A DNA stretch of 64,000 nt. Source: Podarcis vaucheri. Its lineage: Eukaryota. Shown one piece after another: positions 1-64,000 of this stretch. Below the pieces are notes generated by a model. That model had not been told where the DNA came from. It worked only from the letters and a program-made list of their open reading frames with translations, and made no database searches. Both the position numbers and the translations under genes were made by a program. Numbering within the stretch: the stretch's first letter is position 1; each line of letters begins with the position of its first letter. The stretch is taken from the NCBI GenBank assembly GCA_965113315.1, contig OZ220379.1. The stretch is one strand, 5' to 3'.

Positions 1-245
1 AAGCAGTCAAGTGGCCACACATGGGTTAAGGCAATCTTGTAGGTAAACTGGTCGCAAGTTGTTAAGGGCTTTATATATGAATAGTAATGCCCTGAACTTG
101 GCCCAGTAGCAAATTGGCAACCAGAGCAGGTCTCTGAGCACAGGTGCTATATACTGACAAAGCCTCACTCCTATCAGCAATTGCTCTGCAGCATTCTGCA
201 CTAACTGCAGCTTCTGCATCAAGCACAAGGGAATCCCCACATAGA
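1..245 (-). mobile_element. L2/CR1-clade LINE fragment (ORF2 C-terminal region)
   Basis: Minus ORF 7..240 reads KLQLVQNAA...LRDLLWLPI...[11 protein letters not shown], the typical post-RT segment of L2-type LINEs. Confidence 0.7.
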
Positions 246-645
246 CTTTGGGGGGCGGGGTTTACAATGTGGACCTCCCTTTAATCTCTCTTGAGCATGG
301 GCCCTCCACCAGTGTCTTGTGCAATCGTATTAGTACTTGCACATCCCAATGGGCAATACCTACCCTTAATGAAGTGAAATGATGAAATTTCCACCCTTGC
401 TTCATGTTGGTAGTTCATAGATGGCAGCGTGAGCGCTGCATATCACATAGCGCTTGTCCATAGTGGTTGCTTGCAAAATAGAAAAATCACCTAGATCTGC
501 AGTCTCCTGTTATCCCACTAACTGACCAAAAACCACCAGTTCATTTTAATCCTCCTCCTTTACAGAAAACAGAGATGTTATATGTACCATTGTTTAACTA
601 TGAAAATCATTTAATAAAAAGGATTTTTAAAAATATATGTATATA

Positions 646-863
646 CAGTGGTACCTCAGGTTAAGTACTTAATTCGTTCCGGAGGTCTGTTCTTAACCTG
701 AAACTGTTCTTAACCTGAAGCACCACTTAGCTAATGGGGCCTCCTGCTGCTGCTGCGCTGCCGATTTCTGTTCTCATCCTGAAGCAAAGTTCTTAACCTG
801 AAGCACTATTTCTGGGTTAGCGGAGTCTTTAACCTGAAGCTTATGTAACCTGAGGTGCCACTG
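646..863. mobile_element. Tc1/pogo (Tigger-like) MITE, family A
   Basis: TIRs CAGTGGTACCTCAGGTTA / TAACCTGAGGTGCCACTG, flanking TA duplication; three more copies in the window. Confidence 0.85.
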
Positions 864-965
864 TATTTCTAAGTGTTAAAGTAACATGCAGAAAATGATA
901 GAATATCACCATATAAAAGGATGCCGGTGCATGCATAACTGAAAGATCATTTCCCACCCCAACAG

Positions 966-1629
966 TGAAGATAACGTTCCTGACGCTAAAGAGGTGCGAG
1001 AGAAATACCGCGGGAATCTCATCAATGCCTTGAGTGAATACGGTCCGAATTTCCTTGCCTACTTTGGGTCTTTTGTTACTATCGGCCTTCTCTGGTTTGT
1101 CCACCATTCGCTCTTCCTTCACGTGACAAAAGCGACGCGCCTGATGGGCCTCCTCAACACCCTCTCGTTGGCTTTCATCGGAGGTCTGCCTCTGGCCTAC
1201 CAGCTGACCAGCGAGTTTGCGGAGAAGTCTCACAACGAAACAGAAGCCATCCAGGTGAGCTGCGTCACCATTTTTTTCGCCAGCATCTTTCAGTTTGGCA
1301 TCTGGACCGCGGCCCTCTTCCACGAAAGGGAAACACTGCATCCTTTTGCACGATACGGCGGCAAAGAGCACGCCTTTATGTTTGCCAAGCTGGCTCTCTA
1401 CCCCTGCGCGAGCCTCGCAGCCTTCTTCCTGACCTGCGTTGTAAGCGAGCTGAGTACAGAAATCTTCCACCTCATGCAGATCGTCGTCCCCTTTGCCTTC
1501 CTCGTCTTGCGCATCTTCGTCAGGGTTGGTTTGGTGGCGCTGAAGTTCCTGGTGTCTCTGTTCAGGCCACGGAAAGATGTATCAGAAGAAGAGGAAGCCT
1601 GTTTGTCTCCTTCCGAGACCTTGTCATAG
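966..1629 (+). CDS. TMEM175: TMEM175 endosomal/lysosomal K+/H+ channel, last coding exon
   Basis: AG acceptor at 964-965; reads EDNVPD...FLAYFGSFVTIGLLWFVHHSLFLHV...MFAKLALYPCASL...IFHLMQIVVP, matching the TMEM175 second repeat; stop TAG at 1627-1629. Upstream exons lie outside the window. Confidence 0.95.
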
Positions 1630-2976
1630 CTTTACCGCTGCTTTCCTTGGAATTCCTGTGGAATTGCTTCTACTTGAACGTGCCTGGTCCAAGCCACAAC
1701 TGGGTATATTCAACATTTTACCAGTTTAGATGCTTTGCTTCATGGAACATAAAACGCTTTGAGTAGAGAGATGTCAGGTGCAAACCCAGAAATGGAGTCG
1801 TGCAAAGTCCACTGGCCATATTTTTGGCTGCAGGTTGGACGTTTTTGTCAGTGATTAGGGCTAAGATGACGCATCTAACCACCAATGTAGTCAGTATTTT
1901 TCATAATAATAAAAATAATAATTTATTATTTATACGCCGCCCATCTGGCTTGGTTTCCCCAGCATGGTGACAGAGGGAGCACAGAAAGATTAAGGGAGAA
2001 TTATAGCATTGGGTCTGTTTTTGAGGCGTTGAATAAGGAGACGGGACTGTGGCTTGGTGTTAAATCACATGCTTTGCATGCAAAATGTCCCAGATTCAAT
2101 TCATAGGATTGCCAGGTAGAGCTGGGAGAGTCCATCTGAAACCGGAGAGCTGTTTTCAGTCACTGTTAATAATACGAGTTAGATCAATCCATGGTCCTGG
2201 AATAAGGTAGCTTTCCCTAGTTCCTAAAGTCAAGTTTCAGTTGTCATAATTAGTAAAAGTAGTAAGATTCGTATTCATGTCATGTTCATGCTATCAGGGG
2301 GCATTATTTGAATGTTAAGTTGTTACATATCATAGGGTACGGCTGTTGTAATAAATCAACATCTGCTTCCTGGAATACATACAGGATGTATTTGGCCTGG
2401 AATACGAGTGAAAATTACTATGTAGAGTGTTGGGCAACTGCCCGTGAATCTCCAAAATAAATGGCTTTCATGGACAACAGACAAGGTGGTTCATCTCTGG
2501 TTAGAAAATCTAAAGACCTCCAATTTCTCAGGGATTTGGAGTCTAGGAATGTGAAAATTGTACCAGGGCTCATCCTGGTTTCTGCAGAAAGTTGAGGGCA
2601 GCACCTACGGATATTAAGTCTTTTCCCAGCTCTTGCTTAATGTCTCTTTCCTTCAGTGTTGTTCTGCTGAGCCGATACACTTCCAGTATAAAGTCATCTG
2701 AGCTTTGGCTAATCCACTAAGCTGCCGGTTTATCTTGAATGTTGCCTTTAGCTGGAAGGAAGAACTTTCTATACCTAATGTTTGGTGCAACTTCTCAATG
2801 AAATGCTCAGCATTATGCCATTCAGAAAAAAACCCAGTCTCTTTTCTTGAAGTGCACCTACGTAGGCTAGCTAACAGCTTCTGTACTTTCTGTACTTGCA
2901 ACCCTTGATTGCACTTTATTATAAGCGTAAAATAGTATTTATATTTTGAGTGGTTTATGATGCACAATTACCTTTA

Positions 2977-2977
2977 C

Positions 2978-3009
<32 letters not shown>

Positions 3010-3026
3010 CTGACTGATTGACTGAT
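2977..3026. repeat. (TTGA/CTGA)n microsatellite
   Basis: Visible tetranucleotide run in the presumed TMEM175 3' UTR. Confidence 0.9.
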
Positions 3027-3173
3027 CATCATAATACTTGCTTTGGAGAAATGCACTATATTGTACGTTGAGATTCAACCTACAATCTAAGATACGTCCT
3101 CTTAATGATTCTCTTTCGTCCCTTATTTTATGCATTCCTTAATTTTAAAATGTGTTGGAACATTTTTTTATTG

Positions 3174-3179
3174 AATAAA
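3174..3179 (+). terminator. Candidate TMEM175 polyadenylation signal
   Basis: AATAAA preceded by a T-rich stretch; other AATAAA hexamers also occur in this UTR, e.g. 3495-3500. Confidence 0.45.
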
Positions 3180-3536
3180 ATGCTGCATTTACAATTTAAA
3201 CTGGCAGGAGTGTTATTCCACTTCATCATCTCTCTTCCACATTAGAATACCAGAATACCATTTCACCAATCCTTACAGCAGCCGTGTGAAGCTGCAAACT
3301 AGGAGGAAACAAAGCCACACAGGAAATCCCAGTCACATATCCCATCTAGTTTGCTCTCGAGCAAATGCCACTTGCAGTCTCCCCAGACTGATACCTTTCT
3401 GAAAATAATTCTTTTCAGTGGCAAAATTTTATATAGTAGCTTGTTGAAGAATGAAACGTTCCAACTCGACATTTTCCTGTAGGGTTGATATTCAAATAAA
3501 AGACACAGTGCTTGCAGTCATAGAGAAAGTAATGCA

Positions 3537-3552
3537 TTTATTTTGTTTTATT
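3537..3552 (-). terminator. MYL5 polyadenylation signals (two tandem AATAAA)
   Basis: TTTATT at 3537-3542 and 3547-3552, 50-65 nt past the MYL5 stop. Confidence 0.7.
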
Positions 3553-3601
3553 CTTATTGCATGGGCATGGGTGTTGACACAAGTTTCCAAAAGCAGGCAG
3601 A

Positions 3602-3700
3602 CTATTCTTTTTCATCTCCGTGAGTGATGGTATAGCAGAGAGCTTTGTAATCCAGGTTTCCTGCTGCGTCAATAGGAGAACTCTGGAACATCTGATCTAT
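3602..3700 (-). CDS. MYL5: MYL5 exon 7
   Basis: [35 protein letters not shown] acceptor. Confidence 0.95.
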
Positions 3701-6700
3701 CTGCACATCAACAGGGAGAAATATATATAGTTAGAACTGGAGGCAACAGAGACACCTCCCACCAGTCTAACTAATGTGATCCTGGCCACATCTTGAAAAG
3801 TTTGGTTGCATTTTGGAAAACAGGCATCCTAAAAGCACTCAGGGGATGCGGGTGGCGCTGTGGGCTAAAGCCTCAACGCCTAGGGCTTGCCGATCGAAAG
3901 GTCGGCGGTTCGAATCCCCGCGGCGGGGTGCGCTCCCGCTGTTCGGTCCCAGCGCCTGCCCACCTAGCAGTTCGAAAGCACCCCCGGGTGCAAGTAGATA
4001 AATAGGTACCGCTTACCAGCGGGAAGGTAAACGGCGTTCCGTGTGCGGCTCTGGCTCACCAGAGCAGCGATGTCACGCTGGCCACGTGACCCGGAAGTGT
4101 CCCCGGACAGCGCTGGCCCCCGGCCAATAAATGTGAGATGGGCGCACAAACCCCACAGTCTGTCAAGACTGGCCCGTTCGGGCAGGGGTACCTTTACCTT
4201 ACCTTTACCTTAAAAGCACTCAGGGCTGATTTCCTTAAGAATGGATAGGTTTGATCTTCTTGCAGTCCATGGGACTCTGAAGAGTCTCCTCCAGCACCAT
4301 AATTCAAAAGCATCAATTCTTCGGCGATCAGCCTTCTTTATGGTCCAGTATAGTTAAAGCCATGGTTTTCCCAGTAGTGATGTATGGAAGTGAGAGCTGG
4401 ACCATAAAGAAGGCTGATCGCCGAAGAATTGATGCTTTTGAATTATGGTGCTGGAGGAGACTCTTCAGGGTCCCATGGAAGGGACAGATCCTTAAGCTGA
4501 GGCTCCAGTACTTTGGCCACCTCATGAGAAGAGAAGACTCCCTGGAAAAGACCCTGAAGTTGGGAAAGATGGAGGGCACAAGGAGAAGGGGACGACAGAG
4601 GACAAGGTGGTTGGACAGTGTTCTTGAAGCTACCAGCATGAGTTTGACCAAACTGCGGGAGGCAGTGGAGGACAGAAGTGCCTGGCGTGCTCTGGTCCAT
4701 GGGGTCACAAAGAGTCGGACACGACTAAACGACTAAACAACAAATAACAAAAAAGCCAAGTATAAATGATTTTGGGTAAATAGAACATACAAACCTCTTC
4801 AGCATTGAACTTGTCACCTTGGGACATCATTAAGCGTTTAATACTGTAGAAGAGACACAGAGAAAATTACCTTGTTTGTGAAAAGGCTGGCATAAGAGTC
4901 ATTGTTAAGATCTCACTTCTTTAACCAGAAACTGCAGCTGAGGCTTTCCCTATGGTTACAAGTTGTGATTAAGGGGGAAAGACATTAACTATCGTGGATT
5001 TAGACCAACTGGCTAAAACAACTGGCAGTGATCTACCCATTGTCATGCGGGGGGGGGGGGAGGCCAAAGTTGTTGAGCTTTCTTTAGGAGGGCGAGATCT
5101 TAAAACACAGTAAGAAGTGGGTGCAGCAAAACAGGCATGTTTCTTGCCACTAACAACTGCCCATTGCACATAACAGTCGGACAAAGCAAGGATGGCGGGG
5201 GCAGAGACTTTTAACACAATACTTCCTTAAACCAGCGATCAGAAGGGAACCCACGATCGACCACAGTTGAACAACGCTGATTTAGACAATAGACAAGCTC
5301 CTCTCTGGAAGACAGCCTATTTGTATGGTCACGAAGTAATTTTGCCTTAACCATAACACAGTGTTTCCCAACCTTTTTTGGGCAAAGGCACACTTGTTTC
5401 CTGAAAAAAATCTCGAGGCACACCACCATTACAGCCCCGTGACGTCAGCGCGCAGCGTCACACCGGGAGGGACATGAATTGCTAGCAAATTACATAATCA
5501 CCTCCTTGAGGGCTGGCTCATCTTCTCCGAAGGCAGAACCCCATTAATTAACAGGACAGACTCACACCATAGCCAAGACGAGGGGGGAAAACCTCAGTCA
5601 TGCACAGTCATGCACATGTGGGGGCTAAATGAGGACGAAGACCGGGCAGAGAGCAGGGTTCAAATCACCCCACCTGGCCAGGACAATCCCTGGGTGCTCC
5701 CTTGGGCCATTCGCCTGACCCACCTCGCAGGGCTGTTGTTGCGAGGATAACACGGGGAGAACCATGTGCGCCCCCGGGAGCTCCTTGGAGGAGAAAGCGG
5801 GCGATGAATGCAATGCACGAAATATATGAGAGGCGACCAGGTTTTGCAGGTGAGGGGCCACCGCCAGCCTCCGCTTCCAACACCTGGCGCAACGACGCCG
5901 AAGTTTCCCCCCAGGCTCGGCTCGGGGAGCAGTGCTGCTCCCCCCTGGCTCCCCTTCGCCCTCCCGGCTCTCTCTGCCGCCCACTGGGGACCCCCCTCAC
6001 CTGCCAAGTCCGGAGCGGTGGAAGTTGCATGCATGCATGCAGGGCGCCGCATTGCCATTGCATTGCACTCCATGCAACGCCTGCACGCATGCATTGCCTT
6101 GCACGCCCGCCAAGGGGTCTCCCCGCGGTCCGATGCGTCCCCTCCGGCGTGGATGCAGCATTGCAAAAATAAAAAACCCCCGACGCAGCCCTACCTGGGG
6201 GGCAGCCTCCGCCTCCGCCGCTCCGCCTCCGCGGGGATCCCCGGGCTCCATCCTGCCGCCCGATCTCCGCGGGGGCGCAGGCAGGCTGCGCGGGGTCTGC
6301 GCGGAAGAGCCCCTGCCCGCCCGGCCGTCGCCGCTGTGCTCATTCCATGGCCAGGAGAAGAGCGCTTCAAACAAAACGCCCGGCCCGCCAGGCCACGCTG
6401 GGAAATGTAGTTCGCGCACCCCGCGCGGGCGCGGAGCCCAAGGGCGAGGGGACTACGGATCCCGGCAGCCCCCGCGCCGGGGACGGAGGGGGAGAGGCCG
6501 GGTGCAGGGATGGAGGGACGGGTGGGCGAGCGAGTGAGTGAGTGGCAGCCGCCAAGCCTTGGCCGAGAGCCAGGAAGGGCCTCCCCGGAGGAGGAGGAGG
6601 AGGGAGGCGCAGAGCGGGAGGGAGGGAGGGAACCCCAGGGGCCATCTAGTGACGGCGCCCCAATCGAAAATTTGACTTAAAAAAAAATCTTTCGAATTTT

Positions 6701-9700
6701 TTAATTTTTCCCGCGGCACACCAGGCAACATCTCGCGGCACACTAGTGTGCCGCGGAACAGTGGTTGGGAAACACTGCCATAACATGTAAGCCAGGCCAA
6801 TGTATGTGGTGTAATGTTGGCAGGCTTAAGGAGTAGAAAGGTTGGCCTAAACTACATGCAACAGCAATGGCTCTAAGCATTTCAGTGTGGCTCTGCTCCC
6901 GAGTGTGTGTAAAGTGAGAGTGGGGTGCCGTTTCAAATTGCAAAATGGTCAAGGCATTCTGAACCCTCACCCCACCCGCCACATATTCCTGCAGCCCTTC
7001 CCCGCAACATTTTAACTCCGAGCTGGGTTCATTTCCAACTCAAAGCCTGGATGGGCGCCGGAATGCCTTTGGGGGACGGCCTGTGGTAGGGGAAAGGGGT
7101 CTGCGGGGAAAGGGTTTGTCGCCTCCTACCCATAACTCCTTTTGCATGCTTGTGCACTCTACAGGTGATTGGAGCAGAGCCGTTTTTAAAGCCAAGGGTC
7201 CGCCGCTGTCACTGCAACTTGGTCCTTAGCAGGCAATATGAGCTGTCCACAGGCCAACAGGGGTTCTGCTTAGGTAGCTAATACTTACTAATCCTTGTTA
7301 AGGTTTCCTTTACCCTCTGGGTCAAACATTTTAAATGCGTTCAATATGGTCTCTTCAGTGTCCGTACCTGCAGAAAATAATGGGGTACAGTTGAAGCTAG
7401 GCTGGTCATGCTATTGCTTCTGAGCGATAGAGAACCCCATTTTAAACTGGATACCCCAGAAAGAAAAGTATTAACAGGAATCTCTTGTCTGTGGGGATTT
7501 TCCTACTCTTCATTTCAAATGGGGGGGGGGACTGCAGAAAAGATGAAAGAACCACAGGGAAAATACAGGATGACAATGATTTGATGATGTTATTGTGCAG
7601 ATACCCTATAGAAAGAGGGAATGAAGAGTTAAGAGTGCTTTAAGCTTGCTTTGGTTTTATTGGGAGCTGTCTTGTGTAACTTTCTGGATTACCATAAGGC
7701 TACCAAAAACCCCAGGAAGAAGATGAAAACCTCAAATGCAATCAGTTTGGCTACTTTAAAACTTTCAGCCTTTCATTTTCATTTTAACTTTTGTCCAGTG
7801 CTAAATACTGCTTTTACTGCAATACAGAAAATAGCTCATTTGAAATGTCATGATTAGCTTCAAGTGCAAATTTCTGGGAAGATGTAGTTTTAATAAGAGA
7901 GTGTTAAACTTACCACTTAACTTTTCCCCAAACAGGTTCAAAAACATGGTAAAATTAATCGGTCCAGTGGCTTCTTTAAGCATAGATTCTAACTCATCGT
8001 CTTTGACATTTGTTTTACCTAAAATCAAATGGAAAATAAATGATCCATTGCATCAACAGAGCATGCATGTACCAGAATTACTTCTACTGTATATGCTTGA
8101 TGGTATAGCGCAGACTTCCTCAAACTCGGCCCGCCAGGTGTTTTGAGACTACAATTCCCATCATCCCTGACCACTGGTCCTGCTAGCTAGGGATCATGGG
8201 AGTTGTAGGCCAAAGTTTGAGGAAGCCTGGTATAGAGACACTGCCACCATCATTTGTTTAAGTGCCAGCAAAAAAAATAAAATTAAACATTCAACAGTTT
8301 CCCATTTAATCTGCCAGGCTTAAAAAAAAATTCTATACACTATAAAACTCAGAGAGCTCAAATTAGGAGCAATAGCAAAATATGAATATGAATTTCAGAC
8401 TCCAGTCCTTCCTTTGAGTTAACAGGATGCATTTAGAAATGATTTTACATATGCTTTCTAAGGAACAGATTTAAATGACATTATATGGAAAAAAACACAA
8501 TTGTTACTACAAAATAGAGATTAAAGGAGGATGTGACCATTTCACAACACTTGCCTAAAGAAGCATAGGTATCTTTCAAGTCTTCTTTATCAATGAAGCC
8601 ATCTCTGTTCTGATCAATTAGCGTAAAAGCCTATAAAAAGTATTTATTGAGAGAGAGAGAGAATTGGGATATAAAACCTTCTTGTGGTTAGAATAAATTA
8701 CTTATTTAACATTTTGTGTTTAAGCCCAGTGATGCAGGATATTAGTCTCCAAATGAACTTTTTCTGCACTTTAGTCCTCAAAACTGGGATAACCTCAAAC
8801 TACTAAGAGTTCAGGATTGCAGACTTTATTTATTCATTTTTTTTACTTGTACCGGTTTAAGTGTGATGGCTTCCCACAAAGGCTCCATATGGTTTTAGTT
8901 TGGTGTTGTTAAGAGAATCTCCCTCACCCTGCAAGAAGAACTACATATCCCAAAGGTTCTGTGAGTAAAGGGATTGAGCATTCAACCAGCTCATCTGTAG
9001 AATAAACATGCTTCATTCCTTAGATAACCCCCCTTTCTAACATGAAAAGAACCATCAAAACAAATATTTACAAAGTTCTGTCTTGCAACTGCATCCCAAG
9101 TTTGTGACATCAAAGGGAATACCTGCTTTCTTCCTACAGGTGTGGTCTGCATGATGATGATGATGATGATAATGATGATAATAATAATAATAATAATAAT
9201 AATAGTAATAATAATAATAGTAATTGTACCCCACCCATCTGACTGGGTACACTCCCCTTTCCATTTCATATTTCCATAAATCTAAAGATTCAGGTAGCTG
9301 ATAAATATTAGGAGAAAAATGCAGAACAGCAAGCCTATTTGTAATTTAGAACCTCCCGGCCAGAGACAGGGAATTTTCTTACTTCCTTAAATTCTTGAAT
9401 CTGTGTCTGTTCAAAGTTGGAGAAAACATTAGAGGACGCTCTCTGAGCACGTTTGGCTCCCCCTTCCTTCTTCTTGGTTTTTCTGCTGGCCTGAAAAGAG
9501 CAGGAAATGAACTCAGCCAGTGTAGCATAGACCCCGCATGACAATTCAGCAGCAGCAATGGCAACCCACGAACCATTATCATAGAATTATAGTGTTGGAA
9601 GGGACCTCAAAGGTCATCTAGGCCTACCCCCTGAAATGCAGGGACTTCTTACCCTACATGGGACTCAAAATCACGACAATAATAATAATGATAATATGCC

Positions 9701-10058
9701 CTCCATCTGACTTGAATTGCCCCAGCCACTCTGGATGGTCCCCAACAAAATGTTAAAAACACAATAAAACATCAACCATTAAAAACTTCCCCGAACAGGG
9801 CTGCCTTCAGATATCTTCTAGTTGTTTATCTAAGATATGATGGGAGGGTGTCACTACCAAGAAGGCCCTCTACGGACTGAGCTATCCCATACGTATTCGG
9901 ACTTTTCCCCCAATTAACAGCCATCAAAATGTGCAGTGAGTCACAGAAGGCACACTTTAATTTAGGTACTCTTAAAACTGCCTAAATCAGAATATGTTGT
10001 TGCTGCTGTAGGTTTTTAACAAAACAGATTATATCGCCACGCAGGCCAAACTCACCAT
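3602..10058 (-). CDS. MYL5: Myosin regulatory light chain 5, whole spliced CDS span (7 exons, 519 nt, 172 aa)
   Basis: Exons 10056-10058, 9383-9490, 8555-8630, 7914-8018, 7289-7367, 4795-4843, 3602-3700 join in frame: [64 protein letters not shown]...HGDEKE*. Head-to-head with ATP5ME as in human. Confidence 0.95.
3843..4210 (+). mobile_element. Sauria SINE (subfamily 2)
   Basis: tRNA-like head (GGTTCGAATCC B box), (ACCTTT)n tail, TSD TAAAAGCACTCA at 3830-3841 and 4211-4222. Confidence 0.92.
4215..4742 (+). mobile_element. Bov-B (RTE) LINE 3' fragment with inverted 5' segment
   Basis: ORF 4362-4736 [32 protein letters not shown]...[11 protein letters not shown]; 4215-4348 is Bov-B sequence in the opposite orientation. 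Confidence 0.92.
4795..4843 (-). CDS. MYL5: MYL5 exon 6
   Basis: 49 nt, (Y)[20 protein letters not shown]. Confidence 0.93.
5359..6777. mobile_element. Non-autonomous hAT DNA transposon with GC-rich internal cargo
   Basis: Perfect 15-bp TIR CAGTGTTTCCCAACC / GGTTGGGAAACACTG, perfect 8-bp TSD CCATAACA (5351-5358, 6778-6785), subterminal GGCACAC repeats, no transposase ORF. Confidence 0.92.
7289..7367 (-). CDS. MYL5: MYL5 exon 5
   Basis: 79 nt, (G)[29 protein letters not shown]. Confidence 0.95.
7914..8018 (-). CDS. MYL5: MYL5 exon 4
   Basis: 105 nt, (G)[34 protein letters not shown]. Confidence 0.95.
8111..8229. mobile_element. Short palindromic hAT MITE
   Basis: CAGACTTCCTCAAACT / AGTTTGAGGAAGCCTG ends, 8-bp TSD GTATAGCG/GTATAGAG. 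Confidence 0.8.
8555..8630 (-). CDS. MYL5: MYL5 exon 3 (EF-hand loop; GC donor)
   Basis: 76 nt, [25 protein letters not shown], followed by GCAAGT. Confidence 0.93.
9151..9224. repeat. (ATG)n/(ATA)n microsatellite
   Basis: Visible trinucleotide run; it produces the spurious poly-I/poly-Y ORFs. Confidence 0.9.
9383..9490 (-). CDS. MYL5: MYL5 exon 2
   Basis: 108 nt, [36 protein letters not shown]. Confidence 0.95.
10056..10058 (-). CDS. MYL5: MYL5 exon 1 coding part (ATG only)
   Basis: AAG ATG|GTGAGT; an ATG-only first coding exon is typical of this family. Confidence 0.8.
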
Positions 10059-10117
10059 CTTTTGTGGAAAGCTACTCTGCCCGCCTTTCTCTGGCAAATT
10101 TTTCTTTATGAATTGCC

Positions 10118-10220
10118 TCTTATATGAAGGGGAGGATCTTGTCTTTACAGCTCAGATCTCCCAAAGGAGATCTCAAACGTCTTCAGAACCCTGAGCTCGC
10201 AAGAGCTATTCCATAAATGG
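10118..10220 (-). promoter_or_regulatory. MYL5 proximal promoter: TATA-like box and CArG box
   Basis: CATATAAG on minus near 10119-10126; exact CC(A/T)6GG CCATAAATGG at 10211-10220. Confidence 0.6.
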
Positions 10221-11170
10221 CTAGGACTGCAAGATACCTTCTGTTCCCCGGTGGCCGGGCAACTGTTCCTTAGACATGAACTTGCCTAGTAAGTCATTTG
10301 CTTTAACTGAAAGAGAACTAAGAGTACATACAGTGAAAAACTCTGAGATCGTTGTAATGTGTGTGCCACATTTGGATTCAGTTATCTGTTCGACGGCTTG
10401 CCAGAAGCGTTAATAGTGCAGACAATACACAAGTTTTTTTTTAATTTTTAATTAGGTAGTGCAATTCCAACCCCCCTCAAATATTAAATGCACCATCCAA
10501 CATCAATTAAAACATATATATTTTAGGATAATATCCAGCTGTGGAGTCCCACTTGCACAGAGTCCCACTTGAATAACACAGGATTGCAGGACCCTTAGGA
10601 ACAGATCAGTGACTGGAGTAGGACTGCAAGTGGGAGAAGGGGGGGGGGAGTTTCATTGTGTTCCCTGGCAATAATGTTGGGTCTTCCATTACTCAACCAT
10701 TACTGCTATACTGTAAAAAAGAAGAAGATCCAAAATGTTGTTAAATTTTGCAAAATTTAACAACATTTTCCTCTCTAGCAAGGGAGGGGAGGACTTGCTC
10801 ACTCTTGGGCTGCCTCTGATACACATTTTTATTTTAAAAGCATGACTAGGAATGGGAAGGGATTCTGGAAGATTTCATGACAAACCCTCTGGCTTTGCCA
10901 ATGCACAAAAGTAAACGGGGATCAAAAATTCAGGACGGTAGCTGTGGCTTTCCCATAGATATAAGTGGGACTGAGAAGTGTAATTGGGTGGATCATACCC
11001 ATTACTTAGGACAAAGTAAAGCAAAAAGCATTAGGATTCATAAAACACCATTTTGATTCATAAAAGCTTCTAGGGATATTATATTTAAATAGGTTTGTGT
11101 GTGTGAACACAGTAGGATTGTTTAAAAAAACAGCATGCAGGCAATATCTGTATAATTTTCTCTCTCTTTT

Positions 11171-11172
11171 TC

Positions 11173-11215
<43 letters not shown>

Positions 11216-11218
11216 TTT
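11171..11218. repeat. (ATTT)n microsatellite
   Basis: Visible run. Confidence 0.9.
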
Positions 11219-11859
11219 GTGTATGTATAATTTACATAAGCTACAAACACTGAACCCAATATTGCATGGCATTTACATTAGATTTTACTGAGGGCATTAC
11301 AATAGTGTGTCAGTTTGAATGTCAATGACAGCAATATCCTCATTGCAGGAATTAATCTGGTAATGTTAGTTTCCATGATCCATTAACACCAAAAGGAACT
11401 TGGCTGCACCATAGATTTGATAATTAAAATGATGAGCCATGTTGGAAATATCCATTAACTCTACCCTTTTAACATTCTTGCACAGTTGCTTCTTGCTATT
11501 CATATCTTTTGCTTGCAGCTGCTCATGCTAATAATATTCACTAATTATACTGTGTTATGATATTCTCTCTGGGCTTTTGGTTGGCTCTCTCTGTGTGTAT
11601 CTTTAGCATCTGCTACTTCCCTGCTCTTCGGGATCCAATTTAGGAAACAATGTTCAAACAGCTTTTAAAGTCTGTATTATATAGTTATTGAAACAGCTTT
11701 CAGGCAAAAGGGGTAGATTATTAAGACAATATATTCTTCTTAAATGAGTTGTCAGAATAAGCTTCTTGCACAGACTGTTACATGAATTACCCCCACATAC
11801 AATCTGTATACCTCCTAAAAGTTTTGAAGGTGCCATTCCCACTCCACCAACTACTTATA

Positions 11860-12186
11860 AAGGTAAAGGGACCCTGACCATTAGGTTCAGTCGTGACCTA
11901 CTCTGGGGTTGCAGTGAGGGAGCCGGTGTACAGCTTCCAGGTCATGTGGCCAGCATGACTAAGCCGCTTCTGGCGAACCAGAGCAGCACACAGAAACACC
12001 GTTTACCTTCCCCCAAAGTGGTACCTATTTATCTACTTGCACTTTGACGTGCTTTCGAACTGCTAGGTTGGCAGGAGCAGGGACCGAGCAACGGGAGCTC
12101 ACCCCGTCATGGGGATTCAAACCGCCAACCTTGTGATCGGCAAGTCCTAGGCTCTGTGGTTTAACCCACAGCACCACCCGCGTCCC
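11860..12186 (-). mobile_element. Sauria SINE (subfamily 1, internal deletion)
   Basis: Reverse complement of the SINE consensus; TSD CCAACTACTTATA at 11847-11859 and 12188-12200. Confidence 0.9.
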
Positions 12187-12655
12187 TCCAACTACTTATA
12201 GTACCTATTTTATTGTACTGCAGGATTTCAAAGCTACTATTGATTCCAGTAGTATTTAAGCTCAGCCGCCACGATTTAAGCAGGACATCCCGGAATTACA
12301 GAAGCCTTCTGACTGGATTCCAGAATGTCCCATTTTTGGTCCAAAACTCTGGCACAAGCCAGCTGAGCAAACGGCACTCATTTTTTGGGTTGGATGCACT
12401 GATGGGAACCAGCTGCTAAAGAAGGCAAGGGGAGGTGTCAGATGGCTTCTGTGTGCCATCTTCAAACTGCCATAGGGTACAGACACACCATACATTAACA
12501 GGGCAGTTCCATCCACAGACAGGATCTTGTGCTATAGTTTACCCCTCGGAGAGCTACAATTCCCATCACCCTGAACAAACTTGTTTCCAGGAATCCTTTT
12601 TTGGGGAGTGGGGTGGATGAACTTTAAACTTACAGTGTGTGTGCATGCAGCCTTT

Positions 12656-13021
12656 GTTGTTGTTGTTTAGTCGTTTAGTCGTGTCTGATTCTTTGTGACC
12701 CCATAGACCAGAGCACACCAGGCACTCCTGTCTTCCACTGCCTCCCGCAGTTTGGTCAGACACACGTTTGTAGCTTCGAGATCACTGTCCAACCATCTCA
12801 TCCTCTGTCGTCACCTTCTCCTTGTGCCCTCCACCTTTCCCAACATCAGGGTCTTTTCCAGGGAGTCTTCTCTTCTCATGAGGTGGCCAAAGTATTGGAG
12901 CCTCAGCTTCAGGATCTGTCCTTCCAGTGAGCACTCAGGGCTGATTTCCTGCAGAATGGAGAGGTTTGATCTTCTTGCAGTCCATGGGACTCTCAAGTCT
13001 CCTCCAACACCATAATTCATA
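12656..13021 (-). mobile_element. Bov-B (RTE) LINE 3' fragment
   Basis: [38 protein letters not shown]; (CAA)n tail; TSD ATGCAGCCTTT at 12645-12655 and 13022-13032. Confidence 0.92.
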
Positions 13022-13439
13022 ATGCAGCCTTTATACCTTTTAGATGTGTTTAGGGGATGGGTGGGGGTTTTTTGGTTTGTGTATTTTGTGCATGACTTTT
13101 ATTACGCATTTTGTGTTTTTAATCTTGTCTTTTAATGTTGTGAACTGCCCTGAGAACTACAGATGCAGGTGGTATACAAATTTAAATGAATTCATCATCA
13201 TCATCATCATCTATCTGAAAGCAGGCATGGCAGCCTAGCAAGAACCATGGGCAGAAGGACTGGATGTTCCCCACAATAACAGAGTTGTATGGAGGCAGAG
13301 CAAAAAAAATTAAAATTAAAAAAAATTCCATCACGTAAAAGTATTTAGTAATACTAAAAAAATCAACATCACTATGAGTTTTTCAACCTCGCAAGAACAA
13401 GAGCACTGAGGACTACAAGCATGAAAACTAAGATGCTGA

Positions 13440-14300
13440 GTGTCGGGCCGGTTCGTTTTTTGTCAAGCAAATTCATCCGTTTGAGAGAACGGGCAGATTC
13501 TGCGCATGCGCACTGGTTCTTTCTTGCGTCCCTCACGCCGCCTTCTTGCAGAGATAAGAAAAAATGGAAGGATATAGAGCCTCAAAAAGCCAACCCCAGT
13601 AGACGTGAAAACTGTACTTAGAATAAGCGCTACTAAGCTCAACGGTCCTTATAACTGAGGTTACAGCCTTAATTATTTTCTATTCTGTGTGCAAAACCGA
13701 AATAATCTATGATTCTTTGCCCGCGTCTCTTATTCGTAGCTCACCGGAAGTTTAGGCCGCTAAAGCCCCTTCAACGGAAGCGTCGTCAAGGTCTTAAAGA
13801 AGACGCTACCCTTTTCCTATCTCTATCGTCTTCCCCTCAACTCCGCGCAGGCGCGACGCACTGACGTCACGTCACCTGAGACGCTTTTCCTTCGAGGCCT
13901 TCGGTTCCTGGGCGCCTTGACGTCACGTCCTCCTTTAGCGGTCGGACGAGGAGAAGGCAAGATGATCCCGCCGGTGGAGGTTTCCCCGCTGATCAAGGTA
14001 ACGGAGCCCCGTGTCGGGCGTCGCTCTCTCTCGGGGCGGCCGGCCAGCCATCCGCGCGCGGCGGGAAGCCGAGTCAGGCGCTTCCCCTCCGCTGCCGGAA
14101 GGTGACCTCGGAGGAGGAGGAGGTCAAGGAGAGCGGCTGGGAAGCGCCTGGCCTTCTGCGCCTGCGCGTCCGAGACAGCTGGGCGTCCGAATGCCGGTTG
14201 CTGGAAGCCTCAGGCGGCGGGGAGAAGGGGTCGGCTCTGGTTCCCAGGCCCCTATTGAAGGGCCTGCGAGGATAGGGAGAGCCCTGCTGGGTCAGGCCAA
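13440..14300 (+). promoter_or_regulatory. ATP5ME CpG-island promoter with NRF1, ETS/GABP and CRE sites
   Basis: TGCGCATGCGCA 13501-13512; ACCGGAAGT 13743-13751; TGACGTCA 13862-13869 and 13918-13925; dense CpG around exon 1. Confidence 0.8.
13962..13997 (+). CDS. ATP5ME: ATP5ME exon 1
   Basis: MIPPVEVSPLIK|GTAACG. Confidence 0.95.
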
Positions 14301-17300
14301 GGACTCATCATCATCATCACCACCACCACCAATTTAAACTACTCATTTTTACATCCTCAAGATATCAGTGACTTCGCTTCTTCTCTTTCCATGGTTCATA
14401 AATCCCTGCATGTTTTACAAAAAAAAACAACCCTATGCCATTCAGGATTCCATTATTACATCCATCAAAACTTATTTACACTGTTGAATTTACCTTAATG
14501 CTGCCAGCGTTTTCAGGTGTACACAGGTATTTCCCATATACAGTCATACCTTAGGTTACAGACGCTTTGGGTTGCACACCATGCCGAACCCGGAAGTACT
14601 GGAATAGGGTACTTCTGGGTTTTGGTGCATGTGCAGAAGTGCTAAATCACGCTTTGTGCATGTGCATAAGCCCCGAATCGCGGCCCACACATGCGCAGAC
14701 ATAGCGCTGTGCGTTCAGAACATGCTTCTTGCACGGATCACATTCGCAACACAAGCATCCACTGTATTCAATAACCGTTTTCCAATTGATTGTTTTCTGC
14801 CCTCCTAAAAGCCTTCCAGTAGGCTTGCCATTCACCCTCTAATCTGTTAACATGTTTACTTACGAAAATACCTTCAGCCTGGATTTTCTGGAGTAAATGC
14901 CTGCAAGGTGGCTAACAACTCAAAATGCAAAGTGTGTGTGTGTGAATGTTGTGTGTCTTACGCAAATATACTAAAAGGCATTTTCAGATGCTCAGTAGGA
15001 ATATGAACTGTAATAGCTGAAATGAGAGGAAGCTAATTGGAAAACCAACTGTTTTTGCTTGTAGTTTTAGTGTGGCATCAATTGTGCATTGGAACTCCCT
15101 GTCTTTAGAGATCAGGCCTTTATTCTATTATCTTTGGTGCCTACATATTTTGTGTGTGTGTGTTTATTTGGGCAAACCTATCTAGATATGTTGATGTGTT
15201 TTAATCTCTGTTTAGTTTACTGCTGATTTTAATTGTTTTTAATTACTTGCTTTTAAATGTTCTCTGTTGATAGTTTTGTTATTCTTGTAAGCAGCTTAGA
15301 GGTTCTGTTGTAATCAAGTGGTATGTAAAATTTGTTCAAACAAACATGGGCAGAATGTTAAAATGGGTAAAGGTACTTACGCAAGCATTTGGCTCTTCAC
15401 TCAATATTCATAATTGAGCAAAAATCATTACTTTGATTAAAACTTAACCGAATACCATCCTTTTTTTGTGAAACCATTTCCAGAATGGAATGTCCTCCTA
15501 TTTGACTTTCAACTGAAGGTGCTTGGCCTTCTATTTTAGCTGTAGTGTAAAAGGCTTGTCCTAAATCAGGAATAGGGAACCTTTGGACCACCAGATGCTG
15601 CTGAGGTGATAGGAGTTGTAGTTCTGCAAAATATGGAGAGCCAAAGGTTCCCCAAACCTGCTCTAAACTGTGTAGTCCTTAAAATCTGAGAACTGCAAGA
15701 TAAAGGGTGTTTATGTGTTTGTGTATTTAAGACATGTTCTTTCTGTTTCATCCTTGTGCAATTTATTTTACAGTTCGGCAGGTATTCAGCACTGCTCATT
15801 GGGATAGTCTATGGAAAGAAAAGATATGGTAAGGAAAACTGTTATCTAATCCAGGGTTGGTTAGGCTGTGGTCCTCCAGATGTTGTTCTACAACTTTCAG
15901 TATCCCTGGCTGTTGTCTATGATGAGGCTGAGGGAAGTTGAGAATCCAACAAGATCTGAAGTGCATCAGGTCCCTTGTGCTTATATAAGCTTCTAATTGA
16001 CCAATTAACCATATTCAGTTTCTTGCATTTGCGCTTGAAAACTAAATTGTAAATATGAAGATAGGCAGTGATTCTACATTCCAGACACTTGTAATTCTCC
16101 ATGGATTTACATTATGCAAATGCTTCTGCTTTTCTCCTCTGTTGCTTCTTGTATTAAAGTGTTCCTCTTTCTTATAAATCCCTTGCAAGATGTTCTAGAA
16201 TAGATCCTCAGTTGCAAAAAGAGTGCCTGGTCACATGAATCAGTCAGGAATCCCCAGGCTTTTGAGTTTATTTGTGTTGGGTTTTTTAAAGATGTGAATA
16301 ACATGCACATGTTCACAGAAACACTTTTTATAAAGTGTTTAAAAAGCTATTGTAGAAAATATTCCTGATGAGTTTAGTGTATCTGTATTCAGGTAGGTAG
16401 CCATGTTGGTCTGATGCTGTCAAAATATATATAAAAATAAAAAATTGTCCAGTAGCTAAGACAAACTTAGTTGGTCTCTAAGGTGCTACTGGACAATTTT
16501 TTATTTTTCTATATATTTCGACTTAGTGTATCCGTGTTTAGCTTTCCAAAGTTTTGTAACAATAAAACCAAAAATAATTTACATAAAGTGGGGAAATTAT
16601 ATTGTAGAATCTATCTTCTGGAAAGAATTCCGAGTAGTAAGTTCACTGTTGGTGCATATCTGTACATATAAAAAAATGTAAGAGCGTCATCACCCCGCAG
16701 TTTGCTTCGCCACTCACTGGTGGCACTGTAAATTACAGTGTGGAGAGAAGCAGTGCATAGGTGGCCCAGAAGAACTGCGGAGGGACATCCAGAACAGGCT
16801 TCAGCAGCCCCCCAGCAGCCCCCATGCCCCACTGGCTCTTCAGCCTACCAGCTCCAGGATCCAGATCTCCAGGCCAGCTGACACCACTACTGGCCACCTT
16901 TCTCCTTTCTGGCCAGCTTGGGAATCCACTGCTTCTGCCAGTGCTCAGAAATGCAGAAAGGGCCAAGTTTTTAAATTTGAGTCCCCCTAAAGCGCTATGG
17001 TTCACCTGAGGCATTTCTGATGTATTTCACTTAAACTTTGACGTGTTGCGTGTATCTAATGAGTTGAAGCAATATGTAGTATACGATGAACACTCAGTAT
17101 TTACTGAGCAAGTCTTCCGTTGGTCAGAAAGATTATCATGCATTTGTAAATATACAGTCATCATGAAAATTCATTTTTTTAATGATAGACTATTTGAAGC
17201 CTATTGCTGAGGAGGAAAGGAGAATAGAAGCAGAGGAGAAGAAGAAGCGTGAGGAAATGGAACGAATTGCAAAAGCACTGGCAGAAGGTATTTTTCCTAA

Positions 17301-18252
17301 ATATAGTCCATCTTTTAAGTTTAAAAACAAGTGTGTGTGTGTATAAAATCTTAGAGTACAATGTCTCAAGTCTATCAGGTCATGTGATGGAAATGATCAT
17401 AGGTGACACTTAAAATTCTAGTCACTAAAAAGGACTTAATTGAAGAGTTAACCTTTGGGGAGCATAAGAACAGAAACGGCTCGATTGATTGGATTTCTGT
17501 GAGCAGAATTCCACAGTTGATATTCTGTACTGTCCGTTGCTTATTTCAAAAAGAAGCTTGTTCTACAAGAAAAATTTGTTTTTGTACATTCTTTTGATGA
17601 TTTTACCTTAAAAAGAAATTTATTCCCTCACCTGCCCCCCTGTAAACCTATAAGAGACTCAAGAACAATTTGGATCATCTTTCTGAATAGTACCAGCTTC
17701 CTTGTGTATGCATCTCGGCACAATTCTTTCCTTGCTAAGAACAGCTATTGGAAACAACTGAGAAGGAATGAGTTATGAGTATAGGAAATTCACTTCCTAT
17801 CTTAGACTTGTGTATCATTAAACAGTAACTGACTAAATTGCATGGTGTTTGGGGCAGTTCTCTTCTAGTGCGGTTAGAAAAATACTTGGAAGCAGATGTA
17901 ACAAATAGGATGTTTAACAAGCTCCTGTTAACTACTATGTGTGGTTTAAAAATGGGAATTTGTTGTAAAATGCTTGATGCATGCTTCAGATATATGTAAC
18001 CACTTATGAACCCCTTCTCTCATATTGTATTACAATGTATCTCATATTATGGGGAGAATTAAATGGCTGCATTCTTGACCATCTTACAGTATTTAATGAA
18101 GATTGCAGAAATCAGTTGCCAACAGTATATCTGACGTGGCTTGCTGAAGTATATTTAGTCTGTATACTCTGGTGTTATTTGAATGCTGAACCAATTATCT
18201 TAATCGTTTTATTCTTTCCTTTTCAGCTAGCGACGATTCAATACTGAAATAA
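13962..18252 (+). CDS. ATP5ME: ATP synthase membrane subunit e, whole spliced CDS span (4 exons, 216 nt, 71 aa)
   Basis: Exons 13962-13997, 15774-15828, 17189-17287, 18227-18252: MIPPVEVSPLIKFGRYSALLIGIVYGKKRYDYLKPIAEEERRIEAEEKKKREEMERIAKALAEASDDSILK*; GxxxG in the TM helix. Confidence 0.96.
14541..14764. mobile_element. Degenerate Tigger-like MITE
   Basis: TA-CAGTCATACC...CCACTG-TA ends, internal motifs related to family A. Confidence 0.55.
15567..15660. mobile_element. Short palindromic hAT-type MITE
   Basis: CAGG...GGGAACCTTTGG / CCAAAGGTTCCC...CCTG. Confidence 0.6.
15774..15828 (+). CDS. ATP5ME: ATP5ME exon 2
   Basis: FGRYSALLIGIVYGKKRY, AG/GT. Confidence 0.95.
16391..16522. mobile_element. 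Palindromic Penelope-derived (pLTR) remnant
   Basis: Inverted arms ...AAATAAAAAATTGTCCAGTAGC / GCTACTGGACAATTTTTTATTT...; family assignment from recollection of squamate PLE ends. Confidence 0.5.
17189..17287 (+). CDS. ATP5ME: ATP5ME exon 3
   Basis: (D)YLKPIAEEERRIEAEEKKKREEMERIAKALAE. Confidence 0.95.
18227..18252 (+). CDS. ATP5ME: ATP5ME exon 4
   Basis: (A)SDDSILK*; AATAAA at 18248-18253 and 18346-18351. Confidence 0.92.
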
Positions 18253-19592
18253 ACCTGCTTGATCTTCGTCTTCACCTTTTAATATCGAATGTATGAAATT
18301 TTGAAGTAGTTGATCTCAAGTGTCAAACACAAACTTATTTACATCAATAAACAGATGGAAGTTGGAAGAGCTGTTGTCAGATTCACTAATGTACAAAGTA
18401 CAAATGGCATAAAATCATTTCTTTCATATTTATCTAGCAAGCAGGAGGTTTCATATATTACTTTTCATGCGACAATATTTGTGAAAATCGAAGCAGTATC
18501 TAATTCTCAGCTGTCTGTGTGAAAGAACGCTTGGTTTCCTTCCGCTGCTGCTGTAATGTAGACTTTTCCAGATAATAGGACAGTAAGTTACAAGTCAGCT
18601 GCTTGTAGGGGGTGTAGTTGTTGCACTTCTAGGCAATACAGTTGGCCTGTTTGCTTGTGTAATAAATAGATTTCAGTACACAACTTCAAAAGATGAACTG
18701 ACTGGGTGGCATAGGAATGCATGTTAAAACACCAATAATTTCATCACTGTCAGCCTTGGAAACTTAAGTCTGTATGTACAAGTATTTCATACTACATTTT
18801 GTGTGGCCAGTTCTAATACCTTTGGAAACATGTGACACCCAGTAATTTGATACGTTAAATAAAAAGCAGACTTCATTTATTCAAAGTGTTTTGTTATGCT
18901 TCCTGTAAGGAGATGCTGCCTCATAAGAGTTTGCACGATGGCATTTGATGGCAATCAAAAACTGATTCTAGTAGTTGGAATCCATTGTAGGATGAAGTGC
19001 ACAAAAGCCAGACAAATTATTATTATTATTATTTATTTATTAAATTTGTATCCTGCCCTATACCCGCAGGTCTCAGGGCCGTTCACAATATAAAATCACA
19101 ACTTCTGAATATAAAATCACAATATCAAACTACAAAATACATTACAAAAATAAGAACAGCCCAATAATCCCCCCTCCCCAACACATTTTAATAATGGCCT
19201 GGGCCACTTATATATTTATTTACTTTTATTTCACAAAACCTTTACATTGCTTGATGCTTAAAAAAAAGAAAAAACAACCCTCAAAGCAATTTATAAAAAC
19301 CTATCCATTGTGCAAGGATTGCACTGCAACTGATGATGCTTCTGTCAAGCCGCCTGCATTTTGGTCTTTAGTTGGGGTATAAATGGGTTTCTTGTATTCA
19401 GAGCCAGGCATGTTCTGTTGCGAGAATAAAGGAAGATGGGAAAAGCATGTGAACCTCCCTGAGGCAAGAATGGGGTGAAAAGATAGTGGGGAAAACCTTG
19501 TGTTTCTGTGCTCATCCTAGAGCGTGTCAGTGAAGTAAACCCCAAAGAATAGGGAGGAAGCAATACGCACACCCAGTTTGAAGTGGAGGTGA

Positions 19593-19903
19593 CAGGGAGT
19601 TGGTGGAGGAGGGAGAAAGGTTGTTTTCTGCTGCTCCAGAGAAGCGGACACGGAGCAATGGATCCAAACTACAAGAAAGAAGATTCCACCTAAACATTAG
19701 GAAGAACTTCCTGACAGTAAGAGCTGTTCGACAGTGGAATTTGCTGCCAAGGAGTGTGGTGGAGTCTCCTACTTTGGAGGTCTTTAAGCAGAGGCTTGAC
19801 AACCATATGTCAGGAGTGCTCTGATGGTGTTTCCTGCTTGGCAGGGGGTTGGACTCGATGGCCCTTGTGGTCTATTCCAACTCTATGATTCTATGATTCT
19901 ATG
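19593..19903 (+). mobile_element. CR1 LINE 3' end
   Basis: [52 protein letters not shown] followed by an (ATTCTATG)n tail. Confidence 0.92.
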
Positions 19904-20284
19904 GACAAGCGGGAGAATAGATCTGCTGATCAGCTGGCTGGAGAAAACTGGGATGCATGGTAGCTCTGGCAGTCTGCATTGCCACCTGCCTGGCTTGTCT
20001 TGGTGTAGCTCATTATCAAGCCAGCTGTGGTGGAGGGGGGACTACTGCTAAATTCCATGGGATCTGGGCTATGGGATTCCATCTCGTCCCCCCATTGGTT
20101 TTTCAGGGCTGAGAAACCTCTAGCTATCCAGGTGTTGCCAAACTCCAAACACTTCCCAAACCCACATTCCTGACTTTTGGCAATGCTGACTGGGATTGAA
20201 GGGAATTGGAATGCTACAATGCCTAGAGGGCCACTCGGAGCTGTATAAAACTGCTAACTGAGGTCACCTGGGAGTTTGTAGCAA

Positions 20285-20645
20285 AGTGTCATCGATATGC
20301 AAATGATACCCAACTCCATTTCATCCAATTCAGGTGAGACACATTGGGTAAACCAGTGTCTGGGTGTGCTATGAAGTGGATGAGGTCCAGTAAACTAAAA
20401 TAGAATGCAGATTAGTCCTTTTGGTGGGTGGTTCATCTACATGGGTTTGTGGTGGTCCACTTCTCTGAAGGGACACAATCGCAATCTACAGAGTTGATTG
20501 TGGATCCATCTTTGCGTTGGAAGTGTCTGTGACCCTCTCTGGACCAAGAGAGCAGGGAATACTGATCTATAAACTGGTTACTTTCAGATTATATACAGTA
20601 CTGCCTTTGAAGAGCATTTGGAAACTGCAATTAGTCCAAAACAAA
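20285..20645 (+). mobile_element. Degenerate L2-type LINE fragment
   Basis: Decayed YADD-like region (TATGCAAATGATACCCAACTC) and KLQLVQN motif. Confidence 0.55.
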
Positions 20646-21129
20646 AACATTTGGGGTCTATGTAAATATTCAAGTCAATTAAATTATTACTGTTTAGCTG
20701 TTAACTCGATTTTACTCAGCAAACAAATTACGGATATAGTATGTCCTAAAGTAGATAAGAATCAAGCATCAACATTGTGGTCTTCCTTTTGTTTGTTAAC
20801 AAAACCTTCAGCTTGCTTTCTTTCTTTTGTAAAAGCTGATGCTCAGCTGAGAGTAGTGCAAGTGAAGATAGTAATTTCTTGTCATTTCTCGACCGATAAA
20901 AGCATTCTAGAAGCAGCTTAAAAATATGAATTTCATCCAGAATTCTCAGGGTTGCCAGGAGCAACAATATTCTTCAGTAAGTCCATCTTTGTTGTTGATT
21001 TTGTGCAAAAAGTGGCATACGAATAAAACGAACGAAGGAATTATTAGCTGGTCCATCATACATGATTCTCCTTAACGGTGGGACCAATGTTTAAAACGGC
21101 ATATTTTTAAAGGAAAAAATGGAAATAGG

Positions 21130-21880
21130 ACTTGAGCGCGTGGTTGCCGCTGGGGGCCGGCAGCGAGCAGTCTCCCTCCCTCTGCCTCATGTGATTCGGC
21201 CCTTGAGCCAAAGGAAGGCGGAGCCCGGAGGCCTTGGACCGTCCCGAGCGAGGAGGTGCTTTTCTGTCGAGGTGCAGCCCCCGTTTCCCCATCTCATGCT
21301 GGCCTTCCTCGCGCGAGCGCCCCGTCCTCTCCTCTCCGGCTCAGCCGGCAGCCCAGGGAGGGCTATGGCGGCGGCAGCGCGGCAAGGTTTGCGCAGCAGC
21401 AGCAGCAGCAGCAGCAGCAAGAAACTGGTGGAGTGTTTCTACGACGTGCTGTCTCCGTATTCCTGGCTGGGATTCGAGGTAACAGCGGTGGAAGAAGGGG
21501 GCCTGGAGGGGGGACCGGGACAGTCTTCCCCCTCTCCCCCCAGATCGCAGCACCCTGCTGGGACAGCCGCCCTTGCACCCCTCGCCAAGAACTCCGGCGC
21601 AACTTTGTTTTGCTCAGATGGCCACTCTCCGTGGGTCCCGTCGGTTTTCCTTCCGTACTTAGGAGGGTCACGAAAAGTAGAACTGCAAAGTCGGAAGTGT
21701 CCTGGTTGACCTGCGATCGACAAGTGGATCGCCGGTGTGCTTCCGGTCGATCGCGGTAGTTAAATAAGAGATCGCCCGGTCGCCCCTGAGCGCTCGTGAC
21801 GCGCCCCGGGCTGTTAACGCATTTAGTCCCCGCGTCGGCTGCTGCGCGTGGGAAGCAGGGAGGGCTGCGAAACGCAGAGT
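21130..21880 (+). promoter_or_regulatory. GSTK1 CpG island
   Basis: GC- and CpG-dense region spanning exon 1. Confidence 0.75.
21365..21478 (+). CDS. GSTK1: GSTK1 exon 1 (upstream in-frame ATG at 21296 possible)
   Basis: [38 protein letters not shown]|GT. Confidence 0.9.
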
Positions 21881-24800
21881 GAGGCCAACAGGTGTTTGGG
21901 TTACAATATTGTCTTCTGGAAGAACAACCCGTTAAATCTAAAACTGCACCCACTGGCAATCCGAGGCTGCAATTCCACGCAGGGCTTTCACCCGGGAGCA
22001 CCCTTCCAAGTACTGCCGCCTTGCACAGGAACCAGGTGCAAAGGTAGCTCAGCTGGTTACAGCCTGGTGCTGATAATGCCAAGGTTGCAGGTTCGATCCT
22101 GTATGGGGCAGCTGCAGATTTCTGCATTGCAGGGGGTTGGACTAGAAGGCATGTCCAACTCTTTAGAGACTGCGATCTACTGCCAATATAATAAAACTGG
22201 CAGTGATCTACCCATTGTCATTGCCCAGAGTTGATGAGCTTTTTTTAGGGGAGAGTCTTACCCAAGGGTAGGCAAACTAGGCCCAGGGGCTGGATCTGGC
22301 CCAATTGCCTTCAAAATCTGGCCTGTGGACAGTCTGGGAATCAGTGTGTTTTTACATGAGTAGTCGTGTGCTTTTATTTAAAATGCATCTCTGGGTTACT
22401 TGTGGGGCACAGGAATTCGTTCATTTCCCCCCAAAAAATATAGTCTGGCCCCCAACAAGATCTGAGGGACGGTGGACCGGCCCCCTGCTGAAAAAGTTTG
22501 CTGACCCCTGGTCTTACCCAACAGTTATTGTGATAATGCTGCCATCTGACTGCTGCATAAAATTGAGTGAGCAAAGGATGGTAATTGTAAGTGCATTTTA
22601 TAAATAAAATAAAGGAAATGACTCTGAAGTGGAAGCAGCTCTGGCAGCTTTTTCAAATACCCAGAGGGATCTCAGCTTCCCAAATACCCGGTACCTTTGT
22701 ACAGTATAAATACCTTTGTCTGAACTTTGCCTTGTTTACTGCTGCTGCTGAAAGTGTTGCAACTTTCCAACTGTTAATTATCTCTTCCATGTGCCAATTG
22801 TGGGTGTTCATTAGGAATTGAACCAAATAGTTTGCCAAGCTGTACAGAGGTCGCTTCCAACCAATCTGCCCATAGAGCATTCATCCTGAATGCAGAAGGG
22901 GGTCACCTTTGCCTTAAGCATAGAAATTTTAAAGTTTAGAAATGACGTTCATAGCTAACATTAGGCTTTAGAAACTTGTAGAGTGGCATGTGCCAATGAT
23001 GCAAGAAGTTTGGGCAGGTGTTTGTCCCTTCCAACATGGGCTAGATGATTAATCACCAGAGGAATACAGGAGTTGGTTGATCCTGCCATTTATTTGACAA
23101 GGCTAGATGGCCGCCTTCTCATTTTTTCCAGCTCTTGCCCCAGCCCAATTGAGATTCCTCCGTAGTTTGCACAAATAGTCAAGGCTACTGTTCAGATTAG
23201 GGACGCGGGTAGCGCTGTGGGTTAAACCACAGAGCCTAGGACTTGCTGATCAGAAGGTCGGCGGTTCGAATCCCCGCAACGGGGTGAGCTCTTGTTACTC
23301 GGTCCCTGCTCCTGCCAACCTAGCAGTTCGAAAGCATGTCAAAGTGCAAGTAGATAAATAGGTACCGCTCTGGCGGGAAGGTAAACGGTGTTTCCGTGCA
23401 CTGCTCTGGTTCGCCAGAAGCGGCTTAGTCATGCTGGCCACATGACCCGGAAGCTGTATGCCGGCTCCCTCGGCCAATAAAGCGAGCTGAGCGCCGCAAC
23501 CCCAGAGTCAGTCACGACTGGACCTTATGGTCAGGGGTCCCTTTACCTTTACCTTACTGTTCAGATTGCAGATTCGTGTTTAGAACTCTCGCTAACCTGT
23601 GTCTTTGCATTCCTCTTGTTTTCTGGCATTAACTTGATTTTATCTTTGGGCTTCCCCCAACCCAGCTGTCTATTCATGATACATTCTTAATCTTGCATCT
23701 GATGAAGTAGTTTATTCCCTGCAAAAGTTCATACCATGGTGAGCCTGTTTCTGAAGTACCACCTGCAACCTGTCTGTTTTACCCTCTTGCAGACTAACAC
23801 AGATGCTGTTTTGAATCTGCCTTGCAAAAGTTGCCTTCTTTAACCTGCCTGCTGGCTCTCGATAGCTTTATTTCTCTGCCTCTGTCCGTCTCTCTCTGTC
23901 TCTCCTCGCATGTGAGTTTTGAGCTGCTGCTGATCATCAATCAACTTTCCTCACTGATGTAGGCTCTCTGCCGCTACCGTCTCATCTGGAACATGGAGCT
24001 GCGCTTCCGACCTGTTTTCCTTGGAGGCATAATGCACTCGACTGGTAAGTGCTGATTAACAGAACTGAGTTCAACTGAAATGTACTGTATTTTTCGCTCC
24101 ATAAGGCGCACCGGACTATAAGGCGCACCTAGTTTTTAGAGGGGGAAATCAAGAAAAAAAATCCTGTCCGCTTCTCCCAGAGCTTCTGCCCCCCCCCTCC
24201 CAGCCCCAAAGAGCAAAGAAGCCAAGACAGCGAGTGGGATCCATCCCACTCGCTGTCTTGGCCTCCTCTTTAGCCACGCGCAACCTCTCCAGCCGGGAGA
24301 GGCTGCGCGCGGCTAAAGAAGCCATAGCCGTGCGCAGCCTCTCCCGGCCAGAGGGACTGCGCGTGGCTATGGCAATACCCCCACCTCCCGCAAAAGCCCA
24401 CAGGAGCCGCGCACCCTTTAAGGAGCGCGCGGCTCCTGTGGACTTTTCTATGAGGAGGGAGAAGGGACTGACTGGCAGTGTCAGTCCCTTCTCCTTCCTG
24501 GAGAAAAGCCTGCAAGAGCCGCGTGGAGCTTGTGTGCTCTTGGGGGCTTTTCCTGCCTGCCTCCCCCCCCCCTGCATTCGCTCCATAAGACGCACACACA
24601 TTTCCCCTTACTTTTTAGGAGGGAAAAAGTGCGTCTTATGGAGTGAAAAATACGGTATATAAAATATGTAGACGAGAACTACATTCCATATTGGTCTCTT
24701 TCTTGCATACCCCCCTTAGATGCAGTCTTGCCCTGGGAAAATCAAACTACCATTTCCCAAGTCAACAAGGCCTGTAAAATTAGGTTTCTTCCCCAAGCAA

Positions 24801-27800
24801 GTGTTGCTTTCATCTTTGTTTTGTTTTCATTGCTTGCTTTCTATATTATCAGGGGATCTGTAGCTGCGTCATGTATTACAGATCCTGCACTTAGTGGTTG
24901 TGAAGGCTAATTTTGATGAAGTTCATTTAAGGAAGACGAAACAACAACCTCGGGCTGTTGATATAGCTATGGCTGTTTCTGGGCTGGGAGAACCTGGTTG
25001 CTGTTGCCCATGCACTGGTAACCTCCAGGCTAGATTACTGCAATGCACTGTATGTGGGACTACCCTTGAGGTCTATCTGGAAGGTGATGCAAAATGCCAT
25101 TGTTTGGCTACTCGCAGGAGTAATGTATCCACTGTTGAAAGAAGGGCACTAGTTGCCAGTTAGGTACTGGGCTACGTTTATGGTGCTGGTTTTTGGTGTA
25201 GACAGTCTTATGCAGTGTGGACGCAGGACACCTTGGGTCACACCCCTTATATATCCAATTAAGTGACTATGGGGTTGTGCGCGCTCATCTCGCTTTCAGG
25301 CCGAGGCAGCCAGCCTTTGTCCACAGGCAGCTTTCCAGATCATGTGGCCAGCATGACTAAACCGCTTCTGGCTCAATGGACACTGTGACGGAAACCAGAG
25401 TGCACGGAAACACCATTTACTTTCCCACTGCAGTGGGACCTATTTATCTCCTTGCACTGGTGTCCTTTCGAACTGCTAGGTTGGCAGGAGCTGGGACAGA
25501 GCAACGGGAACTCATTCCTTCATGGGGATTCGAACCGCCGACCTTCTGATGGGCAAGCCCAAGAGGCTCAGTGGTTTAGACCACAGCGCCACCCGCGTCC
25601 CATGATGATGATGACGCTGTAAGGATGAGAGGTTGTAGGATATAGTAGCCTCTGTCTCTGAAATCTCCTTATTCTCCGCAACAGGTAACAGACCCCCAGC
25701 AATGGTGCCGAAGAAAGGAGAGTACATGACAAAGGACCTCCTGCGAATGGCAAAATTCTACCAGGTGCCACTGCATCTCGTAAAGGATTTCCTAGGGAGT
25801 GTTCTTGAGAAGGGTAAGCAGAGGGAGGTGTTTGGTGGGGATATATGGAGATAATGGAGAAGAACTGAGAAGCGTTGCACAATGAGTCCGTGGCAGCTCC
25901 GAGTCCGTATGAAACTGCCCCACAAAAATAGGACTCTCTCAGCAAGTGCACAATTTTTATGCAAGCCAACCTTCCTAATAAGGGTTTCTTTAATGTGGGG
26001 GTTGGCCTCTTCTTCTTTGACAACGGGCAGGGCACTTTATTTATTTTTCTTCTTTTTTTGTATTTTGTAGCAATGGATTCCTCCCCTCTTAACATTTACG
26101 CTCACTCTGGTCCTTTTTGTGCCCAAATGCAGGCAGTCTGAAAGCCATGCGCTTTGTCACAGCCGTGGATATGGCAGAGCCGCAGTTTTTGGAGCCTGTG
26201 TCTAGAGAACTTTGGATGCGTCTGTGGTCCCGCGTGAGTATGGTTGTACTCGTACGTCTCTCCAGGTGGTTCTGTGCCTGTCGCGATTATTTCTTCCATT
26301 TATCAATTGCACAAATAAAGCAGGGCATCCCCGCCCCTGACCCCCCCATGTTTATCAAAATGTATGGTTTTGATTAAAATAACAGGGCCCAGAATCCCTC
26401 CGTATACTTCTATATTCTTGTGTGTTTCAGCTGTTTCTCTACCCTGTCCCCTGTAAGGAACGTCACGCTACTTCTCATTGTATCAGTGTGTTTGAAAACG
26501 CAGTAAAAAAGTTAAATATAAAAAGTAATTACTTTTTATCCAGGATGCTTAGGCAAGATAGTTGAAATGCCCTGGGCCAGGTTTTGCACAGTTTTCAACC
26601 CCCCCAAATCCGATGCAGCACACTGTGGTGGCTCTCCATGGGGTCCTTAAATCTTCTCTTTTTACTGTTTCCCAAGGCTGTATTATAGCGCTTAGGAGCC
26701 ACAGCCCAGGACTGATGGACTCTGTTCCTCTTTGATGGGACCAACAAAGTTGTATAGGTCTGGGTGGAATGAAAAAACAAGGGGCAAATATAACTTGCAG
26801 GGTCTCTCCATAGAAATCATTTCATTTATTATTATTATTATTCATTAAACTTACTAGTCACTTGTCACCTGAAGGTCTCCAAGCGACTTGCAGCAAACAA
26901 AAATATACAATACATAATACCATTGGGGGGAAGTGTGTGTGTGTGTCATATTATACACTCATATTTCATATAACAAAAGATTTATGGAAAAACAAAAAGA
27001 ACATACCAGCCATATAAATAATAGCAAACATTATTAGCAATGCTCAAATAATAAACACAGCAATTCTCTGACCACTAATTAGCAAACAAACAAATAAAAA
27101 CCCATCCTCCAGGGATGGTCCAGCATGTCTCTTCTCCCTTCAGCAAAGCAGGAAGAGTTTTACTTGCTTGCAGTTGACACGGCTACTGCTCCTCAAAATT
27201 CCAAGCCATACGCCATTCCTGTCCCCCTTCACTTCAGTGTGATCATTGTAGCTATAGCTTTGGTGAAGTGAACTTCTGTTCCTTGGCACCCATCTCCGTT
27301 AGGATCAAGGACGCATAACATGGAGTCTTCCCGTTGGCCAAGGGGTGAAGGAAGTTGGTAGTTCACAAAGTGCCACAGGTTCTACACTTCTGATTAAAGT
27401 GAGTGACATGGCACGCTTGTCTGTGAGTGTCTCTTGGGCCTTTGTTCCTTGTAGCAGAAGGAAATTAATTATTTTTGATATCTTCACTCTCCCTTGCACA
27501 GTCAGTCTCTTGTCTATGAAAGATTTGTAAATGGTTGCCTTACTCCTTGTCTCTTCAGGATGAAGACATAAGCCAGCCAGAGAGCATCTTGGCAGTAAGT
27601 TTCTTTCTCTTTCGGTTCTGCAGCACTGCCTGTACTCCTGTTTGTGACACACCCTGGTCTAGATGAGCGCTTTTCATCCTTGCATCTCCTGATGCTGTTA
27701 GACTGCAGCCTCCTATCATCCATAGTCCATTTGGTCAATAGTCAGGGATGATGGAAGTTGCAGTCCAATAGCATTTGGGGACCTGAGGTTGATGAATTGG

Positions 27801-30800
27801 TCTAGGTGCTGTAGACTGGCCTGTGGAGATCTGCTGGGTGATCATTCTTCTGTTGCGACAGAAGTTTATACTCAGACTTCATAATTGTGGACCTGCAGGA
27901 AGAGCTTTTCAGGTAACCTTGCAGTGCACAATGATTAGCTTTGTTGTTCTAGCTAGTCAGACAGAAAATCTGCAGAAGAGGATTTGCGTGATTTTATTTT
28001 CCACCTGGCACGCGGGTGGCGCTGTGGGTTAAACCACAGAGCCTAGGACTTGCTGATCAGAAGGTCGGCAGTTCACATCCCCATGACGGGGTGAGCTCCC
28101 GTTGCTCGGTCCCTGCTTCTGCCCACCTAGCAGTTTGAAAGCATGTCAAAGTGCAAGTAGATAAATAGGTACTGCTCCAGCGGGAAGGTAAACGGCGTTT
28201 CCATGTGCTGCTCTGGTTTGCCAGAAGCAGCTTAGTCATGCTGGCCACATGACCCGGAAGCTGTACGCTGGCTCCCTCTGCCAATAAAGTGAGATGAGCT
28301 CTGCAACCCCAGAGTCGGTCACGACTGGACCTAATGGTCAGGGGTCCCTTTACCTTTACCTATTTTCCTCCTAGCATGGCTTTCTTGGTGTTGTCCCCCT
28401 TTTTTAAGGGGGGGGCTGACTTCAATGAAAGCAATTCAGTGTAGCTTTAGACTGCTTTCTGCACTCCCTGGTGAAAATTCTCTGCGCCCACATATTCAGA
28501 ACATCCTGCTACGTGACCTGCACCCTATTTCTCTTGCAGTGTTTTGTGTTCTTTAGCATGTATAGGAAGGATCTGTGGTTAAGTGGTAGGCTGTGTGCTT
28601 TGTGTACTGAAAGCCCCATGGTGAGTCTCTGGCAGCCTCAGCCAAGCAGGCCTGGCAAAGATCTCTGCCCAGCACTCTGCAGAGCCATTTCCTGTCCAGG
28701 GAGGCAATGCTCAGCTGTGTGGGCCATATGGTCAGAATTTAGCCTAGCTTAATGCTGACAATCTGGGAACAAGTCATTTCATGTGTGCGCATCTAACCTG
28801 GCTAGATTGCAAAACCAGCACTTCCCCTGCCTGCTGGTTGCACCTGCTTCTCAGCAAAGCAAATTCATTTTTTGTTTTTGCTGTGCTCTCCTTTAAAATA
28901 CTCCATGCCGGTTAAATTCCTGTGTCAGTACCGAAGACCTTTTAAAGCGTTATCCAATTAACGTTGGCTATAGCGACTGCGGCACCTGCTTTTCTCCATC
29001 TGTCTCTTTTCAGGCTGCAGAGAGAGCAGGGTTGTCCTCGGACCGAGCTCGGAAACTCCTGGAAATGAGTTCCTCACCAGAGGTGAAGAATCGCCTGAAA
29101 GCTACAACAGATGAAGCACTAAAATATGGGGTGAGACACTGGCATCGCATCAGGCCAGGGCGGGGGAAGCTGTGGACCTGCTGATACTGCTGGACTCCCC
29201 AACTCCCCTCCGCGCCAGCCAGTAGGGTCAGTGATCAGCATGTCTTGAGCTCTGCAGGTTCCTCTTCCTTGCAAATACTTTATCAGCAGCTGTGCATCTT
29301 CCACCCCCTGCCCCTTTTTCCTGAAGGGTTACCCTGAGGAATCAAGTGCCTGGATGTCCAAACAATAGGGAAACGGGCCATATGCTTTGGATGCAGAAGG
29401 TCGCAGGTTCAAACATCATTGGAGTCCTTCTGAGAGAAGAAGGAGACAGTATAGATTTACAACACTGGTTTGCAGAAGGTCATAGTTCAGAGGCTGCAGA
29501 GGGGAGAAGCTGGGAAATATTGGGAGGGGAGCAGCACCAGGGAAGAGACAGCTGACAAACTCAGTGTCTTTAGAAAGCATTCCAGACCCCCCTTCTCCCA
29601 GAACCTGGTGGGCATGGAAAGTAGGAGAACAGAAAGCACAGATCTGCCAACATAGGGATGACATGTAATAGGAGAGACGCAGGCAGTGGGGCTTTACTTG
29701 GAGCAATGGAGAGGCACTTTTCAAAGCTGTGAATATCGAATAAAAGATTTGGTAAGAACTCCTCTTGTGTATCTAATTCTTGGCTGCCCACCATGGAAGG
29801 GACTGGATTCCCTGAAGCCAGGTAGGGCTGGTCAGAAATCTTGGAGAGCTGCTGGCAGTCAGTGAAGACAGTACAGTGGTACCTCGGGTTACATACGCTT
29901 CAGGTTACAGACTCCACTAACCTAGAAATAGTGCTTCAGGTTAAGAACTTTGCTTCAGGATGAGAACAGAAATTGTGCTCCGGCGGCGCGGCAGCAGCAG
30001 GAGGTCCCATTAGCTAAAGTGGTGCTTCAGGTTAAGAACAGTTTCAGGGATGCGGGTGGCGCTGTGGGTAAAACCTCAGCGCCTAGGACTTGCCGATCGC
30101 ATGGTCAGCGGTTCGAATCCCCGCGGCGGGGTGCGCTCCCGTCGTTCGGTCCCAGCGCCTGCCAACCTAGCAGTTCGAAAGCACCCCCGGGTGCAAGTAG
30201 ATAAATAGGGATCGCTTACCAGCGGGAAGGTAAACGGCGTTCCATGTGCTGCGCTGGCTCGCCAGAGCAGCGATGTCACACTGGCCATGTGACCCGGAAG
30301 TGTCTGCGGATGGCGCCGGCTCCCGGCCTATAGAGTGAGATGAGCGCACAACCCTAGTCTGGCAAGACTGGCCCGTACGGGCAGGGGTACCTTTACCTTT
30401 ACCTATGGACCTCTAGAACGAATTAAGTACTTAACCCGAGGTACCACTGTACTCAGCAAGTACTTAGCGAGATGTACCAATATACTGATTCAGTATAAAA
30501 TTCCTGGATCTGTGTGTCCTGGTGAGCCATCAGGCTTTTAAGCTACTTTCAGACAACCTAACAGAACGGAAGTGACCACATTCACTTCCCAGTGTTCAAG
30601 CTCCGATATATATTCCATCTTTCTTAAGAACCGAAGTGTAAGTTAAATCTGCGGCCACCAAACACAGAAGGCAACTTGAACCCGTTTGAGCTTCGCAGGT
30701 TCATGTACATTGCATCAAAGTGTGTAGATGAAGCAGTGCCCCCTTTGCGACTCTTGTGTCGTATGTCTTCCTTCAGGCATTTGGGCTGCCATGTTTTGTC

Positions 30801-31517
30801 GCTCACGTTAATGAAGAGCCTCACCTTCTCTTCGGTTCGGATCGTTTAGAGCTGCTGGGACATCTCTTGGGTGAGTGCTTTTAATGCTGTTGCCTATCAT
30901 TTAATGGTCTTTCATGTTCCAGTTTGGACTAACGTGCCAAAGGGAAAGTCCTGGCCACTTGCAGGTACTTAAAAAACCTCAACAACTTTAAATACCTCAG
31001 GCTGTATACTGAATATTCCAGTCCATGCCGTTCACTCTGTCTAGAGATTCTCAGGTTATTCAGGAGCCCCCCGACACAAATGTGGTATCTTTTGCATGAC
31101 TGAATGCTCCTTCATTTAATCTTTTTGTGGCTGACAGAAGAGTTCTTGCCTAACCTAATTTTCACTGTGCTGGGAATTATTGATGGAGGAGTATTCAGTT
31201 TTGTAAGCATCTGCCTTCAGGTTGAATTTGCATAGCTTAGGCATCACTCTGCTAGCCCTATGAAGAGTTAGATCCCTCCCCTTCTCCCCTTCTGGGGCAG
31301 TTGTAGTGACACAAACTGCCTTAATCTAGTAACCCATCAGATGAAGTAGGGAATTAATGTCATTTTCCCACTGCTGCTATTGAATTGGTGTGTTGGCTTA
31401 ACTTGTTGCTTCTTTAAGACCCCCTTCTGCATTCTGAATCTAATTTGCTCTCTGATTCCGACTTGTTTTGCAGGAGAGAAATGGCTGGGACCAGTTCCCA
31501 CATCTTCTAAGCTTTAG
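21365..31517 (+). CDS. GSTK1: Glutathione S-transferase kappa 1, whole spliced CDS span (8 exons, 717 nt, 238 aa)
   Basis: Exons 21365-21478, 23963-24044, 25685-25813, 26133-26233, 27559-27594, 29014-29130, 30777-30870, 31474-31517 join in frame; catalytic [25 protein letters not shown], ends [14 protein letters not shown]. Confidence 0.96.
22043..22150 (+). mobile_element. tRNA-derived SINE with CR1-like tail
   Basis: TAGCTCAGCTGG A box, GGTTCGATCC B box, then CTGCATTGCAGGGGGTTGGACTAGA. Confidence 0.65.
22263..22510. mobile_element. hAT MITE (MER1/Charlie-like)
   Basis: CAAGGGTAGGCAAACT / AGTTTGCTGACCCCTG ends, 8-bp TSD GTCTTACC; related copy near 52462-52657. Confidence 0.85.
23200..23554 (+). 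mobile_element. Sauria SINE (subfamily 1)
   Basis: Full length; TSD TACTGTTCAGATT. Confidence 0.93.
23963..24044 (+). CDS. GSTK1: GSTK1 exon 2
   Basis: [27 protein letters not shown]. Confidence 0.95.
24085..24655. mobile_element. Tigger/pogo-like non-autonomous DNA transposon
   Basis: TIR CTGTATTTTTCGCTCCATAAGGCGCAC / GTGCGTCTTATGGAGTGAAAAATACGG, TA TSD. Confidence 0.85.
25262..25601 (-). mobile_element. Sauria SINE (older variant, tail missing)
   Basis: Reverse complement of SINE head and body. Confidence 0.85.
25685..25813 (+). CDS. GSTK1: GSTK1 exon 3
   Basis: (G)[42 protein letters not shown]. Confidence 0.95.
26133..26233 (+). CDS. GSTK1: GSTK1 exon 4
   Basis: (G)[33 protein letters not shown]. 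Confidence 0.95.
27559..27594 (+). CDS. GSTK1: GSTK1 exon 5
   Basis: [12 protein letters not shown], 36 nt. Confidence 0.93.
28007..28360 (+). mobile_element. Sauria SINE (subfamily 1)
   Basis: Full-length body, (ACCTTT) tail, flanked by TATTTTCC repeats. Confidence 0.9.
29014..29130 (+). CDS. GSTK1: GSTK1 exon 6
   Basis: [39 protein letters not shown]. Confidence 0.95.
29874..30449. mobile_element. Tigger-like MITE family A, interrupted by a SINE
   Basis: CAGTGGTACCTCGGGTTA / TAACCCGAGGTACCACTG, TA TSD. Confidence 0.85.
30046..30403 (+). mobile_element. Sauria SINE (subfamily 2) nested in MITE
   Basis: Near-identical to 3843-4210. Confidence 0.92.
30777..30870 (+). CDS. GSTK1: GSTK1 exon 7
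   Basis: [31 protein letters not shown]. Confidence 0.95.
31474..31517 (+). CDS. GSTK1: GSTK1 exon 8
   Basis: (G)[13 protein letters not shown]; candidate AATAAA at 31896-31901. Confidence 0.95.
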
Positions 31518-32257
31518 CTCTGAGAGTTACAGAGGAACAATGGGATTTCTAAGCCACAAAGGTTTGGGAGCATCTGTTCCTACAAGGTGAACGCAGGAGG
31601 GCTGATGGGCAGAAGGCAACCCCATAAGCACGATTTTTGATACTAGAGAAGGCAACACAGTGATGATATCAACATGCAATGCACCTCAATCACATTTGAC
31701 CCGTGTGAGTTGCTGGCATCCCGGAGATGTAGATACGCATTAACAAAGAAGCTTCACTTTTAGTTGCTTGTTTTGGTGGCTGTTTCCGGCAATATAGTTA
31801 GTTGGTTGCAGAAATTGATACAGATGGTGTGAGTCAATGAGGTGCGTATTGCTCTTCATGAGAGACTGCTCTTTGTTGGGGATATGTAATGGCATAATAA
31901 AAGGGGCTGGAGGTGTATCTTGTCCAACTTGGTCATTAGAGGGCTTCAAAGTGCTGTGGACAACAGCACAGCTCCCCTGCGCCATTCCCAGAAGTGTTGC
32001 ATAATAGCAACATTTGATTCTTTTCTGAAATTCAGATGTGTTACAAACATCGGAAACTGACACGCACTACGTCTCTGTAGTCTGGTAGTGTCTACTCTGA
32101 CTGCCAACAACTCTTGGAGTATCAGAGGGTCTGTCATGACCTCCACTACCAACAAAAAATGCCAGGAGGAGTTGAGAACCTTTTTCATACGCTACGTGCG
32201 CGCACCATCAGTGAATCTTGATTTCATTCAGACACAACTTGAAACAACTGTTTGGTA

Positions 32258-32499
32258 CAGTGGTACCTCGGGTTAAGTACTTAATTCGTTCCGGAGGTCC
32301 GTTCTTAACCTGAAACTGTTCTTAACTTGAAGCACCACTTTAGCTAATGAGGCCTCCCGCTGCCGCCGTGCCGCCAGAGCACGATTTCTGTTCTCATCCT
32401 GAAGCAAAGTTCTTAACCTGAAGCACTATTTCTGGGTTAGTGGAGTGTGTAACCTGAAGTGTGTGTAACCTGAAGCATATGTAACCTGAGGTACCTCTG
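32258..32499. mobile_element. Tigger-like MITE family A
   Basis: Same TIRs and TA TSD as 646-863. Confidence 0.85.
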
Positions 32500-33137
32500 T
32501 ACTTTAATTAAACAAGACAATATAAATATACATAGATTAGGATACGTGAGAGACTTGGGTGGAGAAGGGAAAGAAGTGCTGTTGCATTTCCAGCATTGAA
32601 GCGCTCTTCTCCCGGGAAAAGCATCTACAGTGAGCCTTATTACAAGTAGAGCAGTGAGTTGCAGGAACTGATTTCTTCTGTGCTTGGTGAACATGCTCTG
32701 CTTGAGTGCCACAGCTGAATCGCTGTGGTGTTGTGCTTCACAAACAAACAAGAACAAGAAATCACCCTGATTTCAGGTCACACAGGTTTTGGGTGGATGT
32801 GTTTCCTCCCAATTTGCAACCTTTGCTTACTAACAAGAACTCCTCCTGTATCTGGATGCTGAGATCAGTGTCACTGTGCATCAAAGAACAGACAAAAGTG
32901 TGTGTAGCACTTCATCCCAAGACCAAAGAATTTAAACTGATCTCATGCTTCACACTTTCAGTGGGGTGGACCTGTCTTAAGGTCACACAGTGTTTTTACC
33001 TGTTCGTCTTTGCTAAAATAAGGCACGAGAAGATAATGTGGTGCAGGCCAGACCCCTTATTTTAACCCCAAATAGTTCTTGACAGCGACACTTAAGAAAC
33101 CACAACAAAGGTAAGAGTATATTGGTCACAGTAGTCT

Positions 33138-33143
33138 TTTATT
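33138..33143 (-). terminator. Candidate polyadenylation signal of the Rap1GAP-like gene
   Basis: TTTATT about 0.6-0.7 kb downstream of the candidate last coding exon. Confidence 0.55.
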
Positions 33144-33740
33144 GCAAGCCCAGACACCACAGACACAACAAGCATGGAGCAAGGGTCACAAATTCACATT
33201 TATAGGTTCTTGATGGCACAGAGACTTAAGGGAGAATGGAGTGGTTGGAGGGACTGTTGTACAGTGAGATACCAAACAAAGAACTGTTGAATCCCATGAA
33301 GGATGAGATGAACACAAACCCCTCCCACTATCAGACACCCGTGCACTTTGGCACAAGATACCTACGCTGCATAAAGCAGTTGAGGTGCTCTTACATACCA
33401 GGTGCCATCCTTAGAGTGATAAGGGCTTTCATTCCTTAGTTTTATAAAGCCTGTGCTCAGAAGAATGGGTACAAACACGGCCTTCCTAAGAAGGCCCTGT
33501 GGGGCACATCTTGGGTTTTTAAATTTTAGCAGTTATGAGGACAGACAGAAAGATCTCTCTCCTCTTGTTTGTTTCTGAAACTATGGCAGGAGACCCCTGT
33601 TCCCCCCTCTTGACTTTCTGATCTCCCGAGGTTGCTGAACTAGGATGACACATGTGGGTGAGCGAATGCCACGATTTGGACTTTTGTGGTTGGTTTCCTT
33701 ACTGCCTGTGGTGCAGCTGTCACTGAATGAAGCAGGAAGG

Positions 33741-33829
33741 TCAGGTCAGGCGTTCTTGGGGAGTCCAGCATCCAAGTCCTCCGGACATCTGGGTGAGCTG
33801 CTGTTGAAGTCTCACTTTGGCATCAAATC
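33741..33829 (-). CDS. Rap1GAP-like candidate last coding exon
   Basis: Good acceptor; phase 0 gives DLMPK* (stop 33812-33814), phase 1 gives (G)[28 protein letters not shown]. Confidence 0.5.
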
Positions 33830-36800
33830 CTGCAAGCACAGACAGGAAAGTTGATAACAGCTGAGTAGATTCAAGGGACAGATGTGATTACGGGACCCCA
33901 AAGCAACTTCGTTCTTCCTACACTTCAGTCTTTGGTACAGCTTAACAAATTGAAGCAGTTCCATCTGTGAATGCTAACGAAGGGCAAGTACATTCCCAAG
34001 ACCAGAGGCGGAGTGGTACTATACCAGGCAGCACAGCAGCTGGGGAACCAGGTGGCCTGTCTTTTACCAGCAATCTCCATAAAGAATCCAGGTTCATATA
34101 TGGAGACACACAACCAGGGATGAGCAAAATCTCATGGGAAGCTTTACGGAATTTTTTTATTTCCCTTAAGCCATGAAAAGCAATCTCATAATATAATATG
34201 GATGCAGCTGAGAGGGCAATATTCAGATCCGCCAGGCTGATTAGGTGAAAAGCATTTCAACGCAACGTATTTCCAAGTCCCACTGGGACAATTTGCAAGC
34301 ATGCTCCGACACGTCCCCTGTGTGACAAATTCAGCCAAGTTAGTTAGGTTGCCTTTACTGGATCTGAACAAAGCTACAAATTGGTATATGAATCAGACCA
34401 GTGCAATTCTGAGTTTTTTGCTTCTTATGGTACCTTCTGTGGCGATCAAAGCTGTGGGGCACTAGTAACCATCCAATGAGTTCTGTTTGCACAGAAACAA
34501 ACCTGGGCAGAATATAATTGTGTCCGATTAGGTACCGTTCGGGGGGGAAAGTAACTCGCCCCCTGGAAAAGGCATCTGATTACCTTGAAAAGCTCCCAGA
34601 GTCCTTGGGAGTCCCTCCCCCTTTCTTGAAGACAAACTAATGAAGGATGAACCTCCCCATCGATGACAGAGGCAGGAAACAGATTGACAGAAGCACAAAG
34701 CTAGCCAGTGAGCAGAGATGACTGAGCGCAAAAAAATAAAAAAAAGCTGCAGTAACACAGAGAGATGGATGGGGCTGGGGGGAAAGGGCATTGTGGGAAA
34801 CAAGAATCTTGGGGAATTTGCCAAGAAACTTGCAGACCCTGCTAGATGCAGCGGAGGTGTGTTTGTGATGGGGGCACAGAGCAGTTGTCTTGGGAAAGAA
34901 GTTCAGATTGGTGTGAGGGGTTTGGGAAGAGAAGACACAGGAGCCGCCTGTGTGTCTGGGGAGAGCCACAAAGTCAGCCTCCTGTTTTCCCATCAGGGAA
35001 TGTGGAGGGTTACCAAGAGAGCCCTCTTCCTTTCCATCACCTTTTGCCCACATGCCCTTGTCCCCTTACCCTAGGGCACCGAGGCTCCCTAGGGTGTGGA
35101 TTACCTGAGAATTACCCAGCATGCACTGAGACACCCCTCCAGCGATGACATCACACACAGCACAAAATGGAGGCCTGTGGAACAAGGAAGTGGCAGTTTC
35201 TTTAGCATTCTTCCCTTTACCCCCCCCCCCTGCTTTCCAGTATACGAAGAACCCATGAAATCACCTCCCTGCCTCCTTAATCTCATGGGGAAAAGAAAAG
35301 TAGAAGAACATACTGGACTGTAACGATGAGCATCCACTTTGCTGCCTTTCCCCTTCTCCATGGAGCCTGCAGCGCTGCTTGGAGGGAGCAGCTGAGTTAC
35401 TGAAAGGAATTAAGCATTTTATTTAGAAAGGTTAAATCAAGCTATTTCTGGTGCACCAGACCCATCTTTTTTCTTACTCAGGCTCCTGCAAACTATATAC
35501 AGGATGCTACAGTACTGCTAATTTACTTGGGACATCAGCCATTTTCCGATACCTGTCCCTGGTAAATTGTTGCCCCTGTTTTACCATTGTAGAGATATTC
35601 AGTAGACACTGTTCTACATTTTCAGCCCTCCTAGCCTTAGAACATAAATTTCAAGCATAATATCCAACCTATTATCCACTGCTTTTGTTTAGAATTGTTT
35701 TACTTGTTTTTATAATTGCCTAAACCATTATACCTGTTTTCCTGGTTTTTCATGGCATGATTATAATGTAACCCACCCTGAAAAATGTTCAGGGGAAAAG
35801 AATGTGCCTTTATGAGTCCTGATCCAAATTGGGGTCTCCCCATGCTGCTTTAAAAAAATGAATAAACCACCAAACAACACTTAAATATGTTCAAATGTGG
35901 TAGCACGTTTTAAAGGTATCATCATCAGCCCTTAAGTGGTTTCGAAATGGAGAACATGTCCATTAATGGTTCTTGGTCACGAGGGCTAAATGAAACTTCC
36001 AGATGCAAAGCCATTGTATCCCTAAACACCAGTTGTTGGAGAACACCAGTAGGAGAGGCATATTGCCTTCAAACTGCCAGAAGCATGTGGCTGGTCCCTG
36101 TAAGAAAGGAATGTACCACATTGGGTCATTGGTCGATGCTGCATTTTATTCATGCCTTTAGCCAGACCCCACCTCTCTAGGATGTGTCAGGAGGTAGTAG
36201 AATCAAGAGAAAGCAAAGAGGATGTATTTGATTTGCTTTAGCATATTGTAAAGAAACCAGGTAGTTCTTCAGCAGCTGAAAGTGTGATACTGCTTTCCAG
36301 CTGCAAGGAAAGACAGCCGTCATTCTCAAATGATTCCTGCTTCTTGGTCAGAACTGGGTTTTTTTTTCAAAAGGATAGTGAATCTTTGGTTCACTTGGAA
36401 AATTGTAGCCACGTCCTTCTCATGCAAATAGGCACAGGAGTCCTTCTTGTGCTATCATCCTTCCTCCATGAGGGACATCAACATGGGAAAGTTCCCATCT
36501 ACTTGCTGTCAGTGCAATGTGGGATGGATTTGCAGCAGCAATGATAATGCAAAGGTGACACATTAGTTCACCCAAACAAGTCTTGTCCTAGAACCTGCAA
36601 GAACTCGTTTGGTTTTTACCTGGTGAGCTGGTACTGCTGGGTGTGCAGACACTATCGTCTAACCATGCGCTCTGAGTCAGGGACTCCTGCTTTTGGGGAC
36701 CTTCAAGGGAACACATCAACTCCTGCACAAGAGAAATGGGGAATGGGCCTTAGAGGATGCTGCAGCTGCTCAGCTGGGACAGGAGGACTACTTGAGTGGA

Positions 36801-39800
36801 AAGGGGATTTCCAAGACCCCACACTGACCGCCTCGTTCTCCTCCTCCTCCGACGTCTCATTTTCTCTTACTCCGCTGCAACAGCTGCTCACGTTCGACGA
36901 GGAACGGGACAAGGGCTGCATCACGCAATACCCTGATGTCTGACCGGAGAGCGTTCTGCTGGAGGAACACACAAGCCCCAAATCACCACTCTCATAAATC
37001 TCAAGGGCCACCAGCCCAGCATTACAGTTCATAAACCTCTGTGACAAAAGCCTCACTTTGTGAGAAGTCTTAAAAGCCTGCCCAGACTTGCTCAGGTCCT
37101 CTAGTTCATTAGAGCTCAATACACACATTTAAAAATGAAGCTTGGGCTGAGAGACAGCAGTTGGCCCAAAGTCACCCAGTGAGCCTCATAGCCAAATGGG
37201 GGTTTGAACCCTGGTTTCCAAAGTCCTAGTCCACTACTCTTATTATGCTACATTGGCTCAATCACCCTCTCTTTCCTGTTAATATAACATGGCAAGATGG
37301 AGGTCCCCCCCCCCACTTTACACAAGGCTTCCCAGCGTTCTTTTGTTCTCAACTCACTTGTTCTTCCTGTTGGGGAATTCTGGGGAGCTGGGACTGGAAG
37401 AGCCGTCCGACTTGAGGTCAAAGAAGGGCCCTGGACTCTCCAACACTTTCTGTATCCTTTCAGCAATGTCTTTGCTTTGGAGGAAAGGGAACAAAAACAT
37501 TTACAACATGGAGCCAAGTGTCCTTGCATGAAATCCAGTGGCTTCATTTCTTTAAGACTCTTAAATTCTCCTTCAGCCCATATGGGGACAGAATGAATTC
37601 CTCCAAAGGTCATGAGAATGGAAACTGACCCTTTCCCAAAAGTCTAACCAGTGACCTGCAGGGCCTCCTGCCTTTCTCTGTAGCAAACAGCACATTGAAC
37701 TACATATATATATAAACAGTACATAATTCATTCACTATTGTTTCCATTGGTTCATGGGGCTTTCCCATTCTTAGCCCAAATCTCAATTATGGTGAACAGG
37801 CCAATTTAACAGGTCAAAACTAAAATGTATTTTATATACATTTTAGACCCATGATACTGCATGATGTAGAATCTTGATTGGCAGAAACAACAGTTTTTAG
37901 GTTTAGCTCACTTAGAATTCTCTTTCCAACTGAAATGCACTCTAATCATGAAAAGAAAGATTTAAGCAGAGATAACAGGCTGTGTGTACTCAAATTTGCA
38001 AGAAAGTAGGTTGGTCCCTTCTCCTATCTACATATATAGCACAGGTTTGACTAATATGCAGGACACATCAGATTTCACTTTCAATATTTTAGCTCTGCTC
38101 ATTTTGAGGACAGGAGCTTTAAAGGCCAAAAGTCTTGGGAGAGGATGGCAGCTCCAACTGTACTTTGCAGCCTCCAGAATAAAGAATTGCCAGGTCATTC
38201 TGCATATGACTTAAGAGTAGGGTGGCTAGTTATACGCTGCAAAAAAAATGAGAACAAATCTACAGATGGTAATTCACATGTATAAGTTGCAAATTTAGAA
38301 ATAATTGCTGAAATTTAAATAGAATTGCAATACAATCTCACCATTATAGGGAAACATCAGGAGAATGTCTAGGTGCTGCTATCACTGGGCAACTTCACGG
38401 CTCCTGGTCCTCTTTTTTCTGATTCCTTATCTTTGAACCAGATTTGGACCAGACAGACAGCAAACGGAGGAGACCTTGCCTGCCCAAGACACATGGGGGC
38501 ATCTCCTGACAGCATTTGCTTCTTTTAGCTTTAATGATCCTGTCAAATTTTACTGGAGCAGCAGGATAAAGGGGGCGGCACAAAGGGGGTGGCACAGAAG
38601 GTACAGCTAAATCGGGGAGGAGGGACCCACACTTACCTGGGGAGTAAATAGCCCTAACCCACAAGTGAATGGGACTCACTTCTGAGTAGATATGGAGATT
38701 GCACTGTTAAGTAGACTTCAGTCATTGTCAGCAGCTGAATCACAAATTATGCTAATAAGTGTTTAATAAGTGGTTTCAATTGTTGCTCTAGCTTCCATGA
38801 TGGCCTAAGTGTACCACCAAGGAGGGTGAGACTTGTGGGGATGGGACTCAGCAGCAGACAATTTGTAAGGGGCAGGGCAAGGTTGGGTTCTGTCCTTCCT
38901 CCCAATCAATGGCCCTTTGGCAAAACTGAAGTTGTGGGATTTTTATTTTTTATAGAGAGAGAGAGCAATACACACATAAAATACTCTTTGTTCTGAGTGC
39001 ATGAACTGACGGTGGCTAAGGTTAAACAACTGTCACTACCTCTTCCATTGGACTTTAATGAGATTTGTACCTGAACTTCTGCCTGTACTGGAGCATGACT
39101 GTACTGGAGCATTGGTGGTTTTCACCAAATCCGATGAAACAATGAGGTAAACAAAATGGGTGCAGACAGCACTGGGAAGGATGCCTCAATAATACCACCT
39201 TCACCTCTCTTCCAAACAATCCTTTGTCTTTGATATGTGCCTATGGCTCAAGGCACGTGGTCCCTCCTCTCTGCCACTCTTCCCTTGAGTCTTATCCAGT
39301 GTCTCCATTTAGGCTTCAATTTCATCACACACACACCCATCATAATTTCGGTTCCCCACAATTCCACATCAGTTTGTGATTATTTGTTGTTGTTGAAAAA
39401 CCAGTTTGTATGTAAATGGAATTTCAATGGAATTTTATGAAAATGCACCAGAATTTTATGAAATTTTAATGGAATTATGAAAATGCACCAGAATTTCACA
39501 GCAAAATTCCCCTAATATACACATTTTTTGCAAAGCAATTTTCCCTAATATAAAGTATTTTTGCATGTTCTTTTCACTCATGCATTCATACGCACACTTT
39601 AGCCCCTCAGGCTGTGTATTTTTGTGCACACTACTTGGACTGGAGAACTTCATTGCAAAGTCCAGAGATGCGCAAATTTTAAGGGAAGCTGTGGTTTGGT
39701 CTGCCTATTGTTAAGGAAAGTGCTGATTAGGTAAGCTAGCCTATAGATGCAAACCGGATTTCTCCACCAACCCTAGCCATCCCTCTCCCTCTAGTCCTCC

Positions 39801-42800
39801 AAGTCCCTATAGCCCAGTCCGTACCTTTTCTCCTCCTGGATGTTCTCAATGCCAATTGCACTACTGCGTCGCCCATTGAAGCGGCTACCTCGGTTGCGTG
39901 ACGGGCTTCTCCCAGGTAGGGCAAAGGACTAGAGGGGAGGAAAGGACAGTAGGAAAAAAAGAGAGACAGAGGAAGAGGAGGATGCAGAAAAGGTAAGAGC
40001 TAGAGGGAAGATGGAAGATGGAAGACTGGGCTCCAGAGCCTGTCCTTGCATTGCTACCCCATGCTAACAGTTGCAGCCTGTCCAGAGAGTCACAAGGTGC
40101 CCAGGCATGATGTGGGAGCTGTCAAAGTTGGACAAACAGCCAAGAGAGAGAAAGAGCGACACACATATGAGAGAGGGAGAGGGAGGGAGAAATGGAAAGA
40201 TCGGTAGACAGAAATGCATGTATGAAAGAGCAACAGGGGGAAATAAAGACTCAGGAAAACACAAGGTAAAGCCATGTACAGCCCCAGAGGGCTAAGCTAG
40301 ACATTACAGTAAATGTGCACCTGCTACCCAAAATGGAACCCATCACATCTTCTCCCTCTGTCCCAGAAGAGTTTTCCTCCCTACATAATTAGCAGCTGAA
40401 GATCTGGAGCAGGGGCAGGGCAATGTGGGATGCAGCTTCTACCAGGGATGCCAAAGTGTGTGCCAGGGGCTGGAGCAGGGACTAAACATCTAAAGGCAGT
40501 TTCCAGCACTAGCTGTATGTTTACTCCAATATCTAGCTTAGCCCAAAAAGGAAGGGAGAAAAAGTAAAGCTGGGGGGGGGGAGTAGAGAGCGCCCCCTTT
40601 CCTTACATTTGTTTGGCATTTTTCCTACTTCCAGCAGATGGTGGGTATCACCTTTTCCCTGCAGAATTACCCAAAGGAGACAATGCCTTTCCTGGCTTCT
40701 CCGGACATGGAAGGATGGATTCACCTAAAGGAGCCTTGCACAAGGACTTCTGCTTGCGCAATGGGGCTTCCATCCCTTCCTGAATGCCCCCAAAACTGGC
40801 TTGAGGGGTTGTGAGAGCCCCCATAACAGCACATGGAAGGCTTGTGCATTCATCACAGTGTGACACTTGAGTTCCACCCAGTGCTTGGAAAACCTGCTAA
40901 ATCCCCGGCAGTGATCAGGGAAAAGAAGAAATGAAAAGCTTCATCACAAATACAGCTTTCTGAAGTGCCATATTTAGAGTGCTGTCGAATGAGCCGATTA
41001 AATCTGGGCTGGGGAGCCTGTGGCTTTCCAGATGCTCTAGTCTACAAGTCCCACCATTCCACACCATTGCACTACACTGGCTGGGATTGATGGGATCCCA
41101 CCACTGGATGAAACACTAAATTGCTTGCTCCAAACCATACAATGCACTCACATCCGACTGAGAATTTTGGAACTGTGCGGGCTTAAGATGTAAGCCACAT
41201 CTACTTAGATATCGACTTTGCCAACTTCTTCCAGTCATGCCAGAGGAACCTCAGCGCAGAAGGAATTCACTCTGTGCCATGCTTCTTATCACCAGGGGAG
41301 TTGGGCATGTATGGCTCAGGGATAGCAGAACATATGCTTTGAATGCAGAAGGTCCTAGGTTCAGTCTACAGCATCTCTGGTGGCTGTGCTGGTCTCACCT
41401 TGAGAACTCTCTCTTGAGAATGAAAATTCACATAAGCATGCTTTCCACACTATAATTGCAACTCCAGACTCTCGAAAATGGCCTTCTCATCATGTGCCTC
41501 CAGTGCCTGTGCAAAAGACTGAATGCTCACTTGGACAATCAGAAGATGTCCTGAACTAGAAAAACACCAATGCACTGGTAACATTAATGCCAAGCAAAGG
41601 AAGAGCCACTAATGCAACACTTTTAGTTCTTTCATTCCAGACACTGCTTCATCTCACCCTGCCATGCAGTCCATCACTGAACAGTCAAGTCTTGGCAGGC
41701 AAAACTAACTTGCTGCAGATTCCCACCAAGTGGTCCGTAGTCAGGAGGTGAGCATACTTGGGTAGAACAATCCTAAGTAAGGTCAGCAGTACAGTGGTGC
41801 CCCGCAAGACGAATGCCTCGCAAGACGGACAACCCGTTAGACGAAAGGGTTTTCTGTTTTTGAGCTGCTTCGCAAGACGATTTTCCCTATGGGCTTGCTT
41901 TGCAAGACGAAAACGTCTTGCAAGTGTTCCGATTTTTTTTCGCTCCCCCCCTTTTACTAAGCCGCTAATAGCCTTTTAGCCGCTAAGCCTTTAATAGCTG
42001 CTAAGCCTTTAATAGCGCTAATCCGCTAAGCGGGTTGCTTCGCAAGACGAAAAAACCGCTAGACGAAAAGACTCGCGGAATGGATTATTTTCGTCTTGCG
42101 AGGCACCACTATATGCTCTACCCAACAAACACACTGTCCTAAACCTCTCCAGCCATCAACAAGGTGGTGGGAGAGGTTCTATAAGCGGGCTCTTATGGAA
42201 TCTTTTTTAGTTCCCTCAAAATTAAAATTCAGTCTAGTTTCAGGCCTGTTTTTGGCACATAAACCACCCTTGTCACTCCAAAGGATAACCAGTGCCGAGA
42301 GAGGAATGCCAGGAACGCAACTTCACTAATTCTCCTGGGTCTCTCAGTAGCTTTTGGAATCACTGAACATTGTACCCCTTATGGATAACCTGTTCTGTGT
42401 TAGGAATCTGTGGCATAGGGTTTTGGGGGTCCCATTCCTGCCTTGGGGACTGATGCCACAACTGCTGCGGGAGAACTACTGCTCAGCATCGATGCTAAAG
42501 GGTCCCAAAGGGATTCATCTTGTCCCCAAGACCAAACGTGAAATGTCTACGTGAAATTTCTGAGGGTATCATCAGCATCTTTTATTCCTCTGTAAAAGTT
42601 TTTATATTCCGCCCACTCACATAAAACATCAAGGCAGTGCTCAGCAATTAAAAAAACCAATAGCACAATTTATTCAGATTCTCCCTAAATGCTTTCCCTG
42701 TTCCTCAAATTGTTTTCAGAGTCAGAATCGGCAAATGAATAGAATCGGGTCTCAGAGGAACAGGATAGGGAAATGAACATAGAGAGATGGGGTGGCGGGA

Positions 42801-45800
42801 AGCCCAACAGAAAATAGCCACAAAACACGACCAAGACAAGGAGACATTAATAGCTGGAGACAGATAATGTTGAAGAGCAGCGGGTTGACAGTAGTAGGGG
42901 ATAGTGGCAAACGACTGAGTACATGCTGGTCTCCACTCCATGACGCCACCTCCCCAATACCTTACCGCAGCAATAGCCTTGGTGCCTTCGGCGACACTCT
43001 GGTTGAGGGCAAGGCCAGCAGTAGCTGGGCGATTGGGTGGAGTTGATGGCTGCTGCTGCTGCTGTTGGTGCTGCTTCTTCATGGCTATGCCCATGGTATC
43101 CAGGCTCTGGCTACGGCCCCGGATCACCCGCTGGAGAGAAGGGCAACAGGGAGACAGACACGTTCACAGACACACAAAAGGACATCATGAAGAGCACTAT
43201 AGGATGCTGGTGGGCTGGGTGGAAGGAAGTGGAAGGAACAGGCATGAGCTCAGAAACGCCCGGCTTCCTACAGGACTCGGGCAAACAAGGTATTGTTTCC
43301 AAGTGGACAGAACTTGCTTCTGCTAACCTAACCCATAACCTCCTGAAGAGCTCTCTCATAAAAACCACACACACGTTGTCCCTAGCCTATGGCACCCCAA
43401 AGCACAACCACCAGGGGGCAGACATTTAATCCTCCAACACAGGCATAGGCAAACTCGGCCCTCCAGATGTTTTTGGGACTACAACTCCCATCATCCCTGA
43501 CCACTGGTGCTGTTAGCTAGGGATGATGGGAGTTGTAGTCCCAAAACATCTGGAGGGCCAAGTTTGCTTATGCCTGCTCCAACACTATTCTTTGGACCTG
43601 GCACTGTAGATATGAGCAGAACCACCAACTCGCAGAAAAGGTACAAGAGGATACTGTGGTCAATGGCATCAAAAGCTGCTGAGAGATCAAGCAAAAGCGG
43701 CAAAGTTGCACTCTCCCTGTCCCTCTCCTGAAGAAGCGCATCCATCAGGATGCTTAAGGCCATTCTGTCCTCAAACTGGACCTAAACCCAGACTGAAATG
43801 GGTCAAGATAACCAGTTCCTTCCAATGGTGTCTGCAGCTGGATGACCCTCTCAAGCACCTTATCCCAAAAAGTGATCGGGTGGTAGTCCAATATTAGTGA
43901 CTGGTCCATCGTCCTCAAAGTTCCTCGGGGTTCAAGCAGGGCTTCTTCAGGAGTTGCTGCATCACCGCCTCCTCCAGGAGCTCAGGTACTTCAGATGAGT
44001 CATGATGGCCAGATGTTGAGCACACATGTGGGACAAACCACTGCAAACACCTTGCCCACGTCCTCAAACCTCAACCACAAGATTGGGCAAGATGTTGTGT
44101 TGGACACCTCACCCAGCTCTGTAACAATGGTAGCATTCAGCTCAACAGCTGGTGATTTTATTCTCAAAGCCGCTGGCAAATATGTCACAGCTGGAACTCT
44201 ATTCCCAGTGACAGGGGTTGGCAGCCCCCTTAGCACATCTCTGCTGGCTAGCTACTCAAAGGTGTGATGGGGTAAGCAAATTAAGTCTTCTTTGCAGTAG
44301 GCACAACTATGTGCTCTAGCCCACCTCTGACCGACTTTGCATTGGATTGTATGCCATTGTACTCTAGACTTCATTTATCCTGTTTCATGGCTTGGAGAGC
44401 CATAGACACCCAGTGAGCTCTCCAGGCTCCACAATTTTGGAAAATGAACTCAGGAGTAATTGCGTCACCTGCTCAATGCACCTCACTATTCCATAGCAAC
44501 ACTGAAGCTCAACAGGACCGCCAACCTTGGCTTCTGAAAAAACCCCCCAAGCATTCCAGAACCCCTTGGATTCCATATGTCTCTGGGGGTAGACCATCCT
44601 AATGGCAGAGAGGGAATGACACTACAAGACCCAACTTTGCCAGATAATGGTCTGGCCGACTCTGGGGTTGCGGCGCTCATCTCGCTTTATTGGCCGAGGG
44701 AGCCGGTGTACAGCTTCCGGGTCATGTGGCCAGCATGATTAAGCCACTTCTGGCGAACCAGAGCAGCGCACAGAAACGCCGTTTACCTTCCCGCCGGAGT
44801 GGACCTATTTATCTACTTGCACTTTGACGTGCTTTTGAACTGCTAGGTTGGCAGGAGCTGGGACTGTGAAACAGGAGCTCACCCCGTCACGGGGATTCGA
44901 ACCGCCGACCTTCTGATCGGCAAGTCCTAGGCTCTGTGGTTTAACCCACAGCGCCACCTGCATCCCTTGGTCTGACCATTACAATGGGGTTAATTCAACC
45001 CTGCCCCCACAACATCTAGAGTACCACCACCCATCATACCGTGAGGTAAAGCCTAAATCAAGGCCTTGTCCTTAGTATGGACACCGAATTATCCCAGAAG
45101 CAATGTACTGAGGTTACCCAACACCACATTACAGACCACCTCAGCCAGCTTAGTGAGGTATACTGTTGAGCAGCAAGGTGGCCAGTTTACAAGGCACCAA
45201 CTGCAGTCCCAATCTGCCCTGCCCCAAACCTGTGGCTGATTTCCCCTCCTCTGCAGGTAGCCTGCTGGCATCTGTTCTCTGAAAAGCAAATATTGACAGC
45301 TGCGTAGGATGGTGGCTAAGAGACTAATCTAAGAGCTAGGAAATTCCTTCTTTTGGTAAGCTACCATCTCTAAGCCACCTGCACCCCGCTGGCAAGATCT
45401 AAAATACAGAGATAATGCAAAAAACCTACCTCTCAGAGCAGTTGTAGGGATGACTAAGATAATGTATGTGAAATGCCTCCAATGGACAAAATGCAAAGTA
45501 TTATTACAATATTCACCAGAGCAGCATGAAATGGGAAAATGCAAAATTACACCGGAAGAGAGATACTAAGCATCACCTATCCCCTCTCTCACCTTGAAAT
45601 TCTCAAAGAAGCCACCACCCCCATTCTCCATTTTGTCGTCGTCGCCAGAGGCCAAGCCCATCATACTGCGGCTACGAATCTGCAACTCCTCATAAAGGCT
45701 CTCCAGGAGGGCACTGCGGGTACGATCCTGCTCCAGAAGCAGAGAAAGAGAACACGTTTCAAAAAACAAATAGGATAGAAACAGGGAAGGGTGCGCGCTT

Positions 45801-48800
45801 AATCAGAAAGGAAGAAAGATCAGGCTGAGTGACAGAAAATAAAGCAGCTCTGTATGTGGGTAAGTTACATAATCAGCTGGATCATAGAGCTTCAGTAGCT
45901 CTATGGACTCACATTAAAGCATGAGACTCAATCTCAGGGCTGTGGGTTCAAGGCCCATGTTGCGCAAAAAGAGATTCCTGCATTGCAAGTCGTTGGACTA
46001 GATGACCCTCAGGGTCGCTTCCAGCTCTAAAATTCTATGATTCTAAGTGGATGTGATTAACCAATTTTAATTTGATTTTGCTCCTAAGGGAATATTTAAC
46101 ATCAGCTACCTAAGGGGGGTTCAGAGACCCCAGGGAACTTTTGGAGGCTGTTTGATAAGGGCAGCCTGGTAAATAGTTAATCTCTTATCTGGTGGCACTG
46201 AGTACCTTAAATAGGGAATGGGAGGGTACAAGAGAGGAGTACACTCTGTTGTGGCCAGGTCTCCCCCAAGGTGACCCAGGGTGGCTAGAATGTGATTGTC
46301 ACACTTACATAGTGTGCTTTTCATTCTATTGTAGGAGTTTCAGTTCCTATTAAAAGTGTAATTTTGAGTTTAAAGTCACCAGGAGGAATTACCCTTCCCC
46401 TCCCCATGCAACAGCTGCAGTGTAGAAAGTCCTAGGTTGGATTTAGACATCACCTTGCCAAAAAAGGTCCGTATAGTTAAAGGTGTGGTTTTCCCAGTAG
46501 TGATGTATGGAAGTGAGAGCTGGACCATAAAGAAGGCTGATTGCCAAAGAATTGATGCTTTTGAATTATGGTGCTGGAGGAGACTCTTGAGAGTCCCATG
46601 GACTGCAAGAAGATCAAACCTATCCATTCTTAAGGAAATCAGCTCTGAGTGCTCACTGGAAGGACAGATCTTGAAGCTGAGGCTCCAATACTTTGGCCAC
46701 CTCATGAGAAGAGAAGACTCCCTGGAAAAGACCCTGATGTTGGGAAAGATGGAGGGCACAAGGAGAAGGGGACGACAGAGGATGAGATGGTTGGACAGTG
46801 TTGTCGAAGCTACCAGCTGAGTTTGACCAAACTGCGGGAGGCAGTGGAAGACAGGAGTGCCTGGTGTGCTCTGGTCCATGGGGTCATGAAGAGTCGGACA
46901 CGACTAAACGACTAATCAACAACAATTGATTGTTGAACCTGCACTTCATTTCACATCCTGTCATTGATCACCAATATGTTACTTCCTGGTATTCATATTA
47001 ATCTTTGCTCTTTAAGATACATGAATGCAAATAAAAGTAAACCGACTCACCTCTAGCTTAGCAAATTTCTCAGCATGGTAGCAGCTGTGCTCTGCATTTA
47101 TAAGCTTTGCCAGAAGAAATTCACGGAACTCTGTGCCCTGTCAGAAGGAGGAGAATGCTCACTCACAGTATTTAAGTCTTACAAGACCCTTCCTTATAGA
47201 TATATCCAGAACTGTTTTGGTGCCACAAAGGACAGTGATGAAGGTTCTAGGATACTTCTTTGCAAGATAATACTTAGATTGCATGTTGATACCAAAGCAC
47301 AGGAACAAACACAGATACAAGAATATTCCTCTATTCACCTCAATAGAGGCACTGTAGAGATGAAGAATACATTCAAATTAACCACGTGGGACATGTGGGA
47401 CTAAAAACTCATGATTTCCTAAATGCCCTCCCAGTCCCCAAGGAAAAGAAAATCCTTTACAGTATGTAGACATATAGGAAATGAAGGCTATCTTTCCTTA
47501 TGGCGCTTTAGCTTTTGACAGGCAGGGAAATCTATTACATATGGATTCATTTAAAGAGGCAACGCCTCATTTCCTATTTATAAAGACAAAGTAGACGATG
47601 CTGTACTACAATTTTTCTGAAAATGCATATTAATCCTCTTAGCTGATGTATACTGATACTAGAAGGTGCTTACATTGAAACTGGCAGCATCTATTTTAGG
47701 TGCTTCTGAACATATTAAATGATAACAGTGGCAATATTGGGAATGCTAGAGCCACATCTAAGAACACAAGTTGAGCTGGAAAAATGGCTCCCAGGTTCAT
47801 AGGTGCTACAATATTTTAGAGCCCAGGCTGTCACAGGTTTGGGGCTTTTCCAGCCCTAGGTAGTTGCACAGAAAATGGTTCATATAAATAGATCGTAATG
47901 TAGGAAACTTTACCAGAATTCCACTGCCCTGTAAGCCTTTATTTGTTTTTCTGGCTGCACACAAACCTTTTTGAATATTGCTGGATTTGGCAGAGAAGGC
48001 CCAAAGAAAGGGACGTCATCACGGGCTGTAACAGAAACCTGCAACCATCAGAAGGGACAGAGTGGTTTTAGAGTACAGACAGAATGACCACTGCGCAGGG
48101 TCTGTGCTCGTCTACAGCCTTAGGATAATATTAAAACATTGTTAGTTTTAAACTGCTGTCTGATGAAACTGCTAATCAGCGGAGAGCACAAAAGATATGG
48201 GATGTTAGAAACATCTCATATACAGCCACACACACACACACACACTCTTTTATAACATTGCAAAAATGCAAATAAATGCACATTTGTACATTATACTCCA
48301 GGTGCATATAATCATTGCATTCATAGTATTCTTCCTTTTTTCGACTATCAAAATACATAAAAGCTATTTCCATTACCAACAGCCTGTTATACTTACTACC
48401 TTTCCTATATTTCCAATACATTAAACACTTGCATTATTTTACAAATAAATATCACATAAAAACTAATTGCTATATTTTCCTGCTGTGTTCTTATTTGTTT
48501 AATTTCCCCTCAACAATAGATACGGATTGGCTGCCTCCTGCACCTTCTTTATCATAATATTGGATAAATAAACTCAATTTATTTACAAACATATTTTCAT
48601 GGTGTCTTCCTTCTCTAACAAATCAGATTTGTTAGCTTAACCATTCATGCCATGTCCTGGATTTTAGTTAGCCAGTGATCTATAGAGGGACAGCAAGCAC
48701 TTTTCTAGTTTGGGCATAGTATCATTCTTGCTGCAATTAGCAAAAAAACAAAGAACAAACCCCAACCATTTCCAAATCTGTTTCTTCAACTCTATCCTTA

Positions 48801-51800
48801 AGTTAACTGAATAATATTACTAGTGCGTTTCTTAGAAGGCCATAACCTGGGGTTTTTTTTAATTATTCCTTCCATAACTTAATCCCAGTATATTTGGTTT
48901 AGGAATACGGCTACATGATATAAAATACTTGCTCCAGGGTTATTTGGAGGAAGCCATGTGATTTAAGGGTATGGCATGGATGTGACCTCAGTCTGCTTTA
49001 AAGCGGCAAATTAAGAGTAGGTGACCTGAAGCAAGAACTGCATATGTGCCCTGTTTCTCTTGCAAAGTCCTTCTTCAGCAGCCTGCCTCATCTCTGCTTC
49101 TTGGCCCTCCTCCTCTCCTGCCTCTGCTTCTGGACTGCTCTCTGCCCCAGCCTCTTCCTGCTCACTAAACCCTGTTACCTCTTCCGCTTCCAACACCTCC
49201 TCCTAGTCTGCTTCTTCTGATCTCTCTGAGCACTCATCGCCATCCCATCATCAGTCTCCTGGCTCTGAACCTTCTTCCCTTGGGGTTTCCCCAGCCAGTG
49301 CCTCTGCCGTCAAGCCAGGCCGTGACATCACCTTAACACCCCCTCCTGTTATTTATTCGAGTATTTGTCCAGGTTGCCAATATAGCACTGAAGTTAAGCT
49401 AAAACGCTTGTCATTATCTGGGTTGCTTTAGTTGACTTTCCCAAGTCATTGTGCTGCTTGGACACTTGATCACCAGTAGGAGTCATTGCTACCAGGAGTG
49501 TCACTTGTGTACACCAAGGTTCATGTGTACTTACACATGGATAAGAGAGGGAAATGCACACACTTCAAAGCGTCTGAGAATGACACAACTCCTTATCAGA
49601 AAAAGTACACAGAACAATAGAGGAGCAAAGGACTGGAGCCTCAGCTCTGCATATTTTAAGACTTAAGACGTGATCAGGTGAAATTTCACCTTGATTCCTG
49701 TTCTCTTCCGGCTGGAAGAAAAGTAAACCACTTTGAGGTTTTTGATTAACCAGGGAGTAAATTCCACTAAAATAAGTAAGTAAATAAAAGAGTTACTGAC
49801 AAGAGACTGGCTAGTGCTCCACAATTTCGCCCCACTATAGCCAAGGATTAGAGAACCAATGCAAAGTTAAAAGAAAAAAAAGAAGTGGGCTAAGATTTAA
49901 AGTGCTGTAGTGCAATACAGGAGGGATGGGAAACCCTTTTCAGCCCAAGAGATATATTCCTTTCTGCACAACCTTCCATGGGCCACATGTTGGGGCGGTC
50001 AGGTAGCAGGGCTAGTGGCTAAAGCAGGCACAGCAACAACTGTTATTTTTTACCTGTGTACAGTAGGCTAGAGTCTAGGCACATTTAGACACCCCTCTCT
50101 ATCCACCTAGGGAGCAGTGGGTGGCGCTGTGGGTTAAACCACAGAGCCTAGGACTTGCTGATCAGAAGGTCGGCAGTTCGAATCCCCGCAACGGGGTGAG
50201 CTCCTGTTGTTCGGTCCCAGCTCCTGCCAACCTAGCAGTTCGAAAGCACGTCGAAGTGCAAGTAGATAAATAGGTGCCACTCTGGCGGGAAGGTAAACAG
50301 CGTTTCTGTGTGCTGCTCTTGTTCGCCAGAAGCGGCTTAGTCATGCTTGCCACATGACCCAGAAACTGTACGCCGGCTCCCTCGGCCAATAAAGCGGTCA
50401 CGACTGGACCTAATGGTCAGGGGTCCCTTTACCTTTACCTTTACCTCTATCCACCAATGAGGCAAGCAAGAAGCATTAGCACTCAAGGAAGGTGCAAAGA
50501 ACGGCCAGTGAGAGGTGTGGCTGGGAAGGGGGTGTGGCTTGGGGAGATTCCCAAGGGCCAGCCAGAGGAGCCTAGAGGTTTGCTAGCCTTGCAGCAGAAC
50601 TCTCTTGCACTCATCGTGAAAGTAGCAGAGTATTGACTGAGTGGACTTACCTTGTAGAGAGTCTCCCCCAGGGCGCTGTGGTGGAGCTGCACGACCACAT
50701 AGGAATGCAGGAAGTTTGACGCAATCATGTCGGGGACAAAGGGAGTATTTTCGTCCTGGAAGACAATGGCCACAATATCGTTCCCAATGTGGCGCTTCCG
50801 CTGAAGCTGGAAGGGAACACGCAAGGGAACATGTTAAGAGGGGAGTTGGGCTTCCCAAATGCAAGCTGCCCAGCTTGGCCACTCAAGTCCACAGCACCCA
50901 CCCCAATCTTAAACTCCAATCCATTTAAACTGTCAACCCAAGTGTGGCGCTTGCCTCCTAGGTGGGTCATAAGGAAAGGGTTAAAAATGGGTGTGATGTG
51001 ATTGGCCAGTGGAAACTGATAGGAGGAGTTAGAGTGAGAGTTGGAGTTGTGTGAAAGTCAGTTGTGAGTTGGGAGTTGAAGAAGGAGGAGGGAGAATAGT
51101 CTGTGGGTTGGTTGAGTTGTGTGGTGAGAGAGTGAGAGCAATTGTTAGGTGGAGTCAGATAGATAGTTGGGATAATCAGTTTGAAGTTGTTAGGAACGAA
51201 TAAGACAGTTAAGGAACTAAGATTAAGAAACTGCCAAGAAAAATTAACTGAAACCATAAGCTTGTTCATGCCTATAAAATAAACTTGATTATTTGTTAAT
51301 GTTACCAACTGACTGGACTCCGTGTGTACCCGTGAGAAACGGGTTGGTGGCAGCGAAGAACGCAATTACAGTGGTGGCACAGGGTCAATAGACCATCAAA
51401 CGTCCGGGGACCCTGTGTGATCGCCACACCAAGCAATCCCCAGACCAGATTATGGCCTCTTCTTTCCAATCACAACTTGCTCCAACAACCTTCCCTTTGT
51501 CACATCAACCCTAAAGTAGCTACCTGTCCGTTGCCATCACTCTAGAGGCTTATTCAATATTGTGTCCTCCATAGGTCCCCACGGTACCTGTTGGGCATCT
51601 CCCTCTGTGAAGGGCAACATCGTAGAGACATGGAACATGATCTCTTTGCCCCGGAAATGTGTGTAGATAGACTCGGATCCTGTTTGACCTCTAGTAACAT
51701 CCAAGCCACCTCGGAAGCTGATCAGCATAAGGCAAGAAGGAGAAGGAGAGAGGGGAACAGGCAGAAGAAGAGATACCATGAACAACGGTAGCAGCTTTAT

Positions 51801-53371
51801 CAAAGGCAGAAATACAATTCACAGAATGAATTGTGGTAATTGGTGTGTGCAGTGGTGTGTGAAAGCGGGTAGGAGGCCTAGAATTTCCTGGTGGTGGTAC
51901 TGCCACTTCCCAGGACGAGACCAGGCAGGGCCACTGCTATCTGCTGCTATTAAGGCGATGAAAGAGTCTTTGAAGGAAAAATGGGCCAAGAAAGACAGCT
52001 TCCAAACCATTAGGTTTTTACAGCAGACGTACTCACCCACGGAAATCCTGCAACTGGATCCTGTCTCCAAGGATATCCAAAAACTCTAAGAAGCCCAGAC
52101 TCTCTTCAGTATTACTGAAGACTTCTTCCTCTGTGGTCTATATAAAAGGAAACAGAAAACTGAAGGCCACCATTTCCCATTCGAGTTCTTGACCTATCCT
52201 GGAGTCCAATAACCAGTACAGTAAAGGTCTCTTTTGCACATGTGAGTGCATATGCACAAACACACACACACACACACACAAACAAACAAACAAACAAACA
52301 AACAAACACACTCTCTCCCCTTTCCTTTCACCTTCCTAAAAAAGCCACAATCCCTGTTTGCCAGAGCGGAAGGTGTGGAGACTGTGTGTATCTTTGACAC
52401 TAGCAGAAGATAAGCTGAATAGGTTCTGAACAGATATTAGTCAGTGGTGGCCCATAGGCCATAGCCTATGGCAACCTAGGGCCCAAGGCCGCATGCGGCC
52501 CAATCACCTTCTCAATCTGGCCTGTGGATGGTCAGTGTGTTTTTACATGAGTAGACTGGGTTATTTGTGGGACATAGGAATTCTTCATTTTTCTTTTCAA
52601 AATATAGTCCGGCCCAACACATGGTCTGAGAGAAGTGGAAAAGGTTGCTGACCCCTGCCCTAAAGGGGTCCTTTCAGCAGGGACTTAAAGAGACATTTCT
52701 CAGGTGATGTCTACAGCTTGTTTTCTCCTCCCTAGTTGCTTGCATGTCACTTCCAAGTGCTCCCCTTCCCAGTTGCTGAAGCCAGAGGGAGGATTGGGGG
52801 GGGGGGAGGACAAAGGAGGGGAGATGATTAGCCAAAAAGGAGTGATGGTGTACCGGAAAGGAAGAATGGAGGATCACTGGACATGATGGAGGGGAACAAG
52901 AGGACATAAGGAAGCTCTTGCCCAGACTCCCCAAATAGCCTATGATAGAAAAGGGCATTGAGTGTGCATAAGAAAAGAGGTTTACCTGCCCAGGTTTTTG
53001 GTAGATGACTCCGAACTTGAAGTTATTGCTGATGACATGTTCATCAAATGCAACAATGAGTTGGGAAGCCTAGGAGGCGGAGAAACAGCCAGAGTTAGAA
53101 GTAATAACAGGCAGAGAAAGAGAGAGTTTGCATATGGGGCTACAGCGAGCCTACCTTGGGATAGAGCACTGGAAAGAAGCGGTCAACATTCACATCCTCA
53201 CACAGCAGCTGCAGGAGGACAAGCAAAAGATGTTAACACACTTCCAGTGCAGGGACTTGAGGCACCATTTTCACTGACACCAATTGGATGAGCCTCAGTT
53301 ATTTAACATGGCGTGAAAATTCACATTTGCAAATTTAACCTTTCAACAGTCCTGTATTTGCAAGGGATTTG

Positions 53372-53415
<44 letters not shown>

Positions 53416-56400
53416 AACTTATTTATTTTCTAGTTGATTTCATAGGCTAGTACTCAAGGATTCAAAATTGATTAAGTGGGATATAAATTTAAATTTAGGA
53501 CATAAATTTGAGACTGTTTAACTTATGCTGCCTGGAATGGGTGACTTAGCAAAATGGAACCTTTTCTTTGGACAAGTAACTGAAAGGAATCAGATTTGGT
53601 TCATCGGAGGATTACAAGGCAAAAAGAACCCAGCAACTAACAGTAAAGGTGCTAGACCTGGAACAATGTACCTTTGCCATTTGGACAGCATTGGGAAACT
53701 CATTCAGGCAAGAAATAGGAATCAAGTCGTGCTTGGTACTGGTTCGAGACCTGCAACAAACAAACAAACAAAATAAATGCTAAGGAAACCAAGCAGCAAC
53801 AACTCCAGCTTCCCTAGTACAGTGGTACCTCGGGTTACGTACGCTTCAGGTTACATACACTTCAGGTTACAGACTCTGCTAACCCAGAAATAGTACCTTG
53901 GGTTAAGAACTTTGCTTCAGGATCAGAACAGAAATCATGCAGTGGCAGCGCAGCGGCAGCAGGAGGCCCCATTAGCTAAAGTGGTGCTTCAGGTTAAGAA
54001 CAGTTTCAGGTTAAGAACAGACCTCCAGAATGAATTAAGTACTTAACCTGAGGTACCACTGTACCCCAAAGTTCACAGTACCTAAAGCCAGCAAAGTTAT
54101 TTTGGCATCTGTGACAGAAAAATCGCACCAGCCCTTCTCTACTTCCCTTACAATAAAAATACAGTAAATTAAATGGCTAATAATTCCCCACACTTTCATG
54201 ACACCCAAAATCAGCTGTCTATCAGTGGGGTAGCTTTACACCCAGAAGGGGTCTATACCCTTTGGCAACGCAGCAGGCAATTTTAATTTTATTTTGCCCA
54301 CTGAGTGGATAAATTTTAATTTATTTTATCCACGGACTTCTTTTTATAATTGTTATATATGCTGCAAATAAAGCTTGGTAATCAAGTGGTATATTAAGCA
54401 GTAATTTAAGTATTTTTTAAAAAAAATATATATTAGATTGGGTGCCCCAAATAAGACTTGTTAGCCTTCTCAAACATCAACAGTTGTGGACTTTTCCCAA
54501 AGCAAACATGAGGGAATTTCTTTTTTTTAAAGTGTGCTGGAGGCAGTGCTGGGTGGGGTGAGGAAGACAAGCACTTGCCAAATTAATAGTCAAGGGATTA
54601 TTGGCAGCACCTCCTATTTATTTTTAAATGTAATTTTGATTTGCAAACAGTTCTAAAATTCTGGTGACTTTTTTGTGTGTGTGAAAAGTTGCAAATAAGC
54701 TTAGTTAAGACAGCCATTGAGAGATAGAGAAGCACCTGAAAAGTGCAATCATTTCACAAGGTTTGAACCAAAGGGCTGTTTTACCTCAGAAGCAAGCGGA
54801 GGTTGTCTTGCTTTTCGACTTGTTCATACTTCACGGAAAGGACCAAGTAGCCCAAAGTTGTGTCATTGGCATAAAAATTATGATGTTCCTGAGGAAAAGA
54901 GATATTGGAATAAGGGATGTAGAAGCAAGAGACTCTTTTCCTCCTCTAGCAGCCACTGGGCACATGTAATATTTTGAATTCTGGACTGCCTTGAGGTAAT
55001 ATGAGAGGAGACAGGGGAAGTCCTAGTAGGCTGAATTGGGGCGGAAGGCATTGGCATGTTGCTTTGTATGTAGTAATGCAGGTGTGTGCGCTGAGGGTGT
55101 GTCATGAGTTCACTGCCTCTCTCCAGCATCACGGACACAATCTTTGAATACTGGTGGTATTTTCAGGGATATAGCTTCTGCCATTTTTATGTCATTTTTC
55201 TATTTTCCATGCTGTGTCTGTTCCCCGTCCATCCCCTTCTGAGCTGACCATACTTAGGATACAATGGATGCTCCAACATATAGAAACAAGGCTTTTGCTG
55301 CCCCCTCTTCCACAGTGATCTGTGGTTTTCATTGTACATATAATTATTGTATAAAGGTAAAGTTACCCCTGCCCGTACGGGCCAGTCGTGACCGACTCTG
55401 GGGTTGCGCGCCCATCTTGCTTAAGAGGCCGGGGGCCAGCGCTGTCCGAAGACACTTCCGGGTCACGTGGCCAGCGTGACGAAGCTGCTCTGGCGAGGCA
55501 GCGCAGCACACGGAACGCCGTTTACCTTCCCGCTATAAAGCGGTACCTATTTATCTACTTGCACTTAAGGGTGCTTTCGAACTGCTAGGTGGGCAGCAGC
55601 TGGGACCAAACAACGGGAGCTCACCCCATCGCGGGGATTCGAACCGCCAACCATACGATTGGCAAGTCCTAGGCACTGAGGTTTTACCCACAGCACCACC
55701 CGCGTCCCTAATTATTGTATACCACTTGGATATTTTAAATGAAATTAGTGTTTTTGTAAATAAATACTTTCATAAGATAGTATTTTCTGTTTGGTTCATT
55801 TTTATACTGGTTCTAAAATAGTCTGGAATAAAAGGTGTGCCCTTAAGGCACACCTAATTGATTAAAACTGATCTTCATCGATTAATTGACAAAATATTAA
55901 GTTGATCAGAAGACACCAATAATTAACAATTAAACTAGCAAATTACTGTTTTTCCGTCTATAAGACGCCCCCATGTATAAGACGCCCCCTATTTTGGGGG
56001 TCTCAGATTTAAGAAAATGGGGGAGATATATCCGTGTATAAGACACCCCCTAATTTTTGACATTATTTTTTAGGGGGGAAACCTAGACTTATACACGGAA
56101 ATAAACGGTAATTGTGATGTGTTTGGCACCATCTCTTTGTAGCTTTAGGTGATCACAGAAAATGTTCTTCTTCTACCTGGCCTTTGGCAACTGTACTCAG
56201 GTTGTTACCGTTCCCCTGGTTGAAATCTGGTTTTGTTGATATGTATGGTATTTTGCAGTGGGACTGTTTTTCTTTGTTTTGTTTTATTGTACTAGTTTTT
56301 TCTACATGTAACTCACCCTGGGACTTCAAGGAGAAGGGCAGGCAACGAATATAATAAATTTTAAAAACCTGTGTGCCCAATAAAATAATAGTATTTATTT

Positions 56401-59262
56401 ATTTTAAAATATTTTAATGACGCAATTTCATTCCAAAAAAAAAATCAAAGCACTTTACAGCAAGTGTAATACAATAAAAACCACACAGCATTAAAACAGA
56501 TCACCAGCTGACTATTATGGTAAACGTTTTCCTAGACTGTCTGCATAGCCCTGCATGCAAAAAATAAAATAAAATAAATGTTTTCAGCAAACGTTTGGAA
56601 GTTAGGGCTTTTCCACACCTCCCCTTGTCCTGTTGCTTCCCCCTGGGGAAAACCGCTCTTTAGCACTCAGTTGGAACAAATGGCAATTCGGGTTTCCCCC
56701 AGGTTCCCGTTTGTTCCAATCTATTGCTAAATAGTGCGGTTTCACTTGGAAAGTGGGCAACTTTCAAATGTGAGAACCGCTCAGACCATGCTTTCTAGGC
56801 ACAGCACAAGTGGAAGTATGGACAAGGCCATAGTTCAGAAGGTGCCTGCTGTATGTCCCCAGCAGTGGGCCACAAAGACTGAAGTTTCATCTTCATGTTG
56901 ACGTCAAATAAGCCTCACCAATTCAAGGGACAACCAGAAACACTCCTTCAGATGGGCTCAGTGATCTAGCTTAGGATATAAGGGTTCAGGTGACCCCCTT
57001 AAGGCACCCAGGACCCAAGTTGTTCAGGGCTTTGTAAATGGATACAAGGACCCTGAACCCAGCTCAGTAGCAGATGAGCAGTCAGGAGCTACAGAACTTC
57101 TCTTACCTTTCCCAGGAAGTGCTTGCGGTACAACTTGGCTGTTGGGTCACACTCCAGCTTCACTTTGCCACTGCAAGGGGATGGCAGGTCATGCAATTCT
57201 GGGCCTGAGATGGGAAGGTTGTGAGAGGTCCCTTCGATCCAATAGCCCCCAAACTGGGGTAAGATAATGAGAGGGTAGGGCCACCCTCTCCGTAACACCT
57301 GTCCAGAAAGAGAGATGTTGTAGGATCAGACACGAGCAGAGGATCAAAACAGAACAAATCTTGATCTGTTGATTTCTCTCTTTTTTATATAAAAAAAATA
57401 GTTTTTATTAAAGATTTTCTTTGTTTACAAAAGAACATGCATTGTCTCTTTTTCAGGTTGTAAACTCTTTTCTACAGATCAGTTACAAATCTTTTCTACA
57501 GATCAGTTGCATTTTCGGCACAAAAATATTAAAATGAATCCAAACTATAATTTCACATGCACACACACATCTGAAACAAAAGTAAACCTTCAAAATCAAA
57601 TTCAGATTCTATTCTGGTCAGAGTCTACCACAGAAAATGAGCTTTCCCCTGTCATCAAAAACATAGTACGAGCACCCAGAGAAGCAAATCAAATATTGAT
57701 CTTAATAGTAGGACAGGTTCAGGCGGGAAATGACAGGAACTGGTGAAGCCGTTTAAAAAATGGTAGAATGTGGTCTGGCCATCCAGTCACAGCTGCCACC
57801 TGCACTATACATTTAAAGCAGTAACATACGACTTTAAACAGTTATATGGCTTCCCCTGTAGAATCCTGAGAACAGCAGTTCCATTAAGGATGTTGCGAAT
57901 TGTTAGGAGACCCCTAGTGTAGTGTAGTGGTTAAGAGCGGTAGACTCGTAATCTGGTGAACCGGGTTCGTGTCTCTGCTCCTCCACACGCAGCTGCTGGG
58001 TGACCTTGGGCCAGTCACACTTCTCTGAAGTCTCTCAGCCCCACTCACCTCACAGAGTGTTTGTTGTGGGGGAGGAAGGGAAAGGAGATTGTTAGCAGCT
58101 TTGAGACTCTTTAGGGTAGTGATAAAGCAGGATATCAAAGCCAAACTCTTCTTCTTCTATTCCTCACAGAGAGCTACAATTCCTAGAGTGGCTTAACAAC
58201 CAATCCCTCTTCCCAGGGAACTCTAGGAATCAAAAGGAATAGGGGGTCTCCTAACAACTCTTAGTACAAAGACAAATGAAAGCTTGGAGTCATTAAATGC
58301 TGTCAGTTCAAACTAACACCTGATCCACAATTTGAGGGCGTACGTGAGCCAACCTCATTTTTTAAAAAAAACGAATAAATTTGAACTCAAATCTTGGTTG
58401 GTTTTGCTGCGACTCACCTCATGGATGCTTGGGTAAGGGATGTACTCCTCTTCTCTCTGAAAACCCAAAGAGGTCATATGGGGGTGAGGAGCTGGGGATT
58501 ATGCAAACTGCAAAGTAATGCATAGGCTTCCAACATCCTATCACATGCATCCCTGCCTCCTGAGTCCAAATACAGTGGTGCCCCGCAAGACGAATGCCTC
58601 ACAAGACGAAAAACCAGCTAGACGAAAGGGTTTTCCGTTTTTCGATGCGCTTCGCAAGACGAATTTCCCTATGGGCTTGCTTCGCAAAACGAAAAAGTCT
58701 TGCGAGTCTTGCGATTTTTTTCCCTTCCCCCCTTTTTCTAAGCCGCTAAGCCGCTAATAGCCTTTTAGCCACTAAGCCACTAAGCCTTTAATAGTCGCTA
58801 AACCACTAATAGCGCTAATCCGCTAAGCCGCTAATAGGGTTGCTTCGCAAAACGAAAAAACCGCTAGACGAAGAGACTCGCGGAACGAATTAATTTCGTC
58901 TTGCGAGGCACCACTGTAAGGATAATAATTGGGCCTCTCAGTTCTTCCACCCAAACTATATGCATTTGTGGATAATACAGTGTGTGTGTATATATATATA
59001 TATATATGCAGGTTTTGGTGTCTTCGGGTGTCTTCCCGTGTAAGAGTCGGGGTGTCTGTGCGACGTTTCGACGAGGTCTCACTCGTCATCTTCAGGCTGG
59101 TGCTTTCAGCTTCTTGTTACTGGAACAAGAAGCCGAAAGCACCAGCCTGAAGATGACGAGTGAGACCTCGTCGAAACGTCGCACAGACACCCCGACTCTT
59201 ACACGGGAAGACACCCGAAGACACCAAAACCTGCATTCCTGTACCCGTGAAAATCTACGAAA

Positions 59263-59314
<52 letters not shown>

Positions 59315-59540
59315 TGGTACCTCGCAAGACGAATGCCTCGCAAGACAAAAAACTCGCTAGACGAAAGGTTTTTCCGTTTGCGATTTGCCTCGCAAGACGA
59401 ATTTCCCTATGGGCTTGCTTCGCAAGACGAAAACGTCTTGCGACTTTGTTAAACCGTTAAAACCGTGCTTCGCAAGAGGAAAAATTCGCTAGATGGCAAA
59501 ACTTGCGGAAAGAATTAATTTCGTCTTGCGGGGCACCACT

Positions 59541-59580
<40 letters not shown>

Positions 59581-62404
59581 ATGACAGTATATATAAAAAT
59601 ATATATAAATACAGTATATGCAGGTTTTGGTGTCCAATATCCTCAGAAACCCAAAAGACAAAATCCAGCTGGAAAACCAAGGGGTCTATGAAATACCCTG
59701 CAAAGTCTGCCCAGCCACGTACATTGGACAAACAAACAGACGAATAAATGCACGTATCGCAGAACACAAGAATGCCGTCAAAAAAGAAGAAAAAACTTCC
59801 TCTCTTTTCCAACACATGAAAGAAACAGGACACGAAATTAATTTTGCAGATTCCAAATTGCTCTTTAACATGGAACATCACCACAAGAGAATAATCATGG
59901 AAGCCATCGAGATAGAGAAACACCCTCACAACATGAACAAGCGTGACGACACGTCCCGCCTGCCAGACATCTGGAAATTAGCCCTCCCCACAAAAACCGA
60001 CACCAGAACCAGAGGCACACAGAACGCCGTCACCAATCAACCACACCAGACCCAAACCCAGACCCTCTCCACAGACATATTACAGACTCCATCCAGTAGC
60101 CAAACTATAGTGGCACCTCCGGATGCTGCACCCCCCTGCAATCCCTACACAGATCTGGCTGGCACAAGGCACAAAACCACAGCTCGCCCCTATACACGAA
60201 GCCAAGCCAGAGCACAACTAAATGCAGCACAGCCATCTTCTCAGAAAAACTCTTCACAAGCTCAAGAGGTCAAGACACGAAAGCTTTAGCAACTAATCTA
60301 CACTTAATGACCCACCCAGTGGTATTCAGAATATCACTCATGAAATCACCCAAGATATCCCTCTAGTAATTAAGGAACAAAAGAAGAAAAGGCACACTAA
60401 TCTAGGAACTTCCTCTCTGCCCAGAACGTTGGAGGCTATACACCACACCCCTCAACAGTATTTATAGGAACTCAAACACCAGACTCTGCTCTGTTCCAGT
60501 AACAAGAAGCCGAAAGCACCAGCCTGAAGATGACGAGTGAGACCTCGTCGAAACGTCGCACAGACACCCCGACTCTTACACGGGAAGACACCCGAAGACA
60601 CCAAAACCTGCATATAATGACATTATATATATAATGACTATTCCCCCAGCTCCCTGTCTTCCTCATGAAAACCCTCTGGCATTAGCTCTTCCCTATCCTT
60701 GCAATTCCCATCTCTTTCGCATATATTTGTTACATTAGTTTGGCTCACCTCCTAGTCCCTTGGCTCCACAGTTGAAACCTACATAAGTGGAAGGCTGCCA
60801 TTCACTGATACAGGGACACACTCAAAGCTGCAATTCAGCTGGGAGCAAAACACAGTCCTGCTGTCTTGCTCCTGATTCCCAGCTTGATAATATATGCTTA
60901 GCCCTATCTGGGCCTCATTGATCCCTCTCTGGATGTTGGGAAACAGCTTTTTATACCATGCATTATAAAGACAATGTGAGGATCGGCTCTTACAGTTGTC
61001 ATTTTTAGTACTAAAATTCCATTGGAGGGTTCAGTCGTATAATTGCTGAACTGACCTTGAGTGGAGCTGGAAGTGAACACCTTTGCTCATCCAAACGACT
61101 TTTCTAGACAGAGAAAAAGGCAGAGTGAAACTGCACAGCCCAGTATGTCTCTCCTTTTCCCTTTCCCCTCCACCTGATGCCAATATCCCCCCTGCCAACC
61201 CGCCCACCCTTGCAACACAAGTTCAGATTTCTGCAGCTGAGAGCAAGATTCTCAACAAAGTTTTAAGCCCTACTTCTGGATATGGCCAAAGTTAAATTGC
61301 AAAAAGAGAACAGCCAGCATACCTGTTGTTGCTACTTTTTCATAATAATTAACTGTAGAATATCATCAACACAAACTGAACAAACAACTCCCTTGTTTGC
61401 AAAGCAAAAGGATTTGTGCCTTTGGCATACACACCTAGGACACACAAGCCCATTTCACCATTTACATAACAATAGTCGCTCAGTGTGTAGAAGGAGTAAT
61501 CAGAAATACAGGTGAATCTGGGAAATAATCACATCATATAATCTAAAATACTGTAAGCAGTGGGAGAATGGAGCCCCTACACCTCATTCTGTCTTATTCT
61601 GGCTGAGATCCATTGCTTTAGGAAAGGGAAAGAGCATGATGTTTTGCAACCAAAACTGCTCCCAAATGTTCCCCTCTTATCCAGGTGTCAGAATCAATCC
61701 ATGTTCTGCACAGTCCAAACATCAAGTTAAAGCCTTGCTGGATATAGAGGCATTCATACACACATCTAACTGTTTCTGTTCAAGACACCTAGACAGGTAT
61801 CAGCGTAGTTTTCCAGTCCTACCTGGTTACTCCATTTCCTTTCCTCCTCTTAGACTTGAGAGTTTAAGATTAAAAGGTAAGGTGTGTGCACCCAATTATC
61901 CAGGTAGCAAACACATTTGCCGTACACTTTTCTGATAAAAACTCTTTTAATTACATAAGTGTACCCAGACATGTGGGATGCGGGTGGCGCTGTGGGTTAA
62001 ACCACAGAGCCTAGGACTTGCCGATCAGAAGGTCGGCGGTTCGAATCCCCACGACGGGGTGAGCTCCCATTGCTCAGTCCCTGCTCCTGCCAACTTAGCA
62101 TTTCGAAAGCACGTCAAAGTGCAAGTAGATACCTTCCGGCGGGAAGGTAAACGGCGTTTCCATGCGCTGCTCTGGTTCACCAGAAGCGGCTTAGTCATGC
62201 TGGCCACATGACCCGGAAGCTGTACGCCGGCTCCCTTGGCCGATAAAGCGAGATGAACGCCACAACCCCAGAGTTGGTCACGACTGGACCTAATGGTCAG
62301 GGGGCCCCTTTACCTTTTACCCAGACATGTAAAACTGCTATGTGTTTTAATCTGTAATTTTAGCTTCTAACACACCATCGTTTTAACCTTGATCTTTTTA
62401 ACTA

Positions 62405-62449
<45 letters not shown>

Positions 62450-63962
62450 GTTGCTCAGACGCTGTTGGGATTTTTTTTTTTTTTTTGCACTTAAGCAGAA
62501 TGCAAGTTCTGTTAAATAATAAAAAAGAGAAAGTTAACACGGCATAATGAGAGAATGCTGAGTTCGCTTTGCTAGCACAAACAGCCGCACATAGTGACAA
62601 CAGAGAGAAGAAAACACAAGCAGGCACGGACTGGTGGCAGGGAAGGGGGATTTTGCTTCACATGTTCCTTACGTCAGAGCTCCTGTGCATGCGGCCTCCG
62701 GCACCTAGCAACTAGATAATTGCCAGCTCTTGCCTCACCACCAGCAGTTTGGCGCTGCTGGTTCTCTGACGCAATCAACAAATCATATAGGCTGCGGAGT
62801 GCCATTTTTAGTTATTGCCTCTGTTGCAGTTTCTGAGCCAACTGGCAATAGGAACTTAGCCTCCAGCCAGGGGTGGGGCAGAGCAGGGATGCCAAGGCAC
62901 TCCTACAAAATATTTCATCCCTAGAACCGTGGGGTTAAGTGTATACATCCTTGGCCGCAAATGAACGTTAGCTGACAGAAGCTCAGCGGAAAGAAACCCA
63001 CCCCAGTTGTAACAAGCAGGAGCAAGGTGTGGTAAGAATTCTTAGGTGTCAAATATAAATGAAATGTTCATAAATATACAAGGCAAACACATATATAAGT
63101 ATATAAGCCACGTGTCTGACATAGTACAGGAGAGCAATCCTGAAGTCATTCTGACTCTCCGAAACTGATCTCAAATATTTTTCTGTTAGGAGAAAGGCTC
63201 CCCATTGTCTTTTGCTTACAAATCCTGTCTTAAGGGTGTATTTGTGTATGAATAGGGTGAGCCTGTGACCTGGATTCAGGAACTAAAGTATTTGCCATCA
63301 CAAAACAATGGCCAGGCTGCCCAGGTAAAGCAATCAGTGACCAATATCAAGTATCCTCGCAAACAGGGCTTCTGCTGTAGACGGCCTCCTTCTGTGATGT
63401 ATGTATGATGTTTTAGGGGGGCTGGTCTTGGGCTACAGGGTGGGCAATTTCAAAAGTCTATATAAGGGCTTATGCACCATTGGTCTGGGTTCTCCTCTCC
63501 CTCCTGCATGTGGTGAGTAGGGACCCTGTTGCAACAGATAATAAAGATCAGGCTTACCAGCTGCTTTGCTTTGCAATATACTCTGTTTGGCCTCTGTTAT
63601 TTTCTCCTACCATTAGGGAACCCACTTAAGGACTCTATATGGGCTCTTGGATACCCCATAAGGGAAAAGGAGCAGTTTTTTTCTTATAACAAGGGGAAGA
63701 GATAAATACATTTTCTGAATGGAGGTAAACAAGACTGGTTAGCAGAAGGTGCTGTAAAACTGGGGGTGGGGGGTGGGACAGGACAGGACAGGACTGGAAT
63801 GAGAGACAGCAGGTTTTTACACGACAGCAGTGTTGCAATGGAGGTACAATCTCACAGCAGATTTAATGCATAGAAGGTGAGTCAGCACAAAGAAAGCTGA
63901 AACTTGATGGAATAAGCACACCATACCTGCATTTTTTCAATCATTTCAAACAAATCCACTGC
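33741..63962 (-). CDS. Rap1 GTPase-activating protein 1-like gene, spliced CDS span (5' end probably outside window)
   Basis: 19 exons from 63962 to 36620 join in one frame (1936 nt) with RAP1GAP-like exon sizes: GoLoco [66 protein letters not shown]. Terminal exons are less certain. Confidence 0.9.
35314..35399 (-). CDS. Rap1GAP-like candidate penultimate exon
   Basis: CCTTTCAG acceptor, GTATGT donor, open phase 1-0: (V)[28 protein letters not shown]; no homology recognised. Confidence 0.45.
36620..36722 (-). CDS. Rap1GAP-like exon
   Basis: [34 protein letters not shown], resembling the RAP1GAP WLEDSVST...SSP exon. Confidence 0.82.
36829..36958 (-). CDS. Rap1GAP-like exon
   Basis: [43 protein letters not shown]. 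Confidence 0.82.
37358..37474 (-). CDS. Rap1GAP-like exon
   Basis: [38 protein letters not shown], phase 2-2 fits both neighbours. Confidence 0.82.
39825..39928 (-). CDS. Rap1GAP-like exon
   Basis: [34 protein letters not shown]. Confidence 0.9.
41792..42111. mobile_element. Tigger-like MITE family B
   Basis: CAGTGGTGCCCCGCAAGACGAA / TTCGTCTTGCGAGGCACCACT ends, TA flanks, internal GCAAGACGA and AGCCGCTAA repeats. Confidence 0.85.
42966..43130 (-). CDS. Rap1GAP-like exon (contains Q-rich tract)
   Basis: [28 protein letters not shown]...KAIAA. Confidence 0.9.
43440..43576. mobile_element. Palindromic hAT MITE
   Basis: CAGGCATAGGCAAACT / AGTTTGCTTATGCCTG, 8-bp TSD CTCCAACA; same family as 8111-8229. 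Confidence 0.88.
43590..45150 (-). mobile_element. Degenerate L2-type LINE (RT region and upstream), interrupted by a SINE
   Basis: [20 protein letters not shown] motif on minus (ORF 43491-43763); outer boundaries approximate. Confidence 0.55.
44656..44966 (-). mobile_element. Sauria SINE (subfamily 1, tail truncated)
   Basis: Reverse complement of consensus. Confidence 0.9.
45593..45727 (-). CDS. Rap1GAP-like exon
   Basis: [45 protein letters not shown]. Confidence 0.93.
45887..46045 (+). mobile_element. tRNA-derived SINE with CR1-like tail
   Basis: GGTTCAAGGCCC B-box-like, GTTGGACTAGATGACC, ATTCTATGATTCTA tail; related copy on minus near 9578-9680. Confidence 0.65.
46446..46925 (+). mobile_element. 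Bov-B (RTE) LINE 3' fragment
   Basis: [30 protein letters not shown]...[10 protein letters not shown], (CAA) tail. Confidence 0.92.
47051..47137 (-). CDS. Rap1GAP-like exon
   Basis: [29 protein letters not shown]. Confidence 0.94.
47967..48038 (-). CDS. Rap1GAP-like exon
   Basis: [24 protein letters not shown]. Confidence 0.94.
50110..50445 (+). mobile_element. Sauria SINE (subfamily 1)
   Basis: Head, body and tail; TSD CTCTATCCACC. Confidence 0.9.
50651..50806 (-). CDS. Rap1GAP-like exon (catalytic Asn thumb)
   Basis: [40 protein letters not shown]...YK. Confidence 0.95.
50943..51428 (+). mobile_element. Solo LTR
   Basis: Inverted termini TGTGGCG / CGCCACA, 5-bp TSD CCAAG (50938-50942, 51429-51433), internal AATAAA 51278-51283. 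Confidence 0.85.
51588..51717 (-). CDS. Rap1GAP-like exon
   Basis: [43 protein letters not shown]. Confidence 0.95.
52037..52137 (-). CDS. Rap1GAP-like exon
   Basis: [33 protein letters not shown](G). Confidence 0.93.
52986..53069 (-). CDS. Rap1GAP-like exon
   Basis: [28 protein letters not shown]. Confidence 0.94.
53155..53208 (-). CDS. Rap1GAP-like exon
   Basis: [18 protein letters not shown]. Confidence 0.93.
53373..53412. repeat. (CA)n microsatellite
   Basis: Visible run; compound (CA)n(AAAC)n also at about 52260-52310. Confidence 0.9.
53672..53750 (-). CDS. Rap1GAP-like exon
   Basis: [26 protein letters not shown]. Confidence 0.92.
53820..54061. mobile_element. Tigger-like MITE family A
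   Basis: Same TIRs, TA TSD. Confidence 0.85.
54785..54888 (-). CDS. Rap1GAP-like exon
   Basis: [34 protein letters not shown](R). Confidence 0.92.
55354..55708 (-). mobile_element. Sauria SINE (subfamily 2-like)
   Basis: TSD TAATTATTGTATA at 55341-55353 and 55709-55721. Confidence 0.92.
55946..56108. mobile_element. Short Tigger-like MITE
   Basis: TA-CTGTTTTTCCGTCTATAAGAC / CTTATACACGGAAATAAACGG-TA, internal TATAAGACGCCCC repeats. Confidence 0.65.
57107..57298 (-). CDS. Rap1GAP-like exon
   Basis: [23 protein letters not shown]...YRKHFLGK. Confidence 0.93.
57917..58157 (+). mobile_element. tRNA-derived squamate SINE (Squam3-like)
   Basis: TGTAGTGGTTAAGAGC A box, GGGTTCG B box, CORE-like GGGTGACCTTGGGCCAGTCAC, (CTT)n tail. 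Confidence 0.8.
58418..58456 (-). CDS. Rap1GAP-like exon
   Basis: [13 protein letters not shown]. Confidence 0.9.
58573..58916. mobile_element. Tigger-like MITE family B
   Basis: Same TIRs as 41792-42111, TA TSD. Confidence 0.85.
59006..59266. mobile_element. Inverted pair of Penelope pseudo-LTR ends (palindrome)
   Basis: Arms 59006-59118 and 59124-59236 are reverse complements (1 mismatch) and match the 3' end of the element at 59618-60613; embedded in (TA)n. Confidence 0.88.
59145..59182 (+). ncRNA. Minimal hammerhead-ribozyme-like motif (PLE type)
   Basis: CUGAAGA-U-GACGAG(UGAGAC)CUCGUC-GAAACGUC; copies at 60522-60559 (+) and 59060-59097 (-). Confidence 0.6.
59312..59541. mobile_element. 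Tigger-like MITE family B (short variant)
   Basis: CAGTGGTACCTCGCAAGACGAA / TTCGTCTTGCGGGGCACCACTG within (TA)n. Confidence 0.85.
59618..60613 (+). mobile_element. 5'-truncated Penelope-like retroelement (GIY-YIG endonuclease domain + pLTR)
   Basis: Open frame to 60289 with [29 protein letters not shown]...[10 protein letters not shown]...NMNK; 17-bp inverted ends ATGCAGGTTTTGGTGTC / GACACCAAAACCTGCAT; RT absent. Confidence 0.9.
60522..60559 (+). ncRNA. Minimal hammerhead-ribozyme-like motif in Penelope pLTR
   Basis: Identical to 59145-59182. Confidence 0.6.
61056..61103 (-). CDS. Rap1GAP-like exon (GoLoco C-half)
   Basis: [16 protein letters not shown]. Confidence 0.9.
61975..62317 (+). 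mobile_element. Sauria SINE (subfamily 1)
   Basis: TSD TACCCAGACATGT at 61962-61974 and 62318-62330. Confidence 0.92.
62404..62448. repeat. (TATC)n microsatellite
   Basis: Visible run. Confidence 0.9.
63184..63691 (+). mobile_element. Probable solo ERV-type LTR
   Basis: TGTTAGGAGAAA / TTTCTTATAACA near-inverted ends, TATATAA near 63459, AATAAA near 63540; TSD not clean (alternative start 63237 gives AGGG TSD). Confidence 0.5.
63927..63962 (-). CDS. Rap1GAP-like exon (GoLoco N-half)
   Basis: [16 protein letters not shown]. Confidence 0.9.
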
Positions 63963-64000
63963 CTGTGAGAAATAACAGGAAATAAGAAATGAATTTCCAA

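Follow-up and report, generated by a model that had tools for sequence, protein, structure and literature searches.

Head-to-head Penelope-like element insertions with a predicted start-codon hammerhead in an intron of a Podarcis vaucheri Rap1GAP-like gene

The window analysed here is a 64,000-nt stretch of Podarcis vaucheri contig OZ220379.1 (assembly GCA_965113315.1), in which a minus-strand gene reads as Rap1GAP-like: its exon/intron structure was taken from the sequence, and a downstream exon (52986-53069) matches Rap1GAP (PDB 1srq, E 1e-10). The cluster consists of two head-to-head insertions of a Penelope-like element (PLE) and a MITE, all intronic (Table 1). The arms of insertion 1 are joined via a 4-nt microhomology, a junction found in identical form 119 times in the genome, and the right arm of insertion 2 is 99.3-99.6% identical to intact PLE units. 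The MITE between them is presumably Tc1/mariner-like. In insertion 2 the GIY-YIG frame is open over 59609-60289, matches Pfam GIY-YIG just under the cut-off (E 2e-4) and belongs to a 906-aa ORF, of which only the C-terminal fifth is present, the 5' end being cut off. A sequence-only reading of the window had placed three hammerhead-like motifs just downstream of this uninterrupted frame; the frame is indeed open, but of the three only the copy at 60522 is downstream of it, and those at 59060 and 59145 are the arms of a single 113-bp inverted repeat to which that reading gave no weight.

Table 1. Features of the locus, in window positions; element positions count the A of the PLE ORF ATG as +1.
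Feature	Position	Strand	Remarks
Host intron holding the entire cluster, as read from sequence	58457..61055	-	Flanking exons 61056-61103 and 58418-58456; GT..AG ends
(TA)n run, left of insertion 1	58990..59005		
Insertion 1 left arm: pLTR piece, about -37 to +84	59006..59127	-	Sense to host pre-mRNA; blastn 98% to natural full unit
Minimal hammerhead copy 1	59060..59097	-	Predicted cut between 59062 and 59061; predicted buried in hairpin
Insertion 1 right arm: about -28 to +112	59124..59264	+	blastn to natural full unit
Minimal hammerhead copy 2	59145..59182	+	Predicted cut after C59180
28-nt tail of insertion 1 right arm	59237-59264		
(TA)n run, right of insertion 1	59265..59309		
Older MITE with terminal inverted repeats	59312..59541		Second copy 58573-58916, 85-90% alike
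Insertion 2 left arm: 16 nt of +84 end, inverted	59619..59634	-	
Insertion 2 right arm: 5'-truncated element, -895 to +84	59634..60613	+	GIY-YIG part of ORF, 3' UTR, pLTR
C-terminal ORF fragment with GIY-YIG endonuclease	59635..60289	+	Own start codon absent; antisense to host
TATA-box-like word	60459..60466	+	29 nt upstream of copy-5'-end pile-up at 60488, the putative transcription start
Minimal hammerhead copy 3	60522..60559	+	ATG at 60530; predicted cut after C60557

The 38-nt motif is identical at its three sites, as had been read, and its 34-nt core gives three matches in the window against none in 100 shuffles; likewise as described are the GACGAG/CUCGUC pairing of stem II, an additional U, GAAAC-GUC containing ACGU, and a stem I limited to 2 bp. 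The CUGANGA, GAAA and UH core elements stand in type I order, with an extra base between A9 and G10.1, a G10.1-C11.1 pair and a long stem II, and the palindrome ACGU stands in for stem III; stem I is shorter than the usual 3 bp or more, the third position being A x A or A x C in the P. vaucheri family. The inserted U, previously raised as a caveat, belongs to the AUG of the PLE ORF (in copy 2, A9, the U insertion and G10.1 together form the ATG at 59153), and one additional base at this point is normal for the family. Metazoan PLE minimal hammerheads, in excerpts of Cervera and de la Pena (2014, PMC4209133) and in parts of a review (PMC6765202), share CUGANGA and GAAA, a single additional base, the G10.1-C11.1 pair, a long stem II and a palindromic 15.2-16.2; in the former, Schistosoma families have a stem I of 4-5 bp against 2 bp here, and D. 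virilis copies are similarly almost invariant. The motif is, by these features, a minimal type I hammerhead of a PLE pLTR, of a known kind, with cleavage itself predicted. Among 27 matches to Rfam covariance models at E<=10, all below the gathering score, hammerhead families were absent; miRNA-like matches were rejected, every one of them being the long hairpin and below that score. The active dimer has a predicted energy of -19.1 kcal/mol, whereas two monomers score -23.2 and the most stable dimer -29.4.

Stem covariation, proposed earlier as a check, was followed in 80 distant PLE loci obtained from an alignment-based scan (a single-protein metagenome scan gave nothing). The motif is present in 28 of the 80 (30 matches, against 5 in a reversed control), and all 30 matches carry an extra base after A9 (14 U, 15 A, 1 C). 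The covariation alignment used 18 of these matches, leaving aside seven on the minus strand, two duplicates, one with a long loop and two without a palindrome. Over its 19 rows stem I, which was not selected for, is paired in 91% of cells and shows two-sided changes at all three pairs, with the third position pairing in 17 rows; pairing in stem II is by construction, and 4 of the 19 rows show two-sided variation at the inner palindrome pair, the two palindrome-less ones having been excluded beforehand. A pattern search of the P. vaucheri genome for other hammerhead families suited to covariation gave 11 matches against 20 in the control. Compared with a related species, no fixed differences are among the rows listed for -44..+30, against at least 20 in the 255 nt upstream.

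Exact matches to the 28-mer beside the cut site number 12,185 genome-wide, and full motif matches 11,520. Tandem units are spaced 2,961 bp apart with the ATG inside the repeat (the pLTRs include the ORF start), and the 906-aa ORF, whose ATG sits in the motif, is intact in three natural copies and comprises RT (RVT_1, E 7e-15) and GIY-YIG (E 1e-3, under the cut-off) domains. In translation, and judged by eye, the RT-EN linker has no cysteine cluster, and it aligns throughout with an Anolis protein; according to passages of PMC8557442 an extra Zn-finger motif between RT and EN is carried by Neptune and Nematis. Overall the ORF protein shares 45% identity with an Anolis protein, the N-terminus of which agrees with a PAc RNA string given in part of the PMC11167929 supplement. 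By similarity, we place the family among the EN+ PLEs, in the Penelope/Poseidon clade. A non-LTR retrozyme, described in parts of 10.64898/2026.07.22.740005 as short non-coding head-to-tail tandem repeats, each with a hammerhead, was rejected, the copies here being head-to-head pieces of a coding element. The earlier suggestion of a young PLE family whose pLTR holds a minimal type I hammerhead is borne out by ~12,000 near-identical terminal copies and the 906-aa ORF; the comparison of core and flanks across copies, also proposed there, carries little information, as copies differ by only about 0.25% and core and flanks mutate alike (5/1628 vs 20/8349), the core being no better kept. Most copies adjoin a (TA)n run, which over 107 ends has a median of 13 units, and their junctions show microhomology to TA; comparison with empty sites yielded one clear case in 125 clusters, and the (TA)n flanks may be generated during insertion. 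No RNA holder of the element is on record, and in a related species the ORF is covered by RNA reads at low depth, mainly in sense orientation.

The family can be set against PAc (Poseidon_Ac) of Anolis carolinensis, as presented in parts of Frangieh et al. (2024, PMC11167929). Both have an ORF with RT plus a GIY-YIG domain at its C-terminus and a hammerhead over the start codon, which in PAc cuts 26 nt after the ATG (28 nt predicted in P. vaucheri), does so only with protein, and is dispensable for insertion. Both also have two internal copy ends leading into the tail (RT of PAc begins at two internal sites; distal end +111-118, vs +112-118 in P. vaucheri), AT-rich targets and an uncut RNA template. 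They differ in protein, with only 45% identity and the core read in another frame (SSKRR vs GETS), and the P. vaucheri family is set apart by its 2-bp stem I, its about 12,000 near-identical ends, mostly beside (TA)n, and a ribozyme activity that is predicted. With these nearly unmutated ends, sequence by itself is enough to test two questions about PLEs: whether the transposition template undergoes processing by the hammerhead, and how inverted, one-tailed insertions originate.

On the first question, purine-preceded copy 5' ends number 701 at -41, a count inflated by a local 4-nt palindrome (27 pairs among the first 100 of the listed rows), against 32 at +29, the cut site, and 39 at the control position +26, with 30/32 and 37/39 of the latter two being true junctions. 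Across 43 loci, 28 of 111 arm 5' ends fall at -46..-33 and 3 at +24..+33. The 5' ends thus gather at -41, 29 nt behind the TATA box, with no excess at the cut site, and the reverse-transcription templates were therefore mostly uncut RNA. ADAR-edited copies run intact through the cut site. This footprint, of a template mostly not processed by the hammerhead, agrees with in vitro results for PAc; the missing +29 ends also fit cut RNA that is degraded or unfit as template. Two further signals were rejected: an additional G at -41 that might derive from the cap (28 among the first 100 listed rows) is equally frequent at controls and comes mostly from the partner arm, and full-length copies that begin at +29 are in excess (2/30 vs 0/37) but too few. 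In RNA reads, from a related species only and at low depth, neither a start at -41 nor an end at +28 was found. Transcription would start about 41 nt before the ATG, behind the TATA box, and cleavage at +28 would, by analogy with PAc, separate the ORF from its cap and AUG; the likely role of the hammerhead is accordingly self-limiting expression and not template production.

On the second question, all but 3 of 112 arms (109) have their end at +83/84 or within +112..118, and 33 of 38 abutting pairs are mixed +84/+112 (p 4e-6). Head-to-head 5'-truncated copies tailed on one side, microsatellite targets and a TATA-like box in the pLTR are shared with EN+ PLEs, whose inverted pLTR carries a one-sided 30-40 bp tail in passages of PMC8557442 and PMC3846280. 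The model given in the latter is self-priming on an antisense template, and the 260-bp palindrome might likewise come from fold-back self-priming of one cDNA, or be a non-autonomous unit copied whole. The 119 identical junctions speak for such an origin, as do the edited copies L354, L363 and L162, which show that transcripts through existing pairs can be recopied, and the 16 of 33 mixed pairs that are nested or equal. We nevertheless find it improbable: 119 junctions, at two arms each, make up about 2% of some 11,500 copies, junctions vary widely, and the arm ends coincide with the two sites on the sense strand where RT of PAc has been mapped to start. Moreover, in the other 17 of the 33 mixed pairs, and in insertion 1 of the window, neither arm contains the other, and these are therefore not obtainable from one folded cDNA. 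Mixed +84/+112, non-nested arms favour two sense-template primings over antisense self-priming: the endonuclease would cut TA-rich DNA, uncut RNA would be reverse-transcribed from both strand ends, with one priming at +84 and the other at +112, and the two cDNAs, each extending to the 5' end of the RNA or less far, would be joined by microhomology. In several copies ADAR-type edits have become fixed in the DNA, in two cases common to both arms (69 of 70/73 in L162, 16/16 in L363); both of these pairs are nested and are therefore compatible with fold-back too. Edited retrocopies are rare in vivo barcodes, and two primings can be extended, tentatively and with a probability we put slightly short of even, to a reading of the whole burst as an in vivo record of PLE insertion. 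One capped, uncut RNA would be primed twice (+84, +112) by the ends of one break, ADAR edits would mark single molecules, transcripts through inverted pairs such as the intronic one of the window would fold, be edited and re-insert in the germ line, and the hammerhead would be a protein-triggered off-switch removing cap and AUG. In titles and abstracts, with few subscription journals covered, we found nothing on Penelope twin priming, nor on ADAR-edited retrotransposed Penelope or ADAR-edited genomic retroelements; passages of PMC2873906 concern traces of G-to-A in DNA and A-to-G in RNA.

For the locus itself we consider it likely that the two head-to-head insertions are recent and of the Poseidon clade, that the start-codon hammerhead cuts only element RNA, weakly and helped by element protein or a second copy, and that the intronic copies are inert. 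The family ribozyme could also be dead, because stem I has 2 bp and the active dimer is energetically disfavoured in prediction; the motif would then be a degenerate hammerhead, kept only via overlap with the start codon, first codons, promoter or protein binding. The lack of excess 5' ends at the cut site and a core no more conserved than its flanks within the family add to this possibility, to which we give some weight whilst judging it rather unlikely: nothing is lost from the core bases, the G10.1-C11.1 pair, the perfect stem II of 6 bp or the palindrome, CUGAAG precedes the AUG, outside coding constraint, the related species has no fixed difference listed across the motif, and excerpts of PMC4209133 report a 2-bp stem I in a D. 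virilis element. As to the host, a self-cleaving motif had been proposed to be transcribed within the intron; the minus-strand copy is indeed sense to the host, with a complete core, but its effective exposure is unsupported, the 113-bp hairpin of insertion 1 being predicted at -242 kcal/mol (z -34) and the probability of the sense-copy stem II at about 1e-20 with the antisense arm, against 0.99 once that arm is removed. Cleavage of the Rap1GAP-like pre-mRNA by this copy, whether alone as a monomer or dimerised in trans with one of about 11,500 possible partners, and a resulting effect on the host gene seem to us very improbable. Stem I is just 2 bp, minimal hammerheads are inactive as monomers and weak as dimers in excerpts of PMC4209133, and from the edited copies in the genome it is evident that transcripts of this sort become double-stranded and persist unbroken through the site. 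Host cleavage is predicted to be unlikely because the lone sense copy is transcribed after its own perfect 113-nt complement; with only one sense copy in the intron there is therefore no dimer partner in cis. Paired with that complement, the sense copy would make the host pre-mRNA an ADAR substrate, not a ribozyme, and the motif is known biology with an unlikely effect on the host gene.

Intronic ultraconserved hammerheads of amniotes, HH9 in RECK among them, are conserved, active ribozymes of canonical form that occur singly. The window motif resembles them in having a hammerhead core sense to the intron, and differs in being minimal, locked (by prediction) in a hairpin, and one of about 11,500 recent copies.

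The 38-nt motif occurs at all three positions proposed by the sequence-only reading, its core pattern matching three times in the window and never in 100 shuffles. One 113-bp inverted repeat, within insertion 1, has the 59060 and 59145 copies in its two arms; the third, at 60522, ends a 980-bp element piece with a GIY-YIG frame (insertion 2). Two minus-strand exons with GT..AG ends, together with a Rap1GAP match from an exon farther downstream in the host gene, place the cluster, as judged from sequence, inside a 2.6-kb host intron.

Features of the window and of one edited locus elsewhere in the genome (window coordinates unless a locus is named)
Feature	Position	Strand	Description
Host exon	61056-61103	minus	short, GT..AG ends
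Host exon	58418-58456	minus	short, GT..AG ends
Insertion 1	59006..59264		two head-to-head arms
Insertion 2	59619..60613		
MITE copy	58573-58916		CAGTGG-type ends
MITE copy	59312-59541		CAGTGG-type ends; between TA runs of the two insertions
TMEM175-like exon	943-1629	plus	Pfam E 1e-12
DSBA-like thioredoxin start	21095-21709	plus	weak match
Edited copies	L162:7123-9400 = G000:C1 about 1,584,100-1,586,400		clustered A>G/T>C

An exact search of the 1.6-Gb genome finds the 28-mer directly beyond the predicted cut 12,185 times and a relaxed search finds the motif 11,520 times, almost all from one family. The 2,961-bp tandem units, to which the window fragment is 99.3-99.6% identical, have an intact ORF of 906 aa that encodes RT and GIY-YIG domains. 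Among named proteins a wall-lizard sequence comes closest (96%); identity to an Anolis protein is 45%, and the N-terminus of the latter fits the RNA string of Poseidon_Ac, the Anolis carolinensis element, in the supplement of Frangieh et al. (PMC11167929). We consider it probable that a young element of the Poseidon clade left the window copies as inert stubs, and that its hammerhead likely acts, assisted by protein, on the mRNA of the element itself. A viper protein (P0002) is 82% identical over 481 aa, much nearer than the Anolis relative, a closeness from which horizontal transfer among squamates would be possible. At L092:4160-5360, related-species RNA reads cover the ORF mostly in the sense direction, with A>G and T>C exceeding other changes, species difference and editing being indistinguishable there.

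The inserted U, previously noted as a caveat, belongs to the ORF start codon, since the ATG is made of A9, this U and G10.1; the hammerhead/ATG layout is shared with Poseidon_Ac (PMC11167929). An Rfam search matched none of the hammerhead families, returning hairpin look-alikes, all below threshold. The motif was found in 28 of 80 metagenome loci of related elements (30 matches, against 5 for the reversed control). Their stem II sequences are unrelated, and every match has a single extra base. We aligned the window motif with 18 of the 30 matches (leaving out seven minus-strand, two duplicate, one long-loop and two without the palindrome), a set selected for stem II pairing. In stem I, 91% of alignment cells pair, with two-sided changes at all three pairs, the third of which is absent in the window element's family. 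The element and motif class originally assigned are upheld by the tandem units, the related-element motifs and stem I covariation, and by its sequence the motif is a minimal PLE hammerhead with a short stem I and putative activity. By eye, UCUGU right after the inferred start (60492-60504) and a complementary ACAGA after the cut site could pair to lengthen stem I at long range, and distant relatives (P0003, P0022, P0023, P0034, P0035) carry a hammerhead footprint at their N-termini in two frames (KRR or ETS).

The main rival, a dead motif, is compatible with the proposed insertion mechanism, and we regard it as rather unlikely. Within the family, core and flank mutate at similar rates, the divergence of ~0.25% being too low to test selection, and the active dimer is predicted to be less stable than two monomers. 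Among the fixed changes listed from related-species reads none falls between -44 and +30 (counted from the A of the ATG), a stretch that is partly coding, and many lie upstream of -44. Cut RNA left no excess footprint among copy 5' ends: of purine-preceded ends genome-wide, the cut site has 32 and a matched control position offset by 3 nt has 39, almost all of them true junctions, against 701 at -41, a count inflated by a palindrome there. This agrees with the in vitro result for Poseidon_Ac (PMC11167929).

Arm ends were compared over 43 loci within the initial 13.7 Mb of contig C1: of 112 arms, 109 terminate at +83/84 or +112..118, mostly adjoining a TA run, and 28 of 111 5' ends lie at -46..-33, 29 nt behind a TATA-like word. 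A +84 arm is joined to a +112 arm in 33 of 38 abutting head-to-head pairs (p 4e-6), neither arm containing the other in 17 of the 33, and insertion 1 is also such a non-nested pair; for half the pairs or more, these mixed ends and non-nested arms favour two primings rather than a single cDNA folding back. At L015:1494-1758 an insertion in an older repeat is flanked by 40 and 19 nt of TA, the long run being absent from the site in its eight paralogues; TA runs may be made during insertion, this being the one clear case among 125 clusters. At L066:251-864 the host flanks to either side of an insertion are inverted copies of one another.

In the host strand the antisense arm precedes the sense hammerhead, and the pair is predicted to fold as a hairpin of -242 kcal/mol, in which stem II has a probability of ~1e-20, versus 0.99 without the antisense arm. 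The live self-cleaving intronic ribozyme proposed earlier is therefore likely wrong, the sense copy being predicted to be locked, and modelling makes host pre-mRNA cleavage by it unlikely. Edited loci elsewhere in the family likely show the fate of such hairpins. At L162, A>G makes up 61 of 68 changes in a sense part, and in the antisense arms T>C accounts for 70 of 73 and for 79 of 84, with G disfavoured as 5' neighbour (4/28, versus 35/40 for A), an ADAR signature according to PMC2873906. Clustered A>G or T>C with G-poor 5' neighbours recurs at L354, L355, L358, L360, L363, L365 and L366, and these copies are likely ADAR-edited templates fixed in DNA. Two patterns requiring an edit at one position each occur at 6 and 9 places, 5 and 8 of which have at least two edits. 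Both arms share 69 edits at L162 and 16 at L363, none of the 16 being seen in 48-111 ordinary copies. It follows that RNAs transcribed across inverted pairs underwent editing, escaped cutting at the site and were then re-inserted; both shared-edit pairs are nested, and so are evidence for one RNA molecule, not for two primings.
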